Source: Candidatus Omnitrophota bacterium
GTDB taxonomy: Bacteria > Omnitrophota > Gorgyraeia > Zapsychrales > Fredricksoniimonadaceae
Assembly: GCA_028870995.1 (NCBI GenBank)
Contig: JAGWOI010000009.1
Coordinates: 7,085 to 71,084 of the forward strand
Reading direction: 5' to 3'
DNA length: 64,000 bases
In this document: in pieces, positions 1 to 64,000 of the stretch
Numbering within the stretch: the first letter of the stretch is position 1
How the letters are laid out: every line of letters begins with the position of its first letter
Translations under genes and position numbers: made by a program
Notes under the pieces: model-generated
What the model was told of the DNA's origin: nothing
What the model saw: the letters and a program-made list of their open reading frames with translations, nothing else
The model's database searches: none

Positions 1-1
1 G

Positions 2-247
2 TTAGTTCGCAGTGAAAAAGGCACCGTCCTTGAAAAGGACCGCCAGTATCTTTTCCGCGTGGCGCCGTTTGCCACCAAGATCGACGTCAAGCGCGCCGTC
101 GAAGAGATTTACAAGGTCAAGGTCGATTCGGTCAATACCGTCAACATGCCCGGCAAGCTCAAGCGCGTGCGTTACAAGACCGGCTATACGACAGGCTGGA
201 AAAAAGCCATTGTCTCTCTCAAAGAGGGACAGAAAATAGAGGGATAG
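2..247 (+). CDS. rplW: 50S ribosomal protein L23 (5' end lies outside the window)
   Basis: The in-frame translation from position 2 reads [49 protein letters not shown], the L23 signature. It lies immediately upstream of rplB. Confidence 0.9.
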
Positions 248-251
248 GAAG

Positions 252-1091
252 ATGGGCATCAAGCGTTTCAAACCATATACGAACGGTCTTCGCCACGCGG
301 CGCTGCCGGATTACAGCGAGTTGACCAAGGGCAAACCGGAAAAGTCCTTGCTCGAACCTTTGAAGAAATCGGGCGGACGTAATTCCTACGGCCGCATCAC
401 CTCGCGTCACCGCGGGGCCGGGCACAAGCGCATGTACCGTGTCATTGATTTCAAGCGCCAGCGCATTGACGATCCCGCCGAAGTTCTCGGCATCGAGTAC
501 GATCCCAACCGCACCTGCCGCATCGCGTTGATCCAGTACAAGAGCGACAAGACCAAAGCCTATATTTTAGCCCCCGTGGATCTGCGCGTGGGCCATGAAG
601 TCATCAGCACCAATAATGCCGATGTGGATTTTCAGGCCGGCAACTGCCTGCCGCTGCGCAAAATTCCGCTCGGCACCGGTGTCCATAATGTGGAATTGAA
701 ACCCGGCCAGGGCGGCCAGATGGCCCGTTCCGCCGGCACCTCGGCCCAGCTCATTGCCAAGGAAGGCAATGTCGCGCACCTGCGCCTGCCGTCCAGCGAA
801 GTCCGCAAGGTGTCCATCGATTGTCGCGCTACCATCGGTCAGCTCTCCAATGTGGAGAACGAAACGGTTTCCATCGGCAAAGCCGGCCGCAGCCGCTGGC
901 TGGGCCGCCGCCCGCAGTCGCGCGGCGTCGTCATGAACCCCGTCGACCATCCGCACGGCGGCGGTGAAGGCAAGGCGCCTCAAGGCAACCCTCATCCGGT
1001 CACCCCGTGGGGCAAACCGACCAAAGGTTTCAAGACCCGTAAACGTAGAAAATATTCCGATCATCTGATTGTCAAGAGGAGACACAAGTAA
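252..1091 (+). CDS. rplB: 50S ribosomal protein L2
   Basis: 279 aa. N-terminus [15 protein letters not shown]. Carries the conserved [19 protein letters not shown] and HPHGGGEGK motifs. Confidence 0.97.
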
Positions 1092-1092
1092 A

Positions 1093-1380
1093 ATGTCCCG
1101 TTCCGTTAAAAAAGGCGCTTACGTCGAAGAATCCCTGCAGCGCAGGTTTGACAAGGTCGTGGCCTCTGGCCAGCGCCAGCCGATCAAGACCTGGTCGCGC
1201 CGATCCACGATCATCCCCAATTTCGTCGGTTACACCTTTGCCGTGCACGACGGCCGCAAGCATGTGCCGGTGTTCGTCACCGAGAACATGGTGGGCATGA
1301 AGTTAGGCGATTTCGTGGCAACCCGTACGTTCAGAGCCCATGGCGGTGTCAAGGCCAAGAAGGCGATGCAGAAGAAATAA
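1093..1380 (+). CDS. rpsS: 30S ribosomal protein S19
   Basis: [22 protein letters not shown]...[29 protein letters not shown]. The ORF track begins at 1069, but the ATG at 1093 gives the canonical S19 N-terminus. Confidence 0.93.
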
Positions 1381-1464
1381 AGGCCGATTTTGCTGCTAAA
1401 AAATTAAGGAAATCGGCACATTGAATCAGTGGTAAAGGTCGTGGAATTTTTGGAAGGATAATTT
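1381..1464. repeat. Copy 1 of an ~85-bp intergenic repeat family (hairpin GCCGATTTT/AAAATCGGC plus GGAAGGA ribosome-binding site); fills the normally tiny rpsS-rplV spacer
   Basis: About 85% identical to 4841-4921 and 54310-54394. Begins right after the rpsS stop codon and ends at the rplV ATG. Confidence 0.85.
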
Positions 1465-1800
1465 ATGATCGCAATTGCTCGTGGTAAATATTTGAGAATT
1501 TCGTCGATGAAGATGCGCCAGGTCTGCGATGCCCTTCGCGGCAAGGATGTCCGTCAAAGCATGGCCATGCTGGCCCAGATCGAGAAGGGTGCCAGCCAGT
1601 TTGTCAAAAAGGTGCTGGATTCCGCGGTGAGCAACGCCAAGCAAAAAGGCTTGAGCGAAGAGCAGCTGTATATCAAGACCATCACCGCCAATCACGGCGG
1701 GGCCTGGAAACGTTTCCGCGCCGCTTCTTTCGGGCGTGCGACACCGATTTTGCGCCGTACGACGCATTTAACCGTAGGGTTGGATATCAAAACCAAATAA
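1465..1800 (+). CDS. rplV: 50S ribosomal protein L22
   Basis: 111 aa. ARGKYLRISSMKMRQVCDALRGKDV...TANHGGAWKRFRAASFGRATPILRRTTHLTVGL. Confidence 0.93.
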   Translation: MIAIARGKYLRISSMKMRQVCDALRGKDVRQSMAMLAQIEKGASQFVKKVLDSAVSNAKQKGLSEEQLYIKTITANHGGAWKRFRAASFGRATPILRRTTHLTVGLDIKTK

Positions 1801-1815
1801 AGGAGAAAATCACCT

Positions 1816-2562
1816 GTGGGTCAAAAAGTTCATCCGTTAGCCTTGAGACTTGGATATACTAAAAATTGGCGCAGCATCTGGTTTGCCCAGCGTCAGGACT
1901 ATTCCGCAAATATTAAGCAGGACTTCAAGATCCGCCGGTATATCCGTGAAAAATTTGAGCAGGCCGCCGTTTCCATGGTGGTCATCGAGCGCCTGGCCGA
2001 ACAGATCAAGGTCCGCATCCATACCGCGCGTCCCGGCGTCATCATCGGCCGCCGCGGGGCCGACATCGACCGTTTGCGCGCCGAGCTCAAGGACATCACC
2101 AAAAAGGACATGGACAAGCTGGTGGTCGATATCCAGGAGATCAAGAACCCCAATACCGACGCCCAATTGGTGGCCCAGACCGTGGCCTTCCAGCTGGAAA
2201 AGCGCGTGGCGTTCCGCCGTGCCATGAAGCGTTCCATCGAGCAGGCCCGCGCCGCCGGTGCCAAAGGCATCAAGATCCGCTGCGCCGGACGCTTGGGCGG
2301 TGCTGAAATGGCCCGCACCGAGAAGTATCATGAAGGCAAGGTGCCGCTGCAGACCCTGCGCGCCGACATCGATTATGGTTTCGCCGAGGCCAAGACCACC
2401 TACGGTTTGCTGGGGATCAAGGTTTGGATTTATAAAGGCGATGTGATCAAGGACCAGGAAGAGATCGAGGCCAAAGCCGCGGCTGCTGCGGTAGTTCCTT
2501 CAGCCGCACCGGCAGCTGAAGCTCCCGCTGCCGCACCTGTGACGGAAACAGCTCAATCATAA
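1816..2562 (+). CDS. rpsC: 30S ribosomal protein S3 (GTG start, Ala/Pro-rich C-terminal tail)
   Basis: MGQKVHPLALRLGYTKNWRSIWFA... with KH and S3-C domain motifs. C-terminal tail is AAAAAVVPSAAPAAEAPAAAP. Confidence 0.95.
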   Translation: MGQKVHPLALRLGYTKNWRSIWFAQRQDYSANIKQDFKIRRYIREKFEQAAVSMVVIERLAEQIKVRIHTARPGVIIGRRGADIDRLRAELKDITKKDMDKLVVDIQEIKNPNTDAQLVAQTVAFQLEKRVAFRRAMKRSIEQARAAGAKGIKIRCAGRLGGAEMARTEKYHEGKVPLQTLRADIDYGFAEAKTTYGLLGIKVWIYKGDVIKDQEEIEAKAAAAAVVPSAAPAAEAPAAAPVTETAQS

Positions 2563-2588
2563 TTTTGGTAAGGTAGGAGAAATTTGTT

Positions 2589-3005
2589 ATGTTATTAATG
2601 CCTAAGAGAGTCAAGTACCGCAAAACGCAAAAAGGGAAGTCCCGCGGCATTGCGACCACCGGCAACCAGCTGCACTACGGCGAGTATGGTTTGAAAGCCA
2701 TTGAGAACGGGTTCGTTCCGGCGCGCCAGTTGGAAGCTTCCCGTGTCGTGGTGGCCCGTAAACTGCGCGGTTCAGGCAAATTGTGGATCAGCGCTTTCCC
2801 GCACAAGTCCATCACCAAAAAACCGGCGGAAACCCGTATGGGTAAGGGCAAGGGTGATCTGGACCATTGGGTGGCCGTGGTCAAGCGCGGCAAGGTTATT
2901 TTTGAAATAGGCGGTATCCCGGAAGATTTTGCCAAACAGGTCCTGCGCCTGGTGGCCTTTAAACTGTCGGTGAAAACCAGATTTGTGGTCCGCGGGACCC
3001 ATTAA
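2589..3005 (+). CDS. rplP: 50S ribosomal protein L16
   Basis: MLLMPKRVKYRKTQKGKSRGIATTGNQLHYGEYGLKA. Confidence 0.95.
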   Translation: MLLMPKRVKYRKTQKGKSRGIATTGNQLHYGEYGLKAIENGFVPARQLEASRVVVARKLRGSGKLWISAFPHKSITKKPAETRMGKGKGDLDHWVAVVKRGKVIFEIGGIPEDFAKQVLRLVAFKLSVKTRFVVRGTH

Positions 3006-3017
3006 TAGAGGTATCTT

Positions 3018-3221
3018 ATGAAGATGAAGGATTTGACGAATTTAACGGAAGACGATTTGATCACCAAGGAAAAGCAGCTTAAGAAAGAGCTGTTTGACAT
3101 TGAGTCTCATCGCCAGATGGGCCGCGTCGAGAAGCCGGCCAGTTCCCGCAATATCAGAAGGGACATTGCGCGCATATTAACGGTTTTAAATGAGAGAAAA
3201 TCCAATGGAAAAAAGAGCTAA
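3018..3221 (+). CDS. rpmC: 50S ribosomal protein L29
   Basis: 67 aa. MKMKDLTNLTEDDLITKEKQLKKELFDIESHRQMGRVEKPASSRNIRRDIARILTVLNER. Confidence 0.93.
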   Translation: MKMKDLTNLTEDDLITKEKQLKKELFDIESHRQMGRVEKPASSRNIRRDIARILTVLNERKSNGKKS

Positions 3222-3465
3222 CCGCCGTCGGTTTTTAACTGCCGTGGTCATCAGCGATAAGATGGACAAGACCCGCGTCGTCCAGGTCCAGAACGTCCAG
3301 AAGCACGGCAAATATGAAAAGCAGGTGCGTGATTTTACCCGATACAAGGCGCATGATGAGAAAAATGCCGCCAAGGCCGGTGATGTGGTGCGTATCATGG
3401 AAACGCGGCCTTTATCCAAGGACAAGCGCTGGGTCATCAGCGAGATTGTCGGCTCAAAAGTCTAA
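3205..3465 (+). CDS. rpsQ: 30S ribosomal protein S17
   Basis: MEKRANRRRFLTAVVISDKMDKTRVVQVQNVQKHGKYEKQVRDFTRYKAHDEK. The ATG at 3205 is preferred over the track start at 3190. Overlaps the rpmC 3' end. Confidence 0.9.
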   Translation: MEKRANRRRFLTAVVISDKMDKTRVVQVQNVQKHGKYEKQVRDFTRYKAHDEKNAAKAGDVVRIMETRPLSKDKRWVISEIVGSKV

Positions 3466-3476
3466 AAGGGGGGCGT

Positions 3477-3845
3477 ATGATCCAATTAAAGACAATTCTA
3501 GATGTGGCTGACAATACCGGCGCCCGCAAAGCTTCCCTGATCGGCGTTTTGAAATCCAAAGGCAAAGGCTGGGCCAAGGTGGGCGATATTGTGAAGGTCA
3601 ATGTCAAGGAAAGCGCCCCGGATGCCGCCATTAAAAAGGGCAGCATGGCCAAGGGCATCATCGTGCGCACCAAGAAGGCGGTCCGCCGCCAGGACGGCAC
3701 CTATGTGCGTTTTGATACCAACGCGGTGGTCATTATCGACGATGCCGGCAATCCCAAGGGCACCCGTGTCTTCGGTCCCGTGGCCCGCGAGCTGCGTAAC
3801 ATGGAATTCATGAAAATAATTTCTTTAGCTCCAGAGGTAGTATAA
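3477..3845 (+). CDS. rplN: 50S ribosomal protein L14
   Basis: MIQLKTILDVADNTGARKASLIGVLKSKGKG. Confidence 0.96.
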   Translation: MIQLKTILDVADNTGARKASLIGVLKSKGKGWAKVGDIVKVNVKESAPDAAIKKGSMAKGIIVRTKKAVRRQDGTYVRFDTNAVVIIDDAGNPKGTRVFGPVARELRNMEFMKIISLAPEVV

Positions 3846-3922
3846 GGAATTGGACCATTTCCTTAACGTAAATTTATTATTGGAAACGGTCCAAGGGAAA
3901 TAGCAATCTTAAGGAAAATATT

Positions 3923-4234
3923 ATGCTAAGAATCAGACGTGACGATACGGTGATGGTGATGGCCGGCAAGGACAAGGGCAAGACCGGAAAGGTCGTCCGG
4001 GTTTTCCCCAAGGCTGGAAAAGCCATTGTGGAAAACGTCAATGTGGTCAAAAAGGCCGTCAAGAAAAGCGACACCTACCCCCAAGGCGGGTATGTGGAGC
4101 TGGAAAAGCCGCTGGCATTGGCGAATTTGATGCTGGTCGACAAGAAAGCGAACAAGGCGACCCGGTTCAAGGTGAAAGTTTTAAAAGACGGCTCCAGAGA
4201 GCGTATCGCGCTTTCAAGCCAGGAATCCATATAG
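3923..4234 (+). CDS. rplX: 50S ribosomal protein L24
   Basis: MLRIRRDDTVMVMAGKDKGKTGKVVRVFPKAGKAIVENVNVVKK (KOW motif). Confidence 0.94.
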   Translation: MLRIRRDDTVMVMAGKDKGKTGKVVRVFPKAGKAIVENVNVVKKAVKKSDTYPQGGYVELEKPLALANLMLVDKKANKATRFKVKVLKDGSRERIALSSQESI

Positions 4235-4289
4235 GCCCTGTTACTTTGATTGCGTAAGGGGTTAAACAATTCGTTCGGAGGTTAAGGCA

Positions 4290-4838
4290 GTGGCTGCACG
4301 CTTGTTAGAAAAATACCGTAAGGAAGTCATTCCTCAGATGCAGGAAAAATTCAAGATCGCCAATCCCATGGCTGTCCCGCAGTTGTCCAAGATCGTGGTG
4401 AACATGGGGGTGGGTGAGGCCATCGGCGATGCCAAGCTTCTGGACCGCGCCGCCGAGTACTTGGCCCAGATCACCGGACAAAAACCGATCATTTGCCGTT
4501 CTAAAAAGGCGATCTCGAATTTCAAGCTGCGCGAGAACCTGCCCATCGGCTGCAAGGTGACCTTGCGCCGGGCGCGGATGTACGAATTTCTTGACCGCCT
4601 GGTGAACGTGTCCATCCCGCGTATCCGTGACTTTAACGGCACGTCCCGCAAGGGTTTTGACCGTGACGGCAATTACACCATGGGCATCATCGACCAGGGC
4701 ATCTTTCCGGAAATTGATCCGTCGGTCCGCGATTACCGCGTCCAGGGGATGGATATTTCTTTCGTTTTCGAAGGCGGCAACAAGGAACAAAATTTTGAGG
4801 TCTTGCGTCTTTTAGGCATGCCTTTCAGCAAACAATAA
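4290..4838 (+). CDS. rplE: 50S ribosomal protein L5 (GTG start)
   Basis: 182 aa. ...LEKYRKEVIPQMQEKFKIANPMAVPQLSKIVVNMGVGEA... and GMDISFVF. Confidence 0.95.
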   Translation: MAARLLEKYRKEVIPQMQEKFKIANPMAVPQLSKIVVNMGVGEAIGDAKLLDRAAEYLAQITGQKPIICRSKKAISNFKLRENLPIGCKVTLRRARMYEFLDRLVNVSIPRIRDFNGTSRKGFDRDGNYTMGIIDQGIFPEIDPSVRDYRVQGMDISFVFEGGNKEQNFEVLRLLGMPFSKQ

Positions 4839-4840
4839 CA

Positions 4841-4921
4841 AGGCCGATTTTGCTACTAAAAGATTAAGGAAATCGGCACTTCGAATCAATGTAAAAGTAG
4901 TGGAACTTTTGGAAGGAATCT
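4841..4921. repeat. Copy 2 of the ~85-bp intergenic hairpin + ribosome-binding-site repeat; fills the rplE-rpsZ spacer
   Basis: AGGCCGATTTTGCTACTAAAAGATTAAGGAAATCGGCAC...GTGGAACTTTTGGAAGGAATCT then ATG. Confidence 0.85.
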
Positions 4922-5107
4922 ATGGCAAGAAAATCATTGGTCAACAAAGCTCTGGAACCCCCTAAATTTTCCGTGCGCCAGCACAACCGCTGCGGTTTGT
5001 GCGGCCGCCCCCGCGGTTACATGCGCCGTTTCGGCATTTGCCGTATCTGTTTTAGGGAACTCTCCTGGAAGGGTGAAATTCCAGGCGTGAAAAAAGCAAG
5101 CTGGTAA
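4922..5107 (+). CDS. rpsZ: 30S ribosomal protein S14, type Z (zinc-ribbon)
   Basis: 61 aa. [61 protein letters not shown] with CxxC...CxxC. Confidence 0.95.
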
Positions 5108-5124
5108 TAAGAGAGGGTAAGTAA

Positions 5125-5520
5125 ATGTCTGTTTCAGATCCGATCGCCGATACATTAACCATCATCCGCAACGCCGCCCGCGCCCGCAAGGAAACGGTCG
5201 AGTTGAAGGCCTCCAAACTGCTGGAGCGCCTGATGGCCATTTTCAAGAACGACGGTTATATCGAAGATTTCCGTTTATTGAAGGACAACAAGCAGGGCAT
5301 CATCAAGGTCTATTTGAAATACGAGAACAACAAACCGCTGATCCTGGGGCTCAAGCGTATCTCCCGTCCGGGCTTACGCGTGTACGCCGATAAGACCAGC
5401 GTCCCCAGGGTTCTCAACGGTCTCGGAACCGCGGTCATTTCCACCTCCAGGGGGGTCATTACCGACCGCGAAGCGCGTAAATTAAAGGTCGGCGGGGAAG
5501 TCGTTTGTCATATTTGGTAA
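5125..5520 (+). CDS. rpsH: 30S ribosomal protein S8
   Basis: MSVSDPIADTLTIIRNAARARKETVELKASKLLERLMAIFKNDGYIEDF. Confidence 0.95.
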   Translation: MSVSDPIADTLTIIRNAARARKETVELKASKLLERLMAIFKNDGYIEDFRLLKDNKQGIIKVYLKYENNKPLILGLKRISRPGLRVYADKTSVPRVLNGLGTAVISTSRGVITDREARKLKVGGEVVCHIW

Positions 5521-5533
5521 AGGATATTAAAAC

Positions 5534-6073
5534 ATGTCACGTATCGCAAAAACACCGGTAGAATTACCGAAAAACGTCAAGGTTTCCTTCGATAAGTCCG
5601 CGGTCAACGTGGAAGGCCCCAAGGGCAAGTTGTCCATGAGGCTGCCCGGGCAAGTGGCCTTGGAGAACAAGGACAACAAGATTTTCGTCAACCGTGTCAA
5701 CGACAGCAAACAGGCCAGGGCCAATCATGGCACCACCAAGCGCTTGATCGAGAACATGTGCGTGGGTGTTACCACCGGCCATAAAAAGGACCTGGAGATC
5801 CAGGGCGTCGGTTTCCGCGCCGCCGTGCAGGGCAACAAGCTCGTGTTGAACGTCGGCTTTTCCCATCCGGTGGAATATGAATTCCCCAAGGATGTCAAGG
5901 TGACGGCCGCAAAGCCCACGGAAATTTCCGTCGAGGGTGTGGACAAGGCCCTGGTGGGCCTGGTGGCCGCCAAGATCCGCGGGTTCAAACCGCCGGAACC
6001 CTACAAGGGCAAAGGTATTCGGTATGCAGGAGAAGTTGTCAAACGCAAACAAGGTAAACAGGTGACCAAGTAA
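5534..6073 (+). CDS. rplF: 50S ribosomal protein L6
   Basis: MSRIAKTPVELPKNVKVSFDKSAVNVEGPKGKL...; 179 aa with the two-domain L6 pattern. Confidence 0.94.
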   Translation: MSRIAKTPVELPKNVKVSFDKSAVNVEGPKGKLSMRLPGQVALENKDNKIFVNRVNDSKQARANHGTTKRLIENMCVGVTTGHKKDLEIQGVGFRAAVQGNKLVLNVGFSHPVEYEFPKDVKVTAAKPTEISVEGVDKALVGLVAAKIRGFKPPEPYKGKGIRYAGEVVKRKQGKQVTK

Positions 6074-6076
6074 CCT

Positions 6077-6439
6077 ATGCAAAACATCAAGGAACAAAAG
6101 AGGGTTTTTCGCCATCAACGCATCCGCAAGGGGATGACCGGCACCACGGACCGTCCGCGGTTGTGCCTGCACCGTTCTTTAAACAACTTGCAGGCCCAGA
6201 TCATTGACGATTCCGCTGGCAAGGTCCTGCTGGGCAAGTCGACCCTGGCCAAGGATGTCAAGTCTAAATCCAAAACCGGCGGCAATGTCAGCGCAGCCAC
6301 TATCCTGGGTGAAGCCGTGGCCCAGGAAGCCATTAAAAAGGGGATCAAAAAAGTTGCATTCGACCGCGGCGGGTATCTTTATCACGGCCGTATTAAGGCC
6401 TTCGCAGAGGCCGCACGTAAAGCAGGATTGGAGTTTTAA
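6077..6439 (+). CDS. rplR: 50S ribosomal protein L18
   Basis: ...[31 protein letters not shown]...[28 protein letters not shown]. Confidence 0.94.
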
Positions 6440-6443
6440 AACG

Positions 6444-7172
6444 ATGATGAAAGAAATCAAAAAAATTGACGAAAAAGATTTAGCCGTAAAAACCGCGACC
6501 CAGGCCGAGCAGATCCTGGAACAGGAAAAAGAAACCACTGTCCAGGAAGAAACCGCCGAGGCCGCTCCCGCAGGGGCCCAGCCGGAAGCCGGCGCGCCGC
6601 AACGGGGCGGACGCAAAGGCCGCGGGGAGCGCAGGCCTCCTAAGAAAACCACTTCCTTGACGGACAGTGGGTTGATCGAAAAAGTGGTCTCCATCAACCG
6701 CGTGTCCAAGACGACCAAAGGCGGCACCCGCCTGGCGTTTTCAGCCCTGGTGGTTGTCGGCGACGGCAAGGGCAAGGCCGGTTACGGCTTGGGCAAGGCC
6801 GGTGAAGTCGCGGGCGCCATTAAAAAAGCGCTGGCCGCGGCCAAAAAGCAGATGATCCCCATCCCCCGCAGGGGGACGACCATCACCCATGAGATCATCG
6901 GGCAATGCGGTTCAGCCAACGTGTTATTAAAGCCTGCCTCCGAAGGTACGGGCATCATCGCTTCCGGGGCCGTGCGCGCGGTTTGCGACGGGGCCGGGAT
7001 CACCAACATTTTGACTAAGTGCCACCGTTCCAATAATCCTATTAATGTGGTCAAGGCCACCTTTGACGGGCTCTCCCGCTTGAAGGCTGTAAGGGAGGCC
7101 GCACCACTTCCTACGGGAAATGAGAAAGCAGGGAATATATCCAATGCAAGTCCATCAGTTGAAAAGTCCTGA
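6444..7172 (+). CDS. rpsE: 30S ribosomal protein S5, with a ~70-aa acidic low-complexity N-terminal extension and a C-terminal tail
   Basis: The S5 core is [53 protein letters not shown]...ATFDGL. The ATG at 6444 follows the rplR stop; the track's longer ORF from 6204 overlaps rplR and is rejected. The 3' end overlaps rplO by 29 nt. Confidence 0.9.
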
Positions 7173-7617
7173 AGGCTCACGCAAGCGCAAAAAGATCGTC
7201 GGACGCGGCCGCGGCACCGGTCACGGCAAGCGCTCAGGCCGTGGTCAGACCGGTCAGAGGTCCCGTTCCGGACGCGGTGTCATTCTGGCGTATGAAGGCG
7301 GCCAGATGTCCCTGTTGCGCCGGTTACCCAAGGTGGGTTTCCGCAGCAAATGGCCGGTGAAATACCAGATCGTCAATTGCGCAAGCCTCAACACTTTCGA
7401 GGATGGTACAACCATCACCCCTGAACTTCTCAAGAGCCGCCATCTGATCAAGTCCCTGCTCAAGCCGGTCAAGATCTTAAGCGTGGGAGACCTCAAGCGT
7501 AAATTGACGGTGCAGGCCCATTCTTTCTCGACTGAGGCCCGTGAAAAGATCACCAAGGCCGGCGGTACCTTGACAGTCCTGGGCCTCGCGGCGGCCGCTC
7601 ACGGCAGTTCGTCATAA
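7144..7617 (+). CDS. rplO: 50S ribosomal protein L15
   Basis: [43 protein letters not shown]. It directly follows rpsE, so no L30 gene lies between them. Confidence 0.92.
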
Positions 7618-7623
7618 TTTTTT

Positions 7624-9026
<1,403 letters not shown>

Positions 9027-9030
<4 letters not shown>

Positions 9031-9668
9031 AGGTTATTTTATTAGGGCCTCCGGGCGCCGGCAAAGGTTCCCTGGCAGGTTTATTGAAAGAGAAATACCG
9101 GGTTGCCCATATCTCCACCGGAGACATGCTGCGCGAAGAGATCAAGACCGGCAGCGCCCTCGGCGCTGAGATCAAGGCGCTCATCACCAAAGGGGCCCTG
9201 GTGTCCGATGAGCTGGTGACTAGGCTCGTGGAGCAGCGTTTTGCCCATGATCCGGACTTGAAAAAAGGATACATGCTGGACGGTTTTCCCCGGACGGTCA
9301 AGCAGGCCCAGGACCTTGATGTGATATTGACCAGGGTGGGAATGCCTTTGGATTTTGCCTTGAATATGGAAGCGGACCAGGCCCTTTTGCTTAAGCGCCT
9401 GACCGGCCGCAGGGTCTGCCGCCAATGCGGGGCCTTGTTTCACATGACCAATAAGCCCCCTGCCAAAGAAGGTATTTGTGATACATGCGGGGGCCCTCTT
9501 TACCAGCGTTCGGATGATAATGAGGCTACGATCAAGGAACGCATGCGGGTTTACCGCGAGAGCACCCAGCCGATCATCGATTATTATGCCCAGCAGAACA
9601 AGTTGAAAATGCTGGACGCTAATTTGGATACGGACGTCCTCTGTCAATCGCTGGCTGCCATGTTGTAG
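9027..9668 (+). CDS. adk: Adenylate kinase (zinc-lid form)
   Basis: MKVILLGPPGAGKGSLAGLLKEKY... (P-loop). Lid carries CRQCGALFH...CDTCGG. Confidence 0.96.
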
Positions 9669-9677
9669 GCAAGGCCT

Positions 9678-10436
9678 ATGAAGACCGTTCAAGGCATTCG
9701 CATCAAGACAGCTAATGAAGTTGACATTTTAAGAAAAGCTGGTAAAATTTTAAGTTCTATTGTCGCCCAGTTGCAAAGCTCTTTAACAAGTGGGATGTCG
9801 ACGAGAGATATCGACCAGAAAGCGGAAGAATTGATCCGCCGTCATCACGTGGTTTCAGCCTTCAAAGGTTACCGCGGTTTTCCGGGGTTTACCTGCATTT
9901 CCGTCAATGAAGGTGTCGTCCACGGCATTCCCGGTCCCAGGATCATCAAGGGCGGCGATATCGTCAGCCTTGATATGGGCATCATCTATGAGGGGTATTA
10001 TTCGGATACGGCGGTGACCATACCCGTCGGGAACGTTTCCCCCGAGACCCGGCGGCTTTTGGATGTGACCAGTGACTCCCTGTTGCGCGGCATTGAGCAG
10101 GCCAGGCCTGGCAACAAGCTCTCTGATATTTCCTTTGCCGTGCAAAGCTTCGTGGAAATGCACGGATTCTCGGTGGTGCGGGATTTTGTCGGCCATGGGA
10201 TAGGCAAGCAGCTGCACGAAGAGCCGGAAATTCCCAATTATGGAAGGCCCGGCGAAGGGCCCCTGCTGCGGGAGGGCATGGTGTTCGCCATCGAGCCCAT
10301 GGTCAATATGGGCACGCACCGCACCAGGATATTGAACGACGGTTGGACCGTGGTAACAGAAGATGGCAAGCCATCGGCCCATTTCGAGCATACGGTTGCC
10401 ATAACGAGCAACGGACCCGAGATACTGACAAAATAG
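9678..10436 (+). CDS. map: Type I methionine aminopeptidase
   Basis: 252 aa. Metal ligands fall in FKGYRGFPGFTCISVNEGVVHGIP and HFEHTVAIT. Confidence 0.95.
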   Translation: MKTVQGIRIKTANEVDILRKAGKILSSIVAQLQSSLTSGMSTRDIDQKAEELIRRHHVVSAFKGYRGFPGFTCISVNEGVVHGIPGPRIIKGGDIVSLDMGIIYEGYYSDTAVTIPVGNVSPETRRLLDVTSDSLLRGIEQARPGNKLSDISFAVQSFVEMHGFSVVRDFVGHGIGKQLHEEPEIPNYGRPGEGPLLREGMVFAIEPMVNMGTHRTRILNDGWTVVTEDGKPSAHFEHTVAITSNGPEILTK

Positions 10437-10439
10437 CGT

Positions 10440-10658
10440 ATGGCCAAAGAAGATTTGATAGAGGTTGAAGGAACGATCGTGGAGGCATTGCCGAATGCGA
10501 TGTTTCGGGTGGAGTTGGAGAACAAGCACAAGGTTTTGGCGCATGTGTCCGGAAAGATCAGGATGAACTTCATCCGCATCCTGCCCGGGGACAAGGTCAA
10601 AGTGGAGTTATCGCCTTACGATTTAAGCCGTGGGCGCATCACTTTCAGATTGAAATGA
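10440..10658 (+). CDS. infA: Translation initiation factor IF-1
   Basis: [70 protein letters not shown]. Confidence 0.97.
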
Positions 10659-10664
10659 GGGGAT

Positions 10665-10778
10665 ATGAAGGTTAAATCATCGGTCAAAAGAATTTGTTCA
10701 AGTTGCAAGATCATCCGTCGTAACCGGGTGGTTCGCGTCATTTGCACCAACCCCAAACATAAGCAAAGACAAGGATAA
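10665..10778 (+). CDS. rpmJ: 50S ribosomal protein L36
   Basis: Not in the ORF track because it is under 60 aa. Manual translation gives [37 protein letters not shown], the L36 signature with a C..C...C..H zinc ribbon. Confidence 0.9.
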
Positions 10779-10783
10779 ACGTT

Positions 10784-11182
10784 ATGCCCAGAATTTTAGG
10801 TATAGATTTGCCTAAGGAAAAACGGATTGAAGCGGCCCTGCCGTACATCTACGGTATCGGTCCTGCCCGCAGCCGCCAGATTCTGGAACAGGCCCAGGTC
10901 AGCGGCAACAAGCGCGCCAAGGATTTGACCGAAGAGGAGATTTTGAAGATCACCAACCTGATCCAGAAGAACTACGTCACGGAAGGTGATTTGCGCCGCG
11001 AGATCAACGAGAATGTGCGCCGTCATATGGAGATCGGCACCTACCGCGGCCTGCGCCACCGCAAGGGGCTGCCGTGTAGGGGCCAAAGGACAAAGACCAA
11101 CGCCCGCACCCGCAAAGGCAAGAAGCCGGTGGTGGGTCATATTATTAAGAAGGAAGCAGCTCCTGCTGCCAAGAAAGCTTAA
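10784..11182 (+). CDS. rpsM: 30S ribosomal protein S13
   Basis: [35 protein letters not shown]. Confidence 0.96.
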
Positions 11183-11202
11183 CACAGAGCTCAAGGAAAA
11201 TT

Positions 11203-11637
11203 ATGGCCGATACCAAACCTCAAGCAGCAAAAGCAGATCAAGCACAGGCGGTCAAGAAGCCTGCTAAAGCCAAAAAGAAAAACCTTAAGGGTGTCACCTC
11301 AGGCATTGTCACCATCCAGGCGTCATTCAACAATACCATCGTGACCATCGCCGACAAGCAGGGCAATACGATCACCTGGGCATCGCCCGGTTTGGTGGGT
11401 TTTCATGGCTCCAAGAAGTCGACTCCCTTTGCCGCGCAGATCGCAGCGACCGATGCTGCCCGCCGCGCCAAGGAACTGGGGGTCATGAGCGTCGATGTGC
11501 TGGTCAAGGGTCCGGGTTCGGGCCGCGAATCCGCCATCCGCGCGCTGGTTGCCGCCGGTTTACATGTGACTTCGATCAAGGATGTAACGCCCATCCCGCA
11601 CAACGGATGCCGTTCACGCAAGAAACGCAGGGTTTAA
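11203..11637 (+). CDS. rpsK: 30S ribosomal protein S11
   Basis: ...[30 protein letters not shown]...[33 protein letters not shown]. Confidence 0.95.
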
Positions 11638-11735
11638 CATAAAACCTGCCGCTCTCCTTAAGGAGAATCCCATGTTGGGATACGGCTTCTCTCAAGCTCG
11701 GTGCGGCAAAAATGGGAAAGTGAGTAAACAAGTCT

Positions 11736-12362
11736 ATGGGTCGTGATTTAGGACCAGATTGCCGTCTTTGCCGCCGCGAAGGCGAAAAGCTTTTTTTGAA
11801 AGGTACGCGCTGCTACACGCATAAATGCGCCGTAGCCCGCCGTGAATATGCCCCCGGCCAGCATGGCCTGAAAAAGGGCAAGCTTTCCAACTTCGGTATC
11901 CAGATGCGCGAAAAGCAGAAGATCAAGCGCATTTACGGTGTTTTGGAAACCCAGTTCCGCAATTACTTTTTGAAGGCCACCGCCATCAAGGGCGTGACCG
12001 GCCACGTTTTATTGCAGTACCTGGAACGCCGCCTGGACAGCGTCCTGTTCAACGCCGGTTTTGCCAAATCGCGCACCGACGGCCGCCAAATTGTCAGCCA
12101 CAACCACGTTTCGGTCAACGGCCGGCGCGTCAATATCGCCTCATATTTGGTGAAGCCCAACGATATCGTGGAGATCAAGACCGATGCTAAGACCACGGCC
12201 CAGCTTAAGAACAATGTCGAGACGACCAAGGAACGCAAGGTCCCGGCCTGGCTGGAAGCCGACGGCGCCAATTTGAAGATCAAGGTGGTGCGCATGCCGG
12301 TCCGCGAGGACGTGTCTTTCGCCGTCAACGAGCAGCTCGTCGTGGAGTTGTATTCCAGATAA
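11736..12362 (+). CDS. rpsD: 30S ribosomal protein S4
   Basis: MGRDLGPDCRLCRREGEKLFLKGTRCYTHKCAVARR... (zinc finger plus S4 domain). Confidence 0.95.
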   Translation: MGRDLGPDCRLCRREGEKLFLKGTRCYTHKCAVARREYAPGQHGLKKGKLSNFGIQMREKQKIKRIYGVLETQFRNYFLKATAIKGVTGHVLLQYLERRLDSVLFNAGFAKSRTDGRQIVSHNHVSVNGRRVNIASYLVKPNDIVEIKTDAKTTAQLKNNVETTKERKVPAWLEADGANLKIKVVRMPVREDVSFAVNEQLVVELYSR

Positions 12363-12435
12363 AAAAGTTTATTAACTCGTATGACCGCCCGGGTCGACCA
12401 CCTGGGCGGGGACATAAAACCTAAGGAGAGTCATC

Positions 12436-13425
12436 ATGGGTGTCAAATGGCGCGATTTTCAAATGCCGAAACGCTTGGATTGCGAAGAAGCTTCTTATAC
12501 GAACACGTACGGTAAATTTGTGGCAGAACCCTTTGAGCGCGGTTACGGCGTGACCTTGGGCAATTCCTTGCGCCGCATTTTGTTGTCATCCATCGAAGGC
12601 TCGGCCGTGACCTCGATCCGCATCGAAGGGGTAGCGCATGAGTTTTCCACCATGCCCGGTGTTTTGGAATCCGTGACCGAGATCGTCTTGAACATCAAGG
12701 CCCTGGTCATCCGTTCCCATTCCAAGACCCCCAAGACCGTTTATATCAAGGCCAACAAGAAGGGTGAACTCAAGGCGAAAGATATTATCTCCGACGAAAT
12801 GGTCGAGATTTTAAACGCTAATCATCACCTGTTGACCCTGACGCAGGACATTCCCTTCAACATGGAGCTGGAAATTTCCCGCGGCCGCGGTTATGTGCCG
12901 GCCGACCAGAACAAGAAGGAAGGCGCTCCGGTAGGGACCATCGTCGTGGATTCCATTTTCACGCCCATCGTGAAGGTCAATTTCACCGTGGAGAACACCC
13001 GTGTCGGCCAGCGCACCGATTATGACCGCCTGGTCGTCGAGATTTTCACCAACGGCGCCATCAACCCCAAGGAAGCCCTGCTGTACGGGGCCAATATCCT
13101 GCAGCGCCATTTGGATGTGTTCGTGGCCTACGGCCAGCTGCCGGAAGAGGAAGAAGTGGAAGAGGAAGTTTCCGCCGAGGAAGAGGCGTTGTACACCAAG
13201 TTGCGCCTGCCGATCTCCGAGCTGGAGCTTTCCGTGCGTTCTTCCAACTGCCTCAAGGACGCCAATATCAAGACCATCGGCGACCTGGTCCGCCGTCAGG
13301 AAGTGGAATTGCTGGAGTTCCGCAATTTTGGCAAGAAATCATTGACGGAAATCCAGGACATCCTTAAAGCCATGGGCCTGTCCCTTGGTATGAAGGTTGA
13401 TACCAAAAAATTAAGGACCAAGTAA
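12436..13425 (+). CDS. rpoA: DNA-directed RNA polymerase alpha subunit
   Basis: [41 protein letters not shown]. The C-terminal domain carries [22 protein letters not shown]. Confidence 0.95.
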
Positions 13426-13426
13426 T

Positions 13427-13993
13427 ATGAGACACGCGAAGGAAGGCAATCGTTTAAGCCGCAACAAAAGTTTAAGAAAAGCGACCTTGCGCGACATGGC
13501 CCGTGCCGTCCTGGTGCAGGAACGCATTTGCACCACCCGTGCCAAGGCCAAGGAAGCCAGGAAGCTTATCGAGAGATTGATCACCCTGGGCAAGAAGGAC
13601 ACGCTGGCGGCACGCCGCCGGGCTTTCGCCATCCTTTGCGACCATGGGTTGGTTTCCCAATTGTTCAAGCAGACCGCCCCGCGCTTCAAGGCGCGTAACG
13701 GCGGCTATACCCGCATTATCCCTTATATGCAGCGCAGCGGCGACAATGCCGCCCTGGCCTTCCTGGAACTTACCGAGAAATCCAGGGAGATCATCACCGG
13801 TACCAAGCGCGCCAAGGCCGAGAAGGAAGCGGCGGACACCAAGACCGTTTCCGAAGCGGAGACTAAACCCGCAGCGGAAACCAAGCCGGCAGCGCCGGGG
13901 CATTCCAAGGCTGATGTCAAGACCAAGCCTAAGGCTGCGGCCAAGCCCACCGGTGTCAAGAAGCTGTTCCAGCGCAAGACCGGAGGCGAATAA
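13427..13993 (+). CDS. rplQ: 50S ribosomal protein L17 with a ~65-aa Lys/Ala/Pro-rich C-terminal tail
   Basis: MRHAKEGNRLSRNKSLRKATLRDMARAV...GGYTRIIPYMQRSGDNAALAFLEL. The tail is a low-complexity K/A/P/E stretch. Confidence 0.93.
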   Translation: MRHAKEGNRLSRNKSLRKATLRDMARAVLVQERICTTRAKAKEARKLIERLITLGKKDTLAARRRAFAILCDHGLVSQLFKQTAPRFKARNGGYTRIIPYMQRSGDNAALAFLELTEKSREIITGTKRAKAEKEAADTKTVSEAETKPAAETKPAAPGHSKADVKTKPKAAAKPTGVKKLFQRKTGGE

Positions 13994-14023
13994 GCCGCCG
14001 CTTGCGTTAACAAGCAATTCCAG

Positions 14024-14052
14024 CCCCGTCTGAACAAGACGGGGCTTTTTTA
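14024..14052 (+). terminator. Rho-independent terminator after rplQ
   Basis: Hairpin CCCCGTCTGAACAAGACGGGG followed by TTTTTTATT. Confidence 0.8.
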
Positions 14053-14066
14053 TTGCCCTTTTCTCG

Positions 14067-14123
14067 TTGGACCGTTTCCGCGTCAGCCCTTGCTGCTATT
14101 GAGGTTATGATAGAAGTGTCCCC
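14067..14123. repeat. 57-bp bipartite motif TTGGACCGTTTC-N24-GGTTATGATAGAAGTGTCCCC; a second copy lies at 38974-39030
   Basis: Both flanking blocks match block-for-block at the two loci (39 of 41 positions identical) and the 24-nt spacing is the same. Both copies sit just 3' of a conserved gene at the edge of AT-rich DNA. Confidence 0.7.
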
Positions 14124-14129
14124 TTGCCT

Positions 14130-14294
14130 GGTTAAGCCGGTATTGCTCCCGAAACGGGGATATTTTCGCCGTCCGCTACGCTTTACGGCTCGGTTTCTAT
14201 CGCGATAAGGCATACGCGGAAACCTCGCCGTAAAACCTTGCGGACATTTGGCGAAAAATCCCTGAATGTTTCGTTCCGCAATACCGGCTTAACC
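14130..14294. repeat. Giant imperfect palindrome, family 1, copy 1 (165 bp)
   Basis: Terminal arms are GGTTAAGCCGGTATTGC / GCAATACCGGCTTAACC. The core GAAACGGGGATATTTTCGCCGTCCGCTACG...CGCGGAAACCTCGCCGTAAAACCTTGCGGACATTTGGCGAAAAATCCCTGAATGTTTC is shared with the copies at 25634-25810 and 26635-26802. Confidence 0.9.
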
Positions 14295-14313
14295 GTAGAG
14301 GATACCATTTCTG

Positions 14314-14343
14314 TTAGCATATGCAAATCATTCTGGTATAATT
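14314..14343 (+). promoter_or_regulatory. Near-consensus sigma70 promoter with extended -10: TTAGCA, 17-nt spacer ending TGG, then TATAAT
   Basis: -35 TTAGCA (14314-14319), 17-nt spacer, TGn extension, -10 TATAAT (14338-14343). This lies 15 nt upstream of the island's first ORF. Confidence 0.7.
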
Positions 14344-14357
14344 AGAAATTCCTAAAT

Positions 14358-14768
14358 ATGACACTAAAGCAGAAAAAATTTCTTGGTCGAGAGAGCCTTA
14401 GAGAATCTTGGGTTAAAAGCACAGATACTCCTTTACGTTTTTTTGTTCAGCTATTATTTATAATTGAAGGAACTCTGGGGCTGGTATTTATTGCAGGAGT
14501 TAAATATAATTTGGACAAAACTATTTTAATTTGGATCTTTTTGTCCTTAGTTGGACTTGGCGGACTTGCTTTAATAATGGTTTTTCTACTTGTTGTTTTT
14601 TTTCCAAAGAATTTAGTGTTTGATAAAGATGCTCATTTATTTGAAAGAGCTTTAGAATACGGAGATGACGCGCATATAATGGCGTATTCCCAGTTAAGAA
14701 GTGTGGAATTAATATCTCCTCCAAAACAAATTACAAATCAACGTCAGGAAGGAACTATAAATGAGTAA
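14358..14768 (+). CDS. Hypothetical small membrane protein (2 predicted TM helices); AT-rich
   Basis: 136 aa. Hydrophobic segments FFVQLLFIIEGTLGLVFIAGV and ILIWIFLSLVGLGGLALIMVFLLVVFF. First gene behind the island promoter. I recognise no family. Confidence 0.6.
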   Translation: MTLKQKKFLGRESLRESWVKSTDTPLRFFVQLLFIIEGTLGLVFIAGVKYNLDKTILIWIFLSLVGLGGLALIMVFLLVVFFPKNLVFDKDAHLFERALEYGDDAHIMAYSQLRSVELISPPKQITNQRQEGTINE

Positions 14769-15036
14769 GGCTTTCCTGATAACATATGACTTAAAATATA
14801 AGTCCACACAGAATTATGTGCCTTTTTTTAATGCTATAAGGACTGCTAAATGGTGGCATTATCTTCCAGATGCATGGATTATTATAACTGATAAAGATGC
14901 TACTTATTGGCAAAACACACTGGTTCCACTAACGTTTCAAGGAGATTTTCTACTAATCATTGAAGTAAAACGACAATCTGGCGGGTGGCTTCCTTTAGAA
15001 GCCTGGAATTGGATAAATGAAAATATTCCAACATAA
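14761..15036 (+). CDS. Hypothetical 91-aa protein, translationally coupled to the upstream membrane protein (ATGA overlap)
   Basis: MSKAFLITYDLKYKSTQNYVPFFNAIRTAKWWHYLPDAWIIITDKDATYWQNTLVPLTFQGDFLLIIEVKRQSGGWLPLEAWNWINENIPT. Trp-rich, with no recognisable family. Its start overlaps the stop of 14358-14768. Confidence 0.55.
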   Translation: MSKAFLITYDLKYKSTQNYVPFFNAIRTAKWWHYLPDAWIIITDKDATYWQNTLVPLTFQGDFLLIIEVKRQSGGWLPLEAWNWINENIPT

Positions 15037-15221
15037 TTGAATATATTTAGTTTTAGAACGAGCCGGGTCCCTGAAAGGGGATAGGTCTGTTTGAATTGAC
15101 AGCCGATCCCCGTCGTGATATTCTACATGCAGAACAAGAAGCATTCCGACCGTAACCATCCCCGCCGCTTCTTATTATCAAACCCCCTTTAATTCGTAGC
15201 AACGACGAAGGATTTACTTTC

Positions 15222-15632
15222 ATGAAGAATAAATCAAGAAAGTCAGGGGAGGATTTTAACCATTGGAACCAGCAGAAGCAAAAGACGCATTTCGACAAGC
15301 AAAGGCCTTTTTTCCATGAACAGGAAGTATGGTTTTGTGCGCTGGGAGTTAATATTGGTTTTGAACAAGATGGCCGGGGCAATGGATTCTTACGACCGGT
15401 TCTGATCCTAAAGAAATTTAATAACGAAATATTCTGGGCTTTGCCCATGACTAAAAATTTAAAGCAAGGGACGTATTACGCTGCCATTTCATTTAGAAAA
15501 AATACCCAAAGCACCTTAATTCTTTCTCAAATTCGCTTAGTTGATGCAAAAAGACTGGTATATAAAGCAGGAGCTGTTAAACAGCAGGATTTTGAATCGA
15601 TTAAAGAGAGGGTTAGGCAAATACTTGCCTAA
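15222..15632 (+). CDS. PemK/MazF-family endoribonuclease toxin-like protein (divergent, with an N-terminal extension); no cognate antitoxin ORF detected
   Basis: ...QEVWFCALGVNIGFEQDGRGNGFLRPVLILKKFNNEIFWALPMT...LILSQIRLVDAKRLVYKAGAVKQQDFESIKERV. This parallels the MazF pattern of a G-rich loop, RPxLIL, then ADQVKSID-KRL...G.L....I. Confidence 0.6.
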   Translation: MKNKSRKSGEDFNHWNQQKQKTHFDKQRPFFHEQEVWFCALGVNIGFEQDGRGNGFLRPVLILKKFNNEIFWALPMTKNLKQGTYYAAISFRKNTQSTLILSQIRLVDAKRLVYKAGAVKQQDFESIKERVRQILA

Positions 15633-15708
15633 AAAAATTAACCCCCGTTCTTGACGGGGGAGGGCCTTTCAGCCATTTGTGGTTTAAGTATAACATGGCA
15701 TATGATTA

Positions 15709-15953
15709 TGTCAAACGTTAAAAAGAGGTGTCACATGGGAAAAACAAAAAGTTTTCTGTTTGACGCAAAAGAAACGAAATATTTGTGGAGATATTCGGAT
15801 GATGCTATGCGTACAACAAGAAGGTTAAGTGAAATGTATCCAGATATCCCTAAGAAGCTCGATGCTGTAGTACATGTTATCGAATTTCACAAGTTAACAA
15901 GTATACCAAGGAGTAAAAGAACAAAAATATTGAATTGGTTAGATAAGGAATAA
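15709..15953 (+). CDS. Hypothetical protein (start ambiguous; the ORF track gives 15651-15953)
   Basis: MSNVKKRCHMGKTKSFLFDAKETKYLWRYSDDAMRTTRRLSEMYPDIPKKLDAVVHVIEFHKLTSIPRSKRTKILNWLDKE. The track start at 15651 overlaps the upstream hairpin, so an internal ATG (15709 or 15736) is more likely. Confidence 0.45.
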
Positions 15954-15965
15954 AAGGGAGGGGAG

Positions 15966-16397
15966 ATGCCCAAAAAGCCCGTCAAAAAATGCTGCATGTG
16001 CGGCAAGCCGGTCTTCTCGCCCAAATCCATCTATTGCCGTGACTGTTCTCATTTCAGCGCCCGGATGTCCGATGAAAGGTTTTCACCGGAAACCCGCCAA
16101 CAGCTTTGGAATTACGTCCGCCGTAACAAAGGCTTTTACTGTTATTACACCGGTTTAAAACTCGATGTGTTTGATTACGCGAGTCCTTATTTCCTGGAGT
16201 TTGACCATGTCACACCGCAAAACCCCAAGAAGATCGTGATGTGCTGCGCCTGGTTCAATGAAATTAAAGGGGACATGACCTTAAACGAATTAAAGGGTTC
16301 TGTTAAGCAGCTCTTTAACTACTGGTTTAAGGGTATAAAAATAAAAAAGCGAAAATTCCGCTATTGGTACCGCCTTATCCCTGATTTTTGTAAATAA
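15966..16397 (+). CDS. Small free-standing HNH endonuclease with an N-terminal zinc ribbon
   Basis: N-terminus CCMCGKPVFSPKSIYCRDCSHF (a 4-Cys motif). The HNH core is EFDHVTPQNPKKIVMCCAWFNEIKGDMTLNEL (His...Asn...Asn/Lys). Confidence 0.7.
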   Translation: MPKKPVKKCCMCGKPVFSPKSIYCRDCSHFSARMSDERFSPETRQQLWNYVRRNKGFYCYYTGLKLDVFDYASPYFLEFDHVTPQNPKKIVMCCAWFNEIKGDMTLNELKGSVKQLFNYWFKGIKIKKRKFRYWYRLIPDFCK

Positions 16398-16430
16398 TTT
16401 TGCTCCTCTTCGTAGTGCCCTCGGGAAGGG

Positions 16431-16459
16431 TTGACTTGCCCCTATAATTTCTATATAAT
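16431..16459 (+). promoter_or_regulatory. Consensus sigma70 promoter TTGACT-17-TATAAT upstream of lysS
   Basis: -35 TTGACT at 16431-16436, exact 17-nt spacer, -10 TATAAT at 16454-16459, 47 nt before the lysS start. Confidence 0.7.
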
Positions 16460-16506
16460 GCCCTGTCCAGATATTCTTATATTAATTTTATATAATATGG
16501 TGGTCT

Positions 16507-17955
<1,449 letters not shown>

Positions 17956-17957
17956 TC

Positions 17958-19154
17958 ATGAATTTTGAATGGTGGCTGACATTCAGGTATCTGCTGGCCA
18001 AGAAGGACAAGTTCCTGGCCATCATCAATATTGTCGCCATCGCCGGCATTGCCATCGGCGTCATGGCCCTGATCGTCGTCATCGGCGTCATGACCGGCTT
18101 TGACCATGACCTGCGCGCCAAGATCGTGGGGGCCAATGCCCATGTGTTTGTGGAGCGCGAGACAGGCATCAAGAATTACGAAGAGCTGGACAAGCGCCTG
18201 AGGGCCATCCCCGGCGTCATTGCCGACACGCCCTATATCCACGGCAATATTTTTTTGGAGACAGGCACCCGGGCGGCGAGCCTCATCCTGCGGGGCGTGG
18301 CCCCGGCCACCGAGGGCAAGGTGACCATGATCAACAGTTACCTGGCCCAGGGCAAGATCGAGAATTTAAAGGATGATGAGGTTATCATCGGCAATCAGCT
18401 GGCTTCCTATTATGGTTTTAACGTCGGGGACACCGTGACGCTCGTTTCTCCGGCATCAGGCATGGCCGGCAAGGGCTGGCGCTACAAATTCAAGGTGGCC
18501 GGGATCTTCAAGTCCGGCATGTACGATTATGACATGAACCTGATCCTGGTGACCTTGAAGGCGGCCCAGCAGATCTTTAATATCGGCGGCTCGGTCAGCG
18601 GCATAGGCCTCAAATTGGCCAACCCGGACATGGCGCCGGCGATCAAACGCGACATCTACAGCATCATCGGCTTTAGTTACCTGGTGCGCACCTGGATGGA
18701 GAGCAACGCCAACTTTTTTGCCGCCCTGGCCCTGGAAAAGTACGCCATGTTCGTCATCTTGACGCTCATCGTGCTCGTGGCCTCGTTTAATATCGTCAGC
18801 ACCCTGATCGTGACGGTGACAAGCAAGATCAAGGACATCGGCATCCTGAAATCGATCGGCGCCTCCAAGGCGCTCATCCACCGGATCTTCACCTGGCAGG
18901 GGCTTGCCGTCGGCGCCATAGGGACATTTTGGGGATTTTCGTTGGGGCTGGCCATCGTTCTGCTCTTGAAGAAATACCAGTTTATCAAATTGCCGCAGGA
19001 TATTTATTACATCGACCATCTGCCGGTGCTGGTGCAGGCCTCGGATGTGGCGGTGATCGTGGGTGCGGCGATGGTGATCACCTATGCCGCCACTGTATAC
19101 CCGGCCATCAAGGCGGCAAACCTGGAACCCGTGGAAGCGCTGAGATATGAGTAA
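17958..19154 (+). CDS. lolC: Lipoprotein-releasing system permease, LolC/LolE (FtsX) family
   Basis: MNFEWWLTFRYLLAKKDKFLAIINIVAIAGIAIGVMALIVVIGVMTGF..., 4 TM segments around a periplasmic domain, 398 aa. Confidence 0.88.
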   Translation: MNFEWWLTFRYLLAKKDKFLAIINIVAIAGIAIGVMALIVVIGVMTGFDHDLRAKIVGANAHVFVERETGIKNYEELDKRLRAIPGVIADTPYIHGNIFLETGTRAASLILRGVAPATEGKVTMINSYLAQGKIENLKDDEVIIGNQLASYYGFNVGDTVTLVSPASGMAGKGWRYKFKVAGIFKSGMYDYDMNLILVTLKAAQQIFNIGGSVSGIGLKLANPDMAPAIKRDIYSIIGFSYLVRTWMESNANFFAALALEKYAMFVILTLIVLVASFNIVSTLIVTVTSKIKDIGILKSIGASKALIHRIFTWQGLAVGAIGTFWGFSLGLAIVLLLKKYQFIKLPQDIYYIDHLPVLVQASDVAVIVGAAMVITYAATVYPAIKAANLEPVEALRYE

Positions 19155-19839
19155 GAAGGTATTGATCGAAGCCAATAATATTCACAAGACCTACCCGGGG
19201 CCTTTGCACGTGCTCAAAGGCATTGATCTGACCATCGCGCAAGGGGAGGTGGCGGCCGTCATCGGCCCCTCGGGAGCCGGCAAATCCACCCTTCTTCATA
19301 TCCTGGGTGGTCTGGATGCGCCCAGGGAGGGCCAGGTGCTTTTCGGCGGCCAGGATTTGTACGGCATCAGCGACGCCAGGCGCGCGCAAATACGCAACAG
19401 TGCTATGGGATTTGTTTTTCAATCATATCATTTATTGCCGGAATTGACCGCGCTGGAGAATGTGATCCTACCGGCCATGATCGGTAAAAATTTAGGAAAA
19501 ACAAGCGCTTTGGAATCCCATGGGTTAAAATTACTGCAGCAGTTGGGGCTGTCGGCCCGCGCCACCCATAGGCCCAACCAGCTTTCCGGCGGGGAGCAGC
19601 AGCGGGTGGCGATTGCCCGGGCGCTTATGAACGGGCCCAAGGTGGTCTTCTGCGACGAGCCCACCGGCAACCTGGACTCAGTCAGCGGCGAGATAGTCAT
19701 GGACGTGCTTTTAGGTTTGAATAAGACGCACGAGACGGCAGTAGTCATCGTCACGCATGACGAAAAGATAGCGGCCCGCGTGGGACGTGTCATCGGCATG
19801 AAGGACGGTTTATTGGAGCAGCCGTTGGGAGCAAGGTAA
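19147..19839 (+). CDS. lolD: Lipoprotein-releasing ABC transporter ATPase
   Basis: Walker A GPSGAGKST, signature LSGGEQQRVAIARAL, Walker B VVFCDEPTGNLD. Translationally coupled to the upstream permease. Confidence 0.9.
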   Translation: MSKKVLIEANNIHKTYPGPLHVLKGIDLTIAQGEVAAVIGPSGAGKSTLLHILGGLDAPREGQVLFGGQDLYGISDARRAQIRNSAMGFVFQSYHLLPELTALENVILPAMIGKNLGKTSALESHGLKLLQQLGLSARATHRPNQLSGGEQQRVAIARALMNGPKVVFCDEPTGNLDSVSGEIVMDVLLGLNKTHETAVVIVTHDEKIAARVGRVIGMKDGLLEQPLGAR

Positions 19840-19859
19840 TTTAATTACGAAAGGCCCTT

Positions 19860-20729
19860 ATGAAGATATACCTGAACGGAAAATTGGTGGACAAGCGGGA
19901 GGCCAAGGTGTCGGTGTTCGATCACGGCTTTCTTTACGGCGATGGTGCTTTTGAAGGCATCCGTTCCTATAACTGCCGCGTGTTCCGCCTCAAGGAGCAT
20001 ATCGACCGTTTGTATGAAACCATGCATACGCTCATGATCGATCCCCATTTGACCAAAAAGCAGATGAACGATGTGGTGCTGGCCACCCTGCGCGCCAACA
20101 AGATCAAGGACGGCTATATCCGCCTCATCGTCAGCCGCGGCGAAGGGGACCTCGGCCTCGATCCGCGCAAATGCTTCGGCCGTCCCAACGTGATCTGCAT
20201 CACGGACAAGATCACTTTGTATCCGCCGGAGCTTTATCAACAGGGGATGGCCATCATCACGGTGCCGACGGTCAAGAATGTCCCCAATGCGCTTAATCCC
20301 CAGCTTAAGTCGCTTAATTATTTGAACAATATCCTGGCCAAGATGGAGGCCACCCATTGCGGGTATAATGAAGCCGTCATGCTTGAAGAGAACGGCTATA
20401 TCGGCGAGTGCACGGGGGACAATGTTTTTATTTATAAAGACGGCGTGTTGTCGACCCCGCACTTGGGAAGGCTAAAGGGGATCACGGCCGCTGCCATCCT
20501 GGAGCTGGCCGCCAAAATAAAAATCAAGGTGTTTGAAGGTTACATCACCCGCCATGAGATGTATAATGCTGGCGAGTGTTTTTTGACGGGCACGGCTGCG
20601 GAGCTCATCCCTATTGTGAAGGTGGACGGCCGTACGATCGGTGAAGGCCGGCCAGGGCCTGTGACCAAAAAGCTCCTGGACGCCTTCCATCAATTGACCA
20701 AAAAAGACGGTGTTAAATACAGCTTTTAA
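19860..20729 (+). CDS. ilvE: Branched-chain (or D-) amino-acid aminotransferase, fold type IV
   Basis: 289 aa. VFDHGFLYGDGAFEGIRSY...RLYETM. A class IV aminotransferase pattern, with the PLP-Lys region present. Confidence 0.85.
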   Translation: MKIYLNGKLVDKREAKVSVFDHGFLYGDGAFEGIRSYNCRVFRLKEHIDRLYETMHTLMIDPHLTKKQMNDVVLATLRANKIKDGYIRLIVSRGEGDLGLDPRKCFGRPNVICITDKITLYPPELYQQGMAIITVPTVKNVPNALNPQLKSLNYLNNILAKMEATHCGYNEAVMLEENGYIGECTGDNVFIYKDGVLSTPHLGRLKGITAAAILELAAKIKIKVFEGYITRHEMYNAGECFLTGTAAELIPIVKVDGRTIGEGRPGPVTKKLLDAFHQLTKKDGVKYSF

Positions 20730-20741
20730 TGAAAGAGCATT

Positions 20742-21272
20742 ATGACCTGTGATATTTGCGGCAAAAAGAAAGCCACGGTCCATTTGACGGAAATCGTGGA
20801 TGACCAGATGTCCGAGATGCATCTGTGCGAAGAATGCGCCCGCCAGAAGAGCTCCCAGATGGAACAGCAGTTCGGGCTGGCGGACTTGTTGGCAGGCCTG
20901 GCTGATCCCGGCAAGGCAGCGGCCAAGGAAAGCGAGAAGAATGTTCTTAAATGCTCTCGCTGTGCCCTGTTATACGAGGATTTTCGTAAATTCGGCCGCC
21001 TGGGCTGCAGCGAGTGTTACACTTCGTTTAAGGAGCACTTAACCGGACTTTTGCGCAAGATCCACGGGTCAAATAAATATTTAGGCAAGACCCCCGGGGC
21101 TTCCCAGGAGAGTGGCGGGAAGGGGCTGGCAGAGAAACCCGTGGCCTTGCTGCCGTCGGACGATTTGCTGGACCTAAAGCAGCAGTTGAAGACAGCCATT
21201 GCGGCCGAGGATTTCGAGAAGGCCGCCATCATCAGGGACAAAATCAGGAATTTGGAACAGAAAGAACAATAA
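20742..21272 (+). CDS. mcsA: McsA-like activator of the protein-arginine kinase (zinc fingers plus UVR domain)
   Basis: Two CxxC pairs (CDICGKKKA...CEECAR; CSRCALLY...CSECY). C-terminal UVR motif AIAAEDFEKAAIIRDKIRNLE. Confidence 0.85.
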   Translation: MTCDICGKKKATVHLTEIVDDQMSEMHLCEECARQKSSQMEQQFGLADLLAGLADPGKAAAKESEKNVLKCSRCALLYEDFRKFGRLGCSECYTSFKEHLTGLLRKIHGSNKYLGKTPGASQESGGKGLAEKPVALLPSDDLLDLKQQLKTAIAAEDFEKAAIIRDKIRNLEQKEQ

Positions 21273-21278
21273 AAATAT

Positions 21279-22343
21279 ATGCGCATCGAAGAATTGTTAA
21301 ACCATACAGGTGAGTGGCTCAGGGGCACGGGGCCTTCGGCCCATATTGTCATGAGCTCGAGGGTGCGTCTGGCCCGTAATCTGGAAGACTGGACCTTCCC
21401 GGGACGTTCCGGGAAAAAAGAATTGGAATCGGTTTTAAAAGCTTTTACGGAGGCCGTGGGACGCATCAATGCCTTGAAAGGCTCGACCCTCTTCGACATG
21501 ACCCAGATCGACCAGGTGGACCGCCAGCTTTTGGTGGAACGGCATTTGATGAGCCACGAGCATGCCTCCAATCCCGAGGGTAAAGGGCTTTTGGTCACCG
21601 CCGAAGAGGTGGTTTCCATCATGGTCAATGAAGAAGACCATCTGCGCATCCAGGTGATGCGTTCCGGATTGAACTTAAGCGAGGCCTGGGAGATCATCAA
21701 TGCCATTGATGATGCCTTAAGCCGCGAGCTTCAGTTTGCCTTCAATCCGGCCTGCGGATTCCTGACGGCCTGCCCTACCAATACCGGCACGGCCATGCGC
21801 GGCAGCGTCATGATGCATTTGCCGGCGCTGGTCATGACCAAGCAGATCAACAAGGTGCTGGCCGCCATTTCCAAGTTAAGCTTTGCCAGCCGCGGTTTTT
21901 ACGGCGAAGGCACGCAGGCTTCAGGGAACTTTTACCAGATCTCCAATCAGGTCTCCCTGGGGCACAGCGAGCAGGACATTATTCAGAATATCAACGGATT
22001 GATCCGCCAGGTCATCGAGCAGGAAGAGCAGGCCCGCCAGGCCCTGCTCCTGCAGAACAAGCCCATGCTCGAGGACAAGGTGTGCCGCTCCTGGGGGCTG
22101 TTGAAAAACGCGCGGATCATTTCAAGCCAGGAAGCCATCGAACTTTTTTCCATGGTGCGTTTGGGCCTGGACCTGGGGTTGTTGAAGCACGTTGACCATA
22201 AGGCGCTCAACGAGCTGTTCATCATGATCCAGCCGGCCCATCTGCAAAAGATCGAGGGTAAAAAACTAAACGCGTTCGAACGCGATACCAAAAGGGCGGC
22301 TGTCATCCGCCAGAAGTTAGGCCGTTCATCCAATAATGATTAA
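21279..22343 (+). CDS. mcsB: Protein-arginine kinase McsB (ATP:guanido phosphotransferase family)
   Basis: 354 aa. NPACGFLTACPTNTGTAMRGSVMMHLPAL is the phosphagen-kinase active-site signature. It directly precedes clpC. Confidence 0.9.
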   Translation: MRIEELLNHTGEWLRGTGPSAHIVMSSRVRLARNLEDWTFPGRSGKKELESVLKAFTEAVGRINALKGSTLFDMTQIDQVDRQLLVERHLMSHEHASNPEGKGLLVTAEEVVSIMVNEEDHLRIQVMRSGLNLSEAWEIINAIDDALSRELQFAFNPACGFLTACPTNTGTAMRGSVMMHLPALVMTKQINKVLAAISKLSFASRGFYGEGTQASGNFYQISNQVSLGHSEQDIIQNINGLIRQVIEQEEQARQALLLQNKPMLEDKVCRSWGLLKNARIISSQEAIELFSMVRLGLDLGLLKHVDHKALNELFIMIQPAHLQKIEGKKLNAFERDTKRAAVIRQKLGRSSNND

Positions 22344-22398
22344 GGTAACGGCACTTCTCCAAAATAAGATTTATTAATTAAGTAGAAGGAGGCCCAAG

Positions 22399-24825
22399 AT
22401 GTTTAACCGATTTACAGAACGAGCCCGTAAAGTCATTGTTTATGCCAAGGAAGAAGCCAAACGTTTTAACCATGATTACATCGGCACCGAGCACCTGTTG
22501 CTCGGCCTGATCCGCGAAGGCGAAGGTGTCGCCGCGGCGGTGCTGCAAAAACTCGGGCTTGATCTGGAGACGATCAGGCTTGAGGTCGAGAAGCTGGTCC
22601 AGCCCGGCCCTGCCACCCAGGTGGTGGGCGATATCCCCTTTACCCCGCGTTCCAAGAAAGCCCTGGAGCTTTCCGCTGAGGAGGCCCGGGCCTTGGGCCA
22701 TAATTACATCGGCACCGAGCATTTGCTCCTGGGGCTGGTCAAGGAAGGCGAAGGCATGGCCTACCGCGTGCTGTTGAATTTGGGGCTGGATCTGGGCAAA
22801 TTGCGCAACGAGGTCATGGAATTATTGGGCAGCGGCATCCCCGGCTACGGCCAGCAGCAGGAAACGTCCAAGACCGGCAAGACACCGGCCATCGATGCCT
22901 ACGGCCGCAATTTGAATAAACTGGCCCGCGAAGGCAAGCTTGATCCGGTGATCGGCCGCAAGAATGAGATCGAGCGCGTGATCCAGATCCTCTCCCGCCG
23001 CACCAAGAACAACCCGGTGCTGTTGGGCGAGGCCGGTATCGGCAAGACCGCCATCGTGGAGGGCCTGGCCCAGCAGATCGTCGGGGGGGACGTGCCCGAA
23101 CTGCTGCGCGACAAGACCATTGTGGTGCTGGATCTGGCCATGATGATCGCCGGCACCAAGTACCGCGGCCAGTTCGAGGAGCGCATCAAGGCCGTGATGG
23201 ATGAATTGAAACGCTCCGGCAAGATCGTGCTGTTCATCGACGAGATCCACACCCTGGTGGGCGCGGGAGCGGCCGAAGGCGCCATTGACGCCGCCAATAT
23301 CCTGAAACCGGCCCTGGCCCGCGGCGAGATCCAGTGCATCGGGGCCACCACCATGGACGAGTACCGCAAGAATATCGAGAAGGACGCGGCCCTGGAACGC
23401 CGGTTCCAGACCATCATTGTGGAGCCGCCGTCGGTGGAAGAGACCATCCTCATCCTTAAGGGTTTGCGCGACAAATACGAGGCCCATCACCGCGTCAAAT
23501 ATTCCGACGAGGCCCTGGAAGCCTCGGCGCGCCTCTCGGACCGTTACATTTCCAACCGTTTCCTGCCGGACAAGGCCGTGGACATCCTGGATGAGGCCGG
23601 GGCCAAGGCCCGCCTGCAGGCCATGGTCGTTCCCGATGACATCAAGGAGCTCGAGGAAAAGATCGAGCAGCTCAAGAAGGAAAAGGAATCCTATATCAAG
23701 ATCCAGGATTTCGAGCGCGCGGCCAAGATGCGCGATCAGGAACGCGAAGTGCGCGAGCAGCTGGAGCGCAAGCACGCCGAATGGATGCAGAAGCGCGATG
23801 ACGTCTCCTTGACCATCACCGACGATGATATCGCCAAGGTGGTGTCCCAATGGACCAAGATACCCTTGATCCGCCTGGAACAGAAGGAAAGCGAGAGGCT
23901 CTTGAAGATGGAAGACCAGATGAAAAAATCGGTGGTCGGCCAGGACGAGGCGGTCTCCGCCATCTCCCGCGCCGTGCGCCGTTCCCGGGCCGGCATCAAG
24001 AACCCGCGCCGTCCCATCGGTTCCTTCATCTTTTTGGGTCCGACGGGTGTGGGCAAGAGCCTGTTGGCCCGTATCCTGGCGGAATTCATGTTCGGCGACC
24101 AGGACGCCCTGATCCAGATCGACATGTCGGAATACATGGACAAGTTCAACGTCTCGCGCTTGATCGGCGCGCCGCCGGGTTATGTGGGCTACGAAGAAGG
24201 CGGGCAGCTGACCGAGAAGGTGCGGCGCCGTCCTTATTCCGTGGTGCTTTTGGATGAGATCGAAAAAGCCCATCCGGATGTGTTCAACATCCTGCTGCAG
24301 GTTTTTGAAGACGGTCAGTTGACCGACAGCCTGGGACGCAAGGTGGATTTCCGAAATACCATCATCATCATGACCTCCAACGTGGGGGCCGAAACGATCC
24401 GCCAGGCAGGTTCGCTGGGTTTCGTGGCCCAGGCGGAAGACACGTCGTACAATGCCGTCAAGGACCGCCTGCTCAATGAGGTCAAGAAGGCCTTTAAGCC
24501 GGAGTTCCTTAACCGTATCGACGATATCATCGTGTTCAGGAGCCTGACCAAGGCTGACCTGACCGCCATTATTAAGCTGGAAGTCAACGAGGTGGTCGAC
24601 CGCCTCAAGGACAGGGGCATCGATATCGCCCTGTCTCCCGAGGCCATGGATTTCCTCATGGAAAAGGGTTATGACCCCCTCTACGGGGCCAGGCCTTTGA
24701 AGAGGACCATCCAGCGCTATGTGGAAGACATGCTTTCCGAGGAGATCATCTCTGGACGGTTCAAAGAAGGCAGTAAGGTGACGGTTGTCCGTAAGGAAGA
24801 CAATCTGGCGCTTGCGACGGCATAA
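22399..24825 (+). CDS. clpC: ATP-dependent Clp protease ATP-binding subunit ClpC
   Basis: 808 aa. Two N-terminal Clp-N repeats, two AAA+ modules ([15 protein letters not shown]; [15 protein letters not shown]) and a UVR-like middle domain. Confidence 0.96.
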
Positions 24826-24838
24826 ACTTTAAGAACCC

Positions 24839-25624
24839 ATGAACATTGCGGCTTCCAGGATCCCAACCTCTATAACGGATTGGGTGCGTTATGTGGGGCA
24901 GCTTTCCCTGCTGCTTGGCCAAACAGTGGCCAGCGCACTGACCCCGCCGTTTAAAGGCACCCGCTCGTTGATCCAGGCCTATCGCATCGGGCCGGGAAGC
25001 TTTATGATTTCGGCCCTGGTGGCTTACTTTGTAGGCATGATCATCGCCCTGCAGATGGCCTACCAGATGATGCAGCTTTCCGCCGAGCTTTATATCCCTA
25101 ACGTGGTCGCCGTGGCGTTGACAAGGGAATTGACGCCGGTGTTGACCGCCCTGATCGTGGCCGGCCGCGTCGGCGCGGGCATCGCCGCGGAAATCGGGTC
25201 AATGGTGGTGACCGAACAGGTGGACGCGCTGCGGGCCTTTGCCGTCAATCCTGTCAAGTACCTGGTCGTGCCGCGGTTCCTGGGGCTTATCATCATGCTG
25301 CCGGTGTTGACCATGCTTTCGGACATGATCGGCATCTGGGGCGGCTATGTGATATGCGTTTACAAATTGCATATCAGCCATGAGATGTTCTGGAAGATGA
25401 CCTTTCACGCCCTGACGATGAAGGACATCATCACAGGCTTGACCAAAACCGTCTTTTTCGGCGGCATCATCGCCATCGTGGGATGCTATCACGGCTTGTC
25501 GGTCAAGGGCGGGGCGGACGGGGTGGGTAAGGCCACCACCACGGCCGTGGTGCGGTCGTTTATCCTGATCATCGCCACAGATTGCCTTATCACCTTTGTG
25601 TTTTACTTTTTGTTGAATGTTTAA
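24839..25624 (+). CDS. mlaE: Phospholipid ABC transporter permease MlaE
   Basis: 261 aa, 5 TM segments. The MlaE-family pattern ...ELTPVLTALIVAGRVGAGIAAEIGSMVVTEQVDAL. Confidence 0.9.
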   Translation: MNIAASRIPTSITDWVRYVGQLSLLLGQTVASALTPPFKGTRSLIQAYRIGPGSFMISALVAYFVGMIIALQMAYQMMQLSAELYIPNVVAVALTRELTPVLTALIVAGRVGAGIAAEIGSMVVTEQVDALRAFAVNPVKYLVVPRFLGLIIMLPVLTMLSDMIGIWGGYVICVYKLHISHEMFWKMTFHALTMKDIITGLTKTVFFGGIIAIVGCYHGLSVKGGADGVGKATTTAVVRSFILIIATDCLITFVFYFLLNV

Positions 25625-25633
25625 GCTCTTTGA

Positions 25634-25810
25634 GCGTATAGGTTAACCGGTATTGCTTCAGAAACGGGGATATTTTTGCCGTCCGCTACGGTTTACAGCT
25701 CGGCTGCTATCGCGATAAGGCATTCGCGGCAGCCTCGCTGTAAAGCCTTGCGGACATTTGGCAAAAAATCTCTGATCGTTTCTGAAGCAATACCGGCTTA
25801 ACCTATACGC
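25634..25810. repeat. Giant imperfect palindrome, family 1, copy 2 (177 bp)
   Basis: Arms are GCGTATAGGTTAACCGGTATTGCTTCAGAAACG / CGTTTCTGAAGCAATACCGGCTTAACCTATACGC. The core is shared with copies 1 and 3, with compensatory changes between the arms. Confidence 0.9.
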
Positions 25811-25837
25811 AAGAAATATAGCGGCATCAGCCTGGTA

Positions 25838-26596
25838 ATGGTTTACGAACTTAATAGATTCGTGAGTAACGACAAGTATGTTGACAAAAAAGACATTATT
25901 GACGCAATACGTAAAACCGCAAAACAGAACGGCGATAGCCCTTTAGGCGTCGGTAGATTCGAAAAAGAGACAGGAATAAAAAGTTATGATTGGGGAAAAT
26001 ATTGGGCACGGTTTGGGGATGCACAAAAGGAGGCTGGTTTTAAGTCAAATCAGTTACAAATTGCCTATACTGACGAGTTTATTATTGAGAAGATAATTGG
26101 TGTGATTTGTAAGCTTGATAAATTTCCAACCCTACGCGAAATGGTGGTAGAACATCATAACGATTCTGAGTTTCCGAGTTATAGTGTTTTTAGACGCTTA
26201 GGTACGAGGGAACAAATTGTAAATAAAGTAATGGAATATTGTAAGGATAAGAGTGCTTACGATGATATTGTTACTCTTTGTGGATCAATTCTTGGGAGTT
26301 CCAAAGATGAAAAGGTTATGGATGAGTCTAACATTCAGATTGGAGAAGTATACCTTTTCAAGTCGTGTCGGTATTATAAAATTGGAAAAACATATGACAC
26401 CGTGAGGCGGGGCAGTGAACTTAGGATTCAATTACCAGAAAAATGCGAATTAATACATTCTATTAAGACTGATGATCCAAGTGGTATCGAAGCTTATTGG
26501 CATAAACGATTTGAGACGAAAAGGATGAATGGTGAGTGGTTTGACTTAAGCTTTGCTGAAGTAAAGGCATTTAAGCTTTGGAGACGTATAAATTAA
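25838..26596 (+). CDS. Free-standing homing-endonuclease-like protein: two N-terminal HNH/homing-endonuclease-associated repeats plus a C-terminal T5orf172/GIY-YIG-like nuclease domain
   Basis: C-terminus is GEVYLFKSCRYYKIGKTYDTVRRGSEL...LIHSIKTDDPSGIEAYWHKRFETKRMNGEWFDL (the GIY..YIG..R..E..N pattern of T5orf172). N-terminus has two repeats of ...P..FGxxxxA..EAGF type (SPLGVGRFEKETGIKSYDWGKYWARFGDAQKEAGF). AT-rich. Confidence 0.7.
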   Translation: MVYELNRFVSNDKYVDKKDIIDAIRKTAKQNGDSPLGVGRFEKETGIKSYDWGKYWARFGDAQKEAGFKSNQLQIAYTDEFIIEKIIGVICKLDKFPTLREMVVEHHNDSEFPSYSVFRRLGTREQIVNKVMEYCKDKSAYDDIVTLCGSILGSSKDEKVMDESNIQIGEVYLFKSCRYYKIGKTYDTVRRGSELRIQLPEKCELIHSIKTDDPSGIEAYWHKRFETKRMNGEWFDLSFAEVKAFKLWRRIN

Positions 26597-26634
26597 GATG
26601 TATTTATGGCAGGGAGCAGATATGTGCATGGAAA

Positions 26635-26802
26635 GGATGGATAGGTAGGATGTTTTCAGAACGGGGATATTTCCGCCGTCCGCTACGGTTTATGGCTCGG
26701 TTTCTATCGCAATAAAGCATACGCGGAAACCTCGCCATAAAACCTTGCGGACATTTGGCGGAAAATCCCTGAATATTCTGAAAACATCCTACCTATCCAT
26801 CC
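26635..26802. repeat. Giant imperfect palindrome, family 1, copy 3 (168 bp)
   Basis: Arms are GGATGGATAGGTAGGATGTTTTCAGAA / TTCTGAAAACATCCTACCTATCCATCC. The core is conserved while the outer arms differ from copies 1 and 2 yet remain perfectly self-complementary. Confidence 0.9.
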
Positions 26803-26838
26803 GTCCAAGCGTAAGATGGGAAGCGTGTAAGGCGTACA

Positions 26839-27612
26839 ATGATTGAGATACGGAATCTATATAAGACCTTCGGCAAACAGATGGTGCTTAATAATTTGAG
26901 CCTGAACATCCGCCGGGGGGAGACCAAGGTGGTCATCGGCCGGTCAGGGGCCGGGAAAACCGTGCTTTTGAGGAATATCGTCGGGCTGGTGCGGCCGGAC
27001 AGCGGCTCGATCAAGATCAACGGCACGGAAGTCACCGCCCTCGGGGAGAAGGAATACGACCGCCTGCGCATGGAGATCGGCATGGTGTTCCAGGGCGGGG
27101 CGTTGTTCGATTCCATGAATGTCGCCGACAACGTGGCCTTTGTGCTGAATGAGTTCATGAACCTGGATAAAAAGACCGTTGCCGACAAGGTGCGCGACTC
27201 CCTGGCCCTGGTGGGCCTCAAGGACGTGGAGCACATGATGCCCGCCCAGCTGTCCGGCGGCATGCGCAAGCGCGTCAGCCTGGCGCGCGTCTTGTGCATG
27301 GAACCCCACATTATTTTGTACGATGAGCCGACCACCGGTGTCGACCCTATCACCGCCGCGGCCATCAATCATTTGATCATCGAGCTGCGCAACAAGCTTA
27401 AAGTGACGTCCATCGTGGTGACCCATGACATGAATTCCGCCTATATGGTGGCGGATTCCATCGCCATGTTTTACCGGGGGCAGATCATTGCCGACGGCAC
27501 GCCGGATGAAATCAGGAATTCCAAGCATCCGGTCATTAAACAGTTTATCAATGGCGAGGCCCATGGGCCCATCACCGAGGATGAAAGCCTGATTTTTGGC
27601 CATGTTAAATAA
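26839..27612 (+). CDS. mlaF: Phospholipid ABC transporter ATPase MlaF
   Basis: Walker A GRSGAGKTV, signature LSGGMRKRVSLARVL, Walker B ILYDEPTTGVDP. Confidence 0.92.
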   Translation: MIEIRNLYKTFGKQMVLNNLSLNIRRGETKVVIGRSGAGKTVLLRNIVGLVRPDSGSIKINGTEVTALGEKEYDRLRMEIGMVFQGGALFDSMNVADNVAFVLNEFMNLDKKTVADKVRDSLALVGLKDVEHMMPAQLSGGMRKRVSLARVLCMEPHIILYDEPTTGVDPITAAAINHLIIELRNKLKVTSIVVTHDMNSAYMVADSIAMFYRGQIIADGTPDEIRNSKHPVIKQFINGEAHGPITEDESLIFGHVK

Positions 27613-27628
27613 TTAGGGGAGAGCTGAT

Positions 27629-28321
27629 ATGTCCCAAGAAAACAACGGACTGGAATTGAAGGTGGGTTCATTCGTGCTGATGGCGATCTTGGCGCTGACC
27701 TTTTTCATCATTTCCGTCAGCGATCTTTCGATTTTCGAGAAGGGGCGCCATCTTCAGGTGATCTTCGGGTTTGCCAGCGGCCTCAAAGAGGCCTCGCCGG
27801 TGCGCCTGGCCGGGGTGGAAGTGGGCATGGTCAAGAAATTGCAGGTTTTTACCGACCCCAAAGACGGGGGGAAGACCAAGGTGCGGGTCAACGCCTGGAT
27901 CAAGGATAATATCGCCATTCCCGTCGACTCCAGCATCACCATCAACCAGCTCGGTATCCTGGGGGAAAAATACCTCGAGATCATCCCCGGCCATTCGAAG
28001 GAGCAGCTTTCGGACAATGCCGTGATCGTGGGCCATGACCCGGTGCCCATTGAAAAAATTACTGAACACCTTGATTTATTGATGTCCAAATTGGATACGA
28101 CGGTGGACGGCATCAACAACGGTATTTTAAGCGCAAAGAATAAAAAATCCCTCGAGGCGGCCCTGGAAGGGTTCGGCGCCGTCGGCACCGACTTAAAAGA
28201 AGGCCGGGGCACCTTGGGTAAATTATTGACCGACGAATCCATCTATAACAATCTTGATGATATGACCGCTGATTTGAAGAACAATCCCTGGAAGCTGCTG
28301 TACCGGCCCAGACCGAAATGA
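27629..28321 (+). CDS. mlaD: MlaD (MCE-domain substrate-binding protein)
   Basis: N-terminal TM anchor plus the MCE domain VIFGFASGLKEASPVRLAGVEVGMVKK. Confidence 0.88.
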   Translation: MSQENNGLELKVGSFVLMAILALTFFIISVSDLSIFEKGRHLQVIFGFASGLKEASPVRLAGVEVGMVKKLQVFTDPKDGGKTKVRVNAWIKDNIAIPVDSSITINQLGILGEKYLEIIPGHSKEQLSDNAVIVGHDPVPIEKITEHLDLLMSKLDTTVDGINNGILSAKNKKSLEAALEGFGAVGTDLKEGRGTLGKLLTDESIYNNLDDMTADLKNNPWKLLYRPRPK

Positions 28322-29691
28322 AAACCAAGACCGTATTCGTTTGCCAAAGTTGTGGTTCCCAGTCCCCGCGTTGGGTGGGCAAATGCCCCAATTGCGAAGA
28401 GTGGAATTCCTATGTGGAGGAGGCTTTTACTGAGCCTGCCGCCAAGGGGAGCGTGCGGGCGGCCTTGGCCGCCCAGGTAACGGCGGCACCGGTCCTTCTT
28501 AAAGAAGTTGACATCGCCGCAGACACGCGTTACAGGACCCATATCGGGGAATTTGACCGGGTCATGGGCGGCGGGATCGTGCCCGGATCCGTGACTCTCA
28601 TCGGCGGGGACCCCGGTATCGGCAAATCAACCATTATTTTGCAGGCGGCGGCGGCCCTGGCGGCCGGTGGCCTGAAGGTTTTGTACATCAGCGGCGAGGA
28701 ATCCGTCAAGCAGGCCAAAATGCGCGCGGACCGCGTGGCCGGCCAGGCTAACGAGAATTTTTTTATTGTCAATGAGATCGACGTTCAGGCCATCATCGGC
28801 TACATCCATGAATTGGCGCCGCAAGTCGTCATCATTGATTCCATTCAGGTCGTCCACCTGGCGGAAATTTCTTCGTCGCCCGGATCGGTGGCCCAGGTCA
28901 GGGAAAGTGCTGCCGTGCTGACCCAGGCGGCCAAGCGCGCGGCCCAAGCGCTTTTTCTCATCGGCCATGTGACCAAGGAAGGCATGCTGGCGGGGCCCCG
29001 GGTGCTGGAGCACATGGTGGACAGTGTGCTTTATTTTGAAGGCGAGCGCTATTCATCCTACCGCATCCTGCGGGCCAACAAGAACCGTTTTGGTTCCACC
29101 AATGAGATCGGTGTTTTTGAGATGACCGCCAGGGGGCTGCAGGAAGTATTGAACCCCTCGGAGATTTTTTTGTGCGAGCGCCCTCGGGATTCTTCGGGGT
29201 CGGTGGTGGTGCCTATTCTCGAAGGGACGAGGCCTTTTTTGGTGGAGATCCAGGGACTGGTTTCCCGCAGCGCCTTCGGCATGGTGCGCCAGAAAGCGCA
29301 GGGGTTCGATGCCAACCGCTTAGGGCTCCTGGCCGCGGTCTTGGAGAAAAGATTGGGATTGAATCTGGGGGACAAGGATATTTTTTTGAATGTGGTGGGC
29401 GGGGTAAAGGTCGAAGACCCGGCGGCAGACCTGGGCGTTACGCTCGCCATTGCTTCGGCGCTCTTGGACAAGGTGGTCAGCCACGAGACGGCCGTCTTGG
29501 GGGAGGTCGGGCTTTCGGGAGAGGTACGCAGCGTCTCCCAAATCGCTTCCCGCGTTAATGAAGCGCAGAAGCTGGGGTTCACCCGCTGCCTGGTGCCTAA
29601 AAACAATCTAAAGAACAAGGATGATTTCAACCCGTCGGGTATCAAGCTGGTTGCGGTCACGACTGTCAGGGAAGCGTTGGATAAGTTATAA
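28318..29691 (+). CDS. radA: DNA repair protein RadA/Sms
   Basis: N-terminal zinc finger CQSCGSQSPRWVGKCPNCEEW, RecA-like ATPase GGDPGIGKSTIILQ, and a Lon-like C-domain. Confidence 0.95.
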   Translation: MKTKTVFVCQSCGSQSPRWVGKCPNCEEWNSYVEEAFTEPAAKGSVRAALAAQVTAAPVLLKEVDIAADTRYRTHIGEFDRVMGGGIVPGSVTLIGGDPGIGKSTIILQAAAALAAGGLKVLYISGEESVKQAKMRADRVAGQANENFFIVNEIDVQAIIGYIHELAPQVVIIDSIQVVHLAEISSSPGSVAQVRESAAVLTQAAKRAAQALFLIGHVTKEGMLAGPRVLEHMVDSVLYFEGERYSSYRILRANKNRFGSTNEIGVFEMTARGLQEVLNPSEIFLCERPRDSSGSVVVPILEGTRPFLVEIQGLVSRSAFGMVRQKAQGFDANRLGLLAAVLEKRLGLNLGDKDIFLNVVGGVKVEDPAADLGVTLAIASALLDKVVSHETAVLGEVGLSGEVRSVSQIASRVNEAQKLGFTRCLVPKNNLKNKDDFNPSGIKLVAVTTVREALDKL

Positions 29692-29706
29692 ACAAGAGGA
29701 GTCCAC

Positions 29707-30690
29707 ATGATGACACTGTTATTCATCCGTGCTTTTTTCTTGATCATCAGCGCCGTTGTCGGCTACCAGATCGGGGCCATTAACGGCGATGCCTTCACCG
29801 GTGTTATCGTTGGTGTTTGCGGCGGGGCCTTGCTGATCGTCGTCGAAGCCAATTTGAAACAGGTGTCGGTGCGCGGGCTTTCCAGCATGGTGTTCGGCCT
29901 TTTGCTTGGTATTTTCATGGCCAACCTGGTCTCGGATATTATTTCCCTGCTGCCGCTGGGGGACGTGCTGAAGCCGGTCTTAAGGGTGGTATTGACCCTG
30001 GTGTTCTCTTATTTGGGGGCGGTCATGGCCCTGCGCGGCAAGGATGAATTCAACCTGATCATCCCTTATGTGCGTTTTAAGCGCCAGGACCTAAGAGAAG
30101 GCGTGATCATTTTGGATACCAGCGCCATCATCGACGGCCGCGTGGGGGATATTTTCAAGACGGGTTTTTTGGCCGGGCGCCTGGTCGTGCCGCGTTTTGT
30201 GTTGCACGAACTGCAGCGCCTGGCGGATTCCGAGGATGATCTCAAGCGCCAGCGCGGCCGCCGGGGCATGGAGATCCTTAAAGGCATGCAGAAAGATACG
30301 GCCGCCGACGTGCGCATTCATGAAGACGATTTTTCAGGACCGGAATCCGTGGACACCAAATTGGTCAAGCTTTCCAAGATCATGGACGCCCGCATCTGCA
30401 CCACGGATTTTAATTTAAGCCGCATTGCCTCCTTTCAGGGAGTTGAAATGCTCAATATCAATGACCTGGTCAATGCTGTCAAGCCGGTGGTATTTACCGG
30501 TGAGGAGCTGGAGATCCGCCTGGTCAAGGAAGGCAAGGAGGCCGGCCAGGCCATCGGGTATCTGGAAGACGGGACCATGGTGGTTGTCAGCGACGGCCGC
30601 AAGGCCTTGGGGTCAACCGTCAAGGCCTATGTGACCTCGGCCCTGCAGACCCAGGCCGGGCGCATGATCTTTGCCAAGATGGAGAGATAA
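29707..30690 (+). CDS. PIN/TRAM-domain membrane-anchored protein (YacL-like)
   Basis: Two N-terminal TM helices, then a PIN domain (VIILDTSAIIDGRV...), then a C-terminal TRAM-like domain. Sits at the Firmicutes-like radA-yacL-ispD-ispF position. Confidence 0.8.
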   Translation: MMTLLFIRAFFLIISAVVGYQIGAINGDAFTGVIVGVCGGALLIVVEANLKQVSVRGLSSMVFGLLLGIFMANLVSDIISLLPLGDVLKPVLRVVLTLVFSYLGAVMALRGKDEFNLIIPYVRFKRQDLREGVIILDTSAIIDGRVGDIFKTGFLAGRLVVPRFVLHELQRLADSEDDLKRQRGRRGMEILKGMQKDTAADVRIHEDDFSGPESVDTKLVKLSKIMDARICTTDFNLSRIASFQGVEMLNINDLVNAVKPVVFTGEELEIRLVKEGKEAGQAIGYLEDGTMVVVSDGRKALGSTVKAYVTSALQTQAGRMIFAKMER

Positions 30691-30721
30691 TTTTTAAAAA
30701 GTGCTAAGCGGTAAGCGATAA

Positions 30722-31405
30722 GTGGTAAGAGAACCGGTAAAGATAGAAGTCATTATTGTAGCGGCGGGGGCCGGGCAGCGGCTGAATTCCAGAGTCCCGA
30801 AAGCGCTGGTATTGCTTCGGGATAAACCGCTGGTCAGCTATAGCCTAAAGGCCTTTGAGGCTCATCCTGATGTCGGCGGCATCGTGGTGGTGGCTCCGCA
30901 AAAGCATCTAAAGGCTTTTGAGCGTATCACCCGGGCCTTTAAGAAGGTGCGCTTTGTGGTGGCTGGGGGACAAAGCCGCGCGGATTCCGTCAAATGCGGT
31001 CTTGCAGTCCTTTCATCCAAGGTCCGTGCCGTGCTGGTGCATGACGCGGCCAGGCCGTTTATCGATGCGGGCATGATCAGTCGGTTGACGGCGGCATTAA
31101 AGAGATCCAAGGCCGCTATTGTCGGGGTCCCGGTCAAGTTTACCGTCAAAAAGGTCGACGGCCGCACGCTGAACATTCAGGAGACACCCGCCAGGGAATT
31201 GCTTTGGGAGGCGCAAACCCCCCAGGGGTTTCATAAGGATATCCTGGTCAAGGCCCATGCCCAAGGCATTGGCCCAGAGGCCACGGATGACGCTGTGCTG
31301 GTGGAGCGTTTGGGGCAAAAGGTCAAAATGGTCATGGGCAGTTACCGGAACATCAAGGTCACGACCCCGGAAGATTTGGTATGGGCCAGACAATTGTTGA
31401 GGTGA
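30722..31405 (+). CDS. ispD: 2-C-methyl-D-erythritol 4-phosphate cytidylyltransferase (GTG start)
   Basis: IIVAAGAGQRLNSRVPKALVLLRDKPLV...VHDAARPF. Start codon is uncertain. Confidence 0.85.
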   Translation: MVREPVKIEVIIVAAGAGQRLNSRVPKALVLLRDKPLVSYSLKAFEAHPDVGGIVVVAPQKHLKAFERITRAFKKVRFVVAGGQSRADSVKCGLAVLSSKVRAVLVHDAARPFIDAGMISRLTAALKRSKAAIVGVPVKFTVKKVDGRTLNIQETPARELLWEAQTPQGFHKDILVKAHAQGIGPEATDDAVLVERLGQKVKMVMGSYRNIKVTTPEDLVWARQLLR

Positions 31406-31409
31406 AGCG

Positions 31410-31889
31410 ATGGATTACCGTGTGGGCATAGGCCAGGATGTGCACCGCCTGACGGCAGACCGCAAGCTGGTGCTGGGCGGCGTTGAGATCCCGCACACCC
31501 ACGGCCTGGAGAGCCATTCCGACGGAGATGTGGTCCTGCATGCCGTCTGTGACGCCATCCTGGGCGCAGCCGGGATGGGCGATATCGGTGAACATTTTCC
31601 CGATACCGATCCTGGTTACAAGGGAGCGGCCAGTTCTGTTTTCTTAAAAGAGGTCCGCCAAAAGGCCGCCGCAGCAGGATGGGCGGTCGAGAACGTGGAT
31701 GTGGTGATCCTGGCCCAGGCGCCGAAATTAAAGGAATTTAAGCCGAAAATGAAGTATCATATGAGCCGCCTTTTGGGGGTGGAAGAGGCGCGGGTCAATA
31801 TCAAGGCCGGCACTAATGAGGGGCTTGGGTATATCGGCGCCCATGAAGCCATTGCCGCTTACGCGGTGGTGCTGTTGAAGAAAGGTTAA
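31410..31889 (+). CDS. ispF: 2-C-methyl-D-erythritol 2,4-cyclodiphosphate synthase
   Basis: RVGIGQDVHRL...HSDGDVVLHAVCDAILGAAGMGDIGEHFPDTDP. Confidence 0.95.
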   Translation: MDYRVGIGQDVHRLTADRKLVLGGVEIPHTHGLESHSDGDVVLHAVCDAILGAAGMGDIGEHFPDTDPGYKGAASSVFLKEVRQKAAAAGWAVENVDVVILAQAPKLKEFKPKMKYHMSRLLGVEEARVNIKAGTNEGLGYIGAHEAIAAYAVVLLKKG

Positions 31890-31892
31890 GGT

Positions 31893-32600
31893 ATGGCTTT
31901 ACTTATCATCGTTGCCATCATTTTACTTGTTTATTTTATATTTGCCGAAGAGATCCGTACGGTCAAGGACCGTGATCCCGCGGCCAAGAGCGTATTGGAA
32001 GTGCTTTTACTGTATCCGGGCCTGCATGCCCTGGTGTTTCACCGGATCGCCCATGCCTTCTGGGAGTGGAGGGTGCCTTTTATTCCCCGCTGGCTTTCAC
32101 AGATGGCCCGGTTTTTGACCGGCATCGAAATCCATCCCGGGGCCACCATCGGCAAACGGTTCTTTATCGACCACGGGATGGGGGTGGTGATCGGCGAAAC
32201 CGCCATCGTGGGGGACAATGTCCTTTTGTACCAGGGCACGACCCTGGGCGGCACCGGCAAGGAAACAGGCAAGCGCCATCCCACCCTGGGCAACAATGTG
32301 GTCGTGGGCACAGGCGCCAAGATCCTGGGCAACATCACGATCGGGGACAATTCCTATATCGGCGCCAACGCGGTGGTCATCAAGAGTGTGCCGCCCAATT
32401 CCACGGTCGTCGGTGTCCCGGGAAGGATCACCAAGCAGGAGGGCCGCAAGATCGACATGGAGCTGGACCATATCCATGTCAACGACCCGATCATGGAACA
32501 TATGCACAAATTGCTGGGACGCATCAAGGCGCTGGAAACCAAAACCGGTCACGAAGCCTCCAAGAATGAACGCGATAGTGAGAACGATTTTAAAATTTAG
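31893..32600 (+). CDS. cysE: Serine O-acetyltransferase
   Basis: Hexapeptide-repeat left-handed beta helix. [31 protein letters not shown]...[34 protein letters not shown]. Confidence 0.9.
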
Positions 32601-32608
32601 ATAGGCAT

Positions 32609-34009
32609 ATGCAAATTTACAATTCCTTAAGCGGTAAAAAAGAAAATTTCTCTCCGCTGGTAGGCAATGACGTCAAGATGTATACCTGCGGGGTCACGGT
32701 GTATGACCGTTCCCATATCGGCCACGCCCGCAGCCTGTATATTTTCGATGTGATCCGGCGTTACCTGAAGTTCCGCGGGTTTAACGTCACCTTTGTGCGC
32801 AATATCACCGATATCGACGATAAGATCATCGACCGCGCCAATGAGACCAAACGGCCGGCCAGGGATGTCAGCGAAGAGCAGATCCGTCATTATTATGAGG
32901 ATTTGAAAGCCCTGAATGTCCTTCCCGGCGACGTGGAGCCCAAGGCCACCGACAATATCCCTGAGATGATAAGCCATATCCAGGGCCTGCTGGGTAAGGG
33001 CTTTGCCTACGCCATCCCCGGCGGGGATGTGTATTTCGATGTGCGGGCTTTCAAGGATTACGGCAAGCTCTCCGGACAGAGCATCGACAAGATGCATGAA
33101 GCGGTGCGCATCGAGAAGGATTCCCGGAAGAAGGACCCGCTGGATTTTGTTTTATGGAAGGCCTCCAAGCCCGGTGAACCGGCCTGGGACAGTCCCTGGG
33201 GCAAAGGCCGCCCCGGCTGGCACATCGAATGTTCCTGCATGAGCATGAAGCACCTGGCAACCCCGACCCTGGACATCCATGCCGGCGGTAGGGACCTTAT
33301 CTTTCCCCATCACGAGAACGAGATCGCCCAGTCCGAGGCCCTGACCGGCACGCGTTTTGCCAAATACTGGATCCATCACGGGCTCTTGACGGTCAACGGC
33401 CAGAAGATGTCCAAATCGCTGGGCAATTTCATGACCGTCCAGGAAGCGTTAAGCAAATACACGGCGGATGAGATCAAGATGTTCTTTTTGTTCTCCCACT
33501 ATGCCAGTAACATCGATTTTTCCGAGGAGAAGATCCTCGAGGCCCGCAAGGCGCTGGGTAAATTCGACGTGCTGTTCTGGCGGGCTGCGGAGCTTTTGAA
33601 GGGCAGGCAGGCCGAGCCGGTGCAGGCGGGCTTTGTGAGCAAATACAAGCACGAGTTCATCGAGGCCATGGACGATGATTTCAACACGCCTAAGGCCCTG
33701 GCGGCACTGTTTAATTTGCTCAATGACACCAACACCTATATCGATCAAAACAGCGATGATCCTAATTATTGGGGGGTCATTTATCATGCTGTGGACATTT
33801 TAGAGAGCCTGGCGCGCGGTATATTCGGCTTATTCTTGCAGGAAAAGGACAAGGAGTTGTCGCCGGAGCTGCAGTCACTTTTAGACGAGCGTGCCCAAGC
33901 CCGGGAGCTTAAGAATTTCAAACGTTCCGACGAGTTGCGCGCGTTGTTGAAGGAAAAGGGTGTGGCTGTCGAGGACGGCAAAGCCGGACAGACCTGGAGA
34001 TGGATTTGA
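32609..34009 (+). CDS. cysS: Cysteinyl-tRNA synthetase
   Basis: HIGH motif (CGVTVYDRSHIGHARS), KMSKS motif (QKMSKSLGN), and zinc ligands. Confidence 0.96.
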   Translation: MQIYNSLSGKKENFSPLVGNDVKMYTCGVTVYDRSHIGHARSLYIFDVIRRYLKFRGFNVTFVRNITDIDDKIIDRANETKRPARDVSEEQIRHYYEDLKALNVLPGDVEPKATDNIPEMISHIQGLLGKGFAYAIPGGDVYFDVRAFKDYGKLSGQSIDKMHEAVRIEKDSRKKDPLDFVLWKASKPGEPAWDSPWGKGRPGWHIECSCMSMKHLATPTLDIHAGGRDLIFPHHENEIAQSEALTGTRFAKYWIHHGLLTVNGQKMSKSLGNFMTVQEALSKYTADEIKMFFLFSHYASNIDFSEEKILEARKALGKFDVLFWRAAELLKGRQAEPVQAGFVSKYKHEFIEAMDDDFNTPKALAALFNLLNDTNTYIDQNSDDPNYWGVIYHAVDILESLARGIFGLFLQEKDKELSPELQSLLDERAQARELKNFKRSDELRALLKEKGVAVEDGKAGQTWRWI

Positions 34010-34623
34010 ACGGCAAGTTTATCACATTTGAAGGCGCGGAAGGTTCCGGCAAAAGCACGCAGGCAGGATTGGTCCTTAATTATTTGGAATCAAAAAAACT
34101 GCCGGTTACGCTGTTGCGCGAACCCGGCGGCGTCAAAATTTCTGAAAGTATCCGCAAGCTTTTGCTGGATGTGAAAAATACGGGCATGGGGGATGAGTGC
34201 GAGACCCTGCTGTACATGGCGGCGCGCGCGCAGATGGTCAAGGAAGTGCTTCAGCCGCAGTTGAACTCGGGCAAGATCGTCTTGTGCGACCGTTTTTTGG
34301 ATTCCACCATCGCCTATCAGGGATACGGCAACGGGATCGATGTCAAAACCATTGAGCAGCTGGGCCTTTTTGCCGCCAAGGGTATTGCGCCCGATCTGAC
34401 CATTCTTTTCGATATCCAGCCCGAAAAAGGTTTAAGCCGCGCCGGTACAAAAAAAGACCGTATCGAATCCCGTTCCCTGGAGTATCACGGCCGCGTGCGC
34501 GGCGGTTACCTGGATTTGGCCAAGAAATATCCCGGCCGCATTAAGTTGATAAAGGTGGACGCAGACAAGGAAGAAATTTTTAAAAGGGTCAAGTCCCATA
34601 TCGATGCCCTGCTGGCCATATGA
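34000..34623 (+). CDS. tmk: Thymidylate kinase
   Basis: FITFEGAEGSGKSTQ (P-loop), LLREPGG, DRF...STIAYQG. Confidence 0.94.
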   Translation: MDLNGKFITFEGAEGSGKSTQAGLVLNYLESKKLPVTLLREPGGVKISESIRKLLLDVKNTGMGDECETLLYMAARAQMVKEVLQPQLNSGKIVLCDRFLDSTIAYQGYGNGIDVKTIEQLGLFAAKGIAPDLTILFDIQPEKGLSRAGTKKDRIESRSLEYHGRVRGGYLDLAKKYPGRIKLIKVDADKEEIFKRVKSHIDALLAI

Positions 34624-35582
34624 TCGTGATGAATACCGCCCAAGTGAACCAGGATGTTTTGAGCCGCTTTAGCCGTCTTGCCGGACAGCACCGCCTGGCG
34701 CACGCCTATTTGCTGGTCGGTCCACGGGATTCGGGAAAGACCCAGACGGCTTTGGCCCTGGCCCAATTGGTCAACTGCGAAAGTCCTGAGGCGAAGCCAT
34801 GCGGCCAATGCCCGCCCTGCCGCAAGATCGCCTCGGGCAACCATCCCGATGTCCATATTTTAGGCAGCGACGATACACAGACGATCAAGATTGAGGAGGT
34901 CCGCCATTTGTTGGGCCGGGTGGCGTTGATGGCCTTTGAGGCCAAACAGAAGGTCTTTATCCTCCGCAATATCGAAACCATGACAACCGATGCCGCCAAT
35001 GCCTTTTTGAAGACTCTGGAAGAGCCGGCGCCCAATACCCTGATGGTCCTGACCACGAGCCTTCCCGAAGCCAATCTGGATACCATCAAATCCCGCTGTC
35101 ATATCGTGAAATTTTTCCCTTCGCCGGTCAACCGGGTCGCCCACGTGCTGGCGGAAGAGGGCCTTAAAGATGCCGATGCCCGTTTTCTGGCCCTTTACGC
35201 GGAAGGATGCCTGGGGCAGGCCCGCAAATTAAGGGACCAGGAGATTTTCCGGCAGCGACGAAAAATCTTGGATGAAATGCTCTTAAACCGCTATAATGAT
35301 ACCTTTCTCAAGGAGCTTGTCACGGACCGCCAGGCCACGGCCCAGGCGTTACAGCTGCTGCTGAGTTTTTTCAGGGATGTGCTTTTATTGAAGAACGGGA
35401 CCCCGGCCTCGGAGCTGCTCAATCAGGATTTTTTAAAAGAGGTGGAGAAATTTGCCGGCCGCAGCAGCGAGGATTTGGGCCAGATCGTGGGCCAGATCGT
35501 CGAGACCAAAAGACAAGTGGACGAGAATTTGAATGTTAAGATGTCCTTGAGCCTTTTAAGGGAACATTTATGGGTCAATTAG
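34620..35582 (+). CDS. holB: DNA polymerase III delta-prime subunit
   Basis: AHAYLLVGPRDSGKTQTALALAQLVNC...CGQCPPCRKIASGNHPDVHIL. An AAA+ clamp-loader subunit with a zinc module. Confidence 0.88.
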   Translation: MIVMNTAQVNQDVLSRFSRLAGQHRLAHAYLLVGPRDSGKTQTALALAQLVNCESPEAKPCGQCPPCRKIASGNHPDVHILGSDDTQTIKIEEVRHLLGRVALMAFEAKQKVFILRNIETMTTDAANAFLKTLEEPAPNTLMVLTTSLPEANLDTIKSRCHIVKFFPSPVNRVAHVLAEEGLKDADARFLALYAEGCLGQARKLRDQEIFRQRRKILDEMLLNRYNDTFLKELVTDRQATAQALQLLLSFFRDVLLLKNGTPASELLNQDFLKEVEKFAGRSSEDLGQIVGQIVETKRQVDENLNVKMSLSLLREHLWVN

Positions 35583-36379
35583 TACAGATCAAGGTGGGAG
35601 AATACCGGCCGGTGATGTTGGCCGATACCAATGGCGTGGAGATCCGCCGCCACGATATGGTGATCCTGGAGGTGGAGAGGAACCTGGAATTCGGCAAGGT
35701 CATCTCCGATCCCGACAAGGCCTGCGCCGGTAAGACGGAGGCGGCTGTCGGCAAGATCATCCGTTTGGCCAGCGACGGTGATCTGCTTCAGGTGGTCAAC
35801 AACCAGATGAAGTCCGGCGAGGCGATAAAGACCTGTGCGCGAAAAGTGGCGGATAGCCGCATGGAAATGCAGCTGGTCCAGGCGGAATATACCTTCGATG
35901 CCACCAAGATATTGATCTATTTCACCGCCGAAGGCCGGGTGGATTTCCGCAACCTGGTCAAAGACCTGGCCAAGGCCCTGCGCGTGCGCATCGAGCTCAA
36001 GCAGATCGGGGTGCGCGACAAGGCCAAGATCGTGGGCGGTTACGGCGTCTGCGGCCGCCAACTGTGCTGTTCGTCGTACATGAAGGATTTCCACCCGCTT
36101 TCCATCAAGATGGCCAAGGACCAGGGGCTGCCGCTGAATCCTCAAAAGATTTCCGGCGTCTGCGGCAGGGTCAAATGCTGCATGGCCTATGAATTCCAGG
36201 TTTACCGCGAGTTTTCCAAGACCCTGCCCAAGATGGGCGCCAGGGTCACCACACCGGAAGGCGACAAGGGCCGGGTGGTGGCCATGGACATCCTCAAGCA
36301 AGTGGTGAGCGTGGACTTAGGCGAAGGCAAGCTCGTCAGGGTCAAGTATCCGCTAAATGCCGCGCAGCAATCTTCATGA
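35570..36379 (+). CDS. PSP1 C-terminal domain protein (YaaT/RicT-like)
   Basis: ...GGYGVCGRQLCCSSYMKDFHPLSIKMAKDQGLPLNPQKISGVCGRVKCCMAYE.... A PSP1 domain with a Cys cluster, in the conserved tmk-holB-yaaT order. Confidence 0.85.
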   Translation: MGQLVQIKVGEYRPVMLADTNGVEIRRHDMVILEVERNLEFGKVISDPDKACAGKTEAAVGKIIRLASDGDLLQVVNNQMKSGEAIKTCARKVADSRMEMQLVQAEYTFDATKILIYFTAEGRVDFRNLVKDLAKALRVRIELKQIGVRDKAKIVGGYGVCGRQLCCSSYMKDFHPLSIKMAKDQGLPLNPQKISGVCGRVKCCMAYEFQVYREFSKTLPKMGARVTTPEGDKGRVVAMDILKQVVSVDLGEGKLVRVKYPLNAAQQSS

Positions 36380-37878
36380 GCAAATTTTTCGTCACAACCC
36401 CCATTTATTACGTCAACGATGCCCCGCATATCGGCCATGCGTACACCACCATCCTTGCCGATGTGCTGAGCCGTTATCACCGTACCGTCGGAGACGAGGT
36501 CTTTTTCCTGACCGGCCTGGATGAGCACGGCCAGAAGGTCAAGCAGGCTGCGGAAAAACGCGGACTTTCACCCCAAGCCCATTGCGATGATCTGGCCCCG
36601 AGGTTTTTGAATTTGTGGAAAACCCTGGATATCCGCTACGATGATTTTATCCGCACGACCCAGGAGCGGCACAAAAAGATCGTCCAGCTGTGCCTGCAGC
36701 AGGTCCATGACAACGGTGATATCTATTCGGATGAATATGAGGGCTGGTATTCCGTGGCTGAAGAGCGCTTCATCACGGACACCGAATATGAATCCGGCCA
36801 GTTCCGCGATGTCAAAAAGCTCAAAGAGAAGAATTATTTCTTCAAGATGAGCAAGTACCAGCAAAGGCTCATCGACTATATCCAAGCTCATCCCGGCTTT
36901 ATCCGTCCCGAGCACCGCAAGAACGAGATGCTGGGTTTTTTGCGCCAGCCGCTGGGGGACCTGTGCATTTCCCGCCCCAAGGCGCGCATGGATTGGGGCA
37001 TCGAGATCCCCTTTGATAAGGATTATGTGACCTATGTCTGGTTTGACGCCCTGGTCAACTACATTTCCGTGCCGGGTTACGGCAGCGACGAGGTTAAATT
37101 TAAAAAGTGGTGGCCGGCCGACGTGCACCTGATCGGCAAGGACATTCTCACCACCCATTCCATTTACTGGACGACCATGCTGTTTTCTCTGGGGCTGCCG
37201 CTGCCGGAAACCATCTTTGCCCACGGCTGGTGGCTTATTGGCGAGACCAAGATGAGCAAGTCCCTGGGCAATGTGGTCAATCCGTTGGATCTCACCAATA
37301 CTTACGGGGTGGATGCGGTGCGTTATTATTTGATGCGTGAGATGGTGCTGGGTCTTGACGCCAATTTTACGCCGGACTCTTTTATCAAATGTTTTAACAG
37401 CGACCTGGCCAATGATTTCGGCAATCTGCTCAACCGCGTCAGCGGTCTTATTCAGAAGAATCACGGCGGTCAAATACCTCAACCCGGTGATTTGACGGCC
37501 GTCGAACAGGATATAAAGCAGCAGGCGGACAGCCTCTCAGGCCGGATCAAAGATTTAATTAATGAATTCAAGGTGCAGGAGGCGGTGAGCTCCACGCTGG
37601 ATTTTGTCCGCATTCTTAACAAGTATATGGAAACCCAGGCGCCCTGGAAGCTGGCCAAGACCGACATGAAAGCCGCCAACCGGGTGCTGTATACGGCGGC
37701 CGAAGGTTTGCGTATAGCGACGATCATGTTGGCGCCTGTCATGCCGGAGAAAACGGCCGCGGTTCTGTCTATTTTAGGCGCCGAGAACACCCGGCCCTCC
37801 TGGGGCCAATTGAGACCTGGAACAGCTTTGCAGGCCCATCCGCCGCTGTTCCCCAGGATCGAAGTGGAGAAACCATAA
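36376..37878 (+). CDS. metG: Methionyl-tRNA synthetase (short form, without the C-terminal tRNA-binding domain)
   Basis: FFVTTPIYYVNDAPHIGHAYTTILADV (HIGH motif). KMSKSLGN (KMSKS motif). Confidence 0.96.
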   Translation: MSKFFVTTPIYYVNDAPHIGHAYTTILADVLSRYHRTVGDEVFFLTGLDEHGQKVKQAAEKRGLSPQAHCDDLAPRFLNLWKTLDIRYDDFIRTTQERHKKIVQLCLQQVHDNGDIYSDEYEGWYSVAEERFITDTEYESGQFRDVKKLKEKNYFFKMSKYQQRLIDYIQAHPGFIRPEHRKNEMLGFLRQPLGDLCISRPKARMDWGIEIPFDKDYVTYVWFDALVNYISVPGYGSDEVKFKKWWPADVHLIGKDILTTHSIYWTTMLFSLGLPLPETIFAHGWWLIGETKMSKSLGNVVNPLDLTNTYGVDAVRYYLMREMVLGLDANFTPDSFIKCFNSDLANDFGNLLNRVSGLIQKNHGGQIPQPGDLTAVEQDIKQQADSLSGRIKDLINEFKVQEAVSSTLDFVRILNKYMETQAPWKLAKTDMKAANRVLYTAAEGLRIATIMLAPVMPEKTAAVLSILGAENTRPSWGQLRPGTALQAHPPLFPRIEVEKP

Positions 37879-37905
37879 AAAGGGGACAGTCCCCTTTTTA
37901 AAAAG
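37877..37905. terminator. Bidirectional rho-independent terminator
   Basis: AAAAGGGGACAGTCCCCTTTTTAAAAA: a perfect stem with an A-run before and a T-run after it. Confidence 0.8.
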
Positions 37906-37913
37906 CGAATATC

Positions 37914-38954
37914 ATGGCTGTTGAAACTATTAAATGGATCAATGGTGCGGCCCGTATCATTGATCAAACCAAACTTCCCCGTCAATTTAAATACCTCTAT
38001 TGCCGCGACGTCAAAACCATGTGGCAGGCCATCAAGCGCCTGCAGGTGCGCGGCGCGCCAGCCATCGGTGTTGCTGCCGCCTTTGGCGTTTTGTTAGGCA
38101 TTCAGAAATTCAAGGGTTCGGATAAAAGGAAGTTCCTGCAATTGTTCCATGAAACCTGTGATTATTTGAGCACATCCCGCCCGACGGCGGTGAATCTTTT
38201 CAACATGCTCAATGAAATGCGTGCCGTCGTGACGCATAATCCTCAGGCCGATGTGGCCACCTTAAAAAAGGCCCTGTTCCTGCAGGCCATGACCATTTTT
38301 GAGGCGGACCGCGAGGTCTGCCGGCAAATGGGGGAGCACGGTGCCAAACTGATCAAGAACGGCATGCGCTGTTTGACGGTTTGCAATGCCGGGGCCCTGG
38401 CTACTGTTGATTACGGCACGGCTCTAGGCGTTTTTTACAGTGCCAAGGGGCGGGGCAAGAAATTCAGCGTCTATTCCTGCGAGACCCGTCCCTTATTGCA
38501 GGGGGCAAGGCTCACCTGTTGGGAACTGCTGCAGCAGAAGATCGATACCACGCTTATCTGCGACAATATGGCTGCGACCCTGATGGCGCAGGGGAAGGTG
38601 GACATTATTTTTACCGGTGCTGACCGCATCGCCTCCAACGGGGATGCCGCCAACAAGATCGGCACCTACATGCTGGCGGTCCTGGCCCGGCATCACGGCA
38701 TTCCTTTTTATGTGGTGGCGCCCAGCACTACCTTTGATTTGAAGATAAAGTCCGGCAGGCAGATCCCCATCGAAGAGCGGCACAGTGATGAAGTCACGCA
38801 TTTTGCGGGAGTGCCCACAGCTCCCAAGGGCGTTAAAGTCTATAATCCGGCCTTTGACGTGACGCCGGCTAAGCTCATTGCCGGCATCGTGACCGAACAC
38901 GGCATCATCCGAGCGCCTTTTGTCAAAAATATCAAACGTCTTCTCTTAAATTAG
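37914..38954 (+). CDS. mtnA: S-methyl-5-thioribose-1-phosphate isomerase (eIF-2B alpha/beta/delta family)
   Basis: 346 aa. RGAPAIGVAAAFGVLLG...CNAGALATVDYGTALGV...GADRIASNGDAANKIGTY. Confidence 0.85.
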   Translation: MAVETIKWINGAARIIDQTKLPRQFKYLYCRDVKTMWQAIKRLQVRGAPAIGVAAAFGVLLGIQKFKGSDKRKFLQLFHETCDYLSTSRPTAVNLFNMLNEMRAVVTHNPQADVATLKKALFLQAMTIFEADREVCRQMGEHGAKLIKNGMRCLTVCNAGALATVDYGTALGVFYSAKGRGKKFSVYSCETRPLLQGARLTCWELLQQKIDTTLICDNMAATLMAQGKVDIIFTGADRIASNGDAANKIGTYMLAVLARHHGIPFYVVAPSTTFDLKIKSGRQIPIEERHSDEVTHFAGVPTAPKGVKVYNPAFDVTPAKLIAGIVTEHGIIRAPFVKNIKRLLLN

Positions 38955-38985
38955 TTGGACCGTTTCAAATTAGTTGGACCGTTTC
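38948..38985. repeat. Perfect tandem duplication, 2 x 19 bp (AAATTAGTTGGACCGTTTC), which includes the mtnA stop codon
   Basis: 38948-38966 and 38967-38985 are identical. The second unit begins the 57-bp motif (38974-39030) that is shared with 14067-14123. Confidence 0.85.
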
Positions 38986-39285
38986 TACGGGAACCTATGA
39001 GACTCTTAGGGTTATGGCAGAAGTGTCCCCAAAACTTGAAGGGAATGGACCAAGTAGAGTCAATTCACCTTCTCCCAAGGGTTTCATATAATTTCCCAAT
39101 TCGATATCACAGTTTGTGATCTTAAGTCAGGGTGGTTCGCGCAAACCGCGACAAAAAGATTATCTCCATATTCCAGGCCATTAAGGCCTTATTGTCCAAC
39201 AAAGAAGTGAAATCGAGAAAACGGGCGCCTTTGGGATTTCAAATACCGAAGGGAATTAAGTAGCTGTTTTATTCTTCTCTTGTAG

Positions 39286-39300
39286 TATAATCATCGCATG
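39286..39300 (+). promoter_or_regulatory. -10 element TATAAT only 6 nt upstream of the thiL ATG; implies a leaderless transcript
   Basis: TGTAGTATAATCATCGCATG. There is no Shine-Dalgarno sequence between the -10 element and the ATG. Confidence 0.45.
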
Positions 39301-40173
39301 CAAATTTCCAAACTCGGTGAATTCGGCCTCATTGAGACGCTGAAAAAGCATGCGCCGGTGTCCAAGGCGGTCATCAAAGGCATCGGCGATGATGCTGCGG
39401 TCCTGCCTTACAGCCAGAGTAGATATTTGTTGTTTACGACTGACATGCTGGCTGAGGGCATTCATTTCACCCGCCGCATGGCACCTCAAGCCATCGGCCA
39501 CAAGGCCATGGCCTGCAACATCAGCGATATTGCGGCCATGGGGGGATATCCAACTTTTGCGGTGGTTTCCATCGGCGTTCCTAAAGCGCTGCCGGTTCGT
39601 TTTGTCAAAGAGATTTATCAGGGAATGGAGCGCCTGGCCAAAGCCTTTAATGTCAGCATTGTCGGCGGTGATACCATCAAGTCCGATAAGATCGTCATCA
39701 ATGTGGCCTTGCTGGGACTGGTGGAAAAGAAAAACTTGGTCACCCGCAGCGGTGCCAGGCCGGAGGACTGGATCTTTGTCACCGGCGCCCTGGGCGGCTC
39801 CTTGAAGAGCGGGCATCATTTGAATTTTACCCCGCGCCTGGATCAAGCCAGGTTCCTGGTCCGCAAGTTCAAGCCCAGCGCCATGATCGATATTTCCGAC
39901 GGGTTGAGCGGCGACCTGGGCCATATCCTCAAGGCAAGCGGGGTCGGCGCTTTTTTGGATTATCATCTGATACCAAGGAACAAGGGGGCGGCTTTGCCGC
40001 AGGCCCTCAATGATGGCGAGGATTTCGAACTTTTATTTACACTGCCTGCCAAACGCGCCTATGCGCTCATGACCTGGCAGGACCGCCAAAGATTAATGTA
40101 TTTCTATCCAATAGGAACGATCACGGACAATGTCAACAAAAGACCTGACGCTAAAAGCTTCGCTCACTTCTAA
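39298..40173 (+). CDS. thiL: Thiamine-monophosphate kinase
   Basis: GEFGLIETLKKH...IGDDAAVL...LLFTTDMLAEGIHF. AIR-synthase-related fold, ThiL family. Confidence 0.9.
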   Translation: MQISKLGEFGLIETLKKHAPVSKAVIKGIGDDAAVLPYSQSRYLLFTTDMLAEGIHFTRRMAPQAIGHKAMACNISDIAAMGGYPTFAVVSIGVPKALPVRFVKEIYQGMERLAKAFNVSIVGGDTIKSDKIVINVALLGLVEKKNLVTRSGARPEDWIFVTGALGGSLKSGHHLNFTPRLDQARFLVRKFKPSAMIDISDGLSGDLGHILKASGVGAFLDYHLIPRNKGAALPQALNDGEDFELLFTLPAKRAYALMTWQDRQRLMYFYPIGTITDNVNKRPDAKSFAHF

Positions 40174-40189
40174 GAGCGAAGAGGAGACC

Positions 40190-40606
40190 ATGCAATGCGC
40201 CCGGGGTTTTGCGGCCCGGCTGAAGGCAGGGGACATTGTCTTTTTGCAAGGCCAATTGGGTGCCGGCAAAACTACCTTTGTCAAAGGCCTGGTGCAGGCC
40301 TTTAAGCTCAGCCCTAAAAAGGTCAGCAGCCCCACCTTTGTGCTGATGAACTGTTATGAGGGCAGGCTGCCTATTTATCACTTTGACCTTTACCGCCTGG
40401 AGAACCCCCAAACGCTCGATACCGTTGATTTCGACGACTATTTCTACGGGGAAGGCATCAGCCTTATCGAATGGCCGGAACGTTTAGGCGGATACGCGCC
40501 TGAACATTATTATTTAGTGGAATTCCAACATCAAGGGGAGCAACAGCGAAAAATATGTATTTCCTGTCCTTCGAAACCTCGACTAAAATCTTCTCCCTCG
40601 CGTTAA
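40190..40606 (+). CDS. tsaE: tRNA threonylcarbamoyladenosine biosynthesis protein TsaE
   Basis: GDIVFLQGQLGAGKTTFVKGL...SPTFVLMNCYEG...YHFDLYRL. The ATG at 40190 sits behind a GAGGAG ribosome-binding site. The track start at 40130 overlaps thiL and is rejected. Confidence 0.88.
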   Translation: MQCARGFAARLKAGDIVFLQGQLGAGKTTFVKGLVQAFKLSPKKVSSPTFVLMNCYEGRLPIYHFDLYRLENPQTLDTVDFDDYFYGEGISLIEWPERLGGYAPEHYYLVEFQHQGEQQRKICISCPSKPRLKSSPSR

Positions 40607-41262
40607 GCTGCGATGAGAAGGTCCTGCGTTACCGCAATATCAAGACCGCCCTGGTGCTGGAAAACTCCATGCTGCCGGCGATGGACAAACTTTTGGACAG
40701 TGCCGGAATCAAATTTAACCAGATTGACGGCTTTGCCATCGCCTTAGGCCCGGGGTCTTTCACCAGCCTGCGGGTGGGGCTCTCCACGGTGAAAGCCTTC
40801 TGTCTGGCCACAGGCAAACATGTGATCGGCATCCCGACCTTGGATATTATCGCCCAAGGCGTTGCCGGCCGGTATGCCTGCGATCAGATCTGTGTCATCA
40901 GCGATGCCCGCCGCCAGAAAGTTTATGCCTGCCTTTACGGGGCCGACGGCCGCCGGCAAAGCGATTATTTATTGACCTCCTTGAGTGATATTTTGGATAA
41001 GGTGAAAGACGCCACCCTTTTTGTCGGCGATGCCGTGGGGCTTTACCGCAAGGAGATCCAGGGGGCCTACCGGAAATGCAGCTTGGATGCTTGCCAATGC
41101 CTTTTTGCTGACGAAAAATGGTGGCATCCTCAAGCCAAGGTGATGGCGGGCCTCGCTTACAGGCGTTTTTCCGGTAAGCACTATGACCAAGCGGAAAAGC
41201 TTGTGCCGATTTATTTGTACGCGCAGGATTGCCAGGTTTCCGTGCATGAAGCAAAAACGTAA
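40555..41262 (+). CDS. tsaB: tRNA threonylcarbamoyladenosine biosynthesis protein TsaB (inactive Kae1/YgjD paralogue)
   Basis: MYFLSFETSTKIFSLAL...GFAIALGPGSFTSLRVGLSTVKAF. Confidence 0.88.
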   Translation: MYFLSFETSTKIFSLALSCDEKVLRYRNIKTALVLENSMLPAMDKLLDSAGIKFNQIDGFAIALGPGSFTSLRVGLSTVKAFCLATGKHVIGIPTLDIIAQGVAGRYACDQICVISDARRQKVYACLYGADGRRQSDYLLTSLSDILDKVKDATLFVGDAVGLYRKEIQGAYRKCSLDACQCLFADEKWWHPQAKVMAGLAYRRFSGKHYDQAEKLVPIYLYAQDCQVSVHEAKT

Positions 41263-43558
41263 GAAGATCCCCCAACAGCCTAAACCTAAGTTCAGCGGTC
41301 CCCTAAGCCCTGCTGTTGCTGCCAGGCCGTTAAATAAATTTTTTGTGTTCTTATCCTGCCTGCTCATTGCGGCCTTGGGGCTGGTAATTTATTCCAATAC
41401 CTTCCGGTCACCGTTTCATTTTGATGACAATCTCTTCATAACCAATAACTTGTCCATAAGGAATATCCGGGATTTGGCGGCCATCTGGGCGTACCTGCCT
41501 TGCCGTTTTATTCTTTACCTTTCCTTTGCCTTGAATTATCACTTCAGCCACTTTCATGTTGCAGCTTATCATTTTTTTAACATTGCCGTTCATTTGACTT
41601 CCGCGCTGCTGGTCGCCTGGCTTGTGCTTTTGACGCTTGCAACACCGGTGATGAAGGAAAATGAGATCAGCCGGCATGCCGGCATAATTGCGCTCTTGTC
41701 CGGGCTGGTATTTGTCAGCCATCCGCTCCAAACCGAGGCAGTGACCTACATTCTGCAGCGCGCCGCATCCCTGGCGGCTTTGTTTTATTTGGCGTCCCTG
41801 TGTTTCTATATCAAGGCCAGGTCCCTGCAGGAAGCCCGATCGGCAGGGGCTAGGTTCTGTTATGCGGCTTCCTGGGTGGCGGCCATCCTGGCCATGTTCA
41901 CCAAGGAAAATACCATTACCCTGCCGTTGATGGTGCTGCTTTATGAGGTATGCTTTTTCAGGACAGATCGCGGCCTTAAGCTCCGCTACCTGCTGGGATT
42001 TTTACCGGCCCTTCTTATCATTCCTTTGACCATGTTGCTGACCAAGGCCGGGCATGCCGTCAGCACCCATGAAATGAAAATGGCGCTGGAAGGCGCCACG
42101 CCGATTAGCCCGTCGCAATATCTTTTCACTGAATTCAGGGTGATGGTCACCTATATCCGGCTCCTGTTTCTTCCTATCCATCAGAATGTGGACTACGACT
42201 ATCCTGTCTTCAAAAGTTTTTTTGAAGGTCCGGTGGTCTTTGGCTTTTTATTTTTGACGGCCGTCCTTGGGACAGCCGTACGTCTTTTTTCCAAATACAG
42301 GTTGATTGCGTTCTCGGTCTTCTGGTTCTTCCTGACGCTTTTGCCGGAATCGAGCATTTTCCCCATCCAGGACGTCATTTTCGAGCACAGGCTTTATTTG
42401 CCGATGGCCGGATTCAGCATGTTCCTGGCCGGCGGCTTGTATTATCTCCTGGGTCGGAAATCGATCAAAATGATGGTCGGCATACTGCTGGTGATCATAA
42501 CTCTTAATTCTGTTTTGACCTATCAAAGGAACAAAATTTGGAGAGACGACATTACGTTTTGGTCTGATGCCCTTAGCAAATCGCCCCATAAGGCTAGGCC
42601 TTATAACAATCTCGGCAAGGTCTATCTGGACCAGGGCCATGCAAAGAAAGCTCTGCCATATTTCAACAAAGCCATTGAATTGAATCCGTATGACGGCCAG
42701 GCATATTATAATCGCGGTCTTATTTTTAACGGCGAGGGGCATTATGACCGTGCTGAGGCGGATTTCGACAGGGCCATTGCCATCGATCCGATCTCGTGGG
42801 AAGCGTATAATGACCGGGGGATCTCCTACATTAATCAAGGGCGTTTGGACGAGGCCATGGCCGACCTTAATAAATCCATCGGGATCCATCCGGACGCCAG
42901 GAGTTACTATAACCGGGGGATCATATTTGACAAGAAGGGACGATTGAACCGGGCCATTGAGGATTTCAATAAAGCCATTGTGCTTAAAGCTGACTATCCC
43001 CAAGCCTACCTCAATCGCGGCCGTGATTACAGCCGCCGGCAGGATTTCAAGCGGGCCATTCTTGATTTCAAGCAAGCCATTAAGCTCAAGGCCGACTATC
43101 CCTTGGCCTATAATAATTTGGGCCTTATCTATCAGTATAAGGGCGATTACAGTCAGGCCATTCTGGATTTCGGCAGGGCCATCGCTCTTAAAAGGGATTA
43201 TGCCGAAGCTTATAATAACCGTGGATTTGCCAATGAAGACAAAGGGCATTACAATCAGGCTATTTCAGATTATAATAAAGCCGTTGAACTTGATCCCAAG
43301 GATGCCGAAGCTTATGCCAATCGCGGCAGGGTCTATGGCAGGAAGAAAAATTTCAGCCGGGCCATTGAGGATTTTAATAAGGCCATTGGACTTGCCCCTA
43401 AATTTACGCAGGCCTATATCAACCGGTCCGTGGCTTTTTATTTCATGAAGGACTACGCCCAGGCCTGGAGGGACGTGCATCAAGCAGAAGACTTAGGCGG
43501 CCGTCTTGATCCCCAATTTATCGCCGGCCTGGAAGGTGCTTCTGGAAGAGATCATTAA
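41246..43558 (+). CDS. TMTC-like protein: N-terminal multi-pass membrane domain (DUF1736/PMT-like, FHFDD motif) fused to about 12 C-terminal TPR repeats
   Basis: YSNTFRSPFHFDDNLFITNN, then about 10 TM helices, then repeated AxxxYNxGxxYxxxGxYxxAIxDFxKAIxL TPR units. Start is at the ATG at 41246; the track's 41183 start overlaps tsaB. Confidence 0.8.
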   Translation: MKQKRKKIPQQPKPKFSGPLSPAVAARPLNKFFVFLSCLLIAALGLVIYSNTFRSPFHFDDNLFITNNLSIRNIRDLAAIWAYLPCRFILYLSFALNYHFSHFHVAAYHFFNIAVHLTSALLVAWLVLLTLATPVMKENEISRHAGIIALLSGLVFVSHPLQTEAVTYILQRAASLAALFYLASLCFYIKARSLQEARSAGARFCYAASWVAAILAMFTKENTITLPLMVLLYEVCFFRTDRGLKLRYLLGFLPALLIIPLTMLLTKAGHAVSTHEMKMALEGATPISPSQYLFTEFRVMVTYIRLLFLPIHQNVDYDYPVFKSFFEGPVVFGFLFLTAVLGTAVRLFSKYRLIAFSVFWFFLTLLPESSIFPIQDVIFEHRLYLPMAGFSMFLAGGLYYLLGRKSIKMMVGILLVIITLNSVLTYQRNKIWRDDITFWSDALSKSPHKARPYNNLGKVYLDQGHAKKALPYFNKAIELNPYDGQAYYNRGLIFNGEGHYDRAEADFDRAIAIDPISWEAYNDRGISYINQGRLDEAMADLNKSIGIHPDARSYYNRGIIFDKKGRLNRAIEDFNKAIVLKADYPQAYLNRGRDYSRRQDFKRAILDFKQAIKLKADYPLAYNNLGLIYQYKGDYSQAILDFGRAIALKRDYAEAYNNRGFANEDKGHYNQAISDYNKAVELDPKDAEAYANRGRVYGRKKNFSRAIEDFNKAIGLAPKFTQAYINRSVAFYFMKDYAQAWRDVHQAEDLGGRLDPQFIAGLEGASGRDH

Positions 43559-43560
43559 AC

Positions 43561-44754
43561 ATGAACGTTAAAATATTAAATTACGAGACGGTCACCCATC
43601 CGCCGGTGTGGTGCGAACTTAACCTTCCGGCCCTGGGCCATAATTTCCAGGAATTGCAGAAGCTGTCTGCCAAACACATGTCCCATGCCAGGGGCATCAT
43701 GCCGGTCATCAAAGCCGATGCCTATGGCCATGGGATGATGCAGGTGGCGGAGGCCTTGAATAACGCCGGGTGTAAGTATTGGACGGTTTCCAATACGGGT
43801 GAGGGGGTGAGCCTGCGGGCCATGGGCTTTAAGGAACAAAAAATCCTGTTGATAGAGTCCACCTTGACCCTGGAGGCCAAGGAAATCGTGGCCTACAATC
43901 TCACCCCGACGGTTTGCAATATCGAGATGGCCCAGGCGCTGGACTATTGGGCTGCCGAGGCCGGCAAGCAGGTCCCGGTCCATATTAAGGTGGATACGGG
44001 AATGGGCCGGTTGGGCGTCACCGAAGAAGAGGCCCTGGATTTTGTCGAGACCGTCAGAAGGGAATGCCCGCATTTGATCCTGGAAGGCATTTACACGCAT
44101 TTGCCCCTGGCGGATACCGACCGTGATTTTACCGTGGCCCAGATGCGCCGTTTCCGGGATATTGTCTTTGCCCTTGAAAACCAGGATCTGACCTTTACCT
44201 ATGTCCATGCCAGCAACAGCATGGGATTGGGGGATTATAAATCAGAGCTTTTTAATTTGGCCAGGCCGGGCATTATGCTCTACGGCATCTATCCCCGCGA
44301 AGATTTAAAGGAAAAAGTGCATTTAAAGCCGGTGATGTCGATCAAGGCCCGGATCTTGTTTGTGCAGCCCATTGCCAAGGGCCGGGGCATCAGTTACGGT
44401 CACACCTTCAAGGCCAAGGAAGACATGATCGTCGCTGTTTTGCCTATTGGTTACAGTAACGGTTACCTGCGCGCTTTGTCCAACAAGGCCTTTGTGCTGG
44501 TGGAAGGGGTGCGCTGCCCGGTGGTCGGCCGCGTGACCATGGACCAGATCATTGTGGACATAACACCGGTGACCCTTTCCGGCCAGGTGCCCAAAATCGG
44601 GGATGAGGTGGTCATTATGGGATCCCAGAAAGACGAATGTATCGGCGCCAATGAACTGGCCCATTGGGCGGACACCATCAGTTATGAGATCCTTTGTTCC
44701 CTCGGCAACCGCTTGCCCCGCATCTATCTGCCCTTTGACTACCTGAAGATCTGA
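43561..44754 (+). CDS. alr: Alanine racemase
   Basis: MPVIKADAYGHGMMQVAEAL (PLP-Lys motif) and a C-terminal beta domain. Confidence 0.9.
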   Translation: MNVKILNYETVTHPPVWCELNLPALGHNFQELQKLSAKHMSHARGIMPVIKADAYGHGMMQVAEALNNAGCKYWTVSNTGEGVSLRAMGFKEQKILLIESTLTLEAKEIVAYNLTPTVCNIEMAQALDYWAAEAGKQVPVHIKVDTGMGRLGVTEEEALDFVETVRRECPHLILEGIYTHLPLADTDRDFTVAQMRRFRDIVFALENQDLTFTYVHASNSMGLGDYKSELFNLARPGIMLYGIYPREDLKEKVHLKPVMSIKARILFVQPIAKGRGISYGHTFKAKEDMIVAVLPIGYSNGYLRALSNKAFVLVEGVRCPVVGRVTMDQIIVDITPVTLSGQVPKIGDEVVIMGSQKDECIGANELAHWADTISYEILCSLGNRLPRIYLPFDYLKI

Positions 44755-44826
44755 TTTGTTTTTTCCTTTCCTGTATGTTATCCTTGTAACGAATTCTTTT
44801 CCAAACCAAAGCCAGAGCTATTCTTA

Positions 44827-47800
44827 ATGTTACGACGCCTTCTTTCTGTTTTGGTGTTGTTTTGCTTTATGGCGACATCGGTCATCCCGCCCGCCGGTGC
44901 CCAGTCTATTTCCCGTATTTTTTCAGGCCTGCCGTTTGCTTTCCCTAAGCCGGGTACCAGGGTGGACTTGAGCCGGCCTTTCACACCGGTGCTGCTCAGG
45001 GGCCTGAAGGTCCATCCCGAAAATCCTTTTCTTTTTGATTTTATCGTAGCGCCCGGCGACGAGAAATTAAGCGAGAACAAGCTTCGGCAGACCTCAAAGC
45101 GCCTGGTTAATTATTTTTTGGCGGCCTTGGCCGTGCCTCAAAAGGACCTGTGGGTCAATTTATCACCGGTGGAGAAGCACCATATCATCCCGCAAGCGCT
45201 CAACAAAACCGAGCTCGGCCGCGACCTGCTGGCCGAAGATTACATGCTCAAGCAGGTGAGTTCTTCCCTTATATATCCGGAAAGCCGTTACGGTAAGGCC
45301 TTTTGGTCCAAGGTCTATGAGGAGGCTTGGGCAAAGTTCCATGTCACCGAGGTCCCTGTCAATATATTCAATAAAATTTGGATTCTTCCCCAGAAAGCTT
45401 CGATCTACCAGAAGGGTGATACGGTTTATATCACCCAAGCGCACTTGAAAGTGATGCTCGATGAGGATTACCTGGCCGAAAGCAAGCTGGGCAAGCATGT
45501 CCCCCAGGCCAATCCGGTCCCGGTCAAGGACATCTCCAAGCAGGTCCTGCGCCAGGTCGTGCTTCCGGCGATCGAAAAAGAGGTCAATGAAGGCAAGAAT
45601 TTCGCGCGGGTCAGACAGGTGTTTTATTCCCTGATCCTCGCACAATGGTACGAGGATAATTTTAAGAAGTCGGTCCTCGACAAAGCGTATGCCGGCCGGG
45701 AGAAGGTCGGCGGCATTGATCTTAATGACCCTAAAAACAAGGCGCTGATTTACCAGCGGTATCTCGCCGCTTACAAAAAAGGGGTATTTAACTATATTAA
45801 GGAAGAGAAGGACGCTGACAACCAGGTCATACCCCGGAAATATTTTTCCGGAGGTTTTGTGGACCAGCATATCAATTTTGCCATGGCCACACAAGCAGAA
45901 CTGCTTTCGGCCAGGGGCAGGGGCAGTGTCGATATTCAGGTTGTTTTCAATCCTACTGTCGCTGAACCTCTTTCAAGCTGGTATGACCTTAAGAGACCGT
46001 GGAATATTTTTGATGAATTAAATGGCCTTATAAGGAACGGTAAATTCGACCGTCAAGGGCTTTATGCGCTTATCGACAAATATTCAGCCTATGTGAATGC
46101 CCAAACCTTATATCCCACCCAATCAGCCTGGCCGGTGCTCAAGGCGATCACCCTGTTGTCAAGGAGCGAGGAGAATGATTTGGTTGCCGCCCTTCAGCAA
46201 AGGTATCAAGGGAAGGTGCCCCCGGTATTGGTGGATAAGATTTTCCTGATGAACCGTATTTTTGACAAGGACAAGTGGCTGGCCGAGCGGCTGCCTGATC
46301 TGCAAGACCGGGCCATTTATATGCTGGCCGCGGAGATCCATTATTGGACAGGCGGTTTGGGGCCTGTCATGGAATTCCACGGCAAGGGGATGAAAGAATT
46401 GGGTGCGAATCCCAAATATATTGAACCCTGGTACCAGTATGACATTAGCGGTAACCCCTTGGACTATACGCATCCAAATCAGGGTCTTCGCAATTTGGAC
46501 GAAAATTTTATGCAGTTCTACATACGGCTGGGGAACCCCGATGGGCGTACCTTCCGGCGTGTCTATGTGAAGGTGGCCAGGGGGATCGATAAGAACGGCA
46601 TTCCTAGTTATCTTATCCGTGATGTCCAGCCGGACGGCAGTTCTTATTTCACCAAGATGCTTTATAATTACAGCGCTAAGAATAATCCGGTCAGTAAAGA
46701 AGAATCCATGGCCTTTATCAATGTGGCCAGCGCCGAGTTGATCAAACGCCTGGAAACAAAGAGAAAAAAAGATATGGAAGCAAAGGGAGAGGTGTGGCGG
46801 CCGGCCATCGTGCACGGCAACGACGGCCAGTTAGGTCCTCTGGAAGCCGTGACCATGAGCAGGTATGGTTCGGATGATGTCATCAAGCCTATTTTATGGG
46901 GTTATACCACCCATACTGATCTCAACCGCGGGGGAAACGGGGATGTCCAATGGGCGGTCAATGTTTTCTTAAAACATATGATGGGGATCAAGGATTATTA
47001 TATCAATGCTTTTAGAAGGGGTCCCCAATATATTGACTATACCAGCGGGGGCGGAAGGCTGGCCGATTTCTACGGGGCCGTGGCCAACAGCCATGCAGAC
47101 CGCATGCGGGGCAATGATCCAAACTCAATTTTGACCGCGGTCACCAACGGCGCGGTGCCGGAGGAGATGGCAGAGGTATATCATCAGGAGTTCAAAAATC
47201 TACGCGAGGAAGGAAGCATCTCCCGGGACGCTGACGTTCAAAGGCCGACGGCCCGGCAATTGGCATTGACCAAAAGAGAAGATAAAATAAGGCTCAATGA
47301 AACCGGTATCAAAATAGCTAACGGCGGCGTGGTGAAGGTTGATTTAGACAAGCCTCTCTTAGGCTATGCCCGGCGGCTCGTGCCTGAGAAGGCGGGACGG
47401 GAACGGGCCTTGACGGATGACAATATTTGGATGCTGGTGCAGCTCGGGTTTAATGTGGTTTTATTGGGCAATAATCAGCACACGGATAAGAGTGAGCAGC
47501 TTGCGGCGGGCTTGAAAGATCTTGAACGAAGGATCGCGGATGAGAAAAGGAAAAGGCCCAATGATTTCCCGGGGAACTTTCAATTTGTCGAGACTGTTAC
47601 ACGCCAACAGAAGATCATATTGTTGGGAGCTCTCGACGTCGAGATCCAGGATTCGGACAACAATGAGGCCAACGGCGCCTGGGAAGAAGACGGGGCGGCC
47701 AATGGGGCTTATGTGGGGACAGGCACTTGGAGAACAGGGGTCCTGGCGGATCAAGGGTCACCGGTGGACTTTAACCAGCCGGGCAAGGGGAACATATTGA

Positions 47801-48618
47801 TGCCGCACCAGGACACGGCCACTTCCTGGCTGGATACGGTGTATAAACCTTTAATGCAATTATGGAAAAAGGACACCGATCATGTGGATTTTTATCGCAA
47901 TTCAGCATTGGGGCCGCGCCTGAACCGTATCGCCTATTATTTACTGACTTCAGCGGATTATTTGAGGCAATATAAAGAGGCCATTGAACGCAAGGCCCAG
48001 GAAGCGAAACTGGATGAAACCACCGAGGTTGAGATCGGCCGGGATATTGGCGATGACCGGGGGACGGTGGAGGGCATCTTATATAATGGCCGCAACGGGG
48101 TCCCTTCGTTTAAATTCAGTATTGTAGGCGTACCGGAAGATTATGTGGCCACGGGAAGCGGGCTTATAGCATTTTTGAATGAAGAAGAAAGCCTGGAAGA
48201 TGAATATGGGTATAATGCTTTGCTGCAATTTTATCAAGGGGGGCAGTTTCAAACATATATGGAAGGCCTTTTTGACGGTACGGACTCCGGAGTCTTGGTG
48301 AAAGCTTGGTTGAAGAATTTGGAGAATGACAAGGAGTTGTCCATAGAAAGAAAAGAGGCGCGATTCAGGCGGTTCGTGAAAGGGCTTATCACAGTATTTG
48401 AAAACCGATTGCAGAAGCTCAACGGCTCCAATCCGGCCATGGCCGCCAACCCCGGCGGTATCAAATTCGACCATATCAACATGGATGTGCAGGGTGCCTT
48501 GTCGGCCCACGCGGTCAGCGACAAGGCGCTGGAAACCCTGCTGGCCCGTGCCCGCGGAATTTATGGGACCATCGTCGGCATGGCTCCCATTGCCGATCTT
48601 GCCGATTTTATCCGTTAA
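44827..48618 (+). CDS. Large (1263-aa) secreted hypothetical protein; the C-terminal half shows weak GT-B glucan-phosphorylase/synthase-like motifs
   Basis: N-terminal signal peptide MLRRLLSVLVLFCFMATSVIPPAGAQS. Motifs WTGGLGPV, VHGNDGQ and YTTHTD are reminiscent of YSGGLG / HLNEGH / TNHT in alpha-glucan phosphorylase-like GT-B proteins. No PLP-Lys motif is recognisable. GC is about 50%. Confidence 0.5.
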   Translation: MLRRLLSVLVLFCFMATSVIPPAGAQSISRIFSGLPFAFPKPGTRVDLSRPFTPVLLRGLKVHPENPFLFDFIVAPGDEKLSENKLRQTSKRLVNYFLAALAVPQKDLWVNLSPVEKHHIIPQALNKTELGRDLLAEDYMLKQVSSSLIYPESRYGKAFWSKVYEEAWAKFHVTEVPVNIFNKIWILPQKASIYQKGDTVYITQAHLKVMLDEDYLAESKLGKHVPQANPVPVKDISKQVLRQVVLPAIEKEVNEGKNFARVRQVFYSLILAQWYEDNFKKSVLDKAYAGREKVGGIDLNDPKNKALIYQRYLAAYKKGVFNYIKEEKDADNQVIPRKYFSGGFVDQHINFAMATQAELLSARGRGSVDIQVVFNPTVAEPLSSWYDLKRPWNIFDELNGLIRNGKFDRQGLYALIDKYSAYVNAQTLYPTQSAWPVLKAITLLSRSEENDLVAALQQRYQGKVPPVLVDKIFLMNRIFDKDKWLAERLPDLQDRAIYMLAAEIHYWTGGLGPVMEFHGKGMKELGANPKYIEPWYQYDISGNPLDYTHPNQGLRNLDENFMQFYIRLGNPDGRTFRRVYVKVARGIDKNGIPSYLIRDVQPDGSSYFTKMLYNYSAKNNPVSKEESMAFINVASAELIKRLETKRKKDMEAKGEVWRPAIVHGNDGQLGPLEAVTMSRYGSDDVIKPILWGYTTHTDLNRGGNGDVQWAVNVFLKHMMGIKDYYINAFRRGPQYIDYTSGGGRLADFYGAVANSHADRMRGNDPNSILTAVTNGAVPEEMAEVYHQEFKNLREEGSISRDADVQRPTARQLALTKREDKIRLNETGIKIANGGVVKVDLDKPLLGYARRLVPEKAGRERALTDDNIWMLVQLGFNVVLLGNNQHTDKSEQLAAGLKDLERRIADEKRKRPNDFPGNFQFVETVTRQQKIILLGALDVEIQDSDNNEANGAWEEDGAANGAYVGTGTWRTGVLADQGSPVDFNQPGKGNILMPHQDTATSWLDTVYKPLMQLWKKDTDHVDFYRNSALGPRLNRIAYYLLTSADYLRQYKEAIERKAQEAKLDETTEVEIGRDIGDDRGTVEGILYNGRNGVPSFKFSIVGVPEDYVATGSGLIAFLNEEESLEDEYGYNALLQFYQGGQFQTYMEGLFDGTDSGVLVKAWLKNLENDKELSIERKEARFRRFVKGLITVFENRLQKLNGSNPAMAANPGGIKFDHINMDVQGALSAHAVSDKALETLLARARGIYGTIVGMAPIADLADFIR

Positions 48619-48619
48619 A

Positions 48620-49729
48620 TCAAAAATTCCTGAAGATAATAAAGAGGCCCGTGAGGGAAAAGAGGATGGGGGTGAGCCATGCGCCTTCCCACGGCAGCAG
48701 GGCTTCGCCTTTGGCCAGGGCCAGCCCCACGGCATCGGACACGTAGTAAAGAAAACCGATGACGAGCGCTATGGCGATGGACGTGAAGGTCATGGCCTTG
48801 CGTTTGCCCACGGACATGAGGGCGAACGGCAGGCCGACCAGGATGATGACGAAATTGCGCAAGGGGAAGGTGATCTTCTGGTGCATGTCCACCCGCAGGT
48901 CATTGATGGTTTTGATGGCCCCGCTGCCGGAAAAGCGTTTGATGTAGCTGCGCAGTTGGCTCAAGTTCATGGATGAAAGGTCCATGCGTTGCCTCAAAAA
49001 GTCCTTGGGGCTTTCCGGGATGTCCATCAATTTTTCCGAGTACATATGCACGCCGGTGACGGCGTTGGCAATACGGCTGCTGTAGGTGGTTATCTGGCAA
49101 TTGTAAAATTTCCAGGCAATGCCGGTCCAGACGCCCTTGAAGGCCACGATCTTCTCGACCGGGTTTTGGTTATGGTCATGCCCGATGATGGTGATCCCGC
49201 TTAGGTTGTAGTTGTTGGGATCAAAGGTGTCGATGAAGAACAGGCGGTTTTTAAGGCCGTAGAAGGTCAGGTTATGGATGACCGGCACGCCTTTGCCTTT
49301 TTGGCCGATCGTGACCTTGATCTGGGTGTCCCGTATCTGCTGGTTGATCATCGAGGATTGCGGCACGTATTTTTCGTTGACCAGGAAAACCAGGGCCGAA
49401 ATAAACAGGGCGAAGACCAGCGCCGGACGGGCGATCTGCCAGAAATTCATGCCGGAGGCGCGGATGGCAATGATCTCGTTATGGGCATTAAGGTTGCTGT
49501 AGGTAAACAGGACCGCGATCAGGGTGGCCATGGTCGAGGTCTGCACGATGATGGAAGGCAGGAAGGTCATGTAATACTGCGCGATCACCTTGATGCCGAC
49601 GCTTTTTTCGATGAAGTCCTGAAGGTTGGTGAACATGTCAATCAGAATGAACAGGAAGGCAAAGGTAAACACCGTGCCCAGGAAGATGACGAAAATGGAT
49701 TTTAAGATATAGCGGTCTAAAATGCGCAT
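48620..49729 (-). CDS. lptG: LPS export permease, LptF/LptG (YjgP/YjgQ) family
   Basis: MRILDRYILKSIFVIFLGTVFTFAFLFILIDMF...EIIAIRASGMNFWQIARP, 369 aa, 6 TM segments. The F-versus-G assignment is arbitrary. Confidence 0.85.
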   Translation of the reverse strand: MRILDRYILKSIFVIFLGTVFTFAFLFILIDMFTNLQDFIEKSVGIKVIAQYYMTFLPSIIVQTSTMATLIAVLFTYSNLNAHNEIIAIRASGMNFWQIARPALVFALFISALVFLVNEKYVPQSSMINQQIRDTQIKVTIGQKGKGVPVIHNLTFYGLKNRLFFIDTFDPNNYNLSGITIIGHDHNQNPVEKIVAFKGVWTGIAWKFYNCQITTYSSRIANAVTGVHMYSEKLMDIPESPKDFLRQRMDLSSMNLSQLRSYIKRFSGSGAIKTINDLRVDMHQKITFPLRNFVIILVGLPFALMSVGKRKAMTFTSIAIALVIGFLYYVSDAVGLALAKGEALLPWEGAWLTPILFSLTGLFIIFRNF

Positions 49730-49736
49730 CGGTTTC

Positions 49737-50825
49737 CTAATGCAGGCAAAGCTTCCAGTTTAAGAAAATAGCCACGGCAAGGGCAATGATATCCGGTACC
49801 CACATTAAAAATACCGGATTAAACACATTTTGGGTAGCCATGCCCTGACAGGCCAGGGATATAATGTAATAGGGGGCGGCAAACAACAGGGCGTATAAAA
49901 GGTTGGCGGATTTGGCCCGGCGGTGCGTGATGGCGGCAAAAGGGAAACCCAGCAGGATAAACAAGAGCGGGGACAAAGACCAGGCCAGCCGGCGCTGGTA
50001 TTCGGCCACCAGCGGCGATGGATCGATGGACATCTTGCGCAGGGATACGATCCGCTGGTGCAATTCCTTTAACGTCATTTCCTTGGATTTTTTCTGCCCC
50101 TGGGCCTTTTTCTTGGAAAGGTCCATGGTGATAAAGGAGGTTTGGAAATTGAGTTTGTAAAAATTGTTGGGGTTTTGCAAATCCGGCTCATCCGAAGTGC
50201 CGTCGATGAGCTTGAGCATGATCTGGTCCTTGCCGGGTACGTGGACGAACTCTCCCTGCTGGGCAATGATGGTGCGGGTGGGCTTGTTGGGCTGAGGCTG
50301 ATAGATCCTCACCCCGTAAAGCATATCGCCTTCCATGCGGTAAATAAAAACGATATATTTATCAAAAGCGTTGATAAAGCTGCCCGGCTCCAGCATGGCG
50401 GAAGGGTCCTGGCTGCCGGTCTCCTGCAGAATACGCTTTTGGGCGACATAAGCATTAGGGATGACGCGGTCGTTGAGGATGAAAACCAGCAGGCACAGGG
50501 CCATGCCGACCACGATCAGGGGCACGAGCAGCCGCATTAAATGGATGCCGGAAGCGCGCATGGCCAGGATTTCGTTTTCAGAGGACATATGGCCGAAGGT
50601 CAGGATGACCGTGATCAGGCAGGCAATAGGCAGGGTGTAGCCCAAGAGGATCGGTACGTAATAGAGAAAGATCTGGCTCATGGCCGACAGGGACACGCCG
50701 TTATTGATGACCTTGTTGGCCAGCTGCGGCAGATAGCCCAAAAGAAAGACGCTGGTCAGGACGCTGATGGACAGCGAGAAGGGCTGCAGGCATTCTTTTA
50801 AGATGTAATTTCTCAGGATACGCAT
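49737..50825 (-). CDS. lptF: LPS export permease, LptF/LptG (YjgP/YjgQ) family
   Basis: MRILRNYILKECLQPFSLSISVLTSVFLLGYL...EILAMRASGIHLMRLLVP. Confidence 0.85.
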   Translation of the reverse strand: MRILRNYILKECLQPFSLSISVLTSVFLLGYLPQLANKVINNGVSLSAMSQIFLYYVPILLGYTLPIACLITVILTFGHMSSENEILAMRASGIHLMRLLVPLIVVGMALCLLVFILNDRVIPNAYVAQKRILQETGSQDPSAMLEPGSFINAFDKYIVFIYRMEGDMLYGVRIYQPQPNKPTRTIIAQQGEFVHVPGKDQIMLKLIDGTSDEPDLQNPNNFYKLNFQTSFITMDLSKKKAQGQKKSKEMTLKELHQRIVSLRKMSIDPSPLVAEYQRRLAWSLSPLLFILLGFPFAAITHRRAKSANLLYALLFAAPYYIISLACQGMATQNVFNPVFLMWVPDIIALAVAIFLNWKLCLH

Positions 50826-50828
50826 AGG

Positions 50829-51512
50829 TCAAACCGTGATGCTGAATGTCAAGGCGGCCACCCTGCCTGCCCCCGCGTCCTTCAAGGTTTGGGCGGCGGC
50901 ATTGAGTGTTGCGCCCGTGGTGAACAGGTCATCAACCAGGACAATATTTTTACCTGCCAGGTCCGTCGAAGTTTTCATTCTAAAAGCGCCTTCCATATTT
51001 GTCCAGCGTTGTTTTGCCCCTAATTCCGTCTGGGTGTGGGTCATTTTTCGGCGCGCCAGTAGGGTTTGCGTATGGGCGATCCCGTAATGCCGGCTTAGGC
51101 CCAAGCTTAGAAGAAGGGACTGATTGTAACCCCTTTCCCTTAATCGGGCCGGATGCAGGGGGATGGGAGTGATCAAATCAAATTCGTTGAAGGGCAGGCG
51201 GTGGCGGTCGATAAAATCGATCATCAGGGCAACGAAGGTCTTGCTGAGGGACGTCTTAGCGTTGTATTTAAAGGCATGCAGCAGCTTTTTGGCGGTGTCA
51301 TTATACAGGCAGGCTGACCAGGCCTGGTCAAAAGCAAAACCAACGGCTGTTGAGGCGGTCTTTGGGTTGAATTCCAGGCACTCCAGGCAATCGGGGCACA
51401 GCTGCCGTTGGTGGCGGCTGTTGAGGAAGCGCCGGCACAACAGGCAATTATCGGGGAAAAAAATCCCGCAAGCTGCCCGTAAAAAGGCTTGAAGCATGAC
51501 GTATGTTACCAT
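50829..51512 (-). CDS. comF: ComF-family protein (zinc finger plus phosphoribosyltransferase domain)
   Basis: CLLCRRF...CPDC, and NIVLVDDLFTTGATLNAAAQTLKDAGAGRV (PRT motif). Confidence 0.85.
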   Translation of the reverse strand: MVTYVMLQAFLRAACGIFFPDNCLLCRRFLNSRHQRQLCPDCLECLEFNPKTASTAVGFAFDQAWSACLYNDTAKKLLHAFKYNAKTSLSKTFVALMIDFIDRHRLPFNEFDLITPIPLHPARLRERGYNQSLLLSLGLSRHYGIAHTQTLLARRKMTHTQTELGAKQRWTNMEGAFRMKTSTDLAGKNIVLVDDLFTTGATLNAAAQTLKDAGAGRVAALTFSITV

Positions 51513-51550
51513 ATAATTGACTGATTCATAAGATTTTAAATGACCAGGGA

Positions 51551-51853
51551 GTGCCTATGTTTAAAAGGTTTGCTTTAGCCATGATGTTGGTTTTGAGTTT
51601 GACTTCGTTTGTGAGGGCCGATTTCCCTTCAGATGTGACCATCCTGGACAAGCCAGCTATTACCAAACTGACCGACGACCAGCTTATTGATGCCTACGAA
51701 AACACCGTGGTCGAGCTTGATGCCAGCAAGCTGTTTCACACAACCTCCGGTTTCAGCCCCAAGGAGTACAAAGACTACAAGGCCTTGCTTAAGTACAGGC
51801 TCCAATTATTGGTCGAGATCCATAACCGCAACCTGGAAATTCCCCAATTCTAA
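51551..51853 (+). CDS. Hypothetical secreted protein (100 aa, signal peptide)
   Basis: MPMFKRFALAMMLVLSLTSFVRADF... I recognise no family. Confidence 0.5.
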   Translation: MPMFKRFALAMMLVLSLTSFVRADFPSDVTILDKPAITKLTDDQLIDAYENTVVELDASKLFHTTSGFSPKEYKDYKALLKYRLQLLVEIHNRNLEIPQF

Positions 51854-51855
51854 TT

Positions 51856-52413
51856 ATGCCGGCCTCTATTGATACGGAACGTGCCGAATTATTCCGCTTG
51901 CTTAAGAGCCAGGCTTTCTTCCGCGGGAAGTTCACCCTCTCTTCGGGCAAAGAGAGCGATTTCTACCTCGATGCCAGGCTGGTGACCTTATCGGCGCCCG
52001 GCGCCTATTTGACCGCCCGCCTCATGCTGGACATGATCAAAGACGATCAGTTGGATGCGATCGGCGGCCCCACCCTGGGCGCTGACCCCATGGTCGGCGC
52101 GGTGGCTTCCTTAAGCCATCAGCAGGGACGCCCCTTAAACACCTTTATCATCCGAAAGCAGCCCAAGGCCCACGGCAAGCAGCAGCAGGTCGAAGGTCCG
52201 TTGCTTAAAGAGGGCGGCAGTGTGGTGATCATCGACGACGTGGCCACGACGGGAAAAGCTTTCGTGGAGTCCATCGAAGTGCTGCAGAAGATGAATATCA
52301 AGATCAAGAAGGCCATTTGCGTCATCGACCGCGGCGAGGGCGCCCGTGAAGCCCTGGCCAAATATCAGGTGCCTTTAGAGTCCATTTTTACCATCTCAGA
52401 ATTTCTTGCATGA
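51856..52413 (+). CDS. pyrE: Orotate phosphoribosyltransferase
   Basis: FTLSSGKESDFYLDARL...VVIIDDVATTGKAF. Confidence 0.92.
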   Translation: MPASIDTERAELFRLLKSQAFFRGKFTLSSGKESDFYLDARLVTLSAPGAYLTARLMLDMIKDDQLDAIGGPTLGADPMVGAVASLSHQQGRPLNTFIIRKQPKAHGKQQQVEGPLLKEGGSVVIIDDVATTGKAFVESIEVLQKMNIKIKKAICVIDRGEGAREALAKYQVPLESIFTISEFLA

Positions 52414-52988
52414 AACGGATCATCCTGGCTTCGCAAAGCCCCCAGCGCCGGAAACTCATGAAGATACTTGGGATTCCTTTCGAGGTGCGTCCTGCCCGTG
52501 TGGAGGAGGTTTCCCGCATGACTAAGGGCTGCGCGCACCTGGTGAAGGTTAACGCCCTGCTCAAGGCCCGTGAGGTGGCCGGGCATTACGGCGACGGCCT
52601 TGTCATCGGCACCGATACCGTGGTTTATTTATCCAAAGGACGGATCGTCCTCAAGCCCAAAGACCTCAAGGAAGCCAAAAAGAACCTCAAGGAATTGATG
52701 GCCAGGCCGCATTGGGTCTATTCAGGCGTGGCGGTCATTGATGCCGCCACCGGCCGCGAAGAGGTGGGGGTTGAAAGAACCAAGGTGTTCATGACAGGGC
52801 TTTCGGACAAGCAGATCGACCGCTATCACCGCATGGTTTCCCCCCTGGACAAGGCCGGCGGTTTTGATATCGAAGGCAGGGGCGCCCTTTTTATTCCGCG
52901 AATTGAGGGGTGTTATTTTAATGTGGTGGGCCTGCCGTTGGCGAAATTGGTTGTCATGTTGAAGAAGTTTGGAGTGTCGGTATTATGA
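52410..52988 (+). CDS. maf: Maf-like nucleoside-triphosphate pyrophosphatase
   Basis: ILASQSPQRRKLMKILGIPFEV...GTDTVV. Confidence 0.9.
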   Translation: MKRIILASQSPQRRKLMKILGIPFEVRPARVEEVSRMTKGCAHLVKVNALLKAREVAGHYGDGLVIGTDTVVYLSKGRIVLKPKDLKEAKKNLKELMARPHWVYSGVAVIDAATGREEVGVERTKVFMTGLSDKQIDRYHRMVSPLDKAGGFDIEGRGALFIPRIEGCYFNVVGLPLAKLVVMLKKFGVSVL

Positions 52989-53419
52989 GGCAAGGGCTTT
53001 GTTTTTTATTCCTTTTCTTAAGTTGCGCCTGTGTTCAGGCGGCGCAGCCCCAAGTCTGTCATGACCATGATTGCGTCTCCGTCGAGGTTGTTTCCAAACA
53101 GGTGGACATGGAACGGGGACTGATGTACCGCACCGGCCTGGCGCCCAAGGCGGGCATGCTTTTTATTTTTGCCTCCGAGGGCCGGCAGTCCTTTTGGATG
53201 CAGAACATGCGTTTCAATCTGGATATTCTATGGATCGACTCCCGGAGGCGCATCGTTTATATCGGCCGCGGAATTCCCGCCTGCCGTACGGATTCCTGCC
53301 CCGTTTATACGCCGGATGAGCCGGCCCGCTATGTCTTGGAAGTCAACAGCGGTTTTAGCGATGCCCATCACTGGAAAGAGGGGGATAAACTCATCTTTAA
53401 TGATATTTTAAAAAAATAA
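52985..53419 (+). CDS. DUF192-family secreted protein
   Basis: Signal peptide, then GMLFIFASEGRQSFWMQNMRFNLDILWIDSRRRIV. Confidence 0.7.
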   Translation: MRQGLCFLFLFLSCACVQAAQPQVCHDHDCVSVEVVSKQVDMERGLMYRTGLAPKAGMLFIFASEGRQSFWMQNMRFNLDILWIDSRRRIVYIGRGIPACRTDSCPVYTPDEPARYVLEVNSGFSDAHHWKEGDKLIFNDILKK

Positions 53420-53456
53420 ACTGGTTTTTTCCGCTTTACTATTTAAAATAAAAACA

Positions 53457-54335
53457 ATGCATCCCGTTTTTGCCATCATCGACATTCTTCTTCTTTTTAC
53501 CTTATGTTGGTTCTTCCTGCAAAATATCCGGCTCAACCGCGAACTTAAAGAGAAAAACAGGGAATTGGAAGCTGCCATCAAGGAGCTTAAGGATGCCCAG
53601 GTCAAATTGATGGACAGCGGCAAGAAAGGCGCCGTCGCCGCCCTTAGCGCCGGTCTTTTGCATCAGATCAGTCAGCCCATCACTGCCATTCATGGGTTTT
53701 TGCGCTTCATGAAAAAGGAAATGGACATCAATTCCCCTTTTTACAAGCCGGTCTGCGTCATGGATGAGCAGTCTTTTTATATCAAGGACATGCTGGCCAA
53801 TTTGATGGAGCTGATCCGCCACCGTAAGATCCAGAAAGCGCCGATCAACATCAATACGGTGATCCATCGCGCCATGAATTTGCTTTTGGACGAACTGCGT
53901 ATCCGCCGTGTCGGTTGGGACATGCAGTTGGAAGAGAAGATACCCATGGTTTACGGGGATGCCCTGCATTTGCAGCAGGTCTTCATGAACCTTGTGGTCA
54001 ATGCCATGGAAGCTTTGAGCGAATTGCCTCACGGGCAGGCGCGCGCCCTAATCGTCGCTTCCGCCTACGGGGCCGCCCGCCAGGAAGCGGTCATTACCTT
54101 CAAGGACAACGGCCCGGGCATCGACAGCCAGCACCAATCCAAGATTTTCGATCCATTCTTCTCAACCAAGACGCAGGGGTCGGGCATAGGATTGGCCCTG
54201 TGCCACGATCTGATCAACGAGCACGGCGGCCATATCAGCGTCCAGAGCGGCAAGGAGGGGACCATCTTTACGGTGACATTGCCATGCATGAGGTCCGGCA
54301 AAATCCAACAGGCCGATCTTGCTACTAATAATTAA
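53457..54335 (+). CDS. Sensor histidine kinase (one N-terminal TM helix, HisKA plus HATPase_c). The last 8 codons are contributed by the 85-bp repeat
   Basis: H-box AALSAGLLHQISQPITAIHGF, N-box LQQVFMNLVVNAMEA, G-boxes DNGPGI and GSGIGLAL. Confidence 0.85.
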   Translation: MHPVFAIIDILLLFTLCWFFLQNIRLNRELKEKNRELEAAIKELKDAQVKLMDSGKKGAVAALSAGLLHQISQPITAIHGFLRFMKKEMDINSPFYKPVCVMDEQSFYIKDMLANLMELIRHRKIQKAPININTVIHRAMNLLLDELRIRRVGWDMQLEEKIPMVYGDALHLQQVFMNLVVNAMEALSELPHGQARALIVASAYGAARQEAVITFKDNGPGIDSQHQSKIFDPFFSTKTQGSGIGLALCHDLINEHGGHISVQSGKEGTIFTVTLPCMRSGKIQQADLATNN

Positions 54336-54394
54336 GGAAATCGGCACCTTGAATCAGTGGAAAAGCTAGTGGAATTTATGGAGGGAGGCTGGAC
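54310..54394. repeat. Copy 3 of the ~85-bp intergenic hairpin + ribosome-binding-site repeat (overlaps the histidine-kinase 3' end and supplies the response-regulator ribosome-binding site)
   Basis: AGGCCGATCTTGCTACTAATAATTAAGGAAATCGGCACCTTGAATCAGTGGAAAAGCTAGTGGAATTTATGGAGGGAGG. Confidence 0.85.
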
Positions 54395-54766
54395 ATGAAA
54401 CATCTTAATATTTTGGTGGTGGATGATAAAAAAGTGATCGGGGATTTTTTTGACCTGACCATGGGCTATTACGGCCATCATATTACCGTGGCCCGTGATC
54501 TGGACCATACCCTGCAGGCCCTCGAGGCTGAAAAATTTGATATTGCCTTTATGGACATGATGATGCCGGACAACGACGGGGTGAAGGTCCTTCAAGAAGT
54601 CAAACAGCGCGTGCCCGCCTTGCCCGTGGTGATGATGAGCGGTTACAGCCTGGAAGAAAAGATCCTGCAGGCCGGCCGGCTGGGGGCGGTGAATTGTTTG
54701 AAGAAACCTTTTGAAGTCGACGATATACGCCGGGCGGTGTATGAGGCTATCGGCCAGGAAATTTGA
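54395..54766 (+). CDS. Single-domain response regulator (CheY-like receiver)
   Basis: ILVVDDKKVI...FDIAFMDMMMPDNDGVKVLQEVK...KPF. Confidence 0.88.
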   Translation: MKHLNILVVDDKKVIGDFFDLTMGYYGHHITVARDLDHTLQALEAEKFDIAFMDMMMPDNDGVKVLQEVKQRVPALPVVMMSGYSLEEKILQAGRLGAVNCLKKPFEVDDIRRAVYEAIGQEI

Positions 54767-54785
54767 CCTTTCCTTATCCTTCCTC

Positions 54786-56216
54786 ATGCTAAAGAAAGTT
54801 GCCCTTATCCTCATTGTCTTGGCGGTATTGGTATTTAACGCGCTAAGGTTCTGGAAGCTCGACACCATCCCTTATGGATATCATGTGGATGAGACGGGTT
54901 CAGCGGACACCGTGCAGTGCATGGCCCAAATAGGCTGCGATGCCGAGCTTACTCATTGGCCGTTGTTCGCTTTTATGCAATACGGTCAGGACAAGCCGCC
55001 CACCTATATTTATCCGGCGATCATCTGGGCGAAGGTATTCGGGACAACGGTGGCGAGCCTAAGGGCCTACAGTGTTTTTGGGCTGTTGGTCGGTATTATC
55101 GGGTTGTTTTTTCTGGCCAGGCTGCTTTGGGGCTCATCCGCGGCTCTGGTTGTTGTCTTGGCTGCCACCTGTTCCCCGTGGGCATGGGTGGTGACGCGGG
55201 TGGCCTTGGAATCTTTTTTTGCGCCTGTCTTTGCTATTTTGGGGTTGTATTTCTTTTGGCGTTCAAGGCGGAGCTTCGATTGGGGCATCGCCGCTTTTCT
55301 TTTTGCCTGCGCCATGTATTCTTACCCGCCGGCCCGCATGCAAGTGCCGCTGATGATCCTAACCCTGTCCGTATATCATTGGAAACAGCGTCCGGTCCAA
55401 TGGCGGCCCTACCTTAGCTTCGGCATGGTCTTTGTCCTGTCCCTGATACCCATGCTGCCTCAGTACCTGAACGGCACGCTGGCCCGCCGTTTTAATCTGA
55501 TCAGCATCGCCAACCAGGATTACCTGCATTCCATAGGTGCCACGGGAACTCCCTGGGACCTTGTATGCATTTTTATTCATAATTACTTCCTGCATTTAAG
55601 CCCTGATTTTCTTTTTTTTACCGGCGATCCTTCCTATGTCCATTCCACCCGGCATTTGGGGACATTGAGCTGGTTTGATACGGGAGCGCTGGTCATTTTT
55701 TTGGTGTTTCTGGTCCTGATTTTCCTGCGGCGTACCTGGGGGGACAATCCTGTGATCAGGCACCGGCGGATGCTTATATTTTTAGCCGTTAATTTTTTTA
55801 TCGGCATTATCCCTTCGGCCCTGACCAATCAGGAGCTGCCGCATGCCTTGCGCATCTGCGGTTCCTGGCCGTTTGCCATGTTGTTCTCCGGGCTTATGTG
55901 GTACTCGGCGGCGGAATGCCTGAAGGCCCTATGGCCTCTCCTGGCCCTTGTGGGAATTTTGTCCGGAGGGGTATTGGTCTGGCAGTATTTTACGGTTTAC
56001 CCGCAGGAGAGCAAGGGCATGTTCGATTACTGGCTTAAGGACGCCGCCGATAGCCTGAAAACTCAGCAAGACTGGCAGAAGTTCCTGCTGGTCTTTCACC
56101 GCCGCAACTACCAATGCATGTACTTCATGGAACACCGGTTAGGCATGACCTGCAAACAGGCGCACGACGTCTGGTGGCAGCTTTTGCGCGAACTCCAAGC
56201 CCGCGGGCAATGGTAA
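54786..56216 (+). CDS. GT39/GT83-like integral membrane glycosyltransferase (ArnT/PMT fold)
   Basis: About 12 TM segments. N-terminal periplasmic-loop region YHVDETGSAD and the general ArnT/PMT_2 architecture. Start is at the ATG at 54786. Confidence 0.65.
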   Translation: MLKKVALILIVLAVLVFNALRFWKLDTIPYGYHVDETGSADTVQCMAQIGCDAELTHWPLFAFMQYGQDKPPTYIYPAIIWAKVFGTTVASLRAYSVFGLLVGIIGLFFLARLLWGSSAALVVVLAATCSPWAWVVTRVALESFFAPVFAILGLYFFWRSRRSFDWGIAAFLFACAMYSYPPARMQVPLMILTLSVYHWKQRPVQWRPYLSFGMVFVLSLIPMLPQYLNGTLARRFNLISIANQDYLHSIGATGTPWDLVCIFIHNYFLHLSPDFLFFTGDPSYVHSTRHLGTLSWFDTGALVIFLVFLVLIFLRRTWGDNPVIRHRRMLIFLAVNFFIGIIPSALTNQELPHALRICGSWPFAMLFSGLMWYSAAECLKALWPLLALVGILSGGVLVWQYFTVYPQESKGMFDYWLKDAADSLKTQQDWQKFLLVFHRRNYQCMYFMEHRLGMTCKQAHDVWWQLLRELQARGQW

Positions 56217-56221
56217 GCAAT

Positions 56222-56441
56222 GAAACAGGATAAATTTATTGTTTCTTGCTCCTGCCCGATTTTTTAACGCCGACGATCCTCGCTCACTTGGTGACTAAAC
56301 AACTCGCCTTGAATTTCTCTGGAAATTCAAGGCTCAAACATGTTTGGTCAGCCCTCGGCTTTCGCCTCGGGCTTCCCTCGTTCGCTCGGCTGCGTCGGCT
56401 AAAATCGGAAGTCGCTTCGAAACAACAAATTTATCCTGTTT
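56222..56441. repeat. 220-bp compound palindromic element between the convergent GT39-like gene and lpdA
   Basis: Outer inverted repeat AAACAGGATAAATTTATTGTTTC / GAAACAACAAATTTATCCTGTTT. Inner pairing CCGATTTT..GCCGACG / CGTCGGC..AAAATCGG. Central perfect hairpin GCCTTGAATTTC-TCTG-GAAATTCAAGGC, plus the 12-bp palindrome CAAACATGTTTG. Confidence 0.7.
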
Positions 56442-56511
56442 TTTCCACGCGTTAAAGACTATAGGTTTCCGAAATAGATATAGCGAGACTTCCAAAGGCG
56501 AGCTGTATTAC

Positions 56512-57924
56512 TTATTTTCTAGGCTTAAAGATATCGGTGCTGGTGCCGAAGAATATCTCGGCGGCGCCCATGCTGGTTTCCGACAGGGTGGGATGCGGAT
56601 GGATGGTCATTTCCAGGTCTTTGGCCAGGGCCCCCATTTCGATGGCCAAAACCCCTTCAGCGATCATTTCGCCGGCATGAACACCGGCAATACCGACCCC
56701 CAGCACGCGCTGGGTCTTGGTATCGATGATGAGCTTGGTCAAACCGTCCTGGCGGTCCAGGGTAAGCGCGCGGCCTGAGGCGCCCCAGGGGAATTTGGCC
56801 ACGGTCACGTCAAGCCCGGCCTTGGCGGCATCGAGCTCGGTCAGACCGCACCAGGCGATTTCCGGGTCGGTAAACACGACCGCAGGGATGGCCTGGGGGC
56901 CGAAAGCGACCTTGTGCCCGGCGATGGCTTCCGCGGCGACACGGCCTTCATGGGTGGCTTTATGGGCCAGCATCGGGTCCCCGGCGATGTCGCCGATGGC
57001 ATAAATGTTGGGGTCGGTCGTCCGTCGCTGGTCATCGACTTCCACAAAACCGCGGGGGGTGAGTTTTACCTTGGTGTTTTCCAGCCCCAGGTTTTCCGAG
57101 TTGGGCCTGCGGCCGATGGACACCAGGACCTTGTTGTAATTCTCCTTGAATTCCTTGCCTTCCTTGTCCGTGAAGGTCACGGCAACGCCGTCGGCAACAG
57201 CTTCCATTTTGGCAACCTTGGTCTCAAGCATGACCTTGGTAAACAAATTTTTCACGCGTTTATTCAAGACATCCGCCAAATCGCGGTCAGCACCGGGCAA
57301 TAGGCCCGACATCATTTCCACCACCGAAACCTTGGAGCCCAATTCGCGGTAGGCGGTGCCCAATTCCATGCCGATATAGCCGCCGCCCACGACCAGGAGA
57401 TTTTCGGGAATGGTTTCCAGATTCAGGGCCGCGGTGGAATCCCAAATGTGGGGGGACTGCGGGATGCCGGGGATCATGGACGGCCGGGAACCGGTGGCCA
57501 GGATCGCTTTTTCAAACGTGAGTTCTTCCTGGCTGCCGTCGGCTTTTTTGATCTTAAGGGTATTGGAATTTAAAAAGGAGGCTTCGCCCTGGAAATATTT
57601 GATCTTGCGGGCGCGGGCCAGGGCGCCCAGGCCGCCGGTGAGCTTGGCCACCACACTTTTTTTCCAATCGCGCAGTTTATCGATATCAATATGCGGCGTG
57701 TTGTATTCGATGCCGAAGTTTTTGGCGTGCCTGGCCTCGGAGATGATCTTGGCCGCATGCAGGAAAGCTTTGGAAGGAATGCAGCCCCGGTACAGGCAGA
57801 CGCCGCCCGGGTTGGCTTCTTTCTCGACAATGGCGACCTGCATCCCTAAGTCTGCGGCCAAAAAAGCAGCGGCATAACCGCCTGGGCCGGCGCCGATCAC
57901 GACGACTTGAACGGAAGAGCTCAT
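56512..57924 (-). CDS. lpdA: Dihydrolipoyl dehydrogenase (E3)
   Basis: VVIGAGPGGYAAAF...GGVCLYRGCIPSKA (redox-active disulfide), FAD/NAD folds, 470 aa. Confidence 0.95.
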   Translation of the reverse strand: MSSSVQVVVIGAGPGGYAAAFLAADLGMQVAIVEKEANPGGVCLYRGCIPSKAFLHAAKIISEARHAKNFGIEYNTPHIDIDKLRDWKKSVVAKLTGGLGALARARKIKYFQGEASFLNSNTLKIKKADGSQEELTFEKAILATGSRPSMIPGIPQSPHIWDSTAALNLETIPENLLVVGGGYIGMELGTAYRELGSKVSVVEMMSGLLPGADRDLADVLNKRVKNLFTKVMLETKVAKMEAVADGVAVTFTDKEGKEFKENYNKVLVSIGRRPNSENLGLENTKVKLTPRGFVEVDDQRRTTDPNIYAIGDIAGDPMLAHKATHEGRVAAEAIAGHKVAFGPQAIPAVVFTDPEIAWCGLTELDAAKAGLDVTVAKFPWGASGRALTLDRQDGLTKLIIDTKTQRVLGVGIAGVHAGEMIAEGVLAIEMGALAKDLEMTIHPHPTLSETSMGAAEIFFGTSTDIFKPRK

Positions 57925-59534
57925 TTGTTTAATTCCAATAAGAAAGGTTGTTGGATCGCCTCAACCACCCAGCGGATAAAACGCGCACCGTCCGCGCCAT
58001 CGACCAGGCGATGGTCATAGGACAAGGACAGGGGAAGCATCAGCCGTGGGACAAAGTGCCCGTCCGTGTAGACCTGTTCCGTGGCCCCGCGGGATAGCCC
58101 CAAGATGGCCGCTTCAGGCCAATTCACGATGGGCGTAAAATAGGTTCCGCCGATGCCGCCCAAATTGGAAATGGTAAAGCACCCGCCTTGCATTTCCTCG
58201 ATGGTAGTTTTACGCAGGCGCGCCCGTTCCGCCAGGGCGGTCAATTCATCAGAAATCTGCAGGATGGACATCTTGTCGACATTTTTCAAGACCGGAACCA
58301 AAAGCCCCCGGTCGGTGTCGACCGCCACCCCGATATTGACATAATCCTTGAAAATAATCTCTTGGGTGGACATGTCCACGCTGGCGTTGAATTGCGGGAA
58401 TTTCTTCAGCGCCTGGGCCACGACCTTGATGATAAAAGGTGTTACGGAAATTTTTTTATTGCTGCCGGAAATGGATTTGCGTAATTTTTCCAGCTCCGTG
58501 ATATCAACTTTGTCGAATTGGGTCACGTGAGGGATGGTATTCCAAGCTATGGACAAGTGCTCCGCGGTTTTCCTGCGGACATTGCTCATGGCTTCCCGCC
58601 GTGTTGCGCCCCATTTGGTGAAATCCGGCAAAGGCTGGGCGGCAGCAACGGCACCGCCGCCGGCAGAACGGGCAGTGTTGAGTGTTTTACAATAGGCTTT
58701 CACATCAGCAGCGGAAATGCGACCACCAGGTCCAGAGCCGGGGACTTGTCCGATGTCGATCCCCAATTCACGGGCCAGCAAGCGCACCGACGGTGCCGCG
58801 GGAACATCTTTGTGGACCGCAGGCTGGGTTGCCGCCGGCACCGCAGCTTGAGAAACGGGGGGCTGAACCACCGGAGGCGGCGGGGTCGTTGTCTTTGTAC
58901 CGGCAGGCGCTTCTTTGGCCGCTGAAATGCCGCTGGCAGGTTTGGCAATCGAAACCGTGCCTTCGATCTTGAAAACTGGCTGGCCGACCTTGACCACTGT
59001 ACCGGGCTTGATGAGGACCTCTTTGACGACACCTTCAGCCGATGAAGGCACATCCAGCACGGCTTTATCGGTTTCCACCTCTAAAATGTTTTTACCCTTC
59101 TCCAGCCGGTCCCCTGCCTTCACATAAATCTTGGTGACCGTGCCTTTTTCGATATTCTCGCCCAGGGTCGGCAGGATCATTTCAGTGACACCGCCGGAAG
59201 CGGCTGCTGCGGTTGACGGTTGGGCCGGCTGGAGAGATGAGGCCTCAGGTTTGGCCTGGGCTGCCGGTTTTTCCGGGGCCGCGGAGGGCGCAGCGGTCGA
59301 AGAGCCGCTTAAGGTGAATACCGGCTGCCCGACCTTGATGACCGCGCCGCTTTTGACCATGATCTGGCCGACCACACCTTCCACGTTGCAAGGCACTTCA
59401 AGTACGGCCTTGTCCGTCTCCAGTTCCAACACGTTCTGGCCTTTTTTGACCGTATCGCCGCTTTTAACCAAAATTTTGGTGATCGTTCCCTGGGTGATGT
59501 TCTCGCCCAGTTCAGGGAGTTTGAATTCAGCCAT
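57921..59534 (-). CDS. aceF: Dihydrolipoamide acetyltransferase (E2) with two lipoyl domains
   Basis: Two lipoyl domains (...LELETDKAVLEVP...; ...LEVETDKAVLDVPS...), Ala/Pro linkers, and a catalytic domain with DHRLVDGA. Confidence 0.9.
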   Translation of the reverse strand: MAEFKLPELGENITQGTITKILVKSGDTVKKGQNVLELETDKAVLEVPCNVEGVVGQIMVKSGAVIKVGQPVFTLSGSSTAAPSAAPEKPAAQAKPEASSLQPAQPSTAAAASGGVTEMILPTLGENIEKGTVTKIYVKAGDRLEKGKNILEVETDKAVLDVPSSAEGVVKEVLIKPGTVVKVGQPVFKIEGTVSIAKPASGISAAKEAPAGTKTTTPPPPVVQPPVSQAAVPAATQPAVHKDVPAAPSVRLLARELGIDIGQVPGSGPGGRISAADVKAYCKTLNTARSAGGGAVAAAQPLPDFTKWGATRREAMSNVRRKTAEHLSIAWNTIPHVTQFDKVDITELEKLRKSISGSNKKISVTPFIIKVVAQALKKFPQFNASVDMSTQEIIFKDYVNIGVAVDTDRGLLVPVLKNVDKMSILQISDELTALAERARLRKTTIEEMQGGCFTISNLGGIGGTYFTPIVNWPEAAILGLSRGATEQVYTDGHFVPRLMLPLSLSYDHRLVDGADGARFIRWVVEAIQQPFLLELNK

Positions 59535-59555
59535 AAGAATTCTTTCTAGAGATCC

Positions 59556-62231
59556 TTAAGAGATCATGGGGTTGGGTTTATTGGGATTGATCTTCAATTC
59601 CCCTTGAGCTTTGGATAAGACCTCGTCACTGACCTGCTTTTGTTCATGCAAACTTGTCAACGTGGCCCAAACAATGTGTTTGGCGTCCACTTCAAAGAAA
59701 TCGCGCAAAGCCTCGCGGCTTTCCGAACGGCCAAACCCATCGGTACCCAGCACCGTATAAGGGCCGGGGATCCATTGGCGGATGGAATCGCCCAGGACCT
59801 TCATGTAATCGGAGGCCGATATAAAAACGCCTTTTTCATTGCGCAGCGCCTGGGAGATATAAGGGACGCGTATTTTTTTGGCATTGAGCAAATTTTCACG
59901 CTCGGCGTGCAGGGCCTCGCGGCGCAGTTCATTGTAGCTGGTTACCGACCAGACATCCGCGGAGACATTATATTTTTCTTCCAGGATCTTCTGGGCTTCC
60001 AGCACCTGGTTCATAATGGCGCCTGAACCGAATAAATGCGCTTTCAAATGCGAGGCCTTGGCCGATTTGCTGAAACGGTAAAGCCCCTTGATGATGCCTT
60101 CTTTGGCACCTTCCGGCATGGGCGGCATGGCGTAATTTTCATTGCCCACGGAAATGTAATAAAAGACGCTTTCTTGTTTTTCATACATGCGCTCGATGCC
60201 CTGGCGGATGATCACCGCGATCTCATAAGCAAAGGCAGGATCATAGGAGATCAGGTTCGGCACGGTCGAGGTCAAAAGGTGCGTGTGGCCGTCCTGGTGC
60301 TGCAGCCCTTCGCCGTTGAGCGTGGTGCGGCCGGAGGTGCCTCCTACCAGGAATCCCCGGCAGCGCAGGTCGCCGGCGGCCCAAACCAGGTCTCCGACAC
60401 GCTGCGGACCGAACATCGAATAATAGGTATAGAAGGGGATGGCGTTGATAGCGTGGTTGGCATAGGCCGTACCTGCTGCGATAAATGAGGAGAACGCACC
60501 GGCCTCGTTGATCCCTTCTTCCAGGATCTGGCCGTCCTTGGCTTCCTTATAATACATCAGGCTGTCGGCATCCACGGGTTCATAAAGCTGGCCTACATGG
60601 GAGTAAATACCGCACTGCCTGAAGAGGCCTTCCATACCGAAGGTGCGGGCTTCGTCCGGGATGATGGGAACGATCAATTTACCGACGGTTTCATCGCGCA
60701 GCAGCTTGGAAAGCACGCGCACATACGCCATGGTGGTGGAGACCGCCCGGCCTTCGGTGCCTTTGTAAAATTCTTCGAAGATCTCTTCCGCAGGAGTTTT
60801 AAGTGTCGAGGATTTGGCCCGGCGGGAAGGAAGGTGTCCTCCCAGCGCCTCGCGGCGTTCCTTCAGGTATTTCATTTCCGGGGAGTCCTCCGGCGGCCTG
60901 TAGAACGGCGCCTTGGCCACAACATCATCGGATATGGGGATATTGAAGCGGGAACGGAATTCCCTCAGTTCCTGCTCATTGAGTTTCTTTTGCTGATGGG
61001 TGATATTCTTGCCTTCACCGGATTCGCCCAGGCCGTAACCTTTGATGGTATGGGCCAGAATGACCGTCGGTGCGCCTTTATATTCAACCGCGGCCTTATA
61101 AGCGGCATAGACCTTTTCAGGGTCATGGCCGCCGCGTTTCATGGTGTTGATCTGCTCATCGGACAAATGCGCCGCCATTTCCAAAAGGCGGGGGTCTTTG
61201 CCGAAAAATTTCTCACGGATATAGGCGCCGGAGGAGACGGAGTATTTCTGGTATTCGCCGTCCACCACCTCGCCCATGCGGCGGGCCAGGAGGCCTTCCG
61301 TGTCCTTTTCTAATAAGCTGTCCCAATCGCTGCCCCAGATGACCTTGATGACGTTCCACCCGGCGCCGCGGAAAAGGGCTTCCAGTTCCTGAATGATCTT
61401 GCCGTTGCCGCGCACCGGACCGTCCAGGCGCTGCAGGTTGCAGTTGATCACAAAAATCAAATTATCGAGTTTTTCCCTGGAGGCCATGGTCAGGGCCCCT
61501 AAGGATTCGGGTTCATCGCACTCGCCGTCGCCCATAAACACCCAGACCTTGGCATCATCCTTGAGTTTCAAACCACGGTCTTCCAAATAACGGCTGAAGC
61601 GGGCTTGGTAAATGCCCTGGATGGGCGCCAGCCCCATGGAGACCGTGGGGAATTGCCAGAAATCAGGCATCAGCCACGGGTGAGGGTAGGATGACAAGCC
61701 GCCGCCCGGAGAAAGCTCCCGGCGGAAATTATTCAGGTTCGTTTCCGATAAGTGGCCTTCCACAAAGGCGCGGGAGTACATGCCGGGAGAGGCATGGCCT
61801 TGGAAATAGACCAGATCCCCGCCGTGTTTTTCTGAAGCCCCGCGGAAGAAATGGTTATAGCCGATTTCATAAAGAGTGGCGGAAGAAGCAAAGGTGGAGA
61901 TGTGGCCGCCGATGCCGTCCGCCATTTTATTGGCACGCACCACCATGGCCATGGCATTCCAGCGGATGATGGACTTGATACGGCGTTCCAGTTCCCTGTT
62001 GCCTGGGAAAGGCGGTTGTTTTTCTTTGGGGATCGTATTGATATAAGGGGTATTATAGGTAAAGGGAAGGGTGACGCCTGATTCTTGGGCCCGTATCTGC
62101 AGCTGCTGCAAAAGGAATTGTACCCGGTCGGGCGTTCCGCTGGATAATACATAATCAAGGGAAGCCAGCCACTCCTTAAGCTCGACTTCATCCATGGCCC
62201 CGGTTTTCTTTACATTTACGTCGTCACTCAT
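59556..62231 (-). CDS. aceE: Pyruvate dehydrogenase E1 component, homodimeric AceE type
   Basis: 891 aa. YINTIPKEKQPPFPGNRELERRIKSIIRWNAMAMVVRANK...GGHISTFASSATLYEIGYNHFF matches the AceE N-terminal region. Confidence 0.93.
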   Translation of the reverse strand: MSDDVNVKKTGAMDEVELKEWLASLDYVLSSGTPDRVQFLLQQLQIRAQESGVTLPFTYNTPYINTIPKEKQPPFPGNRELERRIKSIIRWNAMAMVVRANKMADGIGGHISTFASSATLYEIGYNHFFRGASEKHGGDLVYFQGHASPGMYSRAFVEGHLSETNLNNFRRELSPGGGLSSYPHPWLMPDFWQFPTVSMGLAPIQGIYQARFSRYLEDRGLKLKDDAKVWVFMGDGECDEPESLGALTMASREKLDNLIFVINCNLQRLDGPVRGNGKIIQELEALFRGAGWNVIKVIWGSDWDSLLEKDTEGLLARRMGEVVDGEYQKYSVSSGAYIREKFFGKDPRLLEMAAHLSDEQINTMKRGGHDPEKVYAAYKAAVEYKGAPTVILAHTIKGYGLGESGEGKNITHQQKKLNEQELREFRSRFNIPISDDVVAKAPFYRPPEDSPEMKYLKERREALGGHLPSRRAKSSTLKTPAEEIFEEFYKGTEGRAVSTTMAYVRVLSKLLRDETVGKLIVPIIPDEARTFGMEGLFRQCGIYSHVGQLYEPVDADSLMYYKEAKDGQILEEGINEAGAFSSFIAAGTAYANHAINAIPFYTYYSMFGPQRVGDLVWAAGDLRCRGFLVGGTSGRTTLNGEGLQHQDGHTHLLTSTVPNLISYDPAFAYEIAVIIRQGIERMYEKQESVFYYISVGNENYAMPPMPEGAKEGIIKGLYRFSKSAKASHLKAHLFGSGAIMNQVLEAQKILEEKYNVSADVWSVTSYNELRREALHAERENLLNAKKIRVPYISQALRNEKGVFISASDYMKVLGDSIRQWIPGPYTVLGTDGFGRSESREALRDFFEVDAKHIVWATLTSLHEQKQVSDEVLSKAQGELKINPNKPNPMIS

Positions 62232-62257
62232 AAGGTTCCTATTCTATAGAAAGATAT

Positions 62258-62342
62258 TGGTGCCGGAGGAGAGATTTGAACTCTCAAGGGTTTCCCCATA
62301 CGCTTCTGAGACGTACGCGTATACCAATTCCGCCACCCCGGC
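62258..62342 (-). tRNA. tRNA-Leu (anticodon CAG), 85 nt with a long variable arm and encoded CCA
   Basis: The reverse complement reads GCCGGGGTGGCGGAATTGGTATACGCGTACGTCTCAGAAGCGTATGGGGAAACCCTTGAGAGTTCAAATCTCTCCTCCGGCACCA. It has a 7-bp acceptor stem, an anticodon loop CTCAGAA, a long variable arm and a T-loop GTTCAAATC. Confidence 0.85.
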
Positions 62343-62488
62343 AGCTTACATCTTGGATTTTAGCCAGACTGGCACCTCTGGCAGGATTTCCAGTATAGCT
62401 TCATGAAATTCACCTGTCAACCCTGTTACTTTAGAAGTTGTCATATTCCCTGTTGCTTGGGGTCCCGCCCTAGGTTATCATATTCGTC

Positions 62489-63439
62489 ATGCTGATAACC
62501 TTTCAGACAACGGCGGCAGCCGTGGCGCAGATTTTCGCCATGGGCGCCCTGGGCTTTTATCTGATCAAAAGCCGCCTTATCCACGAGTCCGGGCTTAGAA
62601 TACTGTCTTTTTTAAGCGTTAATGTCTTTTTCCCTCTATTTATTTTTAACCAGATCCTTAAGAACTTCGATTTGAGCCGCATGCCGTTCTGGTGGCAGTT
62701 TCCTCTGATCAATATCAGCCTGGTGGTAACAGGACTGGGGATCGCCTTGCTGGCCTCCTGGCGGCACCGCGGCCATCAGAAGGATGGATTTGTGGCGGCA
62801 TCGGCCCTGCATAACGCCGGGTATATCCCGTTGTTGATGTTAATGTCCCTGCCATTGGGGCCGGCAGCAGGCGAGCTTTATGCCTGCATAATTCTTTCGA
62901 TTATCGGTTTTGATACGTGCTTATGGTCTTTAGGGGTGTGGCTGATGACTCGAAGCCAGTCCCCGCACATGGATTTTAGGAAAATGATCAATCCGCCCTT
63001 GGTGAGCATGGCGGCCGCCATTATCATTACCCTGGTCTTTGGACGAGGCTGCATCCCGGAAGCTGTTTTAAAACCGGTCAAGATCTTGGGCGATGCGGCC
63101 ATGGGTGTTGCCATGATCGTCATCGGCGGTAACCTGGCCTTGTCGAGTTTAAAGCAGGTGAATTGGCCGCGGGTCACGGGTGCAGTGCTGATCAAATTAA
63201 TGCTTCTGCCTTCCCTGGCCCTGCTGGTTGTTCCCCTGCTGAAATTAAATCCCTGGGTGGCGCTGGTGGCGATGATCCAATCGTGCATGCCCAGTTCCAT
63301 CACCCTGTCGATCATCGGACGCAACTATGAAACCAAGAACCAGGACCTGGTCAATCAAATCATTTTTATGACGCATTTTTTGAGTATAATAACCATACCT
63401 GTTTTTTTAGGTCTATATGGCAAACTGACCCATTTTTAA
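62489..63439 (+). CDS. AEC-family (auxin efflux carrier-like) membrane transporter
   Basis: 316 aa, about 10 TM segments. N-terminus ...VAQIFAMGALGFYLIKSRLI is typical of the AEC/malate-permease family. Confidence 0.75.
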   Translation: MLITFQTTAAAVAQIFAMGALGFYLIKSRLIHESGLRILSFLSVNVFFPLFIFNQILKNFDLSRMPFWWQFPLINISLVVTGLGIALLASWRHRGHQKDGFVAASALHNAGYIPLLMLMSLPLGPAAGELYACIILSIIGFDTCLWSLGVWLMTRSQSPHMDFRKMINPPLVSMAAAIIITLVFGRGCIPEAVLKPVKILGDAAMGVAMIVIGGNLALSSLKQVNWPRVTGAVLIKLMLLPSLALLVVPLLKLNPWVALVAMIQSCMPSSITLSIIGRNYETKNQDLVNQIIFMTHFLSIITIPVFLGLYGKLTHF

Positions 63440-63442
63440 ACA

Positions 63443-63892
63443 ATGTCGACCCTTGTCACCAACAAAAAGGCTTTTCACCATTACCATTTTCTGGAGAAAT
63501 GGGAGTGCGGGATTTCTTTAAGCGGGGGAGAGGTCAAATCGCTGCGCAGCGGAGGAGCGAGTTTTGCCGATGCCTTTGCCCATATCGACAAGGGCGAACT
63601 GTATCTTTACAATCTCCATATCGTTCCTTACGAGCAGGCCTCCTATCTCAACAAGGACCCGAATCGGCCCCGTAAGCTTTTGGTCCATGCCAAGGAGCTG
63701 GAGCGCATCCAGGGACGGTTGGCCGGCAAAAGTTTGACGCTCGTTCCCACCAAAATTTATTTCAACCAGCGCGGTTGGGCCAAGGTGGAGATCGCCCTGG
63801 CGCAGGGTAAAAAGATTTACGATAAGCGGGCGGACATCAAGAAACGGGAGATCAAAAGAGAGATAGACAGGTCGGTCAAGCACGGAAAATAA
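63443..63892 (+). CDS. smpB: SsrA-binding protein SmpB
   Basis: KKAFHHYHFLEKWECGISLSGGEVKSLR...GELYLYNLHIVPYEQ...LLVHAKELERIQG. Confidence 0.95.
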   Translation: MSTLVTNKKAFHHYHFLEKWECGISLSGGEVKSLRSGGASFADAFAHIDKGELYLYNLHIVPYEQASYLNKDPNRPRKLLVHAKELERIQGRLAGKSLTLVPTKIYFNQRGWAKVEIALAQGKKIYDKRADIKKREIKREIDRSVKHGK

Positions 63893-64000
63893 GCGTCCGC
63901 CAACCTCTGGCGGAAAGTATGGCAAGGGCTGTTACCATGGGCACGCGGAAGCGGGCCCCCACACCCCATCCGATGGCCACAATGGTCACGCAAACAAAAT

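What the first reader, a model, noticed from the sequence alone, without database searches (positions are those of the whole stretch)
14358..15036. Overlapping two-gene module (2-TM protein + 91-aa Trp-rich protein) of unknown family at the head of the island
The ATG of the second ORF overlaps the stop of the first (ATGA), which indicates tight co-expression. The first product has two long hydrophobic helices and a ~50-aa soluble tail. The second (MSKAFLITYDLKY...GWLPLEAWNWINEN) matches nothing I can recall.

The N-terminal beta-strand-like ITYDL and the small size are vaguely Cas2/VapD-like, but only weakly. Small membrane-protein plus partner pairs are a recurrent architecture in abortive-infection and toxin-immunity systems.
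Basis: inference. Interest (0 to 1): 0.55.

Follow-up and report, generated by a model that had tools for sequence, protein, structure and literature searches.

The report
Membrane protein plus Cas2-like partner cassette
Two overlapping genes in a foreign low-GC island encode a small two-helix membrane protein and a Cas2/VapD-fold protein from a very large, unstudied family common in phages and plasmids; the two travel together as a mobile cassette, probably a toxin-antitoxin or phage-defence-like module, but its function is untested.

Summary
Both ORFs are real, conserved genes. A (14358-14768, 136 aa) is an N-in/C-in two-TM hairpin with a roughly 54-aa acidic cytoplasmic tail that AlphaFold2 models poorly.

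B's AlphaFold2 model (pLDDT 93.5) is a ferredoxin-like fold whose best PDB matches are Cas2 proteins. 17 of 38 homologues weakly hit Pfam CRISPR_Cas2. B's TYDL motif aligns with the catalytic Asp of the Cas2 protein SSO1404.

B belongs to a large unnamed family: phrog_1090, about 4,960 clusters at 50% identity, spread across many phyla. In temperate phages and small plasmids it is a solo gene.

An A-family gene lies directly upstream of B in 19 intact pairs, and A was never found intact without B. The pairs co-diverge (r=0.81) and both genes show pN far below pS. The other island genes do not travel with the pair.

Best guess (about 0.4): A is a membrane effector held in check by B, as in GhoT/GhoS, CptA/CptB or SpoIISA/B. 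The main rival is that B is a VapD-like nuclease toxin tethered by A.

I rate it a new variant of a known kind, of moderate interest. Function is untested.

The parts
14314..14342 (+). Promoter-like site (TTAGCA, 17-nt spacer, TG-extended TATAAT), 15 nt upstream of A's ATG. It implies a very short leader, and A has no Shine-Dalgarno sequence.
   Evidence: Consensus scan, 10 of 12 matches, plus the sequence itself. This is a pattern match only; function is inferred.
14358..14768 (+). ORF A, a 136-aa two-TM membrane protein of a family with no Pfam, NCBIfam or PHROG match.
   Evidence: pN is far below pS.
14433..14603 (+). TM hairpin of A: TM1 at aa 26-49 with the family motif (T/S)PL.FF..LL.I.E, a short loop, and TM2 at aa 54-82. 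The N-terminus carries a net charge of about +4, so the predicted topology is N-in/C-in.
   Evidence: Hydropathy. AlphaFold2 helices 4-49 and 54-81 with pLDDT 90-94. Alignment A6. The topology is inferred from the positive-inside rule.
14598..14669 (+). Conserved juxtamembrane motif of A, FFPKNLVFDKDAHLFERALEYGDD (aa 81-104). It is the most conserved part of the family. The tail from this motif onward is modelled with low confidence.
   Evidence: Invariant columns F81 F82 P83 N85 L86 V87 F88 D89 K90 A92 L94 G102 D103 in alignment A2. P83, L86 and G102 are kept across the distant members in A6. pLDDT is 35-60 for aa 87-136.
14744..14751 (+). Shine-Dalgarno-like AGGAAGGA for B, lying inside the 3' end of A.
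   Evidence: Sequence. Inference only.
14761..15036 (+). ORF B, a 91-aa Cas2/VapD-fold protein with the motifs TYDL (end of strand 1), WWHYL (strand 2) and GWLP..AWNWI (C-terminal helix). It is a member of phrog_1090.
15067..15092 (+). Weak terminator-like hairpin with a T-rich tail, 30 nt after B's stop codon. It may mark the end of the cassette transcript.
   Evidence: Pattern scan. Weak: 6-bp stem with 3 GC pairs.

Best explanation
A and B form a self-contained, horizontally mobile two-gene cassette of the toxin-antitoxin or abortive-infection kind.

A inserts in the inner membrane as a two-helix hairpin. Its conserved juxtamembrane motif and acidic tail face the cytoplasm, and the tail is probably disordered until it binds a partner. 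B is a cytoplasmic Cas2/VapD-fold protein.

The reading I commit to is that A is the harmful part, a membrane-perturbing effector. B is the partner that keeps A in check, either by binding the cytoplasmic tail or, as GhoS does, by acting on the A transcript. Loss or titration of B, for example during phage infection or after loss of the element, would unleash A.

Shown here: both genes are real and conserved; they are strictly linked and co-diverge; B has a Cas2-like fold; A is a two-TM protein with a cytoplasmic tail; B's family is huge, associated with mobile elements, and pairs with several different membrane proteins.

Inferred only: which partner is toxic, whether the two proteins touch each other, and any role in defence.
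For: Linkage:
- Every A-family gene found in loci picked by B lies directly upstream of B on the same strand, with a gap of -11 to +23 nt.
- A-family genes found independently of B also have B directly downstream: 5 of 5 close metagenomic relatives and 4 of 4 distant ones.
- Across 19 pairs, A-A and B-B identities correlate (r=0.81; Mantel test 0 of 5000 permutations).
- pN is far below pS for both genes.
- The cassette sits between unrelated housekeeping genes in different genomes. The island genes C, D and E never accompany it.

B resembles the Cas2-fold antitoxin GhoS in fold (Foldseek 2llz, probability 0.98, TMq 0.55). GhoS controls GhoT, a two-TM membrane toxin (established knowledge; Wang et al. 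2012, cited in PMC12737573).

Other B homologues are tightly coupled to other membrane proteins:
- PycTM-family proteins, the family of the Pycsar membrane effectors, lie directly downstream in L002 (Pfam PF18967) and L024 (assigned by eye from its similarity to L002's protein; the single PycTM hit is not attributed to a member).
- Proteins with an N-terminal one- or two-TM segment lie directly upstream in L004, L041, L047, L049, L050, L058, L081 and L082.
- A PIN_12 protein lies directly upstream in L054.
One conserved small partner with many swapped effector-like partners is the pattern known for promiscuous antitoxin domains.

The Cas2-type Asp is dispensable in A-paired B proteins: 12 of 19 keep it, against 65 of 68 other locus copies. 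The aromatic residues Y9, W31, W32, Y34, W82 and W84 are kept in 19 of 19. This suggests binding rather than catalysis.

B is a solo gene in 11 phage or viral loci and in small plasmids. That is easier to reconcile with a harmless regulator or antidote than with a toxin.

B has a Shine-Dalgarno sequence, while A has none and a leader of about 9 nt, so B may be translated in excess of A.
Against: - No experiment and no complex prediction was possible, so physical contact between A and B is not shown.
- A's tail is acidic and modelled with low confidence, and A evolves faster than B (mean identity 27% against 38%). Both traits are typical of antitoxins, not toxins.
- The upstream position with translational coupling is the usual antitoxin position.
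- In three loci (L040, L048, L090/L091) TM1 is lost or frameshifted, yet an ORF with TM2 plus the tail is kept just upstream of B. This hints that the tail, not a two-helix pore, is the selected part.
- An A-like anchor is fused to an isochorismatase-like domain with no B nearby in L092, so the hairpin may be a plain membrane anchor.
- Cas2 and VapD relatives are nucleases and toxins by precedent. About half of VapD genes are solo as well (PMC11980593), which weakens the 'solo means harmless' argument.
- B shows no sequence relationship to GhoS (hhalign probability 1.2%), and A shows none to GhoT.
Confidence: 0.4

Rival explanations
1. Reverse polarity. B is a VapD/Cas2-like nuclease toxin, and A is a membrane-tethered antitoxin. 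A's disordered acidic tail wraps B and holds it at the membrane. Membrane damage or proteolysis of A releases B, in the way membrane-bound anti-sigma factors release their sigma factors.
For: - B has a Cas2/VapD-like fold and keeps the Asp at the end of strand 1 in 230 of 274 family members. The Ser that matches the Cas2/VapD catalytic Ser is kept in 218 of 274.
- VapD proteins are toxins, and their antitoxin genes lie adjacent (PMC11980593).
- A is upstream, evolves faster than B, and has an acidic tail modelled with low confidence. These are classical antitoxin traits.
- ORFs with TM2 plus the tail persist when TM1 is lost.
Against: - Asp10 is replaced in 7 of 19 A-paired B proteins (N, S or T in 5; E in 2). 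The window's own B has Asp, not Ser, at position 37.
- B is solo in all 11 phage or viral loci examined and on 3-5 kb plasmids, with no recognisable antitoxin.
- I know of no characterised membrane-embedded antitoxin for a cytoplasmic nuclease (own knowledge).
- The one apparent 'antitoxin-B' pairing, with HicB in L045, is simply a complete hicAB pair lying next to B.
Confidence: 0.25
2. This is not a toxin-antitoxin pair. B is a non-catalytic adaptor or nucleic-acid-binding module with a function of its own, for example a lysogeny-expressed phage gene that affects superinfection or host defences. A merely localises B to the membrane in a subset of lineages.
For: - Roughly half or more of the 75 genome loci have B with no tightly coupled neighbour by mechanical ORF calling, and all phage loci are solo. 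Only 10 of 75 genome loci carry A.
- In phages, B is always antisense within the early region and overlaps a convergent gene. This is a conserved and peculiar placement.
- The most conserved residues are aromatic.
- The A-like anchor is also used for an unrelated enzyme domain in L092.
Against: - The strict A-to-B dependence, the overlapping or closely abutting reading frames (gaps of -38 to +23 nt across the 19 pairs) and the co-divergence all point to a tight functional unit.
- The cassette moves as a two-gene unit into variable and defence-rich regions.
Confidence: 0.25
3. The ORFs are spurious, or they are merely the first two genes of one five-gene island operon with the MazF-like, unknown and HNH-like genes.
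For: They share a strand and a low-GC island with ORFs C, D and E.
Against: - Both families are conserved across phyla and under purifying selection.
- C, D and E have no homologue near any other A-B pair or B gene in about 100 loci.
- A 185-nt gap with a terminator-like site separates B from C.
Confidence: 0.02

Closest known systems
Cas2 (CRISPR adaptation protein; Pfam PF09827, TIGR01573)
   Same: B has the same beta-alpha-beta-beta-alpha-beta ferredoxin-like fold and is about 90 aa. Its best structural matches are Cas2 proteins: 4es1, 7f84, 7mid, 1zpw and the Cas2-like 7vxr, with TMq 0.57-0.70 and probability 1.0. Its Y-D-[IL] at the end of strand 1 aligns with the catalytic D10 of SSO1404. 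There are weak family-model hits in 17 of 38 homologues.
   Different: The window's B gives no hit to the Cas2 models, and no family member gave more than a weak hit. No cas1 gene and no CRISPR array lie nearby. B has its own motifs (WWHYL, GWLP..AWNWI) and an extra C-terminal helix. It is partnered with a membrane protein or is solo in phages.
VapD toxins with VapX, VapY or VapW antitoxins (type II TA; PMC11980593)
   Same: VapD is also a stand-alone Cas2-superfamily small protein on mobile elements. It is either solo (about half of cases) or paired with a small adjacent gene. The VapW precedent shows that a catalytically dead copy can act as the neutraliser. The structural match to VapD is 3ui3, probability 0.93.
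   Different: There is no sequence-level membership. The partner here is a two-TM membrane protein, not an SH3-fold or VapD-like protein. The window's B lacks the Ser equivalent (it has Asp at position 37).
GhoT/GhoS type V toxin-antitoxin system
   Same: GhoT/GhoS is a small two-TM membrane protein plus a roughly 95-aa Cas2-fold cytoplasmic protein encoded by adjacent genes. B matches GhoS (2llz) with probability 0.98 and TMq 0.55.
   Different: There is no sequence relationship. The gene order is reversed: ghoS comes first in E. coli (own knowledge). A is 136 aa with a conserved cytoplasmic tail, while GhoT is 57 aa. Cleavage of the A mRNA by B is untested.
CptA(YgfX)/CptB(SdhE) and SpoIISA/SpoIISB membrane-toxin systems
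   Same: The architecture matches: an inner-membrane toxin with N-terminal TM helices and a cytoplasmic C-terminal part (YgfX is about 135 aa with two TM helices), neutralised by a small soluble protein (own knowledge).
   Different: The folds and sequences are unrelated: SdhE is a helical bundle and SpoIISB is a short peptide. This is an analogy of logic only.
Pycsar PycTM effectors (PF18967)
   Same: PycTM proteins are also membrane effectors of defence systems. PycTM-family genes lie directly downstream of B homologues in L002 and L024. A gave a weak hit to the PADLOC PycTM model (E 0.0021).
   Different: A is not a PycTM. There is no Pfam hit in 13 family members, hhalign probability is 0.2%, and no cyclase gene is nearby.

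Membership tests
Cas2 (PF09827 / TIGR01573) | Ferredoxin-like beta-alpha-beta-beta-alpha-beta fold of about 90 aa | tested here: met
   AlphaFold2 model with pLDDT 93.5 and the element order E3-10, H20-27, E30-32, E38-43, H47-57, E63-68, H79-88. The top Foldseek PDB hits are Cas2 proteins. The structure is predicted, not solved.
Cas2 (PF09827 / TIGR01573) | Conserved metal-binding Asp at the C-terminal end of strand 1 | tested here: met
   D10 in TYDL aligns with D10 of SSO1404 (28 columns only, P=6.6e-4). It is kept in 230 of 274 family members, but in only 12 of 19 A-paired copies.
Cas2 (PF09827 / TIGR01573) | Score above the curated family threshold | tested here: not met
   The window's B gives no hit even at E<=10. 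The best hit among 38 homologues is E=1.6e-4 for PF09827 and 0.018 for TIGR01573.
Cas2 (PF09827 / TIGR01573) | Encoded next to cas1 and a CRISPR array | tested here: not met
   There is no regularly spaced repeat array in the 64-kb window. No Cas1 appears among annotated neighbours in 14 loci with Pfam calls or among the families shown for 135 nearest neighbours (first 25 of 74 families listed).
VapD toxin (type II TA) | Catalytic Asp plus Ser pair | tested here: inconclusive
   The Asp equivalent is present. The Ser equivalent (position 37) is Asp in the window's B, but Ser in 218 of 274 family members. The equivalence is inferred from the Cas2 'Q.SVF' motif against 'HYLDSTW', not from a structural superposition.
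VapD toxin (type II TA) | Adjacent VapX/VapY (SH3-fold) or VapW (VapD-like) antitoxin | tested here: not met
   The partner A is an all-helical two-TM protein.
GhoS/GhoT type V TA | Sequence membership in the GhoS and GhoT families | tested here: not met
   hhalign of B's profile against GhoS gives probability 1.2% (the GhoS sequence was verified against 2llz).
GhoS/GhoT type V TA | The antitoxin cleaves the toxin mRNA, and the toxin depolarises the membrane | not testable with these tools
   This needs RNA cleavage and membrane-potential assays.
Pycsar PycTM effector (PF18967) | Match to the PycTM model and an adjacent pyrimidine cyclase gene | tested here: not met
   Only a weak PADLOC hit at E 0.0021. 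No Pfam hit in 13 members. hhalign probability 0.2%. No cyclase gene in the island.
Generic type II/IV/V toxin-antitoxin module | Two small adjacent co-transcribed genes that are strictly co-inherited and sit on mobile or variable DNA | tested here: met
Generic type II/IV/V toxin-antitoxin module | One product is toxic and the other neutralises it | not testable with these tools
   This needs expression and rescue experiments.

The most novel reading that the evidence does not exclude
B founds a large, unrecognised branch of the Cas2/VapD superfamily (about 5,000 clusters at 50% identity). In this reading it works as a promiscuous, non-catalytic controller or antidote for diverse membrane-damaging effectors, including the A family, other one- and two-TM proteins, and PycTM-like proteins. 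The solo copies that temperate phages and small plasmids carry antisense in their early regions would then be anti-defence 'antidotes' that disarm such host suicide modules.
Probability: 0.15. Interest if true: 0.8.

Novelty: new variant of a known kind. Interest (0 to 1): 0.55.

Why it matters
Cas2 is usually discussed only as the CRISPR adaptation scaffold, with VapD and GhoS as its stand-alone relatives. This finding exposes another stand-alone Cas2-fold family. It is bigger than many named families, has no Pfam model or literature that I could find, is spread over most bacterial phyla, and is enriched on temperate phages and small plasmids. One recurrent form is hard-wired to a dedicated membrane protein.

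If the pair is a membrane-toxin plus Cas2-fold-antitoxin module, GhoST-type logic is far more widespread than the few enterobacterial examples suggest. If the polarity is reversed, it would be a first membrane-tethered antitoxin. Either result would add a testable link between toxin-antitoxin modules and the origin of Cas2.

Tried and rejected
- A as a PycTM relative: a weak PADLOC hit was not borne out by a Pfam scan of 13 members or by hhalign.
- B as GhoS and A as GhoT by sequence: rejected.
- HicB as a cognate partner of B in L045: rejected. A complete hicA-hicB pair precedes B.
- A to E as one five-gene system: rejected.
- The long hairpin upstream of A as a cassette regulator or mobile-element end: it is a host-dispersed palindromic repeat with two more copies in the window.
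- PDB sequence-profile search with B: only noise.
- BFVD viral fold library: no informative hits.
- Fusion proteins in the B family: mostly Pro-rich tails or likely gene-call fusions, not informative.
- A family in IMG/VR viral contigs: none found by pattern scan.
- Literature searches for the family or for phrog_1090: nothing specific.
- The sporadic database name 'SinR family protein' has no support from any model.
- dN/dS proper could not be estimated because synonymous sites are saturated. Only pN against pS is reported.
- A complex (multimer) prediction could not be run with the tools offered.

Full report
**Observation**

The window holds two overlapping ORFs on the + strand. A is 14358-14768 (136 aa) and B is 14761-15036 (91 aa).
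- A's stop codon (TAA) is at 14766-14768 and B's ATG is at 14761.
- B is preceded by AGGAAGGA at 14744-14751.
- A has no Shine-Dalgarno sequence. It starts 15 nt after a TG-extended TATAAT promoter-like site at 14314-14342.
- The genes open a low-GC stretch (33-40% against about 55%) from roughly 14300 to 16500, between rplQ and lysS.
- Exact-match database entries name the source as a Candidatus Omnitrophica MAG.

**The rest of the island**

- ORF C (15222-15632) is PemK/MazF-like (Pfam E 8e-10).
- ORF D (15651-15953) is unknown.
- ORF E (15966-16397) is HNH/endonuclease VII-like.
- None of these three has a homologue near A-B or B in about 100 other loci. The pair is therefore its own unit.

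**Protein A**

- A has no Pfam, NCBIfam or PHROG family.
- AlphaFold2 gives a confident helical hairpin (aa 25-81, pLDDT 90-94) and a low-confidence tail (aa 87-136, pLDDT 35-60).
- The N-terminus is Lys/Arg-rich and the inter-helix loop is 4-6 residues. I infer an N-in/C-in topology with the tail in the cytoplasm.
- The family signature is (T/S)PL.FF..LL.I.E in TM1 and P.NL.F....HL......(Y/F)G just after TM2.

**Protein B**

- The AlphaFold2 model has pLDDT 93.5 and a beta-alpha-beta-beta-alpha-beta fold plus a C-terminal helix.
- The seven best Foldseek matches in the PDB are Cas2 proteins. Further matches include TT1823, the Cas2-like BPSL1038 (TMq 0.70), VapD and GhoS.
- At sequence level, 17 of 38 homologues weakly hit PF09827 (best E 1.6e-4) and 4 of 38 weakly hit TIGR01573.
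- hhalign places LITYDL on LIFYDI of SSO1404, so D10 falls on that enzyme's D10, its catalytic Asp (own knowledge). The SSO1404 sequence was verified against 2i8e.
- The window's own B reaches no curated threshold. I call it a remote Cas2/VapD-superfamily member, not a Cas2.
- There is no CRISPR array in the window and no cas1 gene beside any homologue examined.

**Size and spread of the B family**

- A profile search of 1.84 billion cluster representatives found 4,963 proteins at E<=1e-3 and 1,448 at E<=1e-10, nearly all 86-100 aa.
- B matches phrog_1090, a family of unknown function.
- A scan of GTDB species genomes returned 75 loci. They come from Actinomycetota, Pseudomonadota, Bacillota, Bacteroidota, Planctomycetota, Chloroflexota, CPR groups and others.
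- tblastn found B in 89 phage records (Staphylococcus, Enterococcus phiFL, Clostridium CP51, Bacillus phi4B1, Klebsiella P2-like and others). It also found B in 97 plasmids, including 3-5 kb ColE1-type plasmids.
- Depositors' names are mostly 'hypothetical protein', with occasional 'SinR' or 'CRISPR-associated endoribonuclease'.
- Across 274 distinct sequences the most conserved positions are Y9, D10 (84%), Y19, W31, H33 (90%), S37 (80%), W39, D62 (93%), G75, W82 and W84.

**Do A and B travel together?**

Yes, in the direction from A to B.
- An HMM search and a jackhmmer search over all six-frame ORFs of the fetched loci found 14 A-family ORFs. Every one lies directly upstream of B on the same strand.
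- Searching from the A side, 5 of 5 close metagenomic A homologues and 4 of 4 distant ones found with a family profile have B immediately downstream.
- The exceptions are informative. L092 fuses an A-like hairpin and motif to an isochorismatase-like domain and has no B. L093 is a fragment.
- In L040, L048 and L090/L091, TM1 is lost or frameshifted while an ORF with TM2 plus the tail remains in front of B.
- In 19 intact pairs, A-A and B-B identities correlate (r=0.81; Mantel 0 of 5000). A diverges faster, at 27% mean identity against 38% for B.
- Synonymous sites are saturated, but pN is far below pS throughout. For example, B in the window against L090 gives 0.14 against 0.68, and A in the window against L087 gives 0.28 against 0.68.

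The reverse does not hold.
- Only 10 of 75 genome loci carry A.
- Other loci have different tightly coupled partners. These include proteins with N-terminal one- or two-TM segments upstream (L004, L041, L047, L049, L050, L058, L081, L082) and PycTM-family proteins downstream (L002, L024). They also include a lamin-tail-domain protein upstream in L002 and a PIN_12 protein upstream in L054.
- Many loci, roughly half by mechanical ORF calling, show B alone.
- The apparent HicB partner in L045 is a complete hicAB pair lying next to B.

**B in phages**

In all 11 phage or viral loci examined, B is a single gene. In the four annotated temperate Firmicutes-type phage or prophage loci (L001, L086, L098, L099) it sits among early or replication genes on the opposite strand. 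In 10 of the 11 loci a convergent gene overlaps its 3' end by 4-23 nt. The exception is the P2-like Klebsiella phage (L085), where the nearest convergent gene is 56 nt away and the neighbours are portal and terminase genes. No A gene and no TM neighbour occurs in any of them.

**Genomic settings**

Neighbours include type I and type III restriction genes, TaqI, Lamassu LmuB, GmrSD, Fic, a Schlafen-like ATPase, Zeta toxin, PIN, HigB-like Gp49, ImmA/IrrE-XRE pairs, integrases and transposases. Plain housekeeping genes also occur. The pattern is that of small cargo dropped into variable regions.

**Mechanism**

What is shown is a strictly linked, co-diverging pair: a two-TM protein with a cytoplasmic tail, and a Cas2-fold cytoplasmic protein. 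Polarity is not shown.

I favour A as the membrane effector and B as its controller, at about 0.4. The reasons are:
- B pairs with several unrelated membrane proteins, including the PycTM effector family.
- The Cas2-type Asp is lost in 7 of 19 A-paired copies, while the aromatic residues are invariant. This comparison is not corrected for phylogeny, and the comparison set was selected by sequence pattern.
- B is widespread as a solo gene on phages and plasmids.
- B, but not A, has a ribosome-binding site.
- There are precedents: GhoT/GhoS (a Cas2-fold antitoxin), CptA/CptB and SpoIISA/SpoIISB.

The reverse polarity, with B as a VapD-like toxin and A as a membrane-tethered antitoxin, gets about 0.25. 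It is supported by:
- A's upstream position.
- A's faster evolution.
- A's acidic, low-confidence tail.
- The retention of TM2-plus-tail ORFs when TM1 is lost.
- The toxin precedent of VapD, which is also solo in about half of cases (PMC11980593).

A non-TA adaptor role gets about 0.25.

**Novelty**

I found no Pfam family, no PADLOC model and no paper that covers either protein. The pair fits the general kind 'small membrane protein plus Cas2-fold partner' (GhoST) and 'stand-alone Cas2/VapD protein with an adjacent neutraliser' (VapXD, VapWD). It fails sequence membership in each of these families. I therefore class it as a new variant of a known kind, with moderate interest that depends on experiments.

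**Caveats**

- Gene calls in my scripts are mechanical ORFs.
- TM segments come from hydropathy and AlphaFold2.
- The structure is predicted, and model coordinates could not be inspected.
- The loci found through B were selected with the WWHYLDS and GWL..AWN sequence patterns, which biases residue statistics at those positions.
- The Mantel correlation shows shared history, not physical interaction.

Noticed in passing
window 14108-14320 (core 14130-14294); copies at 25641-25803 and 26644-26779; flanking piece 14066-14123 resembles 38973-39030: This is a palindromic dispersed repeat of about 165 nt that folds into one long hairpin (fold of 14050-14357: MFE -118.8 against -80.4±5.3 for shuffles, z=-7.3). 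It lies between the rplQ terminator and A's promoter and has at least three copies in the window at 84-93% identity. It looks MITE- or REP-like, has host-like GC content and no Rfam match. It may mark insertion-prone intergenic sites.
   Followed up: partly
window 15222-15632: This is a PemK/MazF-like toxin gene (Pfam E 8e-10) with an N-terminal extension of about 35 aa. No recognisable antitoxin ORF lies in the 185-nt gap upstream. The unknown 100-aa ORF D (15651-15953) downstream could be its partner.
   Followed up: no
window 15966-16397: This is a Cys-rich 143-aa ORF with HNH/endonuclease VII-like hits (phrog_1035, E 3.5e-7). It is the last gene of the low-GC island before lysS. A strong promoter-like site (TTGACT, 17-nt spacer, TATAAT) at 16431-16459 lies between it and lysS.
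   Followed up: no
L092 95-1081: An A-like two-TM hairpin with the NLVFDK.AH motif is fused to an isochorismatase/nicotinamidase-like domain (VVDVQNDF...). No B gene lies downstream. The domain was assigned by eye from the sequence and not scanned.
   Followed up: no
L090 265-674 and L091 219-628: The closest relative of the window's cassette has A split by a frameshift in a T-run between TM1 and TM2, while B is intact. This could be a sequencing error, decay or slippage. The two records may be the same assembly.
   Followed up: partly
L004, L005 and L006 8046-8315; L041 1043-1336 and 1355-1624: Second, diverged B-family paralogues occur within a few kb of, or directly in tandem with, the first copy. 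This is reminiscent of the VapW-VapD duplications described in PMC11980593.
   Followed up: no
L011, L013, L015 and L078 (Actinomycetota) 2495-3694 plus B at 4001-4270; L030 2639-3670: In several actinobacterial loci the nearest large ORF upstream of B (about 400 aa) is at the same coordinates each time. Peptidase_M78 (ImmA/IrrE) was the commonest Pfam family among B's nearest neighbours (5 of 135 scanned). In L030 an HELGH-motif protein with a Cys-rich C-terminus ends 36 nt before B. Which loci carry the M78 hits was not reported by the tool, so the link to these loci is my inference.
   Followed up: no
L085 230-2884 (Klebsiella P2-like phage): A solo B sits next to the portal gene. It lies beside a three-gene operon of hypothetical proteins on the opposite strand, in what is a known defence hotspot of P2-like phages (own knowledge).
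   Followed up: no

Follow-up and report, generated by a model that had tools for sequence, protein, structure and literature searches.

A rare two-block palindromic motif at gene junctions in part of the Omnitrophota, a candidate small insertion element

A 57-bp bipartite motif that occurs twice in the 64-kb stretch of DNA analysed here (the window) belongs to a genuine sequence family, which is rare and confined to part of the Omnitrophota. Its copies repeat at unrelated loci, share common descent, have dyad ends and an inverted-pair form, and are absent from the orthologous sites of relatives. The motif may well be the unit of a low-copy, non-autonomous, non-coding palindromic insertion element of REP/BIME- or MITE-like type in one Omnitrophota clade, a reading to which we give about an even chance. 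The known family consists of six units in five loci (W1, W2, L2, L3, L5a and L5b) and a short palindrome built of block 1 only at a sixth; the term multi-copy refers to three sites within 64 kb of the genome from which the window derives.

Two copies of a bipartite motif in the window

The pattern TTGGACCGTTTC-N24-GGTTATGNNAGAAGTGTCCCC, allowing up to three mismatches, matched the 64-kb window twice, both times on the plus strand, and the same two window sites alone were recovered when block 2 was searched by itself:

14067-14123, plus strand: unit W1, composed of block 1 TTGGACCGTTTC, a 24-nt spacer and block 2 GGTTATGATAGAAGTGTCCCC; found by pattern match, nhmmer E = 1e-14.
38974-39030, plus strand: unit W2, composed of block 1 (38974-38985), spacer (38986-39009) and block 2 GGTTATGGCAGAAGTGTCCCC (39010-39030); found by pattern match, nhmmer E = 1e-16.

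None of 100 dinucleotide shuffles matched the full pattern, which bears out the shared motif and the equal 24-nt spacing described in the first-pass annotation. The agreement between the two copies had been given there as 39 of 41 flanking positions and needs correction: the blocks comprise 33 positions (12 + 21), of which 31 are identical, while the 24-nt spacers agree at 11 of 24 positions, so that the blocks are conserved significantly above the spacer (Fisher p = 1e-4). Four exact copies of the 12-mer TTGGACCGTTTC are present in 64 kb, where 0.008 are expected. W1 forms the left edge of the rplQ-lysS gap and, as annotated before, is placed between the rplQ terminator (14022-14046) on one side and giant hairpin 1 (14130-14294) on the other. 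A weaker resemblance proposed near 26606 was not recovered, since TTATGGCAGRAG is unmatched even at one mismatch and the 10-mer match is at chance level.

The unit starts with a left end (T)T-R-GACCGYTTC, continues through a diverged 24-bp spacer into the conserved core GGTTATG-RY-A, and closes with a right end GAAGTGTCC(CC), which repeats the left end imperfectly and in inverted orientation. A single unit is an imperfect palindrome, in which GACCGTTTC stands opposite GAAGTGTC over a 34-nt centre containing GGTTATG-RY-A. Three forms were observed: the single unit (W1, W2, L2 and L3), a head-to-head pair (locus L005), and a short form with perfect arms between rplN and rplX. The inverted arms are perfect in the last of these and in the L005 pair, and imperfect in the single units. 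The short form was recognized from the fourth copy of TTGGACCGTTTC, located on the minus strand, which pairs with TTGGACCATTTC to give a hairpin between the two ribosomal-protein genes:

3850-3894, no strand assigned: short palindrome TTGGACCATTTCC-N19-GGAAACGGTCCAA, both arms being block-1 sequence, within a 76-nt rplN-rplX insertion.

Two coding or promoter assignments were considered for the unit and rejected. Block 2 can be read as a small ORF (ATG-xxA-GAA-GTG-TCC-CC), but the third codon positions are invariant, the sequences downstream are unrelated with stops after 6 to 33 codons, and in several copies stops break the frames across the unit. Promoters of the sigma-70 or sigma-54 type are contradicted by unsuitable hexamers and spacing, and by the L002 copy, which is located between convergent genes.

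Distribution in other genomes

When 185,579 species-representative genomes were scanned with block 2, three matches were obtained (L002, L003 and L004). L002 and L003 are Omnitrophota MAGs, and both carry GACCG(T/C)TTC exactly 24 nt upstream of block 2, where the chance of finding this sequence is 8e-6 per site. A metagenome scan, in which three putative base pairs of the pattern were left free and spacers of 21-27 nt were allowed, matched one contig, L005, where the spacer was once more 24 nt. The two whole-collection pattern scans added three loci (L002, L003 and L005), each at an unrelated gene junction and each with a conservation of the blocks that is partly forced by the search patterns. 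The Pacificispira match, L004, was rejected as a family member: it possesses block 2 without block 1 (GGACC sits 3 nt upstream), and it was treated as a chance match because about four such matches are expected for the block 2 pattern. A profile built from six copies found no more copies when run over some 314 kb of fetched loci, almost all of them from Omnitrophota (the 8-kb L004 is not), and the motif matched nothing in a viral-contig scan or in plasmid and phage BLAST searches.

At L003 a single unit fills a gap of about 55 nt between two genes, and the upstream ORF runs through block 1 to a stop codon in the spacer. The L002 unit, as stated above, separates convergent genes. L005 contains a canonical unit, 15 nt, and then an inverted degenerate unit (nhmmer E = 2e-12), which form the head-to-head pair. 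Each of the five canonical units closely follows a gene and has the same orientation as that gene. The genes flanking the copies are rplQ, mtnA/thiL, bioA/mnmA, and a 315-aa ORF at L003 and a 421-aa ORF at L002, both known by length alone. A degenerate right arm, as in the L005 pair, was sought for W1, W2, L2 and L3 and set aside as unproven; the sole hint was a 14-nt match, GG(G/T)ATAATTAGAAA, of the L005 right arm to positions 14334-14347 (reached by 8 of 2000 shuffles), and W1's own arm does not match 14334-14347.

The spacer measures 24 bp in all six units. Its sequence has diverged to a mean identity of 38%, compared with 25% for shuffles, a value that none of 5000 shuffles reached. This residual homology in the spacer indicates that the units are copies of one ancestor, and not convergent binding sites.

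The units are inserted DNA at junctions that are tight in relatives

Relatives were chosen via protein look-ups, with flanking proteins 81-88% identical, and three junctions could be compared between filled and empty sites:

mtnA-thiL: 23-nt overlap (L006, L008), 10-nt gap (L007) or 125-nt gap with an unrelated hairpin (L010-L012) in relatives; 343-nt gap in the window.
rplN-rplX: 1-nt gap in relatives (L013, L014, L015); 77-nt gap in the window.
bioA-mnmA: 11- or 8-nt overlap in relatives (L016-L018); intergenic gap of about 130 nt with the paired unit at L005.

Because relatives with 84-88% identical flanking proteins do not have these sequences, the motif is itself inserted DNA. Each of the three datable insertions is located a few nucleotides from the start codon of the downstream gene, at a junction that overlaps or abuts in relatives. 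A clean target-site duplication was not visible at any of the three compared junctions: ATG alone is repeated at L005, and the filled rplN-rplX and mtnA-thiL sites hold additional non-palindromic DNA beside the unit that has no match in the empty sites. At the fourth place, downstream of rplQ, the terminator is kept in the relative L015, the motif is absent there, and the rplQ-lysS gap ranges between about 300 nt and over 5 kb across relatives.

Between mtnA and thiL, the following features were found:

38948-38966 and 38967-38985, plus strand: perfect 19-bp tandem duplication, AAATTAGTTGGACCGTTTC twice, each copy consisting of the last 7 nt of mtnA including TAG, followed by block 1.
38955-39297, plus strand: mtnA-thiL spacer of 343 bp, consisting of an extra block 1, unit W2 and a GC-poor tract of 267 bp (39031-39297).

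Both the duplication, whose first copy includes the mtnA stop TAG at 38952-38954, and the AT-rich tract without ORFs had been recorded from the sequence before, and both descriptions hold: the spacer has a GC content of 0.41-0.43, against 0.54-0.60 in the flanking genes, and its ORFs are mechanical only (up to 54 aa). The 267-bp tract contains a sigma-70-like site (39064-39092), small hairpins and a TATAAT (39286-39291) that ends 6 nt before the thiL ATG at 39298, with no Shine-Dalgarno sequence. A leaderless start of thiL at 39298 is plausible from this arrangement, because TATAAT precedes the ATG by 6 nt and a Shine-Dalgarno sequence is missing. The window MtnA protein is identical to that of a Candidatus Omnitrophota MAG contig (GCA_028865175.1 / JAGWKV010000044, L001), which carries the identical 343-bp spacer, the same 19-bp duplication and an identical W2, and which is possibly not an independent assembly.

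Homology of mtnA to relatives stops at ...AAAAATAT (about 38932), and a check of whether the mtnA tail duplicates the ancestral mtnA/thiL overlap gave a weak, gapped alignment. From these two results it follows that the 19-bp repeat joins 7 nt of lineage-specific mtnA tail to the 12-nt conserved end of the element. The duplication would most simply be a recent, secondary slippage event at the left end of the element. At L002, a tandem AAAAAACTT array adjoins block 1, a likeness to the duplication at W2.

These comparisons bear directly on the interpretation offered in the first-pass annotation, namely that the motif is the attachment or recognition site of cassettes carrying the giant hairpins and that the 19-bp repeat is an excision footprint. 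Its general association of the motif with inserted, variable DNA stands, as the mtnA-thiL spacer is absent in the closest relatives and the rplQ-lysS gap is variable; its excision and giant-hairpin parts are not supported. W1 has giant hairpin 1 and the variable rplQ-lysS region as direct neighbours, W2 is at the head of the lineage-specific 343-bp insert, and tandem repeats accompany block 1 at two loci (W2 and L002), all as a cassette model would have it. However, no motif adjoins giant hairpins 2 and 3, which stand on either side of a T5orf172/GIY-YIG-like gene that is inserted between mlaE and mlaF, and five of the six units (W2, L2, L3, L5a and L5b) have no giant hairpin: the L003 unit stands alone and the L005 inverted pair has nothing between its units. 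The repeat is also not a bare target duplication, since 12 of its 19 bp are the element's own conserved end (block 1), a full unit follows directly, and the whole spacer is extra relative to the relatives. A recombinase is absent nearby. The cassette model is therefore highly improbable, and the comparisons with relatives remove the reading of the locus as an excision scar or attachment site. A motif occurring at numerous loci unconnected with variable DNA would have spoken against any role in insertion; we observed a rare motif whose three comparable junctions are lineage-specific insertions.

Symmetry, folding and possible host functions

The internal dyad of the units is in register, with 87% of cells pairing, compared with 32-52% when the partner is slid. 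The L005 pair is predicted to fold into a 12-bp outer and an approximately 13-bp inner stem (-35.8 kcal/mol, z = -2.5), and the RNA of the rplN-rplX palindrome folds at -15.7 kcal/mol (z = -2.4), while single units fold no better than shuffles (z between -0.3 and +1.0). Searches against Rfam 15 gave no match to the motif, either at the gathering threshold in the window, where the sole match was a tRNA, or at E-value thresholds in both loci.

The in-register pairing potential could reflect a structured RNA element of 3' UTRs or of the space between operon genes, in which block 1 pairs with the 3' half of block 2 round an inner hairpin and GGUUAUG-RY-A is a functional loop. The position of all five canonical units just downstream of a gene and in its orientation is consistent with this, as is a U-to-C change in L003 that converts a U-G pair to C-G. 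Nevertheless, the covariation term of RNAalifold is unfavourable (+1.05), L5a breaks one pair, and the covariation score is reached by 392 of 500 shuffles. Together with the poor folding of single units and the lack of an Rfam match, with a spacer length fixed more strictly than is usual for an RNA hairpin, and with the absence of the element from the orthologous transcripts of relatives, this makes an RNA element very unlikely.

The rigid geometry of the unit raises a different alternative, a bipartite DNA site to which a host protein binds (an operator, a nucleoid-protein site or a recombinase site) and which was acquired and kept for its function and is not mobile itself. Here the strict 24-bp spacing in six of six units, maintained while the spacer sequence drifts, is combined with block starts at 0, 33 and 42 bp, close to an integral number of helical turns (about 3 and 4 turns apart), and with half-sites, GACCGTTTC and GAAGTGTC, that are inverted. 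We nonetheless regard a host binding site as unlikely, and with it the regulatory box that had been suggested for the motif, given that close relatives do not have the site at orthologous junctions, that the flanking genes share no common function (the L002 421-aa and L003 315-aa ORFs being known by length alone), and that the residual spacer homology makes the copies descendants of one ancestor. As a promoter, in particular, the site would be misplaced between the convergent genes of L002; TATG-RY is without the final T in four of the five canonical units, and the distance between the blocks is too long for sigma-70.

Discussion

An insertion element remains the explanation that best accommodates the repeats, the dyad ends and the empty sites of relatives. 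Such units would be mobilised in trans, by an enzyme whose gene lies elsewhere and which would read the two conserved blocks at their fixed distance. The copies were found at gene junctions only, and survival may be confined to these positions since the genome is compact. The upstream ORF terminates at or inside the inserted DNA and the downstream gene retains its own start; expression of the downstream gene is probably restored by signals that arrived with the insertion, TATAAT-6-ATG in the case of thiL and AAGGAA in that of rplX. The perfect and paired forms, if transcribed, would fold into stable hairpins, and these may act on operon mRNA as REP, ERIC and Correia elements do, by terminating, processing or stabilising it. 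Among the window ORFs scanned there was no transposase, RAYT or integrase, and the genome, metagenome and viral scans, whose exact patterns miss diverged ends, gave no paired matches flanking a gene as expected of an autonomous copy.

Two observations sit less easily with a mobile element: the GGTTATG-RY-A core is unexplained by a simple inverted-repeat model, and the uniform orientation with the upstream gene could mean a transcript-level or protein-binding function.

A more specific version of mobility would be an undescribed element that has translationally coupled genes as its target, homing to their start/stop overlap, splitting operons and supplying a stop, a promoter or a Shine-Dalgarno sequence. 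The enzyme that moves it would read the rigid 24-bp two-block spacing and might, for instance, be a GIY-YIG-type endonuclease resembling the T5orf172-domain gene of the window (25838-26596). We consider this specific version quite unlikely.

Other short hairpin insertion families are present at neighbouring junctions of the same window, which implies that this genome tolerates such elements. The window therefore contains several short hairpin-type insertion families in junctions that overlap or abut in close relatives, some of them inside a ribosomal-protein operon. Should these be mobile elements, they would demonstrate the uncoupling and rewiring of translationally coupled genes in a streamlined genome, and they could be used as strain-level markers.

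Comparison with known systems

Bacteria commonly carry short palindromic intergenic insertion elements. For the Omnitrophota, an uncultured group with compact genomes, a full-text literature search found no description of repeats, MITEs or mobile-element content.

The REP/BIME elements of Gammaproteobacteria are mobilised by RAYT, a Y1 transposase. Like the units described here, they are short, imperfect extragenic palindromes that typically lie just past stop codons and within operons, and they are found alone or in inverted pairs whose two members differ slightly, so that the L005 pair is BIME-like. In contrast to REPs, the Omnitrophota unit is longer, has a 34-nt non-palindromic centre with a conserved GGTTATG core, and is known in a very low copy number. 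The conserved 5' GTAG of REPs is also absent (the 5' flanks are GTTG, GTTG, TTAA, GGTA, CTTA and ATTA, with GTAG in L003 only).

The bacterial MITEs, such as the Correia elements of Neisseria, ERIC/IRU and RUP/BOX, are likewise non-coding, 50-150 bp long, equipped with inverted termini and located between genes or at their ends. They are lineage-specific when close relatives are compared, and operon expression can change through the promoters or hairpins that they introduce. Unlike them, the present family has no clean target-site duplication (TA in Correia elements), a related IS was not found, and the majority of its copies are single 57-bp units with imperfectly matching ends.

Integron attC sites resemble the unit in several respects: a length of about 57 bp, a position directly after an ORF and in its orientation, conserved ends around a variable centre and, if folded, a bulged base. 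However, the attC R'' (RYYYAAC, 5') and R' (GTTRRRY, 3') sequences are absent, and all units have the 3' end GTGTCCCC; GTTGGAC occurs in the window copies only, at the wrong (5') end. Core housekeeping genes, not cassettes, flank the units, and there is no integrase.

Finally, Rickettsia palindromic elements (RPEs) are an example of palindromes tolerated in a compact genome that may join a reading frame, as at the upstream ORF of L003. RPEs, however, are inserted in-frame inside genes and measure about 100-150 bp, whereas the units described here are at gene ends, and there is no sequence similarity between the two. Compared with all these systems, the unusual points of the Omnitrophota family are its recurrent insertion at overlapping junctions, including one in a ribosomal-protein operon, and its rigid bipartite spacing.

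Giant hairpins and the third repeat family

Giant hairpins, each about 165 nt long, occur at three places in the window:
14130-14294, giant hairpin copy 1
25641-25803, giant hairpin copy 2
26635-26802, giant hairpin copy 3

A conserved core is common to all three (84-88% identity), and the outer stem of copy 3 is completely different in sequence while its complementarity is still perfect. Copies 2 and 3 bracket a 252-aa T5orf172/MUG113 (GIY-YIG-like) gene that contains a homing-endonuclease repeat and whose insertion point lies between mlaE and the mlaF-like ABC ATPase.

The window also has repeats of a third family, about 80 nt in length:
about 1381-1460, repeat copy
4843-4925, repeat copy
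54308-54390, repeat copy

Members of this family form a hairpin (GGCCGATTT...AAATCGGC) and end in GGAAGGA, just 5' of the start of the next gene. Two copies are held by the ribosomal-protein operon; at the corresponding gaps of the relative L013, only 16 nt separate rpsS from rplV and only 7 nt separate rplE from rpsN.

Variable gene junctions

The promoter region of ORF 14358 in the window was matched to the inverted degenerate unit of L005, another Omnitrophota locus with the 57-bp unit. Common to both (window 14334-14357; L005 236-262) is GG(G/T)ATAATTAGAAA followed by CTAA and ATG, a match that was reached in 8 of 2000 shuffles. It is possible that W1, the 57-bp unit on the rplQ side, was formerly paired on its right with a partner from which giant hairpin 1 now separates it. 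L013 carries a long hairpin (16467-16625, TTAGCCTTTGGAGACAA...TTGTCTCCAAAGGCTAA) immediately 3' of the rplQ terminator, unlike giant hairpin 1 but at its equivalent position. The variable rplQ-lysS region further contains a PemK/MazF-like toxin gene in the window (15222-15632), where the L013 gap has a RelE gene.

The mtnA-thiL junction is one that has been hit independently. A different hairpin element was observed there in a more distant relative (L011 11058-11130; also L010 and L012), consisting of CATTGTATTTCCTTC...GAAGGAAACACAATG with the inner stem GCCGCATC/GATGCGGC. Within the GC-poor mtnA-thiL spacer of the window, positions 39064-39160 contain a sigma-70-like site (TTCACC-17-TATAAT, 10/12) and, 3' of it, two small hairpins (ATCACA/TGTGAT and TCGCG/CGCGA). 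A small transcript could arise from this segment, or it could be a long leader of thiL.

tsaB and alr are adjacent in the relatives L006, L008 and L010; in the window they are separated by a 791-aa TPR-repeat gene (41183-43558).

Comparison with other loci

Block 2 (GGTTATGCGAGAAGTGTCCCC) was also found at 1855-1886 of L004 (Pacificispira sp.), in an alphaproteobacterial intergenic repeat region where GGACC lies 3 nt upstream and the same bulged stem would form without the spacer. Because about four such matches are expected, this one is probably due to chance.

In L002, another Omnitrophota locus with the 57-bp unit, AAAAAACTT is repeated about five times in tandem (4714-4760, minus strand), and this array directly adjoins block 1. 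The arrangement resembles that of W2, the unit at the mtnA-thiL junction, whose left end carries the 19-bp tandem duplication.
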